A DNA stretch of 63,109 nt, filler included, from Globobulimina sp. (lineage: Eukaryota): the NCBI GenBank assembly GCA_003354225.1. It is 46 parts of 46 records of this genome, joined end to end, with 100 filler letters (N's around TTAATTAATTAA, not from the genome) between each part and the next. Parts side by side here need not be neighbours in the genome. Positions count along the whole stretch, not along the records: positions 31,616 to 32,889 come from PIVH01019636.1; 45 more parts are not named here. One strand, written 5' to 3'. Within the stretch, counting starts at the first letter, position 1; each line of letters opens with the position of its first letter. Below, piece after piece: positions 1-63,109 of the stretch. A program made the translations under genes and the position numbers. Below the pieces are notes generated by a model. It saw only the letters and a list, made by a program, of their open reading frames with translations, was not told the DNA's origin and made no database searches.

Positions 1-175
1 ATTCCAATTTCTACAATTATTCACAATCCAAATAGGTGAACCCTTTCGAAAATCGTAATAGAAATTCAACAAAAAAAAGGGTAGATGGTATCGAAAATGG
101 TAATATTAGTATATACTATATATTTTACATAATCACCTCAAACATTGCAAAGTAAACTAAATTGTGATTCAAACG

Positions 176-1000
176 CTATCCTTTGATTTTAGTTTTATTT
201 CTTTGATCTTTTGTATTTTTTTGATCTTTTGGATTTCTTTGATTTTTTTCCTTTTGTTTTTGACTGCGAATTCCAGCAATTTTTTTTGCAAAATGTGCAT
301 TCTTTGGCGGAGGCCTTGGTTTTCCATTATCGATTCTGGCGATCACTGTGGTTTCATCATAATGCACATAAATACTTTGCTGCCCTTCATCCAATCTGTA
401 AATTATATCTTTTCGCAATTTGTCAACGTGTCTTTTTTTTTTATCAATGTCATAATAAAATTTCAATAATGTTTGTTGTTTTTCTTCTGTTTTGCTGTCG
501 TCGTCCTCGACATCGTGGAGTTGGACAATACACAACAAAATCACCACTGTGCCATCGAATTCTGCCGAAATCTCATCTTTTGTGATATGTTGGAGCTGCA
601 GTTTGATCTCTTTGTGTGTTTTCTGATGAATGATTGAATAATTACCCTTTTGAAGAATTTGTGAAAGTATGTCATTGTCATTGTCTTTTTCATCAAAGAT
701 GTCAGAATTTGTGCCAGCACCGCCGGGTTTTGCTGATATAATAATGATATATGGATTTTGTATGCCGTCGGGATTTTCTTTGCCATCGGCGGATTTTGCA
801 TGTTCTAATGCGACGTCTAATTCATAATAATTCAAATTTATATCCTTATTTTTCAAATAACAATGTATTACAATTTCATTTACTGCAAAATTGCATGTTA
901 CATAACATACCTCTAATTTATCAAAAGCTTCCTTAGTGACTGGAACATCTTTCTTTGTTTTGTCCGGTGTCGGGGCGGGTTTTGTGTTGTTATTGCCCAT
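176..1000 (-). CDS. Hypothetical protein, possible N-myristoylation (MGNNNTK), basic C-terminus
   Basis: Long ORF; ATG at 1000 gives an MG start; no family recognised. Confidence 0.4.
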   Translation of the reverse strand: MGNNNTKPAPTPDKTKKDVPVTKEAFDKLEVCYVTCNFAVNEIVIHCYLKNKDINLNYYELDVALEHAKSADGKENPDGIQNPYIIIISAKPGGAGTNSDIFDEKDNDNDILSQILQKGNYSIIHQKTHKEIKLQLQHITKDEISAEFDGTVVILLCIVQLHDVEDDDSKTEEKQQTLLKFYYDIDKKKRHVDKLRKDIIYRLDEGQQSIYVHYDETTVIARIDNGKPRPPPKNAHFAKKIAGIRSQKQKEKNQRNPKDQKNTKDQRNKTKIKG

Positions 1001-1275
1001 TCTTGGCAGTACTAAAGATACTGAAAACACTTATTGTAAGCCCTCAATCCTTGCAGCTTGCCATGAAGAAAAGTTCTGTCTCTGCTCTGCATCTGTGTCG
1101 ATTACTTGATTCTACTCCCAAAATGAGCAATAATGCACATAATAAGTCATAGTCTTGCAGACGAGATACTTCAAGAATGATCGCTCTCAGAAACATACTT
1201 CGTGGCTGCATGCGCACCAGGAGCGAAGAACTGACAACAGTTTCATTTTGTGCATTTACCTGGTCTTTCGTATTC

Positions 1276-1375
1276 NNNNNNNNNNNNNNNNNNNNNNNNN
1301 NNNNNNNNNNNNNNNNNNNTTAATTAATTAANNNNNNNNNNNNNNNNNNNNNNNNNNNNNNNNNNNNNNNNNNNN
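1276..1375. other. Artificial contig linker (first of 45 identical copies, about every 1374 nt)
   Basis: 44 N + TTAATTAATTAA (stops in all six frames) + 44 N; flanking contigs decrease from 1275 to 1273 bp. Confidence 0.99.
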
Positions 1376-1382
1376 ATTTAAT

Positions 1383-1787
1383 TTAATTTCCTCTTAATCG
1401 TTTTGCCAAAGCAATATCTTTTCCCATAATAGTAACGCGTTTGGCGTGGATTGCGGCCAAATTGGTATCTTCAAACATTGACACCATATATGCCTCGGTG
1501 GCTTCTTGCAATGCAATGATGGCAGTTGCTTGAAAGCGCAAATCATTTTTGAAATCACCAGCAATCTCTCTCACCAATCTCTGAAATGGCAATTTTCTCA
1601 ATAACAATTCCGTTGATTTCTGATATCTGCGGATCTCTCTCAAAGCAACGGTTCCTGGCCGGAATCTATGTGTTTTCTTAACTCCTCCGGTTGCTGGCGC
1701 CGATTTTCTGGCTGCTTTGGTTGCTAACTGTTTTCTTGGTGCTTTACCACCAGTGGATTTTCGCGCTGTTTGTTTGGTTCTGGCCAT
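1383..1787 (-). CDS. H3: Histone H3 (134 aa, intronless)
   Basis: [38 protein letters not shown]...[16 protein letters not shown]; true ATG at 1787. Confidence 0.98.
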
Positions 1788-2238
1788 TGTATATATCAAC
1801 AATTAATAAATTATTAAAGCGAAGGTGAAGGTTTGTTGTTGATTTGATTTGATTTGGTGAAGGTTTGATCGTTTGTTGTTGTTGAGAAGCTAAAAAATCG
1901 ATTCAGTTTTCCTTTTCACGCAGATATTCTCCATTAAAAATTATTGGCTATTCACAATACATCCACAATATTCACAATATTCACAGAAAAATAATATGTT
2001 TAAAATTTGCAAATGTTGAATGACGTCATTTTATTCTATTCTGTTCATGTGAGCGATATCGATGAATATAAGTTTGGATCGATTATAGCATTTATCCGAT
2101 CCATTTATCGCTACTTAATTAAGATGAATGACTCATGCCTTGGTTTGTGATTAAATTGTTTCTGATGTTTGAAGTGTGACTTAAATAAACAATATATTAC
2201 ATTTTACTGGATTGTATGACATTTATTGCTTTATTGGT

Positions 2239-2254
2239 GGTGTTGAAAAACACC
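2239..2254 (-). promoter_or_regulatory. Histone mRNA 3' stem-loop-like element, followed by AATAAA
   Basis: Minus strand GGTGTT-TTTC-AACACC then ACCAATAAA, 51 nt after the H2B stop; 6-bp stem, UUUC loop, ACCA 3' flank. Confidence 0.75.
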
Positions 2255-2305
2255 TGGTAAAAAATAAAAAAAAGTAATTAATTAATTTATTGATTTATTG
2301 TGCAT

Positions 2306-2632
2306 TTATTGTGCATATTTGTTGACTGCTTTGCTTGCCTCAGTTTCAGCATGTTTTGATAGCTCGCCTGGTAATACTAATTTGCACGCACATTGAACTG
2401 CTCTTGCGTCCATTGTGGCTTTTTTATTGTATTTGACAATATTGGCTGCTTCGGCTGCGATCCGATCAAATGTGTCATGCACAAATCCGTTCATTACGTT
2501 CATGGCTCTTTTACTCATTCCAATGTCTGGATGCACCTGTTTCAAAACCTTAAAAATATAAATGTTGAATGTCTCTTTTCTTTTTCTGTTATATTTTCTG
2601 CCTGCTGCGGGTGCTGCTGTTTTGGCCGACAT
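2306..2632 (-). CDS. H2B: Histone H2B (108 aa), directly upstream of H3 on the same strand
   Basis: RKRKETFNIYIFKVLKQVHPDIGMSKRAM...LVLPGELSKHAETEASKAVNKY. Confidence 0.96.
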   Translation of the reverse strand: MSAKTAAPAAGRKYNRKRKETFNIYIFKVLKQVHPDIGMSKRAMNVMNGFVHDTFDRIAAEAANIVKYNKKATMDARAVQCACKLVLPGELSKHAETEASKAVNKYAQ

Positions 2633-2781
2633 TCTTAATTGCAATGTTTTNNNNNNNNNNNNNNNNNNNNNNNNNNNNNNNNNNNNNNNNNNNNTTAATT
2701 AATTAANNNNNNNNNNNNNNNNNNNNNNNNNNNNNNNNNNNNNNNNNNNNTAATTATAATTATTTTTAATCACTAAAATGT

Positions 2782-4025
2782 CTATTTATATAATGAGTGT
2801 TGCGCATGGGATTTGCGTCTTATCTTAATTTTAGAAGTGAATGTTCCATCCTTTCTGTTGCCAGCCTCCGATTGAAATTGAATACTATTCGACTTCTGCT
2901 GTGAATCAAACTGAATAAAATGTTGCCGACAATTCTGTTGTCTTAATATAGCATCATTAATTTCTGCGGTTGTATCCGGAATGATATATCTTATGATTAA
3001 TATACAAAACAACAGCAACATTGTAATGACAAAAAATAGTACAAGCAAATATCTCTTATCATCGCCCACCAAATCTTTGGCCAATCGAGTTCGCCACGTC
3101 CATAATGCCATATTATTATAAATTGCAAACACATTAAATGAGCTCAACACTAATTTCCAAATTCCAATGCCATGACTTGCCATCGGAACCGGTCTTTGCC
3201 CAGTAATCAGATTATAAAAATCCACTCTTATTTCAAAATAATTATTAACAATACACAGTAACGGCATGACTGGGAACACAATCACAAATAACATAATATA
3301 TCCATGAAGCACCACAATCTCCGCAGTGTTATCCAGTACATCCGGACTGACATGCTTTACAATTTGAGTCTCAATGTCCGAATACAACATATTTAAAGAT
3401 AACTTATCATGCCTTGTTTTAATGTAATATGCTTCATTCAGCTCACGCAATTCCTCATTCTTTTTGATCTGTGCTCCTAATGAAAATTCAGTTTGTTTAT
3501 GTTCTTCAACGTCTAATTTTATATAATTGGAAACATTGCTGTTCGCCATAGAATTATAACTTTTCTTGTCGAGCTCTGCTTTTTCTTTCAATTTCTCATA
3601 TTTTCGCAATTCTCTCCGTAAACAATATTGCTGACAATACACAGTGAGCCATTCAACAAGTTTTGGTACCAATATCTCTGCAGAATTTTGAATAACAATG
3701 GCCGACACAAATAAAGTCACCAACTGAATGCGCAATGCTTCCAAGCGCAACTTATCAGACTCAAAAGCATCCCAATACGCAATGAAAAATAAGGAATTGA
3801 ATGAATTAAAAATGATAAAGAAGATTCTTTTGACAACTAAATTATTATAATAATGGATTTCTAAGCGGTGTCCTTCAAAGTCATTCAAAGCAAATGCTAA
3901 TTTGGTATAAATCGCATTCATTATTTGGATCTGGATGGCGTTGACCACTCCAAATGCGACAGAATAAATAGTATCCTCTGAATATCGTTGGCGTGCAATC
4001 CGTATGGCGGTCACAGCTGCGACGA
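2782..4025 (-). CDS. Anoctamin/TMEM16 family protein, C-terminal part
   Basis: EIVVLHGYIMLFVIVFPVMPLLCIVNNYFEIRVD...QRPVP...GIGIW; FNSLFFIAY; multiple TM segments. Confidence 0.88.
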
Positions 4026-4127
4026 NNNNNNNNNNNNNNNNNNNNNNNNNNNNNNNNNNNNNNNNNNNNTTAATTAATTAANNNNNNNNNNNNNNNNNNN
4101 NNNNNNNNNNNNNNNNNNNNNNNNNAA

Positions 4128-4880
4128 GCAAATGCATATATGAATGATGTTGAAAACGGAGCATGGACTTCTTTATCTGCTGGAATAACCAGCGAGGCGA
4201 GATTCTATCTGCCAACAACAACAGTTACTTCATTTGATGTGGTATCTAATAATGTTGTGGATGAACATATAGCAGGAACAGGAGCGAGAAGTATTATGGT
4301 ATTTTGGGAAGATGTAGATAAGAATGTAAATAGTACAGAGGTTGATATGAATGGAACAACTGTTGTCAGTATAGTCGGCGCAACTGGATTCTTCAGATTC
4401 GTTAAAGCGAGAGTAATTGATACAGGTTCATTAAATAGAAATCAAGGAAATATATATATCTACGAAACAGGAACGGACAATTTGTATGGGGTTATAAGTA
4501 ATGGATGCAACAGGAATAGTGAGATGTCAATGTATATTCCACCAGATCATATATTCTATCCAAAGAATCTTTCATGCAATTGTTTTATAGAAGCTGAAGA
4601 TATTGTAAGAATTAAGATAGAAGCAAAAGGAGCTGACACGGACATTTGGACAAGACTCTACATATTTAATTTCTTTAATGAAGATACTCACACACTATCG
4701 TGGAACTTTCAAGCAGATCAGTTCAGCGCCAAATCTGTTACTGGAATTGACAACTATTCACATGGATTGGATATAAGAGCCGTAGTTAGTAAAACAATAG
4801 TTCTTGGTGCTGGAGGCGACGCAGATGTAGTTATGAATCTGGGAGGATTCTATATGGCAGAGTCAATGCCGCCTCCGTAA
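4128..4880 (+). CDS. Hypothetical beta-rich protein, phage/virus-like, 5' partial
   Basis: GTGARSI...EVDMNGTTVV...ARVIDTGS..NQGNI resembles a pattern I associate with uncharacterised viral proteins; intronless; 29-nt AT-only spacer to the next ORF. Confidence 0.45.
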   Translation, partial: ANAYMNDVENGAWTSLSAGITSEARFYLPTTTVTSFDVVSNNVVDEHIAGTGARSIMVFWEDVDKNVNSTEVDMNGTTVVSIVGATGFFRFVKARVIDTGSLNRNQGNIYIYETGTDNLYGVISNGCNRNSEMSMYIPPDHIFYPKNLSCNCFIEAEDIVRIKIEAKGADTDIWTRLYIFNFFNEDTHTLSWNFQADQFSAKSVTGIDNYSHGLDIRAVVSKTIVLGAGGDADVVMNLGGFYMAESMPPP

Positions 4881-4909
4881 ATTAAAAATATAAATATATA
4901 ATATAAATA

Positions 4910-5400
4910 ATGTCAAATCTCGGAGTTATAGCAAATATAATGAAGGTCCCAACAAAAGTTGGACCATCTACCACAAACAATTCCTTAAACAATTCAATCG
5001 CCGTTGGTGAAACATTACTTGCTGGTCTTTCCGCGGTTTTAGCATATATTCACAAAAAAGGCGGTAAAGGTCGTAAGCAATCTGGTGGTGCCAAAATTAC
5101 AAAACAAATTATGGGTAAACATATGATAGCTATATTTAATAAATCATTAATGAAACATAGAAAAGGAAGAGGGATGTCAGATGATCCTCAACCAATCACA
5201 AGTATTGAACATTTAAAAACACATATTAGAAAAGAAAAACCTGTAACTTTTCAAGAGTTATTTGGTACCAAATATATAGAAATTGGACAAAAATTAATTG
5301 AAGAAATTTCTAAATTTCATCTGCAAGTAGATGCTCATTTTGAAATGACTAAAAAAGAAGAACAACAAGAAGGTAATGGTCTTTTAGCTAATATTGGGAA
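4910..5400 (+). CDS. Basic hypothetical protein with GG/GxG motifs, virus/Polinton-like, 3' partial
   Basis: KKGGKGRKQSGGA, KGRGM and QEGNGLL motifs. Confidence 0.4.
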
Positions 5401-6033
5401 NNNNNNNNNNNNNNNNNNNNNNNNNNNNNNNNNNNNNNNNNNNNTTAATTAATTAANNNNNNNNNNNNNNNNNNNNNNNNNNNNNNNNNNNNNNNNNNNN
5501 TCTTTTGTATCGATAAATATTAAAATGTTAAGGTCGGTAATACCAACTTGTTCCAATTTGTTGTAAAGACCCGCCACCGCTCCTAATTGTTGCGACACAA
5601 ATTCTTTCAGGGTTGGTCTATTCAAAAGTGACGACGCATTATGCTCACCACTCCCTTCATCCGTATTAACCTGCATCTTACTTTGCTTACTTTAATGTTT
5701 TAAATACTTTTTATTGTGAAAACGAGCCAAAGCATGGCCGCGTCAAAAACAAACGAGCAAAAGATCCAAGAAGATGTGTTATTAATGAAACAAGAATCCA
5801 ATCCTACGATACTTTTATCCACCAACTTCTCAACATGGTTTGTATACAAATATATTTCTGTATTTTTTAATTGGATATTTGAAGGCACGGATGAAAATAG
5901 ATTGAATTGAATCAAATGGATTCGTACCAGTCGATCACAAAAGAAGTGTTTAGAAGTGTGTAGAAGTGTGAACCTAAAAAGTCAAATGTTTCGCTAAACA
6001 AATGACAAACAAACACATTTAAATTAAAAAGTC

Positions 6034-6774
6034 TTACTCCAATTGAACATGTTGTGTACAGTCCTCAAAAGTAAGTAATTCGTCACTCATCTGCCAACAT
6101 TGAAGGATATTATTGTCCGCAACGGACGCTATAACCCACGGATCATTTGCATTCCACGCAAAATCACTCACTTTATCCGTATGCCCGCCGTGCACAAACA
6201 TCAATTCAGGCGGTCCATCTTCCGCTTCATCCGAGGGTTGTTCGTGTCCGATTTGACTCAAATCCCAAATCATACATCTCCGATCTGACGATGACGACGC
6301 AAAATGAACTTCGCTATGCGGACTCCATCCGACCCTATAAATCGCCTCCGAGTGCGCCTCCATTTGATGCAATTTGCTGTTTATATTCCTCTTATCCCAC
6401 AATGCAATGTTATTATCACTGCCTCCCGTCACAAATAAATATTCATTAAACGGCGAAAACTCCACACGATTCCCCTATTCTTTGTGCGCCTCTTTTTTGA
6501 TTGCCATTGGCTTCTTGTTATTATTTCTCAAATCCCATAACATGATACATTTATCACTCCCAACACTCGCAAATATGTCACCACTCTTTTTATGCCAATC
6601 AATGTCCTCAACTCTGCCGATATGTTTTTTGAAGACGGACAACGGCGATTTCTCACAAACACTTTTCTTTTTATTGTTATTGTTATGTTTGCTGTTTATA
6701 TCCCAAATGCATATCAGTCCGTCGTCGGAGGAGGATAATAAATAACCCTTTTTATACTTATTCCATTCTAAGCC
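6034..6774 (-). CDS. WD40 histone chaperone RBBP4/MSI1 (CAF-1 p48) homologue, 5' partial, with one in-frame TAG
   Basis: EQPSDEAEDGPPELMFVHGGHTDKVSDFAWNANDPWVIASVADNNILQCWQM; the same frame continues upstream (LLSSSDDGLICIWDI, VEDIDWH, IFASVGSD) across TAG at 6475-6477. Confidence 0.9.
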
Positions 6775-8439
6775 ANNNNNNNNNNNNNNNNNNNNNNNNN
6801 NNNNNNNNNNNNNNNNNNNTTAATTAATTAANNNNNNNNNNNNNNNNNNNNNNNNNNNNNNNNNNNNNNNNNNNNAATAATAGATGTAATGGATGATGAT
6901 GGGGATAAATGGGATCGTGAACTGATAACTGCATTGGTCGAAAGACTGGATGAAGAGCAGGATGAAGACCAAGATGAAGAGTATTGAAGACCAACAATGA
7001 ACTGATGTAGTGTCACTTGTAGTATTATTTAAAGTAGCTTTGTTTCGCAAGTTATCAAAGGAAATTTTGATACTGCATTACTAGTACTTGCTAGCTCTAG
7101 TAATGAACCATCTTCACTAAAACCCGCTGTGTTTCTACATGACGTCGTTACTACTGCTGATTGTCTGTGGTTTATGCATGTTAACATTATCTGTATCCAA
7201 CAATTTAGAGACCTGCATTCCAAACGAGATAGTATTCCTTTGTATTCGGTTAAACTCTGTAACTGATTTATCATATTCTACAGCACATCGTATATATGCA
7301 TCAGCATCACTGTCATACATTGATCCATTTACATCCTACCCATCCAAGATATAAACTCCAAAACCACCACATCGACTACGGTCAATAACATAGCTTTAAT
7401 TACTTGTGTGCCCACTTTACAAATAAACATACCATCCATCACTGAATATTCAGTTACATTGAAAAACCGTGATGACAACGACAGAACCATTGGTATTATA
7501 ACCATTCCCGACCTGACTGATAACCAACAATTCAATATCAGCAATATCAAAGCAAATGAGTCTCCATTAGATATAATATTATCTGATAATACGTATTTTG
7601 TTTCCAATGTTATTGCATCCTCTGTCTCTGCCATAATAACAGAGACTGCTTCAGCTTTACATAATGATTTTAATACTGCTTTACATACAGAGACTTTTGC
7701 AAGTTTCATGATGATTTTAATTAAGGAAAAAGTGAACAACACGATAACAATATTAACAACACGATAAAATGATTAATGATTTTTGTATATGTGGGACGTT
7801 TTTGCTTTACAAATTTGATGAATAATTATATAATAAGTATATATATATATACATATCAATGAAATTTCTACATTTTTATCAGATAATGATACACCTGCTT
7901 GATATCATATGCTTTCTCAAAATTATTGGAGTTATATGAATATGATAATGTTAATTCATTAATCAACTTTCATTCCAATAACATCATTTGCACGACAATA
8001 CCACCCATATACCACTCTTTTATCTGTCAATCGTTGACCTGTTTGGTTTCCCAAATTACCAAACTCCCAACAATAACTTTGTCCTTTTCTATAATTGATA
8101 CCGTTCTTGATTGTAAGTGATGTGTTTGTTTTATGAATACCAATTTTATCNNNNNNNNNNNNNNNNNNNNNNNNNNNNNNNNNNNNNNNNNNNNTTAATT
8201 AATTAANNNNNNNNNNNNNNNNNNNNNNNNNNNNNNNNNNNNNNNNNNNNTGATGCCATATTCGTTTAATTTTTGTCGGAGACGTCCACCAGAACCAAGC
8301 AGGCTGCAAAGCAGTCAAGTATTAGTTTAAAAATAAAACTGGAGTTAGTAAAAATAAACTTGAAAAACTAAACTTCCCACACCATTTTCTGTTCATTCCA
8401 ACTCCCATTTTTCTATATAGCACACGTACACTCGCCTTT

Positions 8440-9525
8440 ATGAGTGATATTAGTTCATTGCAAAGTTTAGTGAGTTCAATAAATGGCGTGCAACAAAAGT
8501 TAGAGGCAACACGTTTAAGTATATTATTTCATTCAGAAAGTAATGATCCGACGTTGTCAGAGTTCCATGCAACATTTAATAAATTAATGAATAAATTCTC
8601 TGCATTCGCTGAGTGCAGATTTGAATTAGATCAATTTCATCAATTATTATTAAACAATATTGAAATGTTGAAATTAAAAGAATTACAAGAAAAAAATGAA
8701 AGAGAACGTTTAGCGATTTTAGATAAATTAGAGACAATCAGTAATAACAACAATGAAATTGTTGATAATTTGGCAGAAATTGATAATTGTTCATCTGCAT
8801 CGATTAAATACAAAGAGAATAATTCACGTTCACCCACTCCAACACTGGTTATCCCGAAATGTAACCAAAATATCAAAAAAGCAGTTAAAAGTGCACCACG
8901 CAAAAGCGCAAAGCCAAATAAACCCAAAACTGTAAAAACTGTAAAAACAATAAAAACAACTGCAGTTAAAAAAACTGTAAACAAAACGGTAAAAAAAATT
9001 GTAAATGTAACAGTAAATGATGATAATAAGAGTAATAAAGCATATATGGATCAGCCATATGAATATAATCCAAATACAGCAAATTGGAGATTTGATGGCA
9101 TTACAAAGTCCTCCACGAAAATATTTGTAGGCAATTTACCAGCTACTATTACTAGGGGGAAATTAGAATATTTTATTCGTAGACGATTTAATATGAATAA
9201 TATGAATCAGTCGCAAGATATTCTCGAGACACAGATAAGAAAAGGTGGTCGTAGCGGTGCAGTGTATGCCTTGGTGCGTTTTAGCGGCAATGTGGGCCTC
9301 AATAAAATTAGAAAAAGTATGGCTAAAATTAATGCAGAAAATGAAGAGATTAAAGAGAATAAGAAGAAATATGACGTGATTAGTTGGAAGAAACGAGTGT
9401 TTTTAAAGTTTAATCGCAATTTTCGTGTGTATGAGAATGAAGAGGCAATGTATAATGATCGCCTTGCGGATCATACGTTATTTATTCGTAATTTTGATAT
9501 TTTGGATGAGAACTGTCATTATGAA
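8440..9525 (+). CDS. RRM-containing RNA-binding protein, 3' partial
   Basis: RNP2-like KIFVGNLP and RNP1-like VYALVRF; a second TLFIRNF; N-terminal coiled coil and K-rich linker. Confidence 0.7.
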
Positions 9526-9626
9526 NNNNNNNNNNNNNNNNNNNNNNNNNNNNNNNNNNNNNNNNNNNNTTAATTAATTAANNNNNNNNNNNNNNNNNNN
9601 NNNNNNNNNNNNNNNNNNNNNNNNNC

Positions 9627-9956
9627 TTGTTAGGACTTGCCAATGGGACATTACCGATGGACAATTATGCACAATTTATGGTGGACGATATTGTGTATTT
9701 AGGACATGGATCAGAAACTTGGCAACGTACCGCAAAACAAGCCAAACAACAAAATAAATTTGATATTCAACAATATTGTGAATCAAGAAGCAAATCATGG
9801 CAAAGTTATGCCCAATCATTGTGTAATAAATATTATGTGAAACCAAAGGGTATTGTGGTTTGTGATGAATTAAATGAATATTTAGAGTATGAATCATATG
9901 TTACCAATAAGTATCAGCAGCTATTTCGTGATGTTACGTTCGTGATTTTGCTGTGA
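9627..9956 (+). CDS. TenA/THI-4 (thiaminase II-like) fragment
   Basis: LANGTLPMDNYAQFMVDDIVYL matches the TenA N-terminal GTL...F...D..YL pattern; similarity appears to end near 9915. Confidence 0.6.
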   Translation: MLGLANGTLPMDNYAQFMVDDIVYLGHGSETWQRTAKQAKQQNKFDIQQYCESRSKSWQSYAQSLCNKYYVKPKGIVVCDELNEYLEYESYVTNKYQQLFRDVTFVILL

Positions 9957-10034
9957 TTTTCGCGAAAGTGATGTGATTTCGTTTTCGTGATTTAGTGTGA
10001 TTTTCGCAAAACTTTTCTACCTACTACTAACCAA

Positions 10035-10718
10035 ACTTGCCTCCAAACACACCATTTTCCCCACAGAAAGTCCTAAATCTATGTCTAGATTAACAAGCAA
10101 CACCAATGACTTTCAAAAAATAAACATTCCACAATTAAAGGTCATTAAAGAGGAGGATTTTACAGTTGAAGCATTTATTAAACAACACAAAATAAAACGT
10201 AAGGAGAGAATTAAATCATTTAAACCAATTAAAATATCATATGGACAAAAACAAAAACTAACAACAGAAGTAAAAGTGTATCAAATTAAATTGCAGGGGA
10301 GATTAAAATATAAATTCCTTACAACTTTGAAAAAATATAATGAAAATATCAATTTATATTCACGGAATGTAATGACAATTCATTTAGGACAATTATGTAT
10401 GGATGATGATGATATTGAATGGGTTGCTGAGTATATGCAAATAATTCAAACTATGATAAAAGATGATATTAAAGAAATGAAAAAAAAAAGAAAAATTATT
10501 AAAAGAAGCGCTGAGGACATTGACGCAAAATATAACGCAGTATTTAGCCATCGGTGGATTGATTGATTTTGACAAATGTTATTTTTTTAGCAATCGGTGG
10601 ATTTGTTTTTATTTAATGTTGTTGCACTTGTTGCTTGTGCTCATGAATGTGTTGATGAAATGTGACTACTTCACTTCAACTTAACATCACTTGCCTCCAA
10701 ACACACCATTTTCCCCAC
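10035..10718 (+). repeat. 30-bp perfect direct repeat (10035-10064 and 10689-10718)
   Basis: ACTTGCCTCCAAACACACCATTTTCCCCAC occurs twice, each followed by AAAGTC(C/G)TAA. Confidence 0.9.
10081..10566 (+). CDS. Hypothetical lysine-rich protein
   Basis: ATG-started ORF lying between the two repeat copies. Confidence 0.4.
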   Translation: MSRLTSNTNDFQKINIPQLKVIKEEDFTVEAFIKQHKIKRKERIKSFKPIKISYGQKQKLTTEVKVYQIKLQGRLKYKFLTTLKKYNENINLYSRNVMTIHLGQLCMDDDDIEWVAEYMQIIQTMIKDDIKEMKKKRKIIKRSAEDIDAKYNAVFSHRWID

Positions 10719-12891
10719 CAAAGTCGTAATTCGTAAATCAAAGAATTAACCAATTGGTATGTAAAATTATAACGAGATTCCATTGTATATTGCATATTGT
10801 ATATTGTTACAGGACTTATGTCGGCTTTAAGACGTGGACATTGCGCAGACGATGCATTAATTGAACGCAGATTGGAATATCCGGCATATCAAAATCAATC
10901 NNNNNNNNNNNNNNNNNNNNNNNNNNNNNNNNNNNNNNNNNNNNTTAATTAATTAANNNNNNNNNNNNNNNNNNNNNNNNNNNNNNNNNNNNNNNNNNNN
11001 CTTGTTCGACCAACCGACGACGCTTCGCTCGTGTTGTCTGCTGGCGATAAGTCGAGTGGAGAGGTTGGTGTATCGCATACATATTGTCCACCTAAATAAG
11101 CATCTGCTTTGTCAATAACCTCAGAAATGTAACATTTATAGTCATTATCTGGTGAAACCAGTCCGGTTATCATTTTTTCCAAATCTTCAACTAAATCCTC
11201 TTTAGACATTGTTTTTTGATATAAAATCGATTCTTTTTCATCCAACTTAGGCATAGCTGGCATACTAGCATTGATTTGTATTTTTTTTGGTGTCGCTTGC
11301 TGTGCCATTATGTTTTTAAGTATAACATTGTTTCTCGAAAATCTTATAAATCTACTTCCAACATTCCTGTCAGAGAATACTTCAACGTTAATCCAAATGA
11401 TATTTATCATCAGTTCTCGGTTAGTGTCACCCTTTATTCCTTGATGAAAGCACTCCACAATCGGATTTAATAGTTGTAGCCAATCGAGGACTATGTCCGA
11501 AAAATATATACATAAAAACTAACCTGTTTATACTGTATAATATTCCTTTGAGGCGCTAGTAAGATTAAATTCGATCTAGTAAAGTGAGTTTTCTAGAACA
11601 AAAATATTCGTTTGAGCGCCTCGCCCTTTTTAACTTTTCTTATTACAATACAATCTATTTTTTCTGGAATATAGCAATCAGGGGTGACCCAGACAGTTTG
11701 TTTGATGGTAAACGAATCTATCAATAATTAATTGTGGATAATGATGAATTGTCGCTTGCTCGTATATAGCACTAAGTTTTCTGCATTTAGTAATACGTTT
11801 TTGTAAACAAAAACGCTCCGGACTTTTTTAAGGCAAAAAGCGGACCTATAAAAAATAAAAATACAATTTTTCAACAGGGGGAAACAATTTATTAACTCTC
11901 TCAATTAAATAATTTAGAACAACACTTGTGTGGGGCAAGACAATTACATACATCCTTTTCACGCGGGTAAATTGCTAGGCAATATAGAAAAACATATATA
12001 TCACTCAATCAACAACGTATACTAACTACCTAACACTTTTTCGAATTGCCATATCAAACGTAATCGCATACTTCTTTTAATACATTGATCCGGAGACTTA
12101 AATATTTTCTTTTCTCCACAACATTCCTATTTATCATTTTATCCATTAATTCCCCTTGGTATGGAAATAATAACTCAATGTTTGATGTTTGATGTGCCGC
12201 TTTATTACATTTTCAGATTTTGTGGTATTTGTTTTAAAAATTGTAAAATCAAGTTCTATGCTTTCAACTCTTCAANNNNNNNNNNNNNNNNNNNNNNNNN
12301 NNNNNNNNNNNNNNNNNNNTTAATTAATTAANNNNNNNNNNNNNNNNNNNNNNNNNNNNNNNNNNNNNNNNNNNNGGACATTAAACATCTAAACAATAAC
12401 AAAAATAATTAAAAATACAGGTGATCGTCCTGATTATCGATATGTTAACAAGTTATTACTTTATTCCATTTCATTTCATTCCCGTTTCATTTGATTTGAT
12501 TTCATTGTTTGGAGAGAAAAGAGAGAATAAATTATCATTGATTTGGATATTTTTTATGCGGAGTCATCAGATTATCACCGATCGATAGTTTGTTTTTTTC
12601 TATTTTTTGATGCATGAGATTTGTTTTTTTTTAATGGAGTTTTCATGATGGAAATGGATTTGGGACATTTAAACCATTTGCAATGGCATTAATACAGCAC
12701 ATCGGATGGAGATTGTTTTAGTTTGAATCTCTCTCTTTTCTCTCGCTTGACACACAAACAAAAAAAAAGTAATATTAAACTCCTGTGACATTTGAACACA
12801 ATGCAATGCAAAATCCAATTTAAAATACCATCAAATCAAATGCATTTGCGTGAATTGTACGTTTTTTATCTGTTTTGTTGTTTGTTAATAG

Positions 12892-13650
12892 TGATCGCGA
12901 AGATGGAGGAGTTCATAATTTAGGATACAATGGATATAATGAGGCCTATTCAGCAGAGGGACACAATAAAAACAAAAAAGACCGCAAATATCACAATAGA
13001 GATGATTTTAAATCGCATTCTGATAATCGAGACAATAGAGACAATAAATCAAATTACAAAGATTATCATAAAGATGCACACAAAGATCCGCATACTAATA
13101 CTTCCCATGGATTACATGCAACACATTCACCGCATTCACATGGATCCACATCGCATTCACACTCACATCGTGCTAATAAATCCAATTTTGATTCATCTCA
13201 ATACGACAAAGATAACCATAGAGACATAGCTGGCAAATTTGATAAATATGACCATCACAGAGATAGAGATAGAGACCGACACCGTGATAAATATCACGAT
13301 AAACCTGGAGACAAACCGCATTTATCTGCTCTTCCAAACATTATAAAGGATCACCGTATCCATTCCAAGCATAAATATGATAAAGATATAAAAAGGGATA
13401 TGGACAGAGACAGAAATAGAAATAGGGACAGAAATAGAGAGAAAGATAGAGATAAAAACCATAAACGAGCTGACAAAGCGAATAGAGACAGAGACAAAGA
13501 CAGAGACCGAGAAAAAAGTAAAGTGAAAAAAGTAAAGCTGGAAACAGTGGCTTATAATGATACGGATACAGAGGATGATGATGATGATAATGACGAGATG
13601 GATGAAACTGGTCCGTCCGAGGTGGAGGAGGGTGAAATTCAGGAAGATTT
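12892..13650 (+). CDS. Internal exon of an RD/H-rich low-complexity nuclear protein
   Basis: DRDRDR repeats, acidic tract and EVEEGEI motif; preceded by a T-rich acceptor ending TAG. Confidence 0.55.
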
Positions 13651-13750
13651 NNNNNNNNNNNNNNNNNNNNNNNNNNNNNNNNNNNNNNNNNNNNTTAATT
13701 AATTAANNNNNNNNNNNNNNNNNNNNNNNNNNNNNNNNNNNNNNNNNNNN

Positions 13751-14606
13751 TTCTAATATATAGGCAATATAAACATTCACGTCATCTTCGATTTTATTTA
13801 CAACCATTTCTTGTAATCCACCGCCAGATAATCGATGCTTAAATTCAGTCATTGCTCTTCGTATGATATCGCTTGCTTTGATATTTATTTTATATCCTTT
13901 AAAAAAGTCGCATTTCTCTACCCATTCTGTTTCCGTTTTAAATTTATATTTCTTATTAATAACTTGATCAATATGGGATAACTCAAACATATCCATCAAC
14001 ATTGACATTAATGGGATTTGATTATATTTGCTCACTGCAATGGTTTTTAAGAAATTCTTATTTTTCCCTGCATCTTGAAAGCCTGCATTTGGACATTGGA
14101 CATTCATAAATTGGCCAGCTTGTTGTATTTTTTTTTCGTCATCACACGCTCTCCAATCCACATCATCTGTTTTTGTTATATATCGCTAGGATAACATGCA
14201 AACAACACACATATTATATAATTATATATAGAAACTTGGAGAGAATATATTGTCATCATCGTCTTCGGTAATTTCGCCGTTGACGATGGCGAGGAGGACT
14301 TTGAAGAATGTAGCACAGAAATTAATGTCTTCAAAGCCTGCCGCTTCGGCATGTAACTCATCCATAAATGCGGAATCATCCCAAGCGCCTTGATCTAAAT
14401 CCTCGATAAATGCATCTGCTTCGTCAAACTATTCAGTATTGTGAATATAGTATATATTTGCAGGTAGACATTGTTGTGCTTTTTATAGATTGTACCAAAT
14501 TTTCCAATGTGGTTATGAATGCTTTGGCAATTTTACTATTAAACCTATTCTGCACCAGATTTTTCCATTTGTCGGAAATGACATCAAAAGCTTCTTTTTC
14601 TGCCAT
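13751..14606 (-). CDS. Three-exon hypothetical protein (introns 14429-14495 and 14167-14235), paralog of 14665+, 3' partial
   Basis: Splicing two GT-AG introns gives the continuous frame MAEKEAFDVISDKW...LENL|FDEADAFIEDLDQGAWDDSAF...CATFFK...FSP|NDVDWRAC. Confidence 0.75.
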
Positions 14607-14664
14607 TCACGAGGACTGAATGTTTTGAGCTCAAAGATTTCTGAAGAAAAAACTTTGCATTTAA

Positions 14665-15025
14665 ATGGCAGAGGAAGATTTCAGTGCGCAATCGAAACAT
14701 TGGGCGTCTAAGATAGCACACAAGTTTGGCGACAAAGCAGGTGAACAATTCCTCGATGTTGTGTTGGACTTATTTGAATCCACAGAAGAGTTGCTCGCAG
14801 ATTTAGAAGTTGAAGAATGGGATGAAAGTGCTTTAGTGGATACATTAAATTCAGATAAAAACGCATATCACGATGCAAATCTATGTGCAACTTTTTATAA
14901 AACCTTGAAAGTTATCATCGAAGGTCAAGATACCTTATCCGCAGACATAGTATTATTACCAACCGATATCCGACGGGATATTGAGCAAAAAGAGCTTATC
15001 AAAGCGAAAAAATATATGCATATGC
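14665..15025 (+). CDS. Hypothetical protein, paralog of the divergent gene, 3' partial
   Basis: MAEEDFSAQSKHW...LFESTEELLADLEVEEWDESAL...CATFYK. Confidence 0.7.
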
Positions 15026-15302
15026 NNNNNNNNNNNNNNNNNNNNNNNNNNNNNNNNNNNNNNNNNNNNTTAATTAATTAANNNNNNNNNNNNNNNNNNN
15101 NNNNNNNNNNNNNNNNNNNNNNNNNTTTTTTAATTTAATTAACAACTTTAATCTGTATTTTTTCGTGGTGATAAAGCAAAAATGCATGATTAACGTTATC
15201 GGAGAGGCATGAAGATTTGTTGAGATTTGTTGGAGAGGCAGAAATATTTAAATAATGGGAGTACGCTGTCATATTACAGCCAAAAAAAGAAAATGAGCAA
15301 AA

Positions 15303-16400
15303 TCAGTCAATCTCAACCATATCATCATCATCATCTTGTACTTCCACATCCAGATCTTCCTCCTCCTCTTCCTCCTCCTCCTCCTCATCATCATCATCTT
15401 GATCCATATTGTTTTCTTTTTGTAATTTCCAAATATGCGCATAATTTTTATTACTATACGTTGTCGCCAATACCTTTGACTGTAAATGCGCTAAAATCTC
15501 CTGGATCAATTTCAATTCCTTTTCATTAAACTTTTTAATTCCAGTTTTTCTATTATTTTTCACAAATTTTACTTTATACCATTTATGCGTAATAGTCAAT
15601 ATATTATTCACTGTGATTGCATTTGGAGAATATTTATGTGATAATATCGGTAAACTAAACATAATTATTGCAATAAAATGAGATAAATCATACAGTTCCT
15701 CCGTGATTATAGCCATCAAATAATTAATATATGACACAATAATGTCACAGCATTCAATCTCATAACTTTTCTCCATTTCGTCTTCTTTTTTGTTCTCTTC
15801 CTCTTTCTCTTCCAATTCTTGCTTTAATTTTGCTTTTTTATTTGATTTTTTTTTGCTGGATTTTTTATGCGAACATGTGCGATGAGAATTTTTTCTATTC
15901 CGTGACGGTGTGGGTCTTGGCGGAGTAATCAAATTTTTTGTTAAAAAATCGGTGCTCGCGCGTTGTTCCAGTTCTTTATTGCGATCAATCACCGATTTCG
16001 GAAAAGGTGTGCTTATATTAGTTATATTATCCAATTCGGTTAGATTTGGACTATGATTCTCATAAAGATCATCATCGGCGATATCAAATGAATCGGCCAT
16101 GTTTTTTAAGTTTTTATTTTGTTGATTGACTGGCTTTGATAAAGCATCGATCAAAGCACCTCTTGATTTGGTAAAGGGAGTGATTTTGGGCGTCTGTTGC
16201 ACGCACATTTTATGTGCCGTATCTTGCTTAGTTTGGTTATATTTTGCATCTAATTTTTGTAGGTCGTAGCGACATAAATACATATCGCGTAATTTAGAAA
16301 TTAAATTTAATGGTTTATTGGTTTTAATATCCGTCGCATTGTCACATACATCATTTAATATATTTATATATTTTGGTGGTGAATGTAGATAATTTTTAAT
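15303..16400 (-). CDS. Hypothetical protein C-terminus with acidic tail
   Basis: Long ORF, K-rich NLS-like stretch, poly-E/D end. Confidence 0.45.
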   Translation of the reverse strand: MKNYLHSPPKYINILNDVCDNATDIKTNKPLNLISKLRDMYLCRYDLQKLDAKYNQTKQDTAHKMCVQQTPKITPFTKSRGALIDALSKPVNQQNKNLKNMADSFDIADDDLYENHSPNLTELDNITNISTPFPKSVIDRNKELEQRASTDFLTKNLITPPRPTPSRNRKNSHRTCSHKKSSKKKSNKKAKLKQELEEKEEENKKEDEMEKSYEIECCDIIVSYINYLMAIITEELYDLSHFIAIIMFSLPILSHKYSPNAITVNNILTITHKWYKVKFVKNNRKTGIKKFNEKELKLIQEILAHLQSKVLATTYSNKNYAHIWKLQKENNMDQDDDDEEEEEEEEEEDLDVEVQDDDDDMVEID

Positions 16401-16503
16401 NNNNNNNNNNNNNNNNNNNNNNNNNNNNNNNNNNNNNNNNNNNNTTAATTAATTAANNNNNNNNNNNNNNNNNNNNNNNNNNNNNNNNNNNNNNNNNNNN
16501 GTA

Positions 16504-17412
16504 GTGACTGCACCAAATGTGCCGCCAGATTGGGACAGCACAGCTCCGGCATATAAAGTCAATATAATTAATAAAAAAGGTATCATGTATTATAAACCAG
16601 ATTGGGAGGATAACGTTGATAAAAAGGAAAATGACATTGATACCGGCTCCTATAACCCCGCAATTCCCCTATCACCGTCCAATACGTTCACAAGAGGCGA
16701 TGCCTGCTTCCATGAGATTATTCGAGACCATCCAGACTCTCTACGGATGCAACAGTATCCAGCCCGCCGTCAAACATACAAAAGACAGAGACGAAAAATG
16801 ATGAAGAAAATCCAAGAAAATAAGCAAACAAATAAAAAGTCCGAGATTGTAGCAGAACAAATAAGAAATATTAAGAGAACGGGAGCATGCGTCAAATATG
16901 AAATTAAGAATGAAGAAATATGGGTTGTAGATTTGAGAAAAGATTTGGTGGATTATAGAGAGGTGTGGCAATTAGAAAATCTATGCAATATTAGCAATGT
17001 GAGCGTGTCCACCAACTCATTTGGCAAAGACCCAGATTATGCCAAAGCGATTGAAATATTATACCATTTCACCGATCATTTGATACCATCGACAATAATA
17101 TTAAATGACAGAAGAATATTGCATTTGGACCCGATCATCGGTTCCAGCACAGAATCAATGCTAATGGACCTGAACTGGGATGTATCTAATCCGAAATTTG
17201 AGCATAATGACATTGAAATCGAATATATTAAGAAACGATTAATTTACTGGCCCGTAAATATGTGCCTATTTAATGTCCCATTAACTCATTGCAGCGCATC
17301 ATTACAAGCAAAATCAAAGCAAATATACATTCGATATTTATTTTGTATACAATTAAAAAAGCGATGGCAAACGATTACGATATGTCGAAAATCGATTATA
17401 TTCCGCTATTGA
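16504..17412 (+). CDS. Hypothetical protein fragment
   Basis: 302-aa ORF; no family recognised. Confidence 0.35.
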   Translation: MTAPNVPPDWDSTAPAYKVNIINKKGIMYYKPDWEDNVDKKENDIDTGSYNPAIPLSPSNTFTRGDACFHEIIRDHPDSLRMQQYPARRQTYKRQRRKMMKKIQENKQTNKKSEIVAEQIRNIKRTGACVKYEIKNEEIWVVDLRKDLVDYREVWQLENLCNISNVSVSTNSFGKDPDYAKAIEILYHFTDHLIPSTIILNDRRILHLDPIIGSSTESMLMDLNWDVSNPKFEHNDIEIEYIKKRLIYWPVNMCLFNVPLTHCSASLQAKSKQIYIRYLFCIQLKKRWQTITICRKSIIFRY

Positions 17413-17875
17413 CTGAATTAATAAAGCGTACGAGATCAAAATGGAGAGATTAAAATTGGCGCAGAGAGAATTAGATAAAGAACGTTTGAATCCCACGCCA
17501 ATGAATGAAGATACAGACAGCAAATCCGAAGCGTCGAGTGATGACTCAGTAAATGATGAATTATGGTTTGCTGAGTTGACGAATGAAATAAATGGACAAT
17601 ATGTGAATATTTTGAAATTGATTAAAATTGATCATTTGTATGGGGATTGATCATGAGAATGGCACAATTTTTCTTGATTTGGATGGTAATTCCATATTGG
17701 AAAATAATTAAATTGTATTATACGCCCGCGGCTGCAGTGATTGGTGCGTTATTAAATTCGTGTTTTGGTAAATGTNNNNNNNNNNNNNNNNNNNNNNNNN
17801 NNNNNNNNNNNNNNNNNNNTTAATTAATTAANNNNNNNNNNNNNNNNNNNNNNNNNNNNNNNNNNNNNNNNNNNN

Positions 17876-18339
17876 ACGTTAATAAACAAACAATCTAGTG
17901 ATTCATATACAATTTGTAATCCTTTCGTTGTTATCATTTTGCGCAATAAATAACCTTCACTAACTTTTATTAAATTGCGTACTGAAATATTAATGTTAGT
18001 ATATAGTGAGTCTGGTTTGATTTCTTCATTCCATTTCTGCATTAAGTTCAATAATTTGATAGCTAATTGATATGCATTGGAAATATCTGACTGTAGAAAT
18101 TTTGCGGCTTCGTGTCTGTTAATATACAGAGTTACGGAATGGTTATTTGCAATACGGTCCTGTACATTTCTTGAATGATAATTTATCCATTTTGCCAATT
18201 CGTGTCTATTCTTTATTGTGTGTACCCAATCAATATCGCCTGTTTTCGATGTAGTGTGATTGACTAATCCGTGATGTATGTCAATATGTGTACCATTGGT
18301 ACAATTTAATAGGAAGTAGCAAACGAGCCAAACAAGCAT
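17876..18339 (-). CDS. Hypothetical secreted protein, 3' partial
   Basis: Signal-peptide-like start MLVWLVCYFLLNCTNG. Confidence 0.4.
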
Positions 18340-18470
18340 TTGATGATCCTCTGATTAAAAACACTAAGAAATGGAAAACTTAAAACTAAAGAAACAAAAG
18401 TAATTAAAATATCAGCTATAGAAAGGGAGAAAAGTCAGAAAACAATAATCAGAACAACACAAATCGATAT

Positions 18471-19149
18471 TCAATCAGTATAGGTGTAATTCCATGAATT
18501 CCACTCTCCCAACAATAAGTTTGGTCGATCGTAAAATAAAATATTTTTCATTGCTTCATAACAAGGATCGTATATTCGATGGATATTGGCAGAATACCAC
18601 GCATTGTGCTCATGCACATTTGCAGCATTTTTGATGTGATTATGTTTTTCAACGTCAGTGACAAATAACTTTTTATCGCCATCCATATGTTTATCACATT
18701 CCATATGATTCAAATCCATCATCCAACATTTTATTATTTTCATCGAACGCTCCAAATCAGAAAATAACCACTCAAATTGAACCACTCTGTACGCCTTAAT
18801 GTCAGTCCATTGATTCCATATTTTATTATTCAAAACCTCATCATATGAAAATAACGCAATCAAAAATACAGGAAATGTGAATGGAGCCCAAATATGTATA
18901 TCTTTTCTTGGCATAGAAGCAATATCTTGTGGCTCCACAAACTTTCTCCGGAAGTATGTGACAATGAATTCTTTGTAAACAGTTGTTTTTAATTCCAAAT
19001 ACCGTTTTATTCCAACAATTCCATCATTATTCAATTCATTCCATTTGGAATTCATTCGCTTGCAAATCCCATTTAAAACCGCAAACGATTCCTTTCCGTC
19101 AATATCTTTGATGATATCCCGTTTCAAAGCAAAAATTGTATCGGCGTGG
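18471..19149 (-). CDS. Hypothetical protein, 5' partial
   Basis: ORF of at least 218 aa near the contig edge. Confidence 0.4.
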
Positions 19150-19338
19150 NNNNNNNNNNNNNNNNNNNNNNNNNNNNNNNNNNNNNNNNNNNNTTAATTA
19201 ATTAANNNNNNNNNNNNNNNNNNNNNNNNNNNNNNNNNNNNNNNNNNNNTCAAACAATAAAACAAATCTCACTAAACATTAAACAACGATTATTCATGAA
19301 CACTAACTCCAATACCAATGAAATGCACAATTTAATAA

Positions 19339-20523
19339 TTGAGGCCGAGAACGAGTTTGTTCAGAACAAACAATCTAAATCACTCCAATAAACTAAAAAC
19401 ATTCAAAACTTATAATAAAAATAAAGATTTCATTGTCGATGAGCCATTCCTGACTTATAAAAATAAAATAATGGATAAAAATACTGCACTGCAACAATTC
19501 TTTGGTTCCATATGTGGGCCGATGACAGACCCGACCATTAATCACAAAATTGATGATATAAATGACTTTGAGGAGAATCTAACAAACCATGTCCCGAATA
19601 AATTGGTGTTTATTCCAAATAAACCACAGAAACCCGATAATGCGGAACCTCCGCCGCTTGAAGCCATTGCTGCTGACCCTGTCACCATAAATGAGTCTGC
19701 AGTTAACGACACACTGACACCCCATTTTGATCCAAATTACCTCCCTCCAACTCAACCCATATTAAATGAACTATACAACTTAGAGCATGATAATAACAGC
19801 GATACAGACAATGATGACGACGTCATAATGAATATCCAACAGCAAACTCCTGGATATTTCCCTGACCGTAATATCACACAAGAAAATGATGAGAAACAAG
19901 AGTGCGAAGACCTACCTGACCCCAAAGCTTCCAAGTTCAAATCGATAGAGCTTGCGATAAAACAGGCAAACCCCAACAGCGCCCCCGGTTATGACGGCAT
20001 CAAAACTATACATCTTAAAACAAATCAAAACCTGATAAATGAAGTTCTATGCACACTTTATAACGTCTGGAATGCCACGTACCACATTCCATACTACTTC
20101 AGACTTGGAACAATAATTCCAATCCTAAAAACGCCGAATGGATGCACGCCAAACCAATACAGACCCATAACTCTCCTACCTATTATATTTAAAGCATATG
20201 AAAGGTTGGTACTGTGGGAAATGTGCATACAACATAAATTCAGAGCAAACCTTCATATCTTGCAAGGCGGAAACCGCTCCAGACGAGGGGTGCCAGAACA
20301 GATAGGAGCACTGAATCTAATTGCCGAGACTGCAAAGATGCGCAACATACCATTGTACTGTGCGTTGCTTGATATACGTAAAGCATTTGATACTGTTTGG
20401 AGGAAGGGATTAATATATAAACTGCATAATGATTTCAATATTCCTATTCACATTTGCAAGATAATAAAAGCGATATACAATGACTCCCACGCGGCAATAC
20501 GTGATATCCCCTTCATCTCAAAC
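19339..20523 (+). mobile_element. Non-LTR (LINE-type) retrotransposon reverse transcriptase, N-terminal domains
   Basis: SAPGYDGI, IIPILK, YRPITLL...KAYERLV, QGGNR..RG, LLDIRKAFDTVWR. Confidence 0.93.
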
Positions 20524-20835
20524 NNNNNNNNNNNNNNNNNNNNNNNNNNNNNNNNNNNNNNNNNNNNTTAATTAATTAANNNNNNNNNNNNNNNNNNNNN
20601 NNNNNNNNNNNNNNNNNNNNNNNTGAAGATATCTTAACACCTCCACTCAAAGTCGCCATTAAGACCTCACGATATATCGGAGAAACATAACCCCAAAGGG
20701 GACTATTAAACTTTTCACCACGTACTGTGCAAAGAGAGAAAAAAACAAAAACACTGAAAGGCAGAAAGTCCGGAAGGCACCAAAACACGCAAAGAAGTCC
20801 GTAAGTCTCACAAAGAACGACACAGCTAAAGCAAA

Positions 20836-21523
20836 CTACCATTGGTGGACATCTGGCAACGACAAAGGCGTAGGAAGCGGCTGCATAATCCAACCATTAC
20901 GATTACATATACGCACACCGCGGGTCATAAACTCGCGTATCTCAAAACGTGACAGCAAATCAGGCAATTTATTCTTTTTCGTATGCACATAATCAATATA
21001 AAGCTGCATATGTTCCTCCACTGCATACATACAAACCCAACGCAAACCTGACTGCAGAAAATCATCCGAAGCATTTTTATTAAGTAATATGGCCTCAACG
21101 TGCTTGTTGTCGGTCTTCAACAGCAATTTGGTACGCGATTGGAGCAAATGGCGGAAAGTATAAAGGCCTGCGATGATAGCCAATAACTCGAGAAAGTGTA
21201 AATTTGGGATCAATTAAGTCATCGATGGACACACTGCTTACGACATCAATGTACCTCAACCACCAAATCAGATCCTTCAGCTCCCACTCCTTGAGATCAA
21301 TAATCACATCCTTCCGACCATAATGCTCAATATGTTTGTAAAGGGAGTGACGAAGACGGCGCAGGAACGCCTTGCCAGGCCATCCCAAATTGGAAACGTC
21401 CTGCAATTTACTAATGAGGGATTCGAAAATCTCCAAAGGCATCGCACGATGCAAAAGGGCCGCATTGATAACCTGCTTAATTTTCCATATGCGCGAGTCC
21501 GAGATAGCGATGGTAAACGTCAT
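20836..21523 (-). mobile_element. Degenerate DIRS-type retrotransposon RT C-terminus/RNase H
   Basis: SLISKL...WPGKAFLRRL...DLIWW, then a frameshift to FLELLAII...KTDN...YVHTKKNKLPDLLSR. Confidence 0.8.
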
Positions 21524-21997
21524 CGTATTGATAGCTTCTTTACTTTGGCTGGCCTTCGAACCCGGATTTGAGCCATTTATTGTGACACTTACGTCCGTTT
21601 TAACATTGAAACTAATCAGAGCTGGGCTAAAATGACCATTCCTATGAAACAGGCATTAATGAAGATGTGGCCAGGTAAAGAGCCGCACGAACTTGTTAAT
21701 GCACCAATTATGGTTTTAGCGCAAGTGACGGAAGCTAAAGGCCAATACGCCGCCGGCCATCAACTGGTATTAAGCAATGTTCCGCAAGTTCAGCAACCAG
21801 TAGCACAAGCCGCACAGCCAGGATTGCCAGCTCAACAAGAAACTCCATTTTAATGTTACAACCAGGTGATATACTTGGCATCGTTTATATAGAAAAANNN
21901 NNNNNNNNNNNNNNNNNNNNNNNNNNNNNNNNNNNNNNNNNTTAATTAATTAANNNNNNNNNNNNNNNNNNNNNNNNNNNNNNNNNNNNNNNNNNNN

Positions 21998-22510
21998 AAT
22001 TATGATTCCATCGTTTGCTTTATTAAAAATTGTTTTAAATTTTTCTTCATTCTCCCGCAGCGCCTCCTCAGCCTTTTTTCGCTCGGTGATGTCACGCTGA
22101 ACACCCCAAATTCTGGTTACCTTGCCATCCTCAACAATTGTTGTATGACTTTCCAACACCCTAAAAGGCCGACCTTCGCTGTCAAAATTAATGGCTTCAT
22201 TTTCTCTGCTATGAAAACTTCCGTCTTTTGCGTTGAACAAATTTTCTCCCCATTCTTGAATTGCGCTGATTGCTCTCTCCTTGAAATCAGGTACATAAAC
22301 AAGTGGAGATGTGCCTACGACTTCATCAGGGGTTACTCTATATCTCTTTGCCATAGCTTCGTTGATCTCGGATACTACAGCCCTTTTGGCAATGAGATCA
22401 CTTATTTCTTCCTCTGGAAGGTTAAGGGGAACTGGAGGGGAATAATCAAGGCGATAAATAAATTCGGAAGTGTTTTGAATAAAGTTACGGTAGCGCTCTT
22501 CGCTCTCCCT

Positions 22511-22542
<32 letters not shown>

Positions 22543-23271
22543 TGTCAACAACAATTCCTCTCAAACCTGCCATCTTGTTATTCTTAATAATCCGATTTGT
22601 GTATGTTATTATTGGAAAAGTGGATCTGTCTTTTCTCAGCCCGGTATATTCAACGATTTCAAACTCCTCACCACCCAATAAGCGCGCCATATTTTCTTTT
22701 GCTCTGTCTCTATCTTCCGGTATAAATAGTCGAAAGGGATCAAAACTATTATCAAAATTATTTTTTGAATATCCAAATAAATCATATACATGTTCGTTTA
22801 TGAATGTAAGGTTCCCCTGAAAATCAAATTCAAAAACGACTTGAGGCAATAAATTTACCATTTCTTTGTAGTTATTTTCACTCTCCCGCAGCGCCTCCTC
22901 TGTCTTCATGCGCTCGGTGATGTCTTGAACAGTTCCACGAAGTCCAGTGATATGCCCTGCATTATCATACACAGGTTCACCTCGAGTTGAAATCAGTCGT
23001 ATCACGCCGTCTGTTCGAATCATCTCCAAATCGAGATTATATGGTGTTCCTTTATCTAAAGCCGTTCTTCCTGCGATGTCCAGTCGCTTAAAGCTTTCGG
23101 GAGTGTAGAGCGATGTATCTTTTTCATAAGTTGGTGTAGTATTATTCGGATCGCGCCCAAGGATATTGTAGAGTTCTTTCGACCAAATAGCGGTGTCTGT
23201 TCCTGAATCCCACTCCCAACTGCCGATACTGGCAATTCGTTGTGCTTCTGTAAGCCTTCTCTCACTCTCCC
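21998..23271 (-). CDS. Prokaryotic multi-PAS/PAC sensor protein fragment (open across the whole contig)
   Basis: Three DITERx..EEALRE(S/N)E PAC linkers; AQRIASIGSWEWD; intronless; higher GC than neighbours. Confidence 0.92.
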
Positions 23272-23371
23272 NNNNNNNNNNNNNNNNNNNNNNNNNNNNN
23301 NNNNNNNNNNNNNNNTTAATTAATTAANNNNNNNNNNNNNNNNNNNNNNNNNNNNNNNNNNNNNNNNNNNN

Positions 23372-24111
23372 TTGCCGAAAATATTATAATATGCTTCATC
23401 AATTTGTAACGGATCGTGTGACAAATGGCTGGCATATACAATAAAAAAGGGATTGTCTGCGGTGGAATTGTCATAGTTATCAATTAAATTATACACTTTT
23501 TTCGCAAATTTAAACTCTTCAAACTCGCCATCATTTGCATCATTATATGCAGGATTGTGAGTGTCCCATAGATCATAGACTTGAAACCCGTATTTTTGAC
23601 ACGGATGCGCCCATTCATAGTTTGTGAAATATGTATTTGCGTGAGATAAATAACCAAAACTTGAGTCGTATCCTCGGTTTACTGGGAGTTGATTTGGTGT
23701 AGAACTGCCGGCGTCCCATTTGCCTATAAACGCAGTTGCATAATTAATTGCAGAATATTTGAGCTTCTCTGCGATCAGTGTCATGTTGATGGCCGCTCCG
23801 GAATATTGATTCGATGCTGACTCGCCATTACTTAGATTTATATGAACGGGGAGCCTTCCGGATTGAAAAGAAGTACGTGTTGGACTGCAAGAATAATGAA
23901 CGTAATGTCTGTTTAAAATTAAGCCTTCCTTTGTGGCCAAATTGTTTATATTTGGCGTTTCTATTTCTGTATTTGTTGGTGAATTATATCCAATATTGCC
24001 CCAACCTAAGTCATCTATCAGAAGGAATAATATGTTCGGAGCTGTAGCATTGATAATAGTGATGAACAACACTGATATCGATGCTACTACTCGTACTGGT
24101 GACGATGGCAT
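23372..24111 (-). CDS. Secreted arylsulfatase B-like sulfatase, 3' partial
   Basis: Signal peptide, PNILFLLIDDLGW, CSPTR (CxPxR), IGKWDAG, RGYD. Confidence 0.92.
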
Positions 24112-24745
24112 TTTTGTTTGATACTCTGTGGAGGACTTACAACAAAGTTTTGGTTGGTTTTGATGAACGTTAATAGCTTATTGTGCAAGTTCGATCAATG
24201 ATCATTTGTTTTCATGACTTTTTTTTGTGCTATTAAAGCAGAAATAATCACTCTTCTAACAATGTTAAGTTAACTTAAGTGGAAATAAAAGGATTTGGAT
24301 TAATTCACATGTTTGTAATTGGTTGATACATATTGTATTGCGTTGGTGTTTTTGATTTAAAATAAAATGCAATATCCTTAGAAGAACATCCATCGTTAAT
24401 ATCCAATTTCTGCCAATTTATCAGCAATTATTAGGCTCCAATGATAACTGAGTGCATTTGTTTGATTGAACATTTTGCATAATCTTTGAGTGTAATGCAT
24501 GTGTTGTTATTTTGTTTAATTCGCCCACCAAACACTTTTTGATACCATTCAGAAATGTGTTGCATTACAGAAAAATCTTTTGTTTCTATACGAATTCCAT
24601 CATTTAATGCATTTCCTCCTCTAAATACCCGGACATAATTGATGCNNNNNNNNNNNNNNNNNNNNNNNNNNNNNNNNNNNNNNNNNNNNTTAATTAATTA
24701 ANNNNNNNNNNNNNNNNNNNNNNNNNNNNNNNNNNNNNNNNNNNN

Positions 24746-25294
24746 CAAACCAAGAGTATATACTGTTTTGTAGTTGGTCGGTGTTTGTATTTGTATTACA
24801 ATTGGTGCTATTTTTATTGGTATTGTATTGGTATTGTGGCTGTGTTTGTTGTGTTTGTTGTGGTTGTTGTGGCTGCTGTGGTTGCTGGTTATTGTTAAAA
24901 AAACTGTTAATAATATTACCGTTATTGAGTGGTTTGTCATTCGCAAATGTCTGAAATTGCGATTGTGGTGGGTTGCTATTATGGTTATGATTGCGATTGT
25001 GTTGGATTGTGTTATTGGAATTGAATGGCCATGGTTGTGATTGCCATTGTGGTGGATTGCTAATTATGTTTTGGGATTGTTGTTGATTGCTTGTATTATT
25101 TGCTCCGCAAACAAAACTATATATAATTTATTTACAAATAGATACTGTTGTAAAGAGATTGAAATACCTACCATGCATTAGTAGACCATGGATTGGTGGA
25201 TGCGCTATGTTTATTTTATTTTTGTAAATTATATATATGCGTTTGGGATAAATTCATACCATACTCCACAATTCCAATTATTCCAATTAAACAT
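24746..25294 (-). CDS. RanBP2-type zinc finger protein with N/Q-rich tail (introns 25205-25259 and 25117-25171), 3' partial
   Basis: Spliced product MFNWNNWNCGVCASTNPWSTNACFVCGA matches W-x-C-x2-C-x3-N-x6-C-x2-C exactly. Confidence 0.85.
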
Positions 25295-27493
25295 TTCAAA
25301 TTTTATTTTTAACTTCCAAAAAAGAATGTTTATATTATATATAATCTTCCACGTTATAATACTGTATTGAGTGGAGAAGAGGATGTTGGAAAAGTTTTTT
25401 GAGTTTGGAGAAAACCGAAGTGAACAAATGTCACTCTTTACATGAACAATCATCATTATTGTACGATATTGTGTTATTGTTAATATTTGAAAATTGAATT
25501 ATTGCACATATTTTATATTCTTGTACATTTTCTGTAAATTTCTGACAAAAATGATCCCTCGCAATTTACAAAACGTATCGAAAACGGCATCACATTCACA
25601 TAAATATGCTTTATTCCATGCACATAAACGGAAAATTATCAACAACAACACATTACATTCGAATACATTATCAATGTCATATAACCCATCATCGACACCA
25701 TCATCCTATGCATTAACCAACAATTCAAATTCATCTATCACATACAATCAAAAATATTGTTTCTCAAAAACAAAAAAAACACATCCGACTGACACGAGTG
25801 ACCACAAACAATCCACTCCGTCAAATCTTAATTTATCACCAAAAGAACAAGAAAACATCGGAAATATTTTCCAAAATTTATCTAAAACGGGACAGACGAA
25901 TTTTGTACAATTTATCTCGCAAATTCTGAATATTTCCTCTCTTCATACTCTACAATTATCATCTATTGATTTACTAATACAATACGAAAAGAGTTTTGAA
26001 TCTGTTTTAGAACTTTTGANNNNNNNNNNNNNNNNNNNNNNNNNNNNNNNNNNNNNNNNNNNNTTAATTAATTAANNNNNNNNNNNNNNNNNNNNNNNNN
26101 NNNNNNNNNNNNNNNNNNNGCATGAGCTTTTTTAGATCGTTTTTGTTGCTATTTATTATGTACATTTTATACATAAATAATATAATTTATGATTGATCTT
26201 TAATTAATTTAAAATGTTTAGCCTTTGTCCCATAAGAGTTTCCGTGAAATAAGTAGCGACTTTATATATGAGTTTGATTGAGTGACTGTTCATATTTTGA
26301 TTGAGTGATCTAACATACTGTTTTTCTCATAATGGCAAAAGTGCCTGTATTATTTAGTTAGTTTGTTTGGATATTGTTTAAAAACAATATCAAAACAATG
26401 TATCTTAAGGCAATACTGTTTAAAACACTGTTTAATTTTTACACGGAAAAAAGTGCAAGTTTGGTGATATGTAAAAACAGTATATGACATATTGTTCAAC
26501 AAAACACACTATACCCAATATTATTTTGATATGGTTGTGTGAATTTTCTTTTATTTTGTTTGCTATATGTTGTGTTTGACAATCTTATGATGTAATGTCT
26601 CACAACAATCTTATGATTATTTATTAAGTCAATGTTCGAGCACTTGTGTGCCTTTTTGGGGAAGAAAAAAAAAAGTGTTTGTACTAGCACTGAATATACA
26701 GTACAAATATTTCAGACAGTATATTTTTCTATGGCATTAAAAACAATACCAGAAGCATAAACATATCATATTTTACACTGTCTATTTGTACTGTCAATCA
26801 GTATAAATTTTATACCCGTACACAGTACATTTTTGGAGAGGTCTATTTACTCAAATGTTTTTTTAGAGTAAATACTTCATTTACTTAAGTCGTTTCGCAG
26901 TTCTTTTATCTTCTTGAAAGATAAAAAAAACCAGGAGCCCCATATAAACTCGACAAAACCCATTAGTCACACTACTTCGTTAGTGCTTTCCTAACAGGAT
27001 AAAAGATATGCAGCTACGTACTCATAATTCCATTTTGTACTTGTAAAACTCATAATTAGCATTTTTAGCATCAATAAACTGAATAATATCACACATTGTG
27101 ACAACTTCTCAAAAACAAACCACCCTACAAAACTGCAAAACTCTGCACATACTGACTACCAACCATGTTGAACATGTTCATGCTGATCATCATTTTGTTG
27201 ACCCACAAAATAATTGGAGCACAACAAATGCAACATAAAGTTATGTGAACTTATTTGTGTCTATTTAACATCTTACATTCATTCCGTTTAATTTTGTTTG
27301 AATTGATTGTAGCATTCAAAAAATATGGGAATCAGGAGATTATTACCAAATGTTAAGAAAGCACAGAGATCATTGTTAAGTGGAGTGCTGCCGNNNNNNN
27401 NNNNNNNNNNNNNNNNNNNNNNNNNNNNNNNNNNNNNTTAATTAATTAANNNNNNNNNNNNNNNNNNNNNNNNNNNNNNNNNNNNNNNNNNNN

Positions 27494-28048
27494 GTTTGTT
27501 GTGGTGTTTATTGAGGTAACATTGTTGTTGTTATTGTAGTTCTGAGATAACATATTGTTCATATTATTCATCGTATTCATCGTATTCATGTTGTTGTTGT
27601 TATTATAATTATTGTTATATTGAGGTTGTTGGTATGTTGATTGGATTGGTTTTTGCGAGTATGAATTGTATTGATTGTGATTATAATTGTTATTGTTATT
27701 AATATTATTGTTGTTGATATTTGTATTGGTACTGTTATTGTTATTGTTGTTGTTATATTGCATCGTAAAATTATGACTAGCAATACTATGATTATTATGT
27801 TGAGGGACTGGGACTGGGACTGGGACAACGGACACATTTATTGCTTTCCTTTTTCCATTTTGACCAAAAATAGGCTGATATTGGACATGTTGCCCAGGTG
27901 CAAGGCTTTTAAAATGTGAATAGGTTATGATATCTTTCCAATGCACAAAGATGCTCACAGAATTATCGTTGGGTGTAATCCATCCATAACCTTTGCTGCA
28001 ATCAAAACTAGCACATGTACCATGACATATGTTATTACAATTTGACAT
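27494..28048 (-). CDS. Cold-shock domain protein with Asn/Gln-rich tail, 3' partial
   Basis: GTCASFDCSKGYGWITP...IFVHWKDI...FKSLAPGQHV...KAINVS. Confidence 0.88.
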
Positions 28049-28867
28049 TGTTCAGTTCACTCTCTTCTGTATGTTATGTGTTGCAAATAATGAAATGATG
28101 GAACAAGTTGTTGTTAGAAGTAAAAAAATGTAAAGTGAAAATTGTGATTTTAATCCACATTTTTCAGGTGACAGACCATGTCTGCTAAAAAACAAGACTT
28201 TAATTTTGATGAAAGTGTACAAGGGAAATATGGTCAATTGAAGACTGTCAAGTCTTTTCTTGAGCTATCAATCAAAGCATATGATGATAATCTGCAAGGA
28301 TTATTGAGTTAAAATTTTGTTTTTATATATAAATAAAATTATAATCAACAAATAATTGACAGAATTTTTAAGCGAAGAGAATGAAACTTTGGAGAACAAT
28401 ATGTTGACAGAAATGAATGATGAATCCGTCTCAGAATTGGTGAGTAAATATGGCATAAATCCAGAAATATTGATAAGATTATTAACAAAACTCAGCGACT
28501 CTTTGGTTGAACCATTAGTCGAAGGATACTATGATCGAACAAATGATTTTGGAGATGCCACCAATTCAAAATATAGAAAAAAGAAAAAAAAGAAAGGTAA
28601 AAAAAAAGCAAAGCCATACAAGACACAAACAAACGTTGGCCGCAAACGCAGCAAAAACAAAAACAAAAACAAAAAGCCAAAAAATATAAAAGCATCAAGT
28701 TAATTATATAAAAATCCATGTTCATTGTGCAAGGATACAAATTAACAAATAAATACATATAAATAGCNNNNNNNNNNNNNNNNNNNNNNNNNNNNNNNNN
28801 NNNNNNNNNNNTTAATTAATTAANNNNNNNNNNNNNNNNNNNNNNNNNNNNNNNNNNNNNNNNNNNN

Positions 28868-29738
28868 TTTTTAGTGATTTACTTTGGGTTTCGATCCGTT
28901 TCGAGACTCTCCTGCGGATTTCAGGCGTTTTGGACTGGTTTTTGAGCGATTTGCTCTCAGTTTGGAGTCTTTTGGATTTGCGTCGGTTGCTTTGAGAGGA
29001 TGAACGTGGTCGGCATGGGGAGGATGATTTATTTTCAGTTTCGATCCGTTTTGATTTTCTGCGATTTGATTTATTTTCGGGTTTAACGTCGATGCGTTTG
29101 GATTTGCGTCGATGTTGGTTCATATCGTTGTGTTTGTTGTTGGTTTGGATCTGTTTGGATTTGCGCCGATGTTGGTTCATATCGTTGCGTCTATTTCCGG
29201 TTTGGATCTGCTTCGATTTGCGTCGATGTGGCTGGCTGTTTGTGTGTTTATTTTCAATTTGTTTTGATTTGCGGCGCTCTTTGTGTTTATTGTTTGGTTC
29301 GGTTTCAATTCGTTTTGATTTGCGTCTGTTTTTGGGCGTATTGCTATGATTTGTATTGTTTTGGGAGTTAGTTTCGGTTTGAATGCGTTTGGATTTTCTA
29401 CGATGATTTTGTGGTTCGGTTGGGATTATTTTCGAGGATCGCTTCACTTTTTTTATTTTTTCCATATGCCCTTTTTTCGAATTTTTCCTTATTTTTATTT
29501 TTATGTCTTTTGTATTTTTTTTATCTGATTCTTTGATTTTATTTAATTTATAAGTCAATGATGGAGTTAATGAATTTCTTTGCTTATTTTGTTTTGATTT
29601 ACTGTTTGTCAGCGACGTTTTATGTTTCTTTGGTTTGCTGGTTTTTGCTTTTTTAGGCAGAATTTCACAAATATTATCATCTTCATCGCTTAGTTCTAAT
29701 AAACCCATCAAATCCTCTGAAGCCATAATAGTTGTCAT
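28868..29738 (-). CDS. Basic protein with nine RRKSK(R/Q)(I/L)-type repeats, 3' partial
   Basis: Repeats visible in the protein and as (G)ATTTGCGTCG-like units in the DNA. Confidence 0.6.
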
Positions 29739-29805
29739 GATATAAAAGTAAATGTTTTTTTTGGTCCAAAAAATCACAAAAACATCAAGAAAACAACAAG
29801 AAATC

Positions 29806-30141
29806 ATGATGCTACTCTCTCTGTTATTCGCATTGGTATATTTGTTAAGTCCATGTACAGGCCAAACCACAACAAATACTGTACGTTTTTGGACATATAA
29901 AATAAAAGTCGGCGTCACAATGACCTATACATTATCTTCATTAAATGCAACACTTTCTGAAATAGGCCTAGTTACGGATGGTTTGATGGTAATTGAGAGT
30001 CAAACACAAATAGATGCAACGACAAAATTACGAGCAGACATAGATTACAAAGCATATGTCGACATAGATTTTATTCAAAATCAATTGAATGATACGTTTT
30101 CAAATACTATGATTCTAAATTTTACCCTCTGGACAGGTATA
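29806..30141 (+). CDS. Hypothetical secreted protein, 3' partial
   Basis: Signal peptide MMLLSLLFALVYLLSPCTG. Confidence 0.5.
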
Positions 30142-30409
30142 NNNNNNNNNNNNNNNNNNNNNNNNNNNNNNNNNNNNNNNNNNNNTTAATTAATTAANNN
30201 NNNNNNNNNNNNNNNNNNNNNNNNNNNNNNNNNNNNNNNNNCTCATTGTTTTAAAGTGCTACTTCTAGTTTCTAGAGCCAACGGATGAATATTTAGTGTA
30301 AATAAAAGGAGAACGTAGAAATTATGAAAAATTGTATACATGTATTTATATAAAATTGTTGAAAACTGTCAGGAAACACAATTAATGTTTAGTTTTAAGT
30401 TTTGTTTCA

Positions 30410-31473
30410 TTAATTCTCTGACGATTTGCACAGTTTCTTGGGTACATAAATAGCGCCTTGTTTTCCAAAAGGCCCAAATGCTGCTAATAATGCAATAAAA
30501 AATGTGAGTGAAAATACTAAACTAAGTAAAATAATTGACATCATTAAAATTCCCATCTTTTTGAAAACAACCATGCCAGGAAAGATTAAAAAAAATCCAG
30601 AACCAAATGTGGTAATACTCCCAGATGTAATTGATATACCCATTGTATATAACGCATATCTAATTCTTTCATATCTCGTTAATTTACATTCAACATAAGC
30701 TGCAGCAAAATGAACCACGTAATCCACTGAAAAACCAATCATCATCACAATAGAAATACTTTCAACAATACCTATTTGCCACCCTTGTAACTGCATAACC
30801 ATTAATTCGCCGCACATAATGCAAACGACAGTAAGTATTGCAAACATCGAAACAATCCAATTCCTCGTAAATATTATTAAAATGGCAAATGCTGCCGGCA
30901 ATGCTATGGCAAGCCCTTGTATTGCACTCGGAAGATATGCATCTGCAGATTCCATGAAACCAAAATGCTCTGACGATGTGAAAGCACCAGAAATATTTGC
31001 ATTTGGTGCTAAATCATTCCATTCTCTCACTTTAAAATCTAAATCATTTTTTGCTGCATATTTTAATTGATCATCATCACTTGGTGAGACTGTTAATGTA
31101 AACTGTATTGCGACATATTTTAATCGATTTTCCTCCGCGTTGTAGCCAACCGCACCATCAGCCAAATGTTGATGTTCTTCTGTTGTCCAATTTGCTATCA
31201 ATTGATGAAATGTTCTTCTTTGAATATCAGCATCAGCACTAAAATTAAACGGAAATTGCATATTCAAAGCACTTGACTTAGAAACATAAGTTATTAAATC
31301 ATAGAGAAAACAGTTAAGTTCTTCAGATGGATTAAATAATATAGGCGAATTTTTCAATTCTTGACAAATATCATAAATATATTGTTGTGATTCAACTGAC
31401 GATATATCGAAATGTTTATCATAACGAACGGTTCCACGGTCCACAGGATTCCACCGGTTCGCATCTGGTCTGT
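30410..31473 (-). CDS. Dispatched/Patched-like RND transporter, final exon
   Basis: GWQIGIVESISIVMMIGFSVDYVVH (GxxxD motif), six C-terminal TM segments, ALLAAFGP; acceptor AG at 31474-31475. Confidence 0.88.
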
Positions 31474-31756
31474 CTATATATACATATTAAAGTGCAGGTT
31501 AAATATTAAAAAAATNNNNNNNNNNNNNNNNNNNNNNNNNNNNNNNNNNNNNNNNNNNNTTAATTAATTAANNNNNNNNNNNNNNNNNNNNNNNNNNNNN
31601 NNNNNNNNNNNNNNNATTTACAGTTTTTTACAGATTATTCAAAATAAAAACATTGAAAGTCAAAATTGAATTCTTAAAGGTTGTGTTTCATCGGGAACCA
31701 TTAACATTTTATTATTAACCTATTTTCCTTCCGGGTTTTTCTACATTTGTTTATAC

Positions 31757-32521
31757 ATGGCATATTATGGAGCTCCTGGACCAGGACCACAGGCACAGAG
31801 ACGTCGTAAGAGAACTGTAGAAACGTTTAACATGTATGTTTTCATAACGCATTTTGCATGAAACCTTGCCAAATACATAATAAATTTTAACAGTTATATT
31901 TATAAAGTATTAAAATCGATGCATCCATCATTAGGAGTAACTAAAAACGCAATGGCTGTGATAAATTCATTTGTATTTGATTTTTTCCATAGAATTTGCA
32001 AAGAGGCAAAGAATTTGCAACAATTCTGTCGCAAATTATCTTTGACAGAAAAAGACATCAATACAGCCATACAATTAATACTACCAAATGAATTGGCAAA
32101 ACAGGCAATATCTGAAAATACAAAAGCAATCACAAAGTTTCAATGCTCTGTGGGTGGACCTGTATGCAGCAGATCTGAGCGTTGTGGTCTTCTATTTCCA
32201 GTTGGAAGGATTCAAAGATATATAAAACAGTATGGATATACTGATCGCATCGCCAATTTAACGGCTATAGCTTTAGCCTCTACATTGCAGTATTTAACAT
32301 CTGAACTATTGGAAGCTGCGGGGAACATTGCAAACGATCAAAGCAAGAAACGGATAGACCCAAGACATGTATTATTTGCCTTGCAGAATGATGATGATTT
32401 TAGTAAGTTAACTGATAATGTATGTATTCCAAATGCTGGAGTTAAACCAGATGCTGATAAGTCATCACTTGGTGTGGACATAGATGAAGGCAGTGTTAAT
32501 GACGGTGTTGATGATATTTAA
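31757..32521 (+). CDS. Fused histone H2B-H2A doublet (234 aa; exons 31757-31833 and 31894-32521)
   Basis: H2B fold ETFNI|YIYKVLKSMHP...LILPNELAKQAISENTKAITKF joined in frame to H2A fold SRSERCGLLFPVGRI...YLTSELLEAAGN...RIDPRH...NDDDF; 60-nt GTATGT...CAG intron containing an in-frame TGA. Confidence 0.93.
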
Positions 32522-32614
32522 TGTGATTTTATTGTGCATGTTCTCCGTGCTCGTGTGTACAGTGCTGTTTTTAATCTTTAATACACAGCAAGTTGGTAAA
32601 CGACATAACTCGAC

Positions 32615-32666
32615 AAATATTTGCCCCAAGATAGTTTCCAGGCATTTCTGTTTGGGGCAAATATTT
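32615..32666. repeat. 15-bp perfect inverted repeat with 22-nt spacer
   Basis: AAATATTTGCCCCAA (32615-32629) / TTGGGGCAAATATTT (32652-32666). Confidence 0.85.
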
Positions 32667-32989
32667 TTCGAATTAAGAATTTTTCCCAACTATACTGCTG
32701 TGGTTCACACTAAAAAAAAATCGTATTATGGCATCAATATTTTGCTTTCTTTTATACTTTCGTCTATTAAATTCAGCAGTTTAAAAATCCCCAAATATTA
32801 CAAAAAATTGGAAAAATACAAAAAAAAATTTGGCCAGGACATAAATTAAATTGGCCAGGCCAAGAAAAGGTGCTTTTCCATGAAATAAANNNNNNNNNNN
32901 NNNNNNNNNNNNNNNNNNNNNNNNNNNNNNNNNTTAATTAATTAANNNNNNNNNNNNNNNNNNNNNNNNNNNNNNNNNNNNNNNNNNNN

Positions 32990-34263
32990 GTGCCATTATA
33001 ATACTGTTTATAATCTGTTTCTACATTATTGATAAACGCGTTTCCTTTGTTTCGAACTAATATGGCATGGACCCCGCTTCCTGCAACAATAAAATGATTG
33101 AGATCTAACTTGCCCGCATTATAAATTAATGAATATTTATTTAATTGGTAATCGTAATAAAACCGACACAGCACAAGTTCGTCCAAACAGAGCCGATTTG
33201 AAAATGAACGAATTTCGTCATAAGTTATGTCATTTGAAACTTTTAAATTTGTAATATTGAGCACACCATGATTCTCTATCAATTGTATAGGCACAGAACA
33301 CTGCATTTCTTCCACAGTGTAAGGACCATAAACAACGGTGTAACCACCATAACAATTATCATCCACATTATATTTATATTTTAAAGCAATGTTTGTGAGT
33401 TGAATATTGTTATCAGTATCAATGACGAATAATGATTCCATGTCATCCTCCAAATGTAACTGGTTTGTGCTGATAAACACATCCTTGATAGATATGATAT
33501 GTTCATTTGTGGTGATTAAAATAGCACCATCATTAATATCGAGAAAGTCACAAAATGCAATGTCAAATACAACTGTCCATGATCCAAAATAGGAAGAAGA
33601 ATGAATCAGAGAATATGAGGTGAAAATGTTTGAAAATATGGAATTATAAATGTTAATGACACGCGTGTTTGAATAAATATTGTCTGCATCAATGAATATG
33701 AAGGATCCTAACATATTTTCATAATTTAATATAGAACAATTGTCGATATCTAATACCATTTCACCATCGCCAGAAGATTTTAATTGAATGAATGATGTCT
33801 TAAAATCATAATTTCCATTCAACGAAATGTTTGCAAAATTAGTGTCCAAAATGGTTATCGATGGTGCTGTGATAAAATAGTCGAGTTCGAGCCAATTTGT
33901 TCGGTCAATGTCTTCAAATTTACAATGTAATAATGCTAACAACCAATTATCGCCGAGACGTATAATGCCCTGAACACCGTCAGAGGTAAATGTAAAATGG
34001 TCAAAAATAAAGTTATTTAAAGTGATGGATTGTTTAGAGTCACGGCTTGAATCGGTATAAAATATAAATGTATTTCGCATGTTCTGTGTGCAAATATCAG
34101 GAAACCAGTCTTGTAGTGTATGGATTGTCTGGTTATCAAAGGTGATGGAAATGGATTTATTAAAGTCTACGTATAATGAACACGGTGTCCAACCATCTCC
34201 GAAATAATAACCATCGCTTTTAAATCGAGTAAGATATTCTGAATTGCTTTGTTTGTTGTCATT
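32990..34263 (-). CDS. Fragment of a large beta-helix-like extracellular protein
   Basis: Long ORF with repeated N/D-x-F-x-N-I and IxNxG strands. Confidence 0.45.
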
Positions 34264-34600
34264 NNNNNNNNNNNNNNNNNNNNNNNNNNNNNNNNNNNNN
34301 NNNNNNNTTAATTAATTAANNNNNNNNNNNNNNNNNNNNNNNNNNNNNNNNNNNNNNNNNNNNAAAGGACTCCGTCGGCCATGACTCATCAATTGTTGTA
34401 TTACGTCACCTTTCGCCAACAGAAAACAAGCAGACAGTGACCCTCTTAACGTTCAGACGGCTAGTTATTAAGCTTATTGTTTGTAAAACTGCGTTGGAGA
34501 GTTGCCAAAATCGATTAAGCCTATTCAAAGCTAACAGGTATTAGTCTTAGCATATCTGTATAGTATGCGCTGTGTGTGGTCTATTTGTGTAATGTAAATA

Positions 34601-35637
34601 ATGTCCAAGGAACGCAAATCTTTGTTGAAAAAGTTGTATTACAATCTGAACAACAGCGGTTCCTTTAGTGGGATCGGTTCTCTGTACTTGAGCGCCAAGA
34701 AGATAGACAATAAAATAACTAAGGAATTTGTGAAAAAGTGGTTACAAAATCAGAACGTTTATTTGAGACACAAGAGGGATCGAAAACCTAAGGGCAAAGC
34801 TCGTCGATACAACAAGTGGATAGTTAGCAACAAAAATTTGGATTTCGCTTGCGACACAGCACACTTTCCCCGTTCGAAATTGCCATATCTGTTGGTGTGT
34901 CGCGACAGCTTTAGCAATAAATTGTTGGCGCGTCAGCAGCGCGGTTTGAAAGCCGAAACGACTAAAAAGAACTTTCAAAAACTTAACGAGGAACAAAACG
35001 AGTCGATCTATCCACACACGGTTTACACAGATAGGTAAGATTTGTGTTACGGCGCCGGCAACGCTTCTTGTCGCATGGATTAGTCTCTACTTTTTCTATA
35101 GGGCGTCGAATCTATATTTGCGAAGTTTCAAATTTAAAAATCAGCAACGGTTAAAAGGGGCTGCAAACGTCGCGAACTGTCCCATCGTTTTATTAAAATT
35201 TATTTATTTCAGAGGAAACGAATTCAAACTGTTCAAGTCTTTACCGATCGGCGAACATCAGACAACAGAAAATCCCGACCAAAAGAGCTTCTTGGCCGAA
35301 AAGTCTATAGCCACGATTAGAGGCAAATTGAACCGTTACTCGACCTATCTCAACAGAAAACCAGACCTGTCTGAAGCGCTGTCACAAATCGTGGACAGCG
35401 TCAACTCCACCCCCTCGATATTGACTGATTTGGCCCCTACTGAAAGCGGACGACCGGAGAACGCCGGACTCGTTTACCGAAAAAAATATTCCAAATTTTT
35501 TGATCAAAAAACCAAGGACCTTAATCGACCCCTATTTCCCGTTTCCACCTTTGTGAGAATTAGTATTCCGGACAAAAACAGTTTTTTGAAAAGAAGCAAG
35601 CCGGGATTCAGTCAAGAAACATTCATTGTATCCGAAA
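34601..35637 (+). mobile_element. Polinton/Maverick-type retroviral-like (rve) integrase with an intron at 35035-35212, 3' partial
   Basis: LYY...GSFSG...VKKWLQNQNVY; DDE residues in FACD, TDR|GNEF and LAEKS; C-terminal FVRIS...FSQETFIV. Confidence 0.85.
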
Positions 35638-35737
35638 NNNNNNNNNNNNNNNNNNNNNNNNNNNNNNNNNNNNNNNNNNNNTTAATTAATTAANNNNNNN
35701 NNNNNNNNNNNNNNNNNNNNNNNNNNNNNNNNNNNNN

Positions 35738-37010
35738 TTGGAATATTAACTAATGGTTTTATTTCAGTTGTTAATTTTTCTCCCATTATATTTAAACGAT
35801 TATCTAATTCTTCTAATATTTCTGATTTATCTTCTGGTTTAATATTATCAATTTCAGTTTGTAATTCATTAATTAATTGTCCTCTATCAATTACGACTTC
35901 AAATTGTTCTTCAATTTCAATTGGTGCTACAATATCATCTAATAATTTTTTCATTTGTCTTTGGTATTTTCCTTTAATACAATGATATATAATAACTAAG
36001 ATTATTGTATTTCCTAAAATCCATAGTAATAACATTAAATCCCATTGTGAATAATTTCCAAACTTTAAATAAGCAGCATAAATAGTGCAACCCAACATGA
36101 ATGAGTTCCAAGTAACAGTTGGGATTGAATCTACAATTTTAAAAGATTTTATTAAACGATTACCAGTTCCCCAATTTGTTACGTTAATAGTTAAACCAGC
36201 CCATATTTTTAATGGAAATAAAAAAAAGAAATATACCCAACTATATAATGGGAAGACAATAAAACTTAAATCTCGTGATATTATTACAGCATATAATGTT
36301 CTAATATATGAAAAAGTAAATATAGAAGCAAATAATGCTAGAATATATGAAATATCAAATTGTAAAAATATTGTAACAATTAAAAATATAACATATAATG
36401 CTACAAAGAATGTAAATGTTAATTCAAACGCAAGCCAGAATGTTTTAAATGAAAATGAATTTACATTGTAGAAATATTCTCTAATAAAACTTTTACACCA
36501 TCTATTTTGTTGAGAAATAAATCTTTGAACTGTTGTTGGTGTATCTGTATAACATTTTGCTTTATCATTATAATAAATTTTACCTTTTCTCATTAATACT
36601 AGATTTGTTAAATGTCTATCATCACCAAAAGTACATTCTTTTCCAAATAATGTTTGTCCAATCCATACATCAACGATTTGTCTAATCATACTTGAACTAT
36701 ATAAACCAAAAGGACCAGGAACACAACTGACTGTTCCAAAATATGATTGTGCGTTTCTTTCCATATTGAATGCAAACCAAAACTTAAGTGATATTAAATA
36801 TGATAATAAATTATCAGGATTATAAATACGAACATCACCAGTAACTGCTGTTGCGTCAGTATTAGCATGTGTTTTAGCAAGGATTTCAATAGCATCTTGT
36901 GCGAAAATACAGTCACTATCTACTAACATTATCAAATCACATCCTAAAATTTTATTACTTAATGTTTTTAATTGAGTATGCATAGCATGTCTTTTTCCAC
37001 CATGAGGTTG
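35738..37010 (-). CDS. Class I hyaluronan synthase-like GT2 glycosyltransferase, partial at both ends
   Basis: GGKRHAM, VDSD, AFNMERNAQSYFG, CVPGPFGLY, CTFGDDRHLTN, QQNRWCKS, WGT. Confidence 0.88.
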
Positions 37011-37111
37011 TNNNNNNNNNNNNNNNNNNNNNNNNNNNNNNNNNNNNNNNNNNNNTTAATTAATTAANNNNNNNNNNNNNNNNNNNNNNNNNNNNNNNNN
37101 NNNNNNNNNNN

Positions 37112-38385
37112 AATGTTATAACATTTATGCCTCGGAAAAATATGGTCGGTAATGGGCAAATTGTTATATCCGTTACAGATGAAGGAAACACTGGAACCGG
37201 TCAACAGCACTCAACTGCGTCAATTACAATAAATATAACCATCACACAAATTTATGAAATACCTTATTTAATAACGCCAATTGGGACAATACAAATTACT
37301 GAAGATTCAAGTTTTAATTTTGAAGAAATAAATTGCAGCATAACTACTGATGTCGATCCTCAATACATATGGCTACAATTAACTATTTCTGCTATCTATG
37401 GCAATTTGTCATTTATCGGAGATACATCAGGAATCGATATTAATTATGGATTACATTCAATTATCATCAATGACACAGCGCAACTCTTATCAACTTACTT
37501 CAAAAATGTTAAAAATACTCTTTTTATGTTCGTTAACGTTTCTACTTTCTATATACAGATAACATATGATGCAGTGGAGAATTTTAATGAAGAATCAAAC
37601 GACTTGGAAAGTATATATTTATCATTATTGGATCACAAAAATTTAACGCAGACAACGCAATTTAACATTGAAGTTGAATCAGTAAATGATGCACCGAGTG
37701 TTGATCTGAACATAACATCATTTCAAACAGATGAAGATACTGCAAAAAGAATGAATATTATTATTGACGATATTGATTTTGATATAATATATAATGCTAA
37801 ATTTACAGTAATATTAAAAGTATTTCATGGAACATTATCATTAAATCATCGTAAAGGATTACATTTTTTTGATGGCTCTTCATGGCAGTTATCTGCGATG
37901 GTTCATTTCAGGGCATCTAAGAAAAATGCAAAAATTGCGTTAAATACAATTACGTATATTCCAGCATTAAATTATTTTGGCAATGATACGATACAAATTT
38001 TAGTAAATGATGAAGGAAATTATGGGAAATACGGAGGTATACAATGGACAAATACAACCATTCCAATTGTTGTGAATGAAGCAAATGGCAATGATTTAGT
38101 ACCAATCATAAATGGGTTTGTCGCAGTAATTAAATGTTATGAAGATATAGAATGTTACATGAATAATGTTAGTATTAATATAGCAAACATTGATAAAATA
38201 AGTAACACAAATTTTACAGTTGAAATATCAGTAACTGACGATATGGGATACATTTCATTAAATCCATCCAATCAATATAATGGTATTCACTTTATTGTTG
38301 GTAATGGTACTATGGATGCAATAGTTATATTTACAGGTAATTATACCAATATTAATGCAGTGTTTTATAATTTTTCATTTTTATC
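37112..38385 (+). CDS. Cadherin-like/Ig-like tandem repeat surface protein fragment (probable stop-free intron 37508-37558)
   Basis: VNDAP, TDEDT, ITYIPALNYFGNDTIQILVNDEGN and VTDEGNTG repeats. Confidence 0.65.
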
Positions 38386-38485
38386 NNNNNNNNNNNNNNN
38401 NNNNNNNNNNNNNNNNNNNNNNNNNNNNNTTAATTAATTAANNNNNNNNNNNNNNNNNNNNNNNNNNNNNNNNNNNNNNNNNNNN

Positions 38486-39581
38486 GCGCCAAACGCGTCA
38501 AATATTCATAGTGAATGTACGACGGCGACATCAATAAATGGATGATTTTTTTGTGGATGATGAACTCTGCGAATTTCTGCCGCAATGTGTTGGCGTTCAG
38601 ATTCGCTCGGTTTTGACTCTGGTGTTTTCCTTTGGTGCTCCATTCGTTGTTGTTTTTGTATTTGTTGTCCTCACAGCGGGCAGCTTCGAATATGATTTTT
38701 ATCAAAGACAGCGACTGCACTCTGCGTGCTTTCTTATTGCAAGTCAATAATTTCAGGCAAAATTCTAATTTGATGCTCAACAGCAACTGTTTTTGGAGGC
38801 TGTTATCCCGATTTGGTTTGTAAATGAATTCTTGGAACAGATCGGATAACAAAGTGAATAGATTGGTGAAATAGGTCAAATCGTCGCTGTTCTGGTTGAA
38901 ATTGACGGCTTCGTCCATGCCGTGGATGTCCAAATTGTGCACGTAATCCCTGACCAGACTCTGTATTTTGGCGCCGTGATTGCCGTAATAATTAGCAAAG
39001 GCGTCTTGCGAGGCATACTTTGCAATGTGGTACAATATGAAGAGTACGGCAGAGAGGTTGAACAGGCCGAGTTTATTGTGGTTGATCTGATGGATGAAAA
39101 AGTGAATGTGGCTAAAAAAGAGGTCGATGACACTCAATTGGCAGTCGTTGATTTTGTGCGCGTAACGGACATGTTTGTGACTGTGGAGGTTGCTGCTTTG
39201 TGCGTTGTTGGAGTGGCTGTGGTGAATGTGCGCGAATATGAAACATTGATATTGTTCCGAGGCGAAGCCTAATAAGGCAGTTAAACAAAATAATAGCGGC
39301 TGGTAATAGTTGTGTGGGTATTTGTGCAGGAATTGGATGATCAGTTTACTACATTTGAGGTACAAGTCGGTGAATTGTTGGTATTGATGGCTTTCTGGCT
39401 CAAAGGAGAGTAAATAGAATTTGATATCATGGCGGAGTTGGCGATTGATGTAAGTACAAGTGTCGTTGTTGTGGTGGGAATTAGTTAAATGGGTTTCTAG
39501 TTTTTTGTAATAATGGTGGACATCTTGGATGGAGGCTCTCTTGCGAGAACTTCCTCGCGTTGCAGTGGAGGAATAAGACAT
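38486..39581 (-). CDS. Helical protein resembling the USP9/USP24/USP34 N-terminal region, 3' partial
   Basis: KLEFCLKLL...RRVQSLSLI...IIHLL...HYEYLTR; weak recognition. Confidence 0.4.
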
Positions 39582-39859
39582 TATTTGTAATCAGTAAACT
39601 GAAAACAAAGACATTGTTTTAAGAGATGCACGTCATTGTGAGTGAATAAAAAAATGTTTACTATTGTAGTGTAACTCATCCCTCACAGGGTTGTTCAAGC
39701 AATCTGTGAGTCTGGAATCGGACTTACGTCCCGATTGAATTTCGTACCACTACTACTAANNNNNNNNNNNNNNNNNNNNNNNNNNNNNNNNNNNNNNNNN
39801 NNNTTAATTAATTAANNNNNNNNNNNNNNNNNNNNNNNNNNNNNNNNNNNNNNNNNNNN

Positions 39860-40463
39860 TTGCATCAAATATATGTTCATCTGTCAATAACTCCTCTTCT
39901 TTTTGCATTACTGTCGGAAATTGAGTTTGTATCAACGAATCCAAAGTACAGCTCAGCAGTTTGGAGATAATAAAATGTTTCGCAGCATCGCTTATTGGTA
40001 TTTTATGATTTATGAATTCTTGTAAAAGGTATTTATTCGGAAAAACTATTCTCCACAATTTATTAAAACTAAAATCATCACACTTTTTGTCTTTCATCCA
40101 AATAATAGGCGGTAGTAATTCGGCCAAAACTACTGCGACGTCGACAGGATTTGGAGAGAATGGAGTACCAAAACGTAATGGTGTGCTACTTTCGACTGGT
40201 GATCGGACAACACTTCGTGGCGATTTTGGTGATACCGGCGATTTTGGTGATACCGGGGCATCAAAAGATGGAATAGTAACATCTTGTATGTCAGGTAATA
40301 ACTTCGAAACCATAGATTCACATCTTTTCGTAATTGAAATTGATTTATCATTAACAATCTGCTCATATTTCGGCAACATGCAAATTGTGGTGGTGATCAA
40401 CAGATTTATCCAGAGATACATTACAATGAAGTTTCTTTTCATTTTATTGACTATTGAAAACAT
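39860..40463 (-). CDS. Hypothetical protein with SPK/SPV repeats, 3' partial
   Basis: PVSPKSPVSPKSPR; 18-bp tandem duplication near 40219-40257. Confidence 0.4.
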
Positions 40464-40663
40464 AGATTTTTAAAATTTTGTTGCACGCGTCCGTGTTATT
40501 GCGAATGTCCGATGTTTACATTTAAAGCAAAATATTGCCGCTGCATCATAAATATATAAAAGTGATTTATACGTCAAGCTAAGCTGTTTGTTGATAAGAC
40601 GCAAATGTTTGTTTTCTAGCACCTAGAATTACTAAACATAAATCACAACATACAAAAATGAAA

Positions 40664-41030
40664 TCAGTCACGTATTAATTGAGAATCGCTGTCTGGTTCA
40701 TGATCTTCAGCAATATCCTGACATCTTTTAATCTTAATATTTTTTAACTTAACACCTGTATTATTCTTTGCTTTACAACATTTACAACAAACATTAGCAC
40801 AAAATGATCTATTTACTGCCATCATAAAATAAGCACAACTGCAATTAATCAAAGGGTCCGCCATACACGAGGCCCAAACCGCATTTTCAAATATTATGAC
40901 TGCTCCAAATGTTAAGAATTAACAAATTGTCGCAATCATTGATAGGATGGTGTTCCATCTCATTACTATTAATAGTCTTTTTGTTTTAGCTGCGCTTTGC
41001 GATTACTCATTGTTTTTTTAATTAAATTGT
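40664..41030 (-). pseudogene. C-terminus of a membrane (7TM-like) protein with an in-frame TAA
   Basis: WNTILSMIATIC*FLTFGAVIIF...ADPLINCSCAYFMM...CCKCC; TAA at 40919-40921. Confidence 0.4.
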
Positions 41031-42670
41031 TAATGAAGTATTCAAATTTGTTAATAAAAAGACAAATCGCTCGTAGTCATAAGTTGGGATTTAGATCAAT
41101 TGTGGTAATGATTAACATATCGTTGGAAAGCTANNNNNNNNNNNNNNNNNNNNNNNNNNNNNNNNNNNNNNNNNNNNTTAATTAATTAANNNNNNNNNNN
41201 NNNNNNNNNNNNNNNNNNNNNNNNNNNNNNNNNTTAGACGAAATTCATTAATGAGATTCATATTTAGGATCGCCAATCTAAAAGACAAGTGTAGACATTG
41301 GAGACATGAAATGTAACGGTCTCGAAAATCACTTAGTTGGCCAAAGTCAATTGCAATTTATTGCAATTTAGACCTGAGTTGTGGGCTTTTAACGCAAGCT
41401 TATTTAGGACAACAATATGGATCACAGACAAGTCTCGAGTTATTGCAATTTATTGCAAATTTATATTGCGCAATATCACAGTTGTGAAAAACAGCGTAAT
41501 TTGACCATCTACTTTGAAGTACTTTTGAACATACTAGCAACACAGTTGTGAAGTTTTCCAAATGCTCAGAACTTCAATTTTTTCTTTTTATTGCGTAGAA
41601 TAATGACCAATCGCCTAACGACGCCATAAACCAGTCCTCCTATCATGTAGCAACTCATTCCACCGATTATCGCGCTACTTGACAAGGCCAAAGTGAACAG
41701 GTATACAAAGCCGGATATACACTATCAGATATGTTTCCCAATTGCAATGATGTATAATTTAAGTACAGTACATCGATTGATTAAACAATGTTGGAATAAT
41801 GGACAATGTTTTATGTTGATTGCATGCTATAGACAGAAAACCAATATGATTTCGTGTGAGCCAGAACAAGAGTCACAAATTGGAATCATGCACGTGGAAT
41901 CATGCGAGTATAAATCGGTTATTTTTCCATCACACCCCAACAATACCAAGTAATTGGTGCTCATACATGAAGGTGAATATGTTCGTGTCGACTTGGTGTA
42001 AGTTGGTGATATCCCAATGACTTCCAATGATTTAAATTGTTTCCAAATGATTTCCAAATGATTCAAACATAAAAATCTTGCAAGGAAGGACTATCAATGG
42101 ATAACGAACAGTGTAAATAATGAAATTAAGGTATAAATATGGTTTATGCAAAATCTGTTTCTATCCAGCACTGCTGTTTGCATGCATAGAACCGTGAAAA
42201 GAACAGGTTTAGTTGCTTTAAAAATAACTTTAAACCCCCTGATTATTTTGTTTATTTTTTCATGTTTGATGCTTCATTTTTTTGTGTTTTTTAATTGTAC
42301 ATGTCTGTATTTGTGTTTGTTGTTATCCATTTAATATCATATACAAATGGAAACGGCAATAAATAATGATTGACCTTGTCATTATCCGATGTTCAAATAT
42401 AAACCTGAAATTATGCTGTTTTTCACAACTGTGGCAATGCGTAAATGCGTTTATAGGACAAAAATTGTCAAAAAAATGGAAATGTCAAATATTATGTCAT
42501 GAATCGANNNNNNNNNNNNNNNNNNNNNNNNNNNNNNNNNNNNNNNNNNNNTTAATTAATTAANNNNNNNNNNNNNNNNNNNNNNNNNNNNNNNNNNNNN
42601 NNNNNNNCCAGAACAAAGTGTAAAAGATTATTTAAAGAAATCATATTAATCAAGAAAATCTCAAAATGAA

Positions 42671-43639
42671 ATGAAATATGATGACACAAAAAATGTGACA
42701 ATAATTGTTGATCAGAAGAGACCGCATTTGCATAAAATAGAAAAAGAATTAGGTTTTGTAATTAATAATTTGTATTCGGCATTAAATGACTGTGACGATG
42801 GTGACAGAATATTTATACATAACGGACATTATACATTGAATGATTTGAATCAAGGTACAGATATTGGCAATATTCAATTGATTGGGATTGGAGATGATGT
42901 TGTATTGGAAATCGATGATTTACATTTGCAGATATTTGGTAAAACTACAACGTACATTGAAAATGTTACATTAAAATATTTAAATTCTGCAGCTGATGAT
43001 TTTGATTCAATTAATGTATTATTTCTCGCCGCCAATAGTAAATTATGTATGAAGAATTGCGTTGTGGTTATAGATAAACAGTGGAATGGGATTAATGTGC
43101 GGAATGGGTCAGATTTAACTGTTGATAATTGTACATTTGTTGGGGGCTGCTATAGTATTGCAATAAACGCATTTGCGGGAGATGTTAGAATATCAAATTG
43201 TGTGTTTAAAAATACTGGGAAGGATCTATCACCATATCTCGAGGAGAGGAGAGGTGAGATGTTTGCAGCCATATGTGTGGATTCTTGGAGGGTTGAAGCA
43301 GACCTGGAACCGGCTGAACGTCAACAGTTTGTTAATTTACAATGCATTGGAAATGTATTTGAAAATATTTCCTCTGATTGTTATCCATTTGTGGAGATAT
43401 CTGAAGAAAAGGGAGGTTATCTTCAACAAAATCCACCGGTATTAGGCAATAATCGGTTGAAATGTTTTACCCTGTTTGATCCGAATAAATTGTACCATTA
43501 TAAAGAAAGTTTGTATAGCCGACCAAGCCCTTCTTATTCCCCACGAAGCCCTACGTATTCCCCGACAACCCCTACGTATTCCATACGAAGCCCTACGTAT
43601 TCCCCAACAAGCCCTCGTTATCCTTCTTTCTTAAACTAA
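42671..43639 (+). CDS. Right-handed beta-helix (pectin lyase-like) protein with C-terminal YSPTSP-like heptads
   Basis: ALNDCDDGDRIFIHNGHY, IQLIGIG, repeated xNC.F strands; tail YSRPSPS-YSPRSPT-YSPTTPT-YSIRSPT-YSPTSPR. Confidence 0.75.
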   Translation: MKYDDTKNVTIIVDQKRPHLHKIEKELGFVINNLYSALNDCDDGDRIFIHNGHYTLNDLNQGTDIGNIQLIGIGDDVVLEIDDLHLQIFGKTTTYIENVTLKYLNSAADDFDSINVLFLAANSKLCMKNCVVVIDKQWNGINVRNGSDLTVDNCTFVGGCYSIAINAFAGDVRISNCVFKNTGKDLSPYLEERRGEMFAAICVDSWRVEADLEPAERQQFVNLQCIGNVFENISSDCYPFVEISEEKGGYLQQNPPVLGNNRLKCFTLFDPNKLYHYKESLYSRPSPSYSPRSPTYSPTTPTYSIRSPTYSPTSPRYPSFLN

Positions 43640-43981
43640 CATGAATATTATATTTATTTATATATATATTTCAACTTATATTTATGCGATTACTTTCAAT
43701 AATTAATATTATTTTTGAATATACTTTTTTTCAATAATTTTTGATGTATTTGAATATACTTTTGTTGCTTTTATTACTTTTATTGCTTTCGTTGCTTTTG
43801 TTGCTTTTATTACTTTTATGCTACTGATTTCAAAATGATATGTACCCTTTGATTGACTAGACTAAGTTTTTTAAATATAGGNNNNNNNNNNNNNNNNNNN
43901 NNNNNNNNNNNNNNNNNNNNNNNNNTTAATTAATTAANNNNNNNNNNNNNNNNNNNNNNNNNNNNNNNNNNNNNNNNNNNN

Positions 43982-44561
43982 GTTGGGAGTCGACACTGAA
44001 CTCAATCACATACGTAAAATATGCAGCAATTCCAATATATAAAAGTAAAATGACTTTTAAACGAACATTGGTTGCATTTAGTCTTTTCTTTGAATAATTT
44101 ATTATATCAATATCATAGGAATAAAATCTATTGATATTATTCCATGGATAATCAAATATTTTGGTAAAATAATAAAATGAAACACATTTATTGATTGTAT
44201 AGGTGAAATATGTCAATACAGTCATAATAAAAAACATTACAGTCTCTACATTTTTGTTATATTTAACTTGTTTGTAAGTCACAGCAATCCAATAAATTAA
44301 GGAAACCACAACAGTTAGAATACCAATGACATTTACAACACAGTTACGACATTTATTGAAGGGAGTATGTGTGACCCACAGTGCTGACCACATTATCACT
44401 GTATTTAACCAGCGAAATTCATCAGAAAATAATGTCGCGTACTTGTTAAATGGCGAGGATGCGAATGAAGCATTTGACGAAGGGCTGAGAAGAGAGTTCT
44501 CGAGCGTGTTGATAGCATAATCTGTCACTTTTATATTTTTGTCTGTGCCATTGGTAATCAT
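43982..44561 (-). CDS. Hypothetical multi-pass membrane protein, 3' partial
   Basis: Three or more hydrophobic segments. Confidence 0.45.
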
Positions 44562-44614
44562 AACTGTTTTCCAAAATAAATTTATTTTCTCTACTCTGAC
44601 TCAGGGTGTTCATC

Positions 44615-45255
44615 ATGCGTCCATCACATAACATGGATGATATATCATATTTTGATGAATTACCACATTTATTAAATCCAACAACATCAAACGATATGGA
44701 TTTTGATACATATGCACTCCCTATGTTTGATCCAAATAATTATTCACCAGATTTTCAATTTGGAATAAATAATAACACTGTTTATAACTCACCAATTTAT
44801 GATTTAAATAACAACACAAATAATAGCACATTATTAACTTTGCCTCAATTATCACCACCGCCATTACCACCCATTCATTGTACCGCAAATTCGCAAACAC
44901 AAATTAATTTACAATCTCACGTTCAGACTCCGTCAGAATCACAACAACGTGATGATATTTTTAATTTAAATCGATATTATTCATCATTACGTTTGGTGGA
45001 TTTTAATAATACTAATTATTATCAACAACCACCACATGCACCGCATGCATTTCTTTATAATATTCAAAACATTGATGACCAATTTAATTCTAATTCTAAT
45101 CAACAAATTCCATTTCATAAATCGCGTTTTTATATCGATCCAGAAACACAAATGACGCCAAAAACAGACGGAAAAACCGTAAAAACAGAACAAAGAGTAA
45201 AACGCAAACAAACCACAAAAAAGACAAAGACAAAAAAACGAAAACGGAAAAGAAA
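44615..45255 (+). CDS. Low-complexity N/P/Q-rich protein with NLS-like basic stretch, 3' partial
   Basis: KKTKTKKRKRKR at the contig edge. Confidence 0.45.
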
Positions 45256-45780
45256 NNNNNNNNNNNNNNNNNNNNNNNNNNNNNNNNNNNNNNNNNNNNT
45301 TAATTAATTAANNNNNNNNNNNNNNNNNNNNNNNNNNNNNNNNNNNNNNNNNNNNATGAATTTGGAAAATAATTGTGATAATTTACAGGTTGAAATATTA
45401 AATTATTATCAAAGTTATCTTAAACTGAATGTAATACAAACACGAAAGTATATTGCAAATATTAACTAATGTGACAATTACCATTTCAGTGTTTTTTTTA
45501 GTTAGAAAATCTCTTTTTTTTTTTCCCAACATTTTTTCTCTCATAATCCCGACGCCAGTGCAAGACTAATGGTATGCACAAAATCCACCACATCCACTTC
45601 AAACACAACACAACATCAACACAACCAAACACACAGCAAGTTAAGCTTCAAAATAACCATTTTGTATAACCTCACAACGACAAAATGACGCACTTTCGCC
45701 AACAAACAAATACACCCTGTATTTAACGCTACGACGTCGCTTAGAACAAAGACGTTGATTTAGATGCATGGGGTATTTCT

Positions 45781-46629
45781 ATGGATGTTGATTTAAACAA
45801 ATCACAAAAACCTATAAAATCCCATTACAAATCACAAAAATCACAAAAAAAACCATACAAATCATCCACATCCACCTCCTCTGCCTCCAGAAACACCCAA
45901 ATACAAATCACCTGTCCATCCAATCGCAAATCCACTAAAAACGCACACAGCCACAACCACAGACCACCGGCCACCACACACACCATCACCAATGGCGGCA
46001 AATCCATCTACAAACCAGCCATAGATCGCCGTTTTGAATGGTTGTCACATTACAACAGTTCGCATGTCCTCAACAAACCAGAAATTGATGCCATCCTTGC
46101 ACACAAATCCCTGAATCACGCCCAACGCGACATCGCCAACCAACGCATAAATAACTTGTTACTTTACATCAATTGCCCAGAAACGCGCAAATGGGCTGGT
46201 TTGTGTAAGTACGACATGGTGGATCGCATCGAAAACGTGATCCAATCCTTGCAATCCCATAAAAAAACCATTAATAACGAAATGTTGGACCTATTTCGCA
46301 TCAAATCGCCCGGCGATGAGAGGGCGCAGCGGCGCAGTTTGTGCGTGAAAGCCATCAAATGTATGGTTCCATTGCTGGCCTATTACCATTCATTGGTGAA
46401 ACAAATCCGTCAACGAAACAGGAAACAGAACGAGAGGGACAACAAAAACAAAGCCTTCAAACCGCAATCAAACGCAAACCACCACCGACGTAACGATAAC
46501 AGTAATTGGTGGTCGTTCGGTAAGTCTGCGGATAAATGGAACAAAGCGTTGAATCCCGAGTTTTCGACCTTGTTTCGGGGCCATTTACTGGATGAAAACG
46601 ACTATAATCAATATGTCAACGTATTGCAT
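45781..46629 (+). CDS. Hypothetical basic protein, 3' partial
   Basis: ORF of over 280 aa open to the contig edge. Confidence 0.4.
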
Positions 46630-46981
46630 NNNNNNNNNNNNNNNNNNNNNNNNNNNNNNNNNNNNNNNNNNNNTTAATTAATTAANNNNNNNNNNNNNNN
46701 NNNNNNNNNNNNNNNNNNNNNNNNNNNNNAAAATTTAAACGTTTTTTTGTACGTTTTTTTGAAATACTATACTATTTTTGTATTTTTATTAATTATTATC
46801 CACTATATGGATAGGTTATCCGTTATTAATGGATAGAATATTGGATATGTTATCCGTTTTTTACTGTTTTTATGCATTTTTGGTGGGTTTTCTTTAATTT
46901 TTGGTGGGTTTTTTGCTTTTTTTTGCCTGCGGCGCTTGTTTCTTGCTAATTCTGTTAGAATATTCCTTTACCTGATTTCTT

Positions 46982-46989
46982 AAAATTGA
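46982..46989 (+). promoter_or_regulatory. AAAATTGA, Mimiviridae-type early promoter motif
   Basis: 28 nt upstream of ATG 47018; context TTTCTTAAAATTGATT identical to the second copy. Confidence 0.6.
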
Positions 46990-47017
46990 TTATAATTACT
47001 TATAATATAGAGCAGTT

Positions 47018-47827
47018 ATGGAAGAACAGTATAATAAATTAGTTGAAAAACATAGTAAATTGGTTGAAAAACATAGTAAATTGGTTGAAAAACATAATAA
47101 ATTAGTTGAAAAACATAATACATTATTTAGAAAACATATTAAATTAGTTGAAAATAATAATAAATTAAAAAAAGATTGTAATAATACAATATCTATTCCT
47201 AAAAAAATTGCTTATATTAGTCTTTTAATTCCATCAATTTTGGGAGTTATGTATAATTGTTATAGTTCTTATAAATATGAAGAATTTATAACAGATAGGC
47301 GGATTTATATTGATAATATTATTGATAATAATGATGTTGAAATACTACAATACGAAAGATTAACCAAAAACCAACAATTAAGACTATGTGATAAAGCATT
47401 TGAAATATGTGGAAATGGAATTCAACAATCTTATATAAATGAAACTTTTAATGATACTGAACATATCGGTTTTTTAATTAAAGTAAATAAAAAATATGCT
47501 GGTTTTATTTTATTCAAAAAAAAGGAAGACTATATATATTTTACGTTAATTGGATCTCATTCAGAACTTAAAAAAAATATTAAATTAGGAAATCTTTTAA
47601 TGTATAAAATGGAAATTTATGCGATTGAAAATAAAATGGAAACATTAAAAGCTGATTCAACAAATGATGCTTTAGGTTTTTATTTAAAAAGACATAATTA
47701 TATACAAAAAGGTTCCGAAAATGAATATGGATTCCCAATTAATAAAAAACTTTATAAAAAAGGATATGCACACGATTATTTTAAAATTATTGAAAGTAAA
47801 ATTAAAAATATAGAATATCCATTTTAA
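47018..47827 (+). CDS. GNAT acetyltransferase-like protein with N-terminal heptad repeats and one TM segment, probably giant-virus
   Basis: KLVEKH(S/N) 21-bp repeats; YAGFILF...IYFTLIGS...LGNLLM...ALGFYLK. Confidence 0.65.
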   Translation: MEEQYNKLVEKHSKLVEKHSKLVEKHNKLVEKHNTLFRKHIKLVENNNKLKKDCNNTISIPKKIAYISLLIPSILGVMYNCYSSYKYEEFITDRRIYIDNIIDNNDVEILQYERLTKNQQLRLCDKAFEICGNGIQQSYINETFNDTEHIGFLIKVNKKYAGFILFKKKEDYIYFTLIGSHSELKKNIKLGNLLMYKMEIYAIENKMETLKADSTNDALGFYLKRHNYIQKGSENEYGFPINKKLYKKGYAHDYFKIIESKIKNIEYPF

Positions 47828-47894
47828 AATTGGAATAGTAATTATTTACGATTTCGCCCTGTCCGGCGGAGCCACGGAGTACATAAACTTTCTT

Positions 47895-47902
47895 AAAATT
47901 GA
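47895..47902 (+). promoter_or_regulatory. AAAATTGA, second early-promoter-like motif
   Basis: 44 nt upstream of ATG 47947, which starts an ORF running off the contig. Confidence 0.55.
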
Positions 47903-48285
47903 TTTTTATTTTATATATAATCTTATCCATAATTATCCAAATTACTATGTCTTTTAGTTTAACAATCAGTAACTCACATATATTTACATTGATATTAACA
48001 ATGNNNNNNNNNNNNNNNNNNNNNNNNNNNNNNNNNNNNNNNNNNNNTTAATTAATTAANNNNNNNNNNNNNNNNNNNNNNNNNNNNNNNNNNNNNNNNN
48101 NNNTAGAAGTGACTGTAAAAGTGACATGCTTTCAAATGTTAAGCCTCCGAACTTAAATGGCAGTAGTCAATTGGTTGCTAGTGTGCAGTGCGAGCGATTT
48201 GTTAATTTGGTACAGAGACATAACAACAAAATGATAACAACCACAAACAATGAAAGGAATGGCATGTTCAAAAGTTTAGGCGTAA

Positions 48286-49323
48286 TTATTTATAATTATA
48301 AGTTTTTGTTATTATTTTCCATTTAATTTGAGGAATAAATATCATTCTAAATACTCTTTGTTTGCATACATTGTTTATTTTACACGAACTTAAAGGAATA
48401 TCCATATTTGATATATTTTGATCGCGAACAAATTTGCCACTCTGCCCACTCATAAATTGTATAATTTTCTCTCTTCCCTCACTTGTCAATTCACCGCAAT
48501 TCAGATATAGAAACTTATGATTATGCAAATGTTGCGGTATGCCCAAAGATGCCAATTTCACTGATAATTCATTTGTGTTTTCCAGTCTGGCCTTTTTTGC
48601 AGAATTTGGATTATTCGAATTATTGAAATGTGCCACGGCCGCTCGCTTACGTAACAATTTCAATTCTTTCTCTGTTTCTACGTAATGTGATTGCAACATT
48701 GTACAATTTGACTGACAAATTGTTAGCTCCTCTTGAATTAATGTTATTTTATCCTGATGTCGTTGCAAATCGCTATTACATTGCTGTTGCAGTGTTTCGT
48801 ACTTCTTTGAGATGACTGTACATTTTTGTGTGGATTGCTGCAGTTCTTGCAATAATTTATTATATTCATCTTGCAACTGTTTATATTGTACATTGGATCG
48901 TGATAATTGTGATTGCAACTCGTTTTGTGGTGTGACTGTGACAGTGACTGCTGTGTTATTTGTTGACTGTTTTATAATGCCCATTGGATGTACGTTTAAT
49001 ATGTGGCTATTTTTAATCCGTTTAAAATGTATACCGTTTTGTAAACAATGCGCTTTGAGTTTGGCATAATTAAAATCTGTGCAGGGCTTATTTGAGGTAA
49101 AGTGTCCTTTCAACTTTGTATCAACAACGCAAATATTGCAAGTTATGCCAGTTTCACTCCATCGCAAACAATTAAACAACAATGTATCGTAATCTTTGCA
49201 TAATTTGGAAATGATTGAAAGGAATTTATCATAGTTTTGCCAGCTACGCTTTCTTTTCTTTGGTGATGGAGGAACACCAACTACATTGGTATTATGATTG
49301 TGATTATTTGATTCTGCCGACAT
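48286..49323 (-). CDS. Nuclear coiled-coil protein with a possible CxxC...H...H zinc finger
   Basis: SPKKRKR NLS; CNIC...LKAHCLQNGIH; Q/L heptads. Confidence 0.45.
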   Translation of the reverse strand: MSAESNNHNHNTNVVGVPPSPKKRKRSWQNYDKFLSIISKLCKDYDTLLFNCLRWSETGITCNICVVDTKLKGHFTSNKPCTDFNYAKLKAHCLQNGIHFKRIKNSHILNVHPMGIIKQSTNNTAVTVTVTPQNELQSQLSRSNVQYKQLQDEYNKLLQELQQSTQKCTVISKKYETLQQQCNSDLQRHQDKITLIQEELTICQSNCTMLQSHYVETEKELKLLRKRAAVAHFNNSNNPNSAKKARLENTNELSVKLASLGIPQHLHNHKFLYLNCGELTSEGREKIIQFMSGQSGKFVRDQNISNMDIPLSSCKINNVCKQRVFRMIFIPQIKWKIITKTYNYK

Positions 49324-49712
49324 GTCGGAAATAGCACAGATTTGGATTTCTACAAATATTTTATTATTATCCAGGATNNNNNNNNNNNNNNNNNNNNNNN
49401 NNNNNNNNNNNNNNNNNNNNNTTAATTAATTAANNNNNNNNNNNNNNNNNNNNNNNNNNNNNNNNNNNNNNNNNNNNATGAATTTCGTAATTTAAAATAA
49501 ACATTGAATGACACAAAACCAATGGTTATAAAACGAAAGACTTTGGAATATCGCCATATCTTTAAAGCAGTGGTTTGCAATTTAATGTAATATTCTTTTG
49601 CTGACTCCATTGTTATTGAAATTTAAAGTTTTTGTGAGTAATGATGTCAGCATTTGAGAAAGCAAAGAAAGTATGAAATAACCAACCCATTTGGTCTCAT
49701 AAATGCACTGTT

Positions 49713-50476
49713 TTGCTGCTCTACGGATATATACGCACATTGGCACCGGAATTCATCGATATATCATTATACTATTCAATTTGTTATGCATTTTATCGTA
49801 CTTTCCTCCCATCATTCAAACTTCACCGCAATGGATTACACCGATTATCTATAAATAAAATCAATGGCAAAATAACATCATCCAATCCTTTAATGCTAGT
49901 TCCAATGTATGGCCATGGTATCTTCGATGCTTTGGATCCTGTGGCAGTATCATATGAGCCTTGGACCAGAATCCTCCATTACAACACAAACAAAACATTC
50001 ATTCATAAATTTGAAATACGTGACATTGGCCATAATTTGATATTTTCCATTGGTATTATTTCGTCGATTCAATTACAATCTGCTCCAGAAACATATGAAC
50101 CAAATTCATATTTATCAAACTCACTCATTTCGATAGAAGGGACCGCTATGTCTATGGCAAAACGTTTCTGTGTCATCAAGATCGACTATCCGACGGCTAT
50201 GGTGACGTTGACATGCGGTCGAAGTGGAAATATGTAAATATTGAGGAAGATTGGTGCCATATTGGTCATAAATTGGGTGTTGCTGTAAATTGTAGAGAAT
50301 GGAAATTATATTTGTACTGCAATGACAAACAGATAAATTGTATACAGTTGGATGAAAATGAGGTATATTATCCCATATTTTTTATTTATACACAAAAAAA
50401 AACATTGTCAAATATTGCACTGATTTGCATGTGGATGACGGTGTTGATTGTAATTTATTCAATGAAAATATTTTGA
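49713..50476 (+). pseudogene. Frameshifted SPRY/B30.2-like hypothetical gene
   Basis: FSIGII and IGHKLGVAVNC..WKLYLYCND...YYP lie in different frames. Confidence 0.45.
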
Positions 50477-50677
50477 AACCACGGTGTTGATTGTAATTTA
50501 TTCACATTGTTGATGAAAATGAGTGTTGATGAAAATGAGGTATATTATCCCTTATTTTTTATTTATACGCAAAAAAAAACATTGTCAAATATTGCAAATA
50601 TTGCAAATATTGCACTGATTTGCATGTGGATGAATGTGTTGATTATAATTTATCCAATGAATATATTTTGAAACCAC
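50351..50677 (+). repeat. Imperfect ~130-bp direct duplication (50351-50482 and 50528-50677)
   Basis: GATGAAAATGAGGTATATTATCCC...TTTTGAAACCAC twice; AAATATTGC is tripled in copy 2. Confidence 0.85.
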
Positions 50678-51053
50678 TGCCACGGAAATCTTATAAACTG
50701 GCACTGAATTTGCATATTATTGATAAGCCAGAGACTATGTTTCAGCTGTTANNNNNNNNNNNNNNNNNNNNNNNNNNNNNNNNNNNNNNNNNNNNTTAAT
50801 TAATTAANNNNNNNNNNNNNNNNNNNNNNNNNNNNNNNNNNNNNNNNNNNNCAACGACCCTCAATTTAAAAAAGTTAGTAATAAATACAACAAAGATGAT
50901 AAAATAGTATCACAATTTGATGATGAAGAGTATTTAAAAGGAATTGATATTCCGCAAACTAACAAAGTTAAAGGATACAAATATTTAACCATCGATAATT
51001 CAGAATTAATATTTGATGAATATGACGAATATGTATTTGGAGGAACCAGTGGT

Positions 51054-52067
51054 TTGTCAACAAAAATATTAAAATTATTTAAAAATAGTGGAATGATTTC
51101 AAAATCATTCAATCAAATTCATGGAATTTGCGCATTAAATTTAAGGTCTACGATGAATACATATTATTTAATTAAATCAATTTTAAATGTCCATCCAAAT
51201 AATATTAAATCTCTCCATATTCATAATACAAAACAATTAAATATTCATTGTAAAAATGTTGAGGAATTATGTTTAGATATTAATGTAGCTGGAAATGCAA
51301 AAGAATTTGATTATTTTAGTAAATTACAAAGAGTACACATTATTATTTCGCATGTTCTCAAAAGGAATATTAAAAGGAATATTCTCAAACTATTTAATTT
51401 AAATTTATCATTGAAATATTTAGGAATTAATTTAGTTATTCATGGAAATGAATATAAGTTGGAAAGTCTTATAAAAATATTGCAAAATGTATTTGACGAT
51501 ATTGATAATAAAAAAAGAAATGAATTAAAAATAAGAATAAATGTTGTTTATAACAAATCCGTTGGTTATCAGACAGTTACTTTATGTTATGATGAAATAC
51601 AAAAATTATTGTTAAAAATGGAAGACATATCCAACAGAAATTGTATGTTGTTATTTAATCTTAAAATTTTTAATGCGAGAGGTATAATATCTTTATCCCA
51701 CATTTCATTGCAACAAGCACATAAATTGAAGGTGAATGATGAAATATATTTTAAAAATGATAATGGTGAATTTGAAGAAGCAACAATCATTCAAAAAACT
51801 GAAACAAATTTAAAAGTAAAACATGGATATTATCCTGTTAAATATAAATGGATTGATTATACAAAAGAATCTTTGAGTAAAAGAGGGTTATTTACAGATG
51901 AAACTTATGAATGGTTTGGGGGTCATAATCATATTTCATATTCATTTGCTTTATCAAGTTCAAATTGTAAAATGAACGGATATGTTGAACATTGGAATCT
52001 AAACTGCAAAATATGTGATTCAAAACAATTGTTAATATATGGACATCAAACCTCAAATACTAGCTGA
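51054..52067 (+). CDS. Hypothetical LRR-like protein with a Tudor/MBT-like segment, 5' partial
   Basis: VEELCL and LKYLGI strands; LKVNDEIYFK...EATII...LKVKH...W. Confidence 0.4.
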   Translation: MSTKILKLFKNSGMISKSFNQIHGICALNLRSTMNTYYLIKSILNVHPNNIKSLHIHNTKQLNIHCKNVEELCLDINVAGNAKEFDYFSKLQRVHIIISHVLKRNIKRNILKLFNLNLSLKYLGINLVIHGNEYKLESLIKILQNVFDDIDNKKRNELKIRINVVYNKSVGYQTVTLCYDEIQKLLLKMEDISNRNCMLLFNLKIFNARGIISLSHISLQQAHKLKVNDEIYFKNDNGEFEEATIIQKTETNLKVKHGYYPVKYKWIDYTKESLSKRGLFTDETYEWFGGHNHISYSFALSSSNCKMNGYVEHWNLNCKICDSKQLLIYGHQTSNTS

Positions 52068-55000
52068 AGAATCTGGTAAATGCGGGTTGTTAGATTGAAA
52101 ACAGCTTTGTGGTGGATTACAAACCNNNNNNNNNNNNNNNNNNNNNNNNNNNNNNNNNNNNNNNNNNNNTTAATTAATTAANNNNNNNNNNNNNNNNNNN
52201 NNNNNNNNNNNNNNNNNNNNNNNNNTAAAATTGTAATTCTTTATGTTAATTTGGTTGTTCTTCTAAAATGACAGAAAAGGAAAAAAAACAGAAAAAATAT
52301 TAAAATTAGAAAAAAAGAGTTCCTGGAAAATAACAAAAAAAATATTAATTATGTAATTTCTGGCTATATGCCATGTACCAAGTGCATAACTATTATATCT
52401 CAGAATATCTCTAAATTTTGTTGTTTTGTATTCTTCCATAAATCTTGTTTTCTACTTTTGATATTGTTATGATGTTCACTCATAACTATGTATTGTGTAT
52501 TACGGTCTGAATGTGGATGAATTTCGTATGAATGATGTATGAATGTGAATTTGAATAATTTATTTTCAATGGTTTGTTTATCGGTGTCTGTGATATGTGC
52601 ACAGTTTATTTTATGGTTTATATTCTGTAATTAACACCTATGTTCATACAAATGTCTCCATATGTGTTTGTTGTTGTTTGCTTGCAGGTTTTCTCCAGTT
52701 ATACCAATTTTGCTAATATTGTGTTTGAGTTTTTGTTTTGCATTTGTATGTTATTTGTTTGTTGTGTGTTATTGTGTTTTCATTTCTTTCTTTTAATGGA
52801 TTTCTTCCATTAGTACATGATGTGCCTTTACTTGCTTATGAAGGTCAAATGCACATCAGTGTGGGAGTTCATGACACTCCATGCTCAACGCACTGCATCA
52901 GTAAGTCAAAGCTTCAATGCTTACTTCTATGCAATTAACTGGCTATGAGCCATACGCCGATTTTATACTTTCTAATTTACATACTGTACTTGTTTGCCCA
53001 CGGTTCAGTTGGACTGTATAGCTTCTATTGCTATTGTTCTGTTGCTCACAGCTTTCTGTGATTGAATGCATAGCATACGTTGCTACTGTATGTTGCCCAC
53101 ATTTCTTTTGTAATAATGATGGTCACATCACATCACGCCTGACATTACTAAACGTGATTTAGTAATGCAAAGGTGCATATTTCAGTATGAGTATTTAATA
53201 TAATACTTTATACTGTGGATCTATCTCGATAGACCTGGCAATTAGCCGTCCGCCGATTTTACTTATAATTATTTTGTCATTGTTTTGTTCGCTGTGGACA
53301 GCTCAAGCTCGGAAGAAGAGTGTAGTGTAATTAATTAGTCATTGTTTTTAACAATTGTATTGTTATGTATACTATGTTATATTTGTATGATGTTAAGGTG
53401 TCAATAAACGTTCAATGACGCATGTAGCTTTGCCTCCGCTTTATAGCTGACATACATTGATCTTTTAATAGCCAATGTTGAAACATAGGAAAGTATATNN
53501 NNNNNNNNNNNNNNNNNNNNNNNNNNNNNNNNNNNNNNNNNNTTAATTAATTAANNNNNNNNNNNNNNNNNNNNNNNNNNNNNNNNNNNNNNNNNNNNTT
53601 AAGTTTGGTACAGCCACCGGCGGCGGTTCCAGTAGCAGTGGGAAGTGGCAGTGGTACGCATGCGGCACAGCAGCAGAGATATGATTATTATGCGCAATAT
53701 CTGCCACCGAATGCAGGCTCGCAAGTGGAGAGTTGCGCGAAGAAGGAGGCGAAGAGCGTGGTTTTAGCGGCTCCCACCAAACCTATTCAGAGCGGGACGC
53801 ACATCCAACAAACACAACCGGTGCCGGCATCGTATGGCCCATCGAGAGGGAGTAAAGCAACAAACAGTGCACAAGGCGCGAGATATAGTGCTTATTAAAT
53901 TAAATGTATATTTAGAATGTTTTTTTTTTTAAAGATATTTATTGTTCTCATTCTCATTGTACTTTTTAACGTAAAAATTTGACTTTTTGAAAGGAAATTG
54001 CTTCTCAGACTTGCTTTTGGTATTTTTGTAGCAATATACAACTCTCAATGTATTTAGAAACTCATTTAAAGATTTTTCTAGTATTAGGTTGTCGAAAGGA
54101 ATGAGTTCACATTCATCGTAAACTCGCCACTGCCTCATACCGCATAACACGCACACTCTGAGTCTGAACAAAAAAGCCAGACAACATAGTGGGTGCCGCA
54201 CAGCAAAAATATGCCAGCACAGTGCGCTTCGATTTGGGCCCTGAATTAAAGCATCAAATCGCTTGCAATGAAATTGAAAAAGAAACGAATGCTGTCAATG
54301 GATAATATTGCTGCCATCCAAGACAATGAAAACCCGACCACACAAAGCATATTGGTGCCATTGATACAATTGGATCAACGCTTGAGCGGCATCGAAAACT
54401 GCGTGACTTTTCTGCAAAATGTACTGTTTGTTACTGTGATCGATGGCGTGAAAACTGTGATCGATGGCGCATTGAGCATTTATCAGACATTGCTGGGTTA
54501 AATTTGCTTTTTTTGCCCGTCGAATTCTGGTATTCTGAGGTTGGGCTATACCGAGTCATGGACAGTGCGAGTGGGGCATTGCTGGGCCATTTGATTTCTT
54601 TTTGGATTTGCATCCTCGGCCAGGCAAATATGGCCATGCCGGGCCTGCAAAATAACTCTGCAAACTGGCTGCAGAATGTACGATGATTTGGGCGAGGAAG
54701 TTGGCAGACAGTTACCTGTAAATGTTATGTTGTGACCTTTTTCCTTTCCATGAATTTGGACATGTCAGCACCAAATATGTGGACAGCCATTGCTTTCCCG
54801 CTTTGCCGGCACGGCGGTGGAGAGAGATTTTGTGGAGAATTGGTGCTGGAAAAGCAAACCTTTGAATTTAANNNNNNNNNNNNNNNNNNNNNNNNNNNNN
54901 NNNNNNNNNNNNNNNTTAATTAATTAANNNNNNNNNNNNNNNNNNNNNNNNNNNNNNNNNNNNNNNNNNNNGTACTATTTGCTTATATTATTATTACTTT

Positions 55001-55075
55001 TATTTCAGTCCAGCCATTGGTCAATGCTCATCTGATGATCCATCGGTCACCAAGGAATCAATAGATCAGCCACCT

Positions 55076-56145
55076 ATGGAAAAAACTGGTTTTGCTCCTC
55101 CTCCTCCAACTCCTAAATGTGGAGTGCCACCAACCGGAACTGGCGTGACTACTCCTCAATTTGTGCCGCCTGCGCCTCCTCCCCAAAATGTTGACATTAT
55201 GGCAGCACAACAAAACATGCTTTTAACTCAAATGCTGCAGTCATTGTTGGCCACTCAAATTCAAAGTCCACAGGTAATCATTGTGGCACATTGTGCTGAC
55301 ATTGTGCTGTCACAAACGAAATTATGTCAGTATTCGAAAATTATCGCTGCATGGTGACTGGCGAATGGACGGAAACTGTACATAGTTACTGTGCTGTTGT
55401 ATTATGCTGTCAAATTTTTACACTTTTTTTGCTAACAAACCATGGGCGTGCATAAAGCGCATAAAGTGCATTTTTGCAGGGCATGCATAAAGCATAAGTG
55501 CATTTTTACAGGGCGTGCATAAAGCATGGTATTGGCAGCAAAAAAAGTACCGCTGAATACACAGGTGTGTACTCCTTAGTTTTTTTGCTTAATTTTAGCG
55601 ACAAGCATCGGCTACTGAAAGGGCTGATAGTATTTCATCTGAAGAACAGAGATCCCTGGATGCAGCACGTGCCGAAATCACTAAAGAAAAGGAAAGTTTG
55701 GCCCGCGAGTGGCAAACAATGAAATCGGAAAAAGAAAAGATGTATGATGAAAAGCAGGTGTGGGTAACGGAAAGGGCCAAATTGGACGCGGAACTGAGAG
55801 ATGAACGAAGAAAAATCGAAGAAGAGAGGAGAAAAGGAGCAACCGAAGCTGCAAACGAACATTTTGTTTATGTACAACAAAAGAAAGAACTTAAGGATTA
55901 TTTGGCTGAGCTGCGCCAACAGAAAGCTACCGTTGACAAGGATTTTAATGATATTAAATCATTGATAGCCCAAGCCAAACTTGCCCCTCAGCCCTCCTCA
56001 ACCCAACCAATACAATTTGAACAAACACAACCAGGGGTTTTTCTTCAGGACGGCAATGGTATTTTTAATTTCTTGCAAATGCCCATGACTGTTACCACAG
56101 AATCTACCCAACCAACAACAGAGTCGTCAACAGTGATAATCGCAG
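55076..56145 (+). CDS. Spliced Pro-rich/coiled-coil hypothetical protein (intron about 55273-55598)
   Basis: CAG|GTAATC donor, TTTTAG acceptor, charged coiled-coil exon. Confidence 0.45.
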
Positions 56146-56344
56146 GTACCATACTATTAAGATTATAGGTGTGGTTGGTCAGGTGTAACCTGCATGAGAC
56201 CCAAGCAGATTGGCCATTGGGTGGCGGGCAAAGTGAAAAAATCGNNNNNNNNNNNNNNNNNNNNNNNNNNNNNNNNNNNNNNNNNNNNTTAATTAATTAA
56301 NNNNNNNNNNNNNNNNNNNNNNNNNNNNNNNNNNNNNNNNNNNN

Positions 56345-57203
56345 TTCCATTTCCTTGCATTATTTGCTCCATATAATATTCCATATTATTTAGCATTGAT
56401 AGCGAAAGATTATAGCTCCACATTTGGGAAAAACTCTCCCTTCGGAATATTGTAAAATGAGTATTGAGAAAGTTGTTGATCATAATATGATAATTATAAT
56501 GTTCATATTTCAAAGCATCATCAATTAATTGATGGATATTTTCTATATTCTCCGCCCATTTGTAATAGAGATGAATGGTAATATTATGCTTTCTAAAATA
56601 TATCATGGATTTTGAGTTTTGTGTTAAATTATTTGTGTGAGCTCCGTCGAAATCTGTATCATACAATATTTTGTTAACTAAATATTCTCGATGATTGAGG
56701 ATATTTTCTTCACACTCGCCCAAAACCAATGAGGTGTTATCATTTTGTAAATGGTCACAAAAATGCTTACATTTGCATTTGTTTATTTTGCCGTCAACAC
56801 AAAAATGAATCACATGAATGATATAAGAGGTTAAATAATAAGTTAATGAATCACCAAACAAAACAACCACTTTATTGGATAATGCTTTTATTATTAATTC
56901 TTTTGAAATGGTTTTAAATAAAACGCCGTTAATCCGTGTCTCCATATTTTGTTTAATATTATTGTGTTCATAATTCAATTTCGCAATAAATTCAACATAA
57001 TCGTTTAAAGTTGATTGAAGGGGATTGGTAGGCGGTATATTAATAGCGGCATTAAAATGAACTACATGTTTTGCAGTGGGATGGATATCCGCATAATTCA
57101 AATTGTATGTAAAGTAAAGTAGAAATGACAAAGTTTGAAATGCAATCAAAGATAATATGAAAATCAAACACCACTGTCTGCGACTTAAAAGACGTTTGGA
57201 CAT
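56345..57203 (-). CDS. Type II membrane SGNH/PC-esterase-like protein, 3' partial
   Basis: N-terminal signal anchor; LSNKVVVLFGDSL (GDS motif). Confidence 0.6.
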
Positions 57204-57366
57204 TCAATTCACAGCAGTTGCGTGTTCTTAATTCGAAAAAGTTTTTAAGTGTGACCTTGCACTTTGGTCATCTGTCCAATTGTTCCTCCAAACCCAACAA
57301 ACATCAGACAAACACCAAACCGTCCATCAATATCTTCAACTACCAATAGATCAGAGCGCTTCTACA

Positions 57367-57617
57367 ATGTTACTGTTTATTTTTATAGTGTGTGCTGTGA
57401 ACATCGCCATTGCAATTAATCCCAAACCCAACATTGTATTGATTATGATGGACGATCTTGGATTCGTTGAACATCGGTATAACGGAGGAATTTATAATAC
57501 ACCAACACTGAACGAATTAGCAACGAACGGGAAAAGAATAAATTATCACTTTGCGAATCCGATATGTTCTGCTTCGCGCACTTCCTTATTAACGGGTCGC
57601 TATTCATGGGAGATAAT
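57367..57617 (+). CDS. Secreted sulfatase, N-terminus
   Basis: Signal peptide, KPNIVLIMMDDLGF, TPTLNELA, CSASRTSLLTGRY. Confidence 0.88.
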
Positions 57618-57913
57618 NNNNNNNNNNNNNNNNNNNNNNNNNNNNNNNNNNNNNNNNNNNNTTAATTAATTAANNNNNNNNNNNNNNNNNNNNNNNNNNN
57701 NNNNNNNNNNNNNNNNNGAACAGAAAATGTGCTCTGTATCAAACGCAGAAGGCGGGAAGGTGACGAAAGGATGCTTTGGACTTAGTGACTTCAAAAAAAC
57801 TAGTAAGGTTTGGTTTTAAAATGCAAGTCTTCATATATTATATATAGATATTTTTTAAACTTAAATTAAATAATGATTGCATTAAATATTAAAAAAATAC
57901 AAAACATGCACAA

Positions 57914-58990
57914 TCAAAAAAATGGAAATGAGATGAGAAACATGTGTGTTGTACGTGTCATTTCTCGGACAAAAATTGGATTTAATTTCTGAAATTCTCT
58001 TTGCATGATCGGATTAATAATTCTTTGATCATCAAATCTAATGTGGTCACCAGCAAATTGATTTGTTAACAAATCTTTATTTACCAATTCTCCGCTTATT
58101 ACAACTTTTAATGTATTACTGTCATAATCGTTTTCTTCAATATCCTCATCACCACTTTCTTCATCAGAATCTAATGATATTTTACATATTGGTAAACTTG
58201 CTTCTTTTTTTAAACTCAAACTTGGTGATAATTGTAATGATTTCAATGAATTAAAACGTGGACTGACATTCACGTTTTGTAAACGCGGAGATAACAATGG
58301 CGTATTTACTGCACTTTGAAATAACCATGGTTTATTTGCTTCGATTTGATCCAAACACTCATCAATTTCTTTAAATAAAGGGGTTGCGACCACCAATTGT
58401 TTCAATGAGCAAATATTTTGCAATTTTTCAATCAGCAAACAATCGTAAATTGTTGTCGCAACTTCCCATATTTTGTTACATTGCGATAGGTCCAAATCGC
58501 CATCATTACTTTTCCAAATTATTGACAATAAATTGGAAGGTAATGATATTGTGCCATCCCATGAAGAGGTCGTGATTGATATATGTATCACATTCGGACA
58601 TAAAGCCAATAATTGCTGGAAAGAATGATTTGTAAATCTACAATTACATATTTGCAGAAATTTAATATTTGAACATATCGATACAAAACAGGATGGACTG
58701 TGGAATGAACACGATGTAAATTCTAAGGCTATAATATTCGCAGCAATCTGCAATGTGCTCTCAGCGTCGACATCAATATTTTGATAAGCTACGTATGATA
58801 ATCTCCTCATTTGTTTGAACACATTCGGATGAATGGAATCAAAGTTTATTTTGCGAATATTCAAAAAACATAAAGACAACAACATTGGCGATATTCTGGA
58901 TAATATCTGATTTAATCGATCCAGTCCGATTTCAGAAACTCGAATAAGAGCTCCACCACAATGTTTGCTGTATAATTTAAATAAGGAAAT
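57914..58990 (-). CDS. Leucine-rich-repeat (F-box/LRR-like) protein, 5' partial
   Basis: CSNIKFLQICNC, CPNVIHISI, LDLSQC, CSLKQLVV. Confidence 0.5.
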   Translation of the reverse strand: MSLFKLYSKHCGGALIRVSEIGLDRLNQILSRISPMLLSLCFLNIRKINFDSIHPNVFKQMRRLSYVAYQNIDVDAESTLQIAANIIALEFTSCSFHSPSCFVSICSNIKFLQICNCRFTNHSFQQLLALCPNVIHISITTSSWDGTISLPSNLLSIIWKSNDGDLDLSQCNKIWEVATTIYDCLLIEKLQNICSLKQLVVATPLFKEIDECLDQIEANKPWLFQSAVNTPLLSPRLQNVNVSPRFNSLKSLQLSPSLSLKKEASLPICKISLDSDEESGDEDIEENDYDSNTLKVVISGELVNKDLLTNQFAGDHIRFDDQRIINPIMQREFQKLNPIFVREMTRTTHMFLISFPFF

Positions 58991-59090
58991 NNNNNNNNNN
59001 NNNNNNNNNNNNNNNNNNNNNNNNNNNNNNNNNNTTAATTAATTAANNNNNNNNNNNNNNNNNNNNNNNNNNNNNNNNNNNNNNNNNNNN

Positions 59091-59535
59091 ATCTGTTGTT
59101 ATTTTTAGCTCTCATATATTGTCTACGAAATGAAGTATCTGTTATTAAATCAGCCGCTGTTTTGCCATTGTTGTTGGTCACTGTATCATCAATATCACAG
59201 TTAAACAATTCGCCGATTATTTGCATATCTTTGTTAATGACTGCTAAATGCAAACAAGTATAACCGTCATAGCCGCACAATGCATTGATATGGCCTCCAT
59301 GTTTTAGTAAATATTGAAATAAATCAAAAGCTTTTCTTTTAACTGCTATATGTATTGCAATATAGCCTGTTTTGGTTACTATTGAATTAATTATTTCTGG
59401 TTCTTGTTGGTGCAGCATTTTAACACCTGACAGACTTAAATTATTCACTGCATTCGCCCAAATGTCATGTCGTACTTCGTACATTATTACTTTGTGGCCT
59501 TCATCACGGTTACAACCACACGCTGAATTGCCCAT
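59091..59535 (-). CDS. Ankyrin-repeat protein with predicted N-myristoyl/palmitoyl start, 3' partial
   Basis: MGNSACGC; GYIAIHIAV, GYTCLHLAV, GKTAADL. Confidence 0.85.
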
Positions 59536-59593
59536 TATAGCAGTGAGTAGTTTTTAATCTCAAGTTTTTTTTTTAATTTTGCCTCCGCTCACA

Positions 59594-60363
59594 ATGTCCA
59601 ACAACCCCCAAGACTCTTTATCAAACGACATGTATAACGGTGAATTATTTAAACGCGGGAAGATAAATAAAAACTGGAAACAACGACATTTTACAGTTTA
59701 CCGCAATGCACAACGTATTGAATATTATGCATCCGCACAGGATGCAGCTCAAAAAAAAGACGTTTGTGGCACTATTAATTTATCGAATGCCAGCAACATA
59801 GAGGTGTTATCCGGATATGATCTAACATTAATAAATCAATTACCAGAATATATTGACCATAATGACAAATTAAAAAGCAACAAACATTTTACATTTCAAT
59901 TAGTGCTTAATAGTCGAACATATGTCTTTGCTGCCTTGGACCAATCGCAATTTTTTGAGTGGATAAACTATTTACAATCATGTTTGTATGGAGGCATTGT
60001 CAAACAAGGATGGTTAAAGAAATTAGGCGCAGTGAAAAAAAATTGGAAGAAGAGATATTTTGTACTGAATCAGTATCAACAGATGAAATACTTTGAGGAT
60101 ACACAAAAAGCAAAGTTATTGGGACTCATTGATTGCACCAAAATATTGTCAGTTACAAATGGCAAATATTATTCCAATGAGTTGCGATATACTTTAGAAT
60201 TAAACACAAAAGCAAGAAATTGGATCATTTCGGCACAGGATAAGCAGCAAAGAGTTAATATATTTGTCGCATATCCATGTACATAGACATATGATTGATA
60301 TAAATATGAATGAACAGTTGGAATGGGCGCGGTTCATAAATGCGTTGAAAAGCGCAGATTGGA
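59594..60363 (+). CDS. Tandem PH-domain protein (intron 60254-60317), 3' partial
   Basis: GELFKRGKINKNWKQRHF...EWI and KQGWLKKLGAVKKNWKKRYFVL...QQR|LEWARFI. Confidence 0.9.
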
Positions 60364-60821
60364 NNNNNNNNNNNNNNNNNNNNNNNNNNNNNNNNNNNNN
60401 NNNNNNNTTAATTAATTAANNNNNNNNNNNNNNNNNNNNNNNNNNNNNNNNNNNNNNNNNNNNCCCCCCCGGAGCCCCCTCGGCCAAAAACTGTGTTTTC
60501 GGAAACGTTACTCTGCCTCGACAACGAAAAAGTTGCATATGAATAATATACTATTATTGCATCAACATTATTTATTAAATATACCACTAATTTCGAGGAG
60601 TCGATATCCTTTGTTTCCTCTTTGCTTACCGCAGAATAGGTTGTATAGTAAGAATCAGCAGTATTGTTCATTAGATTACAAAAACTATCTGTAGTGTTTT
60701 CAGAAACGATCGATGGTTGAGTGCAAGGTCGGATTTATCAATTAAAAAAACAACGACTTGAGGAATAATTTTATTTAATACCAAATATTTGTAATTGATT
60801 TGGTATTAACATACACACTTT

Positions 60822-61724
60822 TTATTGATAAAATGTTTGGTTGCATTTCTGTGGGAACCATGGTTCCAAAATCAATGTAGCCAACAAGGGAACCAATAGC
60901 ATCAATCCGTTGTCATCAATATGTGGTATGGATGGTTTTTCCGCAATGATAGCAATTGGTGGCATAATAATAGCTAACCACCATGGCGTGCCACACCATA
61001 AAAAACATAAAATCCAAATCACAAACAAGACAAAATATGCTATTAAATACATGAGCCATGCTTTCATTTGTCCGGTGCGCACATATTGCTTTAGCTCACC
61101 TAACAATGGGTCGCCAAAACCTAATGACCATATGATTGGAATAGCCATTTGACCAAAACATGCAAATGCTTCGCTTCCTTTTGTTTTATTGTTGGCATCC
61201 ATTGTTATGACGGGAGCAATGCTATATGTCCGCGGAAACGCTAACAATAAAACGATGAATGCACTGATTGAGCCCCATGCTTGTGCTGAAATGTGATCCC
61301 GTTCATATTCTCGACATCCAAACATAATCCAGCCTTTTTTAAGTCGTATACATTCTAAAAGTATTGCTAAAAATATTAAAAAGGACATTAGTTTTGATAC
61401 AGTAATTCCAATGCCATCGGCAATTGCTGGTGCAAACCATATGTATAGTATTGGTATAATAGAAAACATAGAAACATGATATATGCGACGAAGTCGATGC
61501 GCATTTGCTGTATAAAATTGGTCTTTTTCTTCGACTACTTCAGTTTCAATGTCCGTGTCGTTGTCATTATTGCTATTCTTATCAGTGTTATTTAGTTGTA
61601 TTTCTATATTTTGCTGGCTATTTTCGTTCGATTCCACAGCTGTATGTGTGGCTGTTGTGTCCCCAGCTGGCACTCCTTTATCAGTGCTTGGCGATGACGC
61701 CTTCGTGTCAATGTCATCTGCCAT
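60822..61724 (-). CDS. CTP-dependent lipid kinase family protein (Dgk1/phytol/dolichol kinase-like)
   Basis: RRIYH, REYE, GFGDP, IDDN; multi-pass membrane. Confidence 0.7.
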   Translation of the reverse strand: MADDIDTKASSPSTDKGVPAGDTTATHTAVESNENSQQNIEIQLNNTDKNSNNDNDTDIETEVVEEKDQFYTANAHRLRRIYHVSMFSIIPILYIWFAPAIADGIGITVSKLMSFLIFLAILLECIRLKKGWIMFGCREYERDHISAQAWGSISAFIVLLLAFPRTYSIAPVITMDANNKTKGSEAFACFGQMAIPIIWSLGFGDPLLGELKQYVRTGQMKAWLMYLIAYFVLFVIWILCFLWCGTPWWLAIIMPPIAIIAEKPSIPHIDDNGLMLLVPLLATLILEPWFPQKCNQTFYQ

Positions 61725-61836
61725 AATGTTGTATTTNNNNNNNNNNNNNNNNNNNNNNNNNNNNNNNNNNNNNNNNNNNNTTAATTAATTAANNNNNNNN
61801 NNNNNNNNNNNNNNNNNNNNNNNNNNNNNNNNNNNN

Positions 61837-63109
61837 TGACAATATTTGAGCTAAAACAGTCCATTTTTGAGTTTCTATTTCATATATTTTTATATCCTGC
61901 AAATCCTGGATAAATAAATGCGAATTATTATTACATAAACAAGGCTTCCAGCCATCAAATAGTAAATCAGTAATAACATATGTAATATCACTCAAATTTA
62001 GTATCAATAACACATCAAAATATTCATCCACAGCATACAACACGTCTTTTATTTGTGTGCCAGTTTCATAATTATAAGATTTAGCATTAGCCCATAATGT
62101 TGTATTTGCAAATTCTTCTTCTTGAGAAGCTCTGTAATATAATACATTGCCGTAATAACCTTCGAAAACATACATTCTCCCATCCCAATATCCAGCAATC
62201 GGCCAATTTACAGCCACATCAAATTCTCGTTGTTGAATGAAACATGATGTACTATCTGTTTTTATTTGTGCCATGCTGTAATAAGTTGGTATATCAATTG
62301 TAATCGAAATATTTGTAATTGTCGCATCGAGCGAGTCATCATTACCATATTTAGCAATATACACTGAATAAGTATTATTGTTTAATGCTGTGGACAGTGA
62401 TGGATTATAATAAATGAATTCTGTGTTACTATCAACAGAAACAATATCATTAAATATCATCCCTCCATCTTGTGTACGTTTGATAGTTATCGAATGATAC
62501 GTATTATCGGATGGTATTAAAATATCCGCACCCAAAATATTGACATTTGCACTGTTATAACCACTAAAATTAAGATAATTTTGTTTAGTATCCATGGATA
62601 ACGACAATAGCTCCAACGTATCATTACCAACACTGAGTATATCGTAGTAATTGCCATACGACATAGAAGTGATAGAACGTATTTTTATGTCGAATGTGAT
62701 TTCAAACTTATTTGTAATCAATAAATTGGGCAAAACCACCGTTTCTGACAAATCATAAACATCTTCAAAATGATATGTAAAATGAGTCGGCGCTTTGCTT
62801 GTGTCATCGCTGCAGGATTCTGTATAGAACTGCTGCAGTTTAAAGTGGATATTACAAGATCTTGTGGCCAGACAATGGTGGCATTAAAACATGATTGATA
62901 TCCGCTGCAAACAATGGTGCAATCTCTGTTATGCGTTGGGCAATAAATAACTGCGCCGTAACATTCATAGTCAGCGTCACATTCAAATACATATTCTTCA
63001 ACACTTTGTGTTGGTGGTAATGGGAAATGAGCAGCTTCGCAAGCACTGTATCCATTGCATATAATGTTTCCGGTGCCCTTCATATACGAATCCCGGCATG
63101 ATTCAGTTC
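61837..63109 (-). CDS. Fragment of a large extracellular protein (Cys-rich repeats, then beta-rich region), frame break near 62720-62800
   Basis: CNGYSAC, CDADYEC and CSGYQSC repeats, followed by a second long ORF. Confidence 0.4.

Follow-up and report, generated by a model that had tools for sequence, protein, structure and literature searches.

Fusions of the core histones H2B and H2A into a single chain have until now been confirmed in giant viruses alone, and our literature search found no natural eukaryotic core-histone doublet, foraminiferal or other, in print. Does the foraminifer Globobulimina sp. own such a gene and, if so, where did it come from and what might its product do? The stretch of DNA that we analyzed (the window; 63,109 nt, filler included) consists of 46 unrelated contigs of 1273-1275 bp each, separated by 100-bp N44-TTAATTAATTAA-N44 linkers, and a candidate doublet gene stands alone on the contig segment 31616-32889 (1274 bp). 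We consider it probable that this is a real cellular foraminiferal gene, whose product, a histone variant with H2B and H2A in a single chain, is a member of a small conserved family.

The original prediction held that a 60-nt GTATGT...CAG intron at 31834-31893 interrupts a frame in which an H2B fold runs through a linker into an H2A fold without a stop. Scripted joining of both exons reproduced this frame, giving a CDS of 705 nt (234 aa) whose sole stop is terminal and whose linker is 9 residues long. The parts of the gene are listed below; X2, X6 and X8 are runs whose contigs cover it, and P0001 is the product of exon 2 alone (208 aa).

31704..31756, + strand: 5' untranslated part, within the intron-less X2 contig, without an upstream ATG; just before 31670 there is an in-frame stop
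31757..31833, + strand: exon 1, with the ATG (31757-31759), an H2B N-tail that is short and basic (MAYYGAPGPGPQAQRRRKRTVETFN) and bases 1 and 2 of an Ile codon
31834..31893, + strand: spliceosomal intron, 60 nt, GTATGT...TTTTAACAG, phase 2, GC 28%, its joint present in X2
31894..32521, + strand: exon 2, with the TAA at 32519-32521
31894..32140, + strand: H2B histone fold in exon 2 (alpha1, alpha2, alpha3 and alphaC; P0001 residues 1-82)
32141..32167, + strand: linker QCSVGGPVC, 9 residues (P0001 83-91), in place of the H2B C-terminus and the entire H2A N-tail
32168..32452, + strand: H2A part, with alphaN, the histone fold and the docking segment up to ...AGVKPD (P0001 residues 92-186)
32453..32521, + strand: C-terminal tail and TAA; the tail is acidic and predicted to be disordered (22 aa, 7 D/E vs. 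1 K/R, pI 4.05)
32522..32596, + strand: 3' flank, probably 3' UTR, in variant contigs (X6 to 32579, X8 to 32596)

The intron was excised exactly in a contig of the independent public run X2, which like the other runs is not recorded as RNA. This 738-nt contig covers 31704-31833 plus 31894-32480 with 0 mismatches, its joint being reported as 'skips 60, GT..AG', and thereby displays the spliced form that had been predicted. The joint (31833->31894) has a contig depth of 20.9, compared with 1.46 in the intron bins, and its shorter side measures 130 nt. Across the splice the protein reads ...RRRKRTVETFN-I-YIYKVLK, and there is no start or stop between the H2B and H2A halves, the frame at their junction being open in the raw DNA. 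The gene is therefore real, with one ORF and one 60-nt GT-AG intron that is removed exactly.

Exon 2 alone matched the Pfam family PF00125 Histone in two stretches (3.2e-16, 60.1 bits against a cut-off of 26.4), as well as CBFD_NFYB_HMF (9.2e-11, 42.3 bits). Residues 1-186 of P0001 were collinear with an engineered single-chain H2B-H2A of the PDB (7wlp_A, 2.3e-51), and separate PDB chains matched each half at about 1e-24 (H2B at 1-85, H2A at 89-187). An AlphaFold2 model (mean pLDDT 92.2, pTM 0.84) had 9 helices in the expected order, at 2-9, 17-44, 52-62 and 65-84 in the H2B part and at 93-97, 103-112, 123-148, 156-165 and 167-172 in the H2A part, with block means of pLDDT of 96-98 in the linker and 56-67 in the tail at the C-terminus. 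The best Foldseek matches of the model were single-chain H2B-H2A chimeras (8yjm_G: TM 0.83/0.94, rmsd 1.0 Å over 178 columns, 46% identity), and the rmsd to H2A-H2B dimers was 0.7-1.4 Å. Consistent with the two complete folds originally read from the DNA, the modeling shows two complete histone folds in a predicted intramolecular H2A-H2B 'dimer', about 1 Å from the engineered single-chain proteins. These chimeras (6w4l, 7wlp, 8yjm_G) share the topology of the foraminiferal protein, and in the alignment their junction differs by about 2 residues; they show that a native H2A-H2B dimer tolerates a fusion of this kind. They are artificial joins of canonical histones, however, whereas the foraminiferal protein is natural and diverged and has its own tails.

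We next consider individual residues, using human residue numbers that we take to correspond to the positions of the doublet in the 7wlp alignment. In the H2A part, R17, R20, R29, R32, R42 and R77 are retained, while R71 (to N) and K74 (to S) are lost. The H2A acidic patch keeps E61, E64 and D90, with E91 and E92 changed to D and E56 to Q, and the H2B part retains E105, E113, K116 and K120. The protein also has 6 cysteines, which is unusual for H2A/H2B; the one in VCIP is invariant.

From these sequence features we infer that the doublet may be incorporated into nucleosomes with H3-H4. The product would be a 1:1 unit of H2A and H2B, paired in advance, that docks on the (H3-H4)2 tetramer as ordinary dimers do. 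It retains the arginines that contact DNA, most residues of the acidic patch and the docking segment to ...GVKPD. A nucleosome built with it would differ from the usual one in that the H2A N-tail would be missing, the H2B tail short, the docking end truncated and the C-terminal tail acidic, and it would be expected to have looser DNA ends and changed tail-based regulation. Mammalian histones of the H2A.B type likewise lack the canonical H2A C-terminal end beyond ...GGVLPN, and a chimera of this kind (6a7u, H2A.Bbd-H2B) matched our model at 39% identity in Foldseek. In H2A.B, the altered docking end loosens the DNA ends and the acidic patch is reduced; the foraminiferal doublet, in contrast, largely keeps its acidic patch, carries an acidic tail and is fused to H2B. 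The canonical H2B and H3 ORFs of the window are uninterrupted and the doublet gene is intron-bearing, which suggests a replication-independent variant that could be used beside the canonical intron-less H2B and H3 of the assembly.

It is possible, if rather doubtful, that the gene is cellular but its product non-nucleosomal, acting as a soluble H2A-H2B mimic (a decoy or buffer for chaperones or acidic-patch binders) or as the histone-fold module of another complex. The low charge of the protein (pI 8.83, with 6.66 for its Bolivina relative and 5.89 for the relative P0012, compared with 9.92 for canonical H2B), together with the loss of H2A R71 and K74, means that nucleosomal DNA binding is not assured, and the acidic tail and the cysteines, the invariant one included, point the same way. 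The gene is under constraint, to a moderate and not a histone-like degree: in a comparison with the X6 variant, which is about 95% identical and also has an in-frame 3-nt deletion at 32506, we counted 14 synonymous changes over 134.3 sites and 13 non-synonymous changes over 489.7 sites (ratio about 0.25), within an overall range of about 0.25-0.45. A natural precedent is Son of sevenless, whose tandem histone folds (1q9c_B, 18% identity in Foldseek) are non-nucleosomal. Against such a role stand the 46% identity to true H2A-H2B at an rmsd of about 1 Å, and the retention of the main DNA-contact arginines, of acidic residues at five of the six H2A acidic-patch positions and of a docking segment that is invariant in the family, all of which matter mainly in the nucleosome.

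The family itself was recovered as 7 matches among 459 candidates in a homologue search; 'shorter' lengths gave 18 candidates, none significant, and a scan of metagenome contigs with the family alignment A2 gave 554 pattern matches, of which 0 were confirmed. The closest relative is P0003 (243 aa, 77% identity), from the foraminifer Bolivina argentea (EukProt EP01084). The other relatives with the same architecture (P0004, P0005/P0161, P0012 and P0013/P0163) come from environmental assemblies and have signatures such as NSFVFDFFHRI, RYIKQYGY, KKRIDPRHV and VCIP..G in common. We defined the foraminiferal doublet family by NSF[VI][FY]D, HRI[CL]KE, RYIK..GY, RI.PRH and VC[IV]P, with an H2A part ending in ..P[DE], and the Globobulimina gene carries every one of these signatures. 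Across 7 family sequences 44 columns are invariant, many of them in the H2A part and including the docking segment, and all trees united the family in a single clade (99/95 for H2B, 100/100 for H2A). These comparisons show, at the level of sequence, a small and conserved family with members in another foraminifer and in environmental data.

Where did the fusion arise? The original prediction was of a nuclear, intron-bearing gene born by fusion in the host lineage, and it called for separate phylogenies of H2A and H2B. In a careful H2B tree (94 columns; 53 of the 127 rows of a quick tree, picked after the first tree had been seen), the family formed a clade with 10 foraminifer-type canonical H2Bs, including the window's own P0010, Bolivina P0170 and Nonionella P0202, with a support of 95/94 that lies at the threshold. 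The giant-virus doublets sampled from IMG/VR (L001-L003) fell in a separate clade. When the quick H2B tree (127 rows) was put to approximately unbiased (AU) tests, the family was accepted both with foraminiferal H2Bs (p-AU 0.86, lnL +39.9 over the free tree) and with the viral-type clade (p-AU 0.89, lnL +43.1 over the free tree); the free search was poorly optimized, and because both opposite constraints beat it, this data set does not discriminate between them. In H2A trees the family was its own clade on a stem of length 0.54, and this half was not placed because the trees contained no foraminiferal canonical H2A; a tblastn search for H2A elsewhere in the window found none.

The motif ETFN gives a second view of the H2B half. 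Among 119 relatives of P0010, 78 carry it, as against 0/149 other doublet representatives and 0/4 viral ORFs, and inside the family it is present in 3/5 members with a complete N-terminus. Canonical foraminiferal H2Bs (P0010, Bolivina P0170, Nonionella P0202/P0283) have ETFN(I/L)YI(F/Y)KVLK and a short N-tail in common with the doublet. The sharing of this segment with an ordinary H2B of the same assembly, noted in the original prediction, was upheld, but that H2B (2309-2632) is on a separate contig; as the 46 contigs are joined artificially, it is not a neighbor and no synteny can be read. The canonical proteins are stand-alone (108-112 aa), intron-less in the window copy and about 80-88% identical to each other, whereas the doublet half is far more diverged (44% identity to P0010 over 82 residues). 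To judge from tree and motif, the H2B half looks home-grown, not viral, and an origin in the host lineage gains support from splicing, the 95/94 clade, ETFN, the Bolivina relative, the repeats at both contig ends and the composition of the gene, all of them described here or below. We propose that a local-type H2B gene was fused in frame to an H2A gene within the foraminiferal lineage, and that the fusion would have cost H2A its N-tail and put the acidic tail in place of the end of its C-terminus.

A giant-virus provenance, either in a Nucleocytoviricota virus of foraminifera or as an endogenised viral gene, perhaps from host histones captured and fused earlier, seems unlikely. Such a prior capture and fusion would account for the foraminiferal look of the H2B half, and a host-to-virus-to-host route may have been taken. 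The H2B-then-H2A order and short linker are a viral hallmark: the doublets of Nucleocytoviricota (Marseilleviridae, Melbournevirus 7n8n; L001-L003) are likewise single chains in which a short linker replaces the H2A N-tail and the histone folds pair intramolecularly. The H2B-H2A order was found in 137/288 gathered proteins, the two matched stretches of ours being 2 residues apart, the nearest Atlas cluster (score 0.93) holds 96 doublets, 91% of them labeled viral, and the IMG/VR giant-virus contigs L001-L003 encode eukaryote-like doublets with 37-40% identity to ours. A grouping with the viral-type clade survived the AU test, and a 1274-bp contig without another gene leaves room for a viral island.

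The differences are nevertheless considerable. Identity is low even to known viral doublets (27% for Melbournevirus 7n8n_B), which have pI values of 9.9-10.6 and basic C-tails, compared with pI 8.8 and an acidic C-tail in the foraminiferal protein. Unlike them, the foraminiferal gene has a spliceosomal intron that is removed exactly, a repeat-flanked contig and an H2B half that groups with host-type H2Bs at 95/94, apart from the viral-type clade. An absence of spliceosomal introns is typical of cytoplasmic NCLDVs (Talbert 2022, PMC9145170, on marseilleviruses). Two IMG/VR scans, with the single protein and with the family alignment A2, gave no match to a family-specific motif, and a scan with the mixed alignment A1 recovered distant viral doublets and singlets only. 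Together with the absence of ETFN from doublet representatives and viral ORFs, these results argue against a viral source. None of the 28 scanned contig ORFs (of 43 listed) matched a viral hallmark family. The AAAATTGA at 31662-31669, rejected here as a mimivirus-type promoter, carries no signal, its count not being above chance (9 in the window vs. 18.06 +/- 4.87 expected), as the original prediction had cautioned. Finally, both flanks of the contig consist of repeats that are present in very high copy in the same DNA run:

31616..31744, no strand assigned: high-copy repeat at the contig 5' end, holding a 32-nt element (31701-31732); summed word depth 14,587-31,691 in run X1 vs. about 4-5 over the gene
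32777..32889, no strand assigned: second repeat, at the contig 3' end; depth 93-663 in X1 and at most 248 in X2 vs. about 5 and 21, respectively, over the gene

A lineage-specific cellular fused histone variant is thus the most likely reading. That the gene is an artefact, whether an assembly chimera or a mis-join of adjacent H2B and H2A genes, is extremely improbable and can be considered refuted: animal 'fusions' are splicing mis-annotations according to the accessible text of Talbert et al. 2022 (PMC9145170), and no X1 contig among those listed extends over 32072-32176, but the frame is open across the junction in raw DNA, six further proteins have the same order (P0003, P0004, P0005, P0161, P0012, P0013), and contigs from three runs in three studies (X2, with 0 mismatches; X6, 31886-32579; X8, 32037-32596) span the junction. 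Coverage of this point had been named beforehand as a check on the fusion.

Collinear H2B-H2A ORFs also exist in other eukaryote data (Tribonema minus P0007, MMETSP P0017, EukProt P0018, P0006 and P0028). These are near-canonical, with 42-46% identity to the foraminiferal doublet and basic tails, and they group with non-foraminiferal canonical H2Bs (P0006 with a plant H2B at 100/80). From their sequences they have the look of independent events, of viral transcripts or of model errors.

We lean toward the view that foraminifera own a vertically inherited, lineage-specific doublet, formed secondarily from modern split host histones rather than inherited from or donated by a virus; it would be the first confirmed cellular, spliced H2B-H2A fusion. 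The lack of cellular doublets has been used in the debate over whether the doublets of viruses go back, as relics, to a pre-LECA stage (PMC9145170). A cellular doublet with an H2B half of modern host type would mean that fusion can be recent and recurrent, which weakens the reasoning that a doublet must be ancient. If the view is correct, the 'tethered dimer', a state that has been postulated for the early evolution of nucleosomes, can evolve anew and exist beside canonical histones. A preprint describes 17 H2A and 8 H2B paralogues with life-stage-specific expression in a foraminifer (10.64898/2026.10.21.760831); its accessible part does not mention a fused form, and its supplements could list one. 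The doublet gene is a concrete candidate addition to this unusually large repertoire, and a pre-paired, tail-poor, acid-tailed H2A-H2B module could serve the extreme nuclear cycles of foraminifera, with their massive endoreplication, breakdown of chromatin and formation of gametes. The doublet also gives a natural system for testing the effect of covalent pairing on H2A-H2B exchange, chaperoning and nucleosome stability.

The 32-nt element in the 5' repeat has variable flanks in all four runs (X1, X2, X6 and X8), with loose contig ends before 31701 and behind 31732/31733, and occurs in only 1 copy in the 63-kb window. We set aside the idea that it is a spliced leader because it is contiguous with the gene in both the genomic and the X2 contigs. 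An Rfam search of the entire window returned 0 matches. The composition of the gene (GC 35%, GC3 25%) lies inside the range of the other contigs of the window.

The doublet gene was read directly from the sequence, and its linker was placed by alignment:

31757, plus strand: start codon ATG
31757-31833, plus strand: exon 1
31834-31893, plus strand: intron of 60 nt, GTATGT...TTTTAACAG
31894-32521, plus strand: exon 2, with the stop codon TAA at 32519-32521
32141-32167, plus strand: linker QCSVGGPVC

Joining the exons in silico with a script gave a CDS of 705 nt, the same figure as in the original prediction, encoding 234 aa with a sole, terminal stop. The exon 2 product (P0001, 208 aa) matches Pfam Histone (3.2e-16, two stretches) and CBFD_NFYB_HMF, and its best PDB sequence matches are engineered fusions of H2B and H2A in one chain, aligned collinearly along residues 1-186 (7wlp_A, 2.3e-51). 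Among PDB sequences, residues 1-85 match separate H2B chains and residues 89-187 separate H2A chains. QCSVGGPVC stands in place of H2B's final residues and of the whole H2A N-tail. The observation of an intron-containing H2B-H2A doublet gene is confirmed.

All or part of the doublet contig is present in eight listed public runs from four studies, and four runs (X1, X2, X6 and X8) were compared with the window as contigs. An assembly chimera, against which coverage of the H2B/H2A junction had been proposed as a check, is ruled out because the junction is spanned by contigs of X2, X6 (31886-32579, 34 differences) and X8 (32037-32596, 21 differences). The X2 contig (738 nt, depth 20.9) covers 31704-31833 and 31894-32480 with 0 mismatches; its joint 'skips 60, GT..AG', and the intron bins have a depth of just 1.46. 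The intron-containing form is found in X1 (31767-32071, 0 mismatches). X2 is a run with no record as RNA; were it DNA, the copy lacking the intron would have to be a processed one, and either way the intron has been excised exactly as predicted.

Relative to the X6 variant, we counted 14 synonymous and 13 non-synonymous changes over 134.3 and 489.7 sites (ratio ~0.25), and relative to the X8 variant 7 and 11 (ratio ~0.45). Such ratios show purifying selection on the doublet gene, looser than that on canonical histones. X6 (31886-32579; organism C) and X8 (32037-32596; the organism label of the probable source run) have 18 coding differences in common, defining a second gene form, ~95-96% identical, which may represent another allele, a paralogous copy or a sister strain. 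The X6 variant also has an in-frame 3-nt deletion within the acidic tail.

A script resolved the window into 46 segments of 1273-1275 bp, in order of size, with 45 identical linkers between them (100 bp each, N44-TTAATTAATTAA-N44). The window is short contigs of a highly fragmented assembly strung together, not one locus, and so gene adjacency across linkers carries no meaning. The doublet gene is the only gene on its segment (31616-32889, 1274 bp), and contig 1376-2650 carries two other histone genes:

1386-1787, minus strand: canonical H3, intron-less
2309-2632, minus strand: foraminifer-type H2B (P0010) beside the H3, intron-less, short tail, ETFNIYIFKVLK

The ordinary H2B predicted at 2306-2632 is thus present, but on that contig and not on the doublet gene's. 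In composition (GC3 25%) the doublet gene lies inside the spread of the other window contigs. Pfam scans of 28 of the 43 longest contig ORFs gave family matches in 9 (anoctamin, reverse transcriptase, PAS, sulfatase, cold-shock, GT2/chitin-synthase, cadherin-like, PH and others) and no giant-virus hallmark families among the 28. Contig 21998-23269 (GC ~42%) is filled by a single minus-strand ORF with repeated PAS domains (PAS_3 7.1e-21, PAS_9, PAS_4); it looks bacterial and may come from a contaminant or symbiont. An RVT_1 ORF (3.3e-09) at 19339-20523 is probably a non-LTR retroelement fragment.

A word-indexed protein search with the doublet gave seven matches among 459 candidates. One is P0003 (243 aa, 77% identity), from the foraminifer Bolivina argentea (EukProt EP01084); P0004, P0005/P0161 and the incomplete P0009, from a marine catalogue, have the doublet architecture and distinctive motifs of the window gene, and three other matches, e.g. 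P0007, a gene model of Tribonema minus, are doublets of near-canonical sequence with 42-46% identity. Exhaustive phmmer against 1.84 billion representatives (10,251 matches at E<=1e-3, 99 at E<=1e-30) added P0012 and P0013/P0163, with the same architecture and motifs. The seven-member family alignment has 44 invariant columns, and the foraminiferal doublets form a distinct, tight group. Family-specific motifs had no match in IMG/VR or in JGI metagenome contigs. More broadly, the 288 gathered proteins and viral ORFs comprised 137 H2B-H2A, 12 H2A-H2B, 130 H2B only, 7 H2A only and 2 neither, so H2B-H2A doublets are common in sequence space; at least one of the 288, P0016, has the look of a synthetic construct from the PDB and was left out of trees. 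The Atlas cluster nearest to the doublet is labelled 91% viral, and doublets on three IMG/VR giant-virus contigs (L001-L003) are 37-40% identical to the window gene.

A viral or a host source was weighed on motifs and trees. The signature that the original prediction had noted in both the doublet and the window H2B was recovered: ETFN, directly before helix alpha1, is in both, and occurs in 78 of 119 H2B relatives of P0010, which is itself 82-88% identical to many short H2Bs, including Bolivina P0170/P0249 and Nonionella P0202/P0283, which marks the assembly as foraminiferal. It is found in 3 of the 5 N-terminally complete family members (the window gene, Bolivina and P0009, and not P0005/P0161; the four remaining members begin within the fold and fall outside this count), in 0 of 149 other doublet representatives and in 0 of 4 viral ORFs. 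The AAAATTGA motif noted alongside the viral alternative is at or below chance (9 in the window vs 18.06 ± 4.87 expected). The trees gave a mixed picture. The quick H2B tree, of 127 domains, recovered the family (SH-aLRT 93) without placing it. When AU tests on it constrained the family to group with foraminiferal H2Bs (lnL +39.9, p 0.86) or with a 14-row viral-type clade (lnL +43.1, p 0.89), both constraints improved on the free tree; this shows no more than a poor quick search, and the tests are uninformative. A careful tree, for which 53 of these rows were picked after the first tree was seen and 74 omitted, united the family (99/95) with 10 foraminifer-type H2Bs in one clade (95/94), apart from the L001-L003 clade. 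H2A trees, built without foraminiferal canonical H2A, of which the window has none, gave a family clade (99; 100/100) on a long stem, with neighbours not resolved. A host-lineage origin of the doublet is best supported, though for the H2A half it stops short of proof.

Other collinear, eukaryote-derived H2B-H2A ORFs (P0006, P0007, P0017, P0018 and P0028, among them one transcript from MMETSP and one EukProt Trinity transcript) may reflect repeated fusion, transcripts of viruses or faulty gene models; in the careful tree they fall with differing canonical H2Bs, P0006 with plant H2B (100/80) and P0028 beside two canonical rows (97/92). IMG/VR contig L004 (198,721 bp) has divergently oriented singlets, H2B at 2463-2792 (minus, ...NFNAYIYKVLK) and H2A at 2971-3345 (plus), which are near eukaryotic canonical forms and look like recent host capture.

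Current eukaryotes as a rule lack fused histones, according to one source (PMC10919886), and viral repeats have been surveyed (Irwin & Richards 2024, PMC11222145). The accessible text of a review from 2026 on how histone genes are organised mentions doublets for archaea and viruses only (PMC13525598), and that of a 2026 Allogromia preprint (10.64898/2026.10.21.760831) reports 17 H2A and 8 H2B paralogues and mentions no fused form. No account of a natural cellular core-histone doublet, or of the present family, turned up in full-text literature searches. On the best-supported reading, this is a histone doublet that is cellular, spliced and made from modern histones of the host itself (for the H2A half, short of proof).

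The doublet was modelled with AlphaFold2 (47-sequence alignment), giving a confident H2B-H2A fold (mean pLDDT 92.2, pTM 0.84). Nine helices occur in the expected order (H2B alpha1-3 and alphaC, H2A alphaN, alpha1-3 and alphaC); confidence is high over the linker and low for the last ~25 residues. Foldseek superposed the model on crystal structures of single-chain H2B-H2A and H2A.Z-H2B (rmsd 0.7-1.4 Å, ~46% identity); the Melbournevirus doublet (27% identity) ranked well behind these. Conservation was read from the PDB-sequence alignment, using human residue numbers. So numbered, the chief H2A DNA-contact arginines and H2B E105/E113 and K116/K120 are present, five of six H2A acidic patch positions are still acidic (E56 is Q), and H2A R71 and K74 are absent. 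Past ...GVKPD, an acidic tail (7 D/E, 1 K/R) replaces the H2A C-terminus. The pI is 8.83 in the window doublet, 6.66 in Bolivina and 5.89 in P0012, in contrast to 9.92 in canonical H2B and 9.9-10.6 in viral doublets.

On our reading, the doublet would act as a pre-paired H2A-H2B module able to dock on H3-H4. The resulting nucleosome would lack the H2A N-tail, its docking end would be shortened and it would carry an acidic tail; it would probably be wrapped less tightly and regulated differently. Expression of the gene would be that of a replication-independent variant with an intron. A serious alternative, favoured by the doublet's low charge, is a non-nucleosomal role as an H2A-H2B mimic.

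Both contig ends are repeats, with depths in X1 of up to 31,691 (31616-31744) and 663 (32777-32889), against ~4-5 over the gene. These high-copy ends explain why the contig is so short, and they set the doublet gene amid highly repeated DNA from that same sample. Just 5' of the gene, a 32-nt element (31701-31732) has differing flanks and very high summed depth in X1, X2, X6 and X8 contigs; some loose ends resemble its reverse complement, which would fit a foldback or MITE-like repeat. It is within this element, at 31704, that the X2 contig lacking the intron begins. In the 3' flank, a perfect 15-bp inverted repeat found by eye (32615-32629/32652-32666, 22-nt loop) overlaps a region of raised depth and loose ends in several runs (~32648-32691), and is probably another small repeat.
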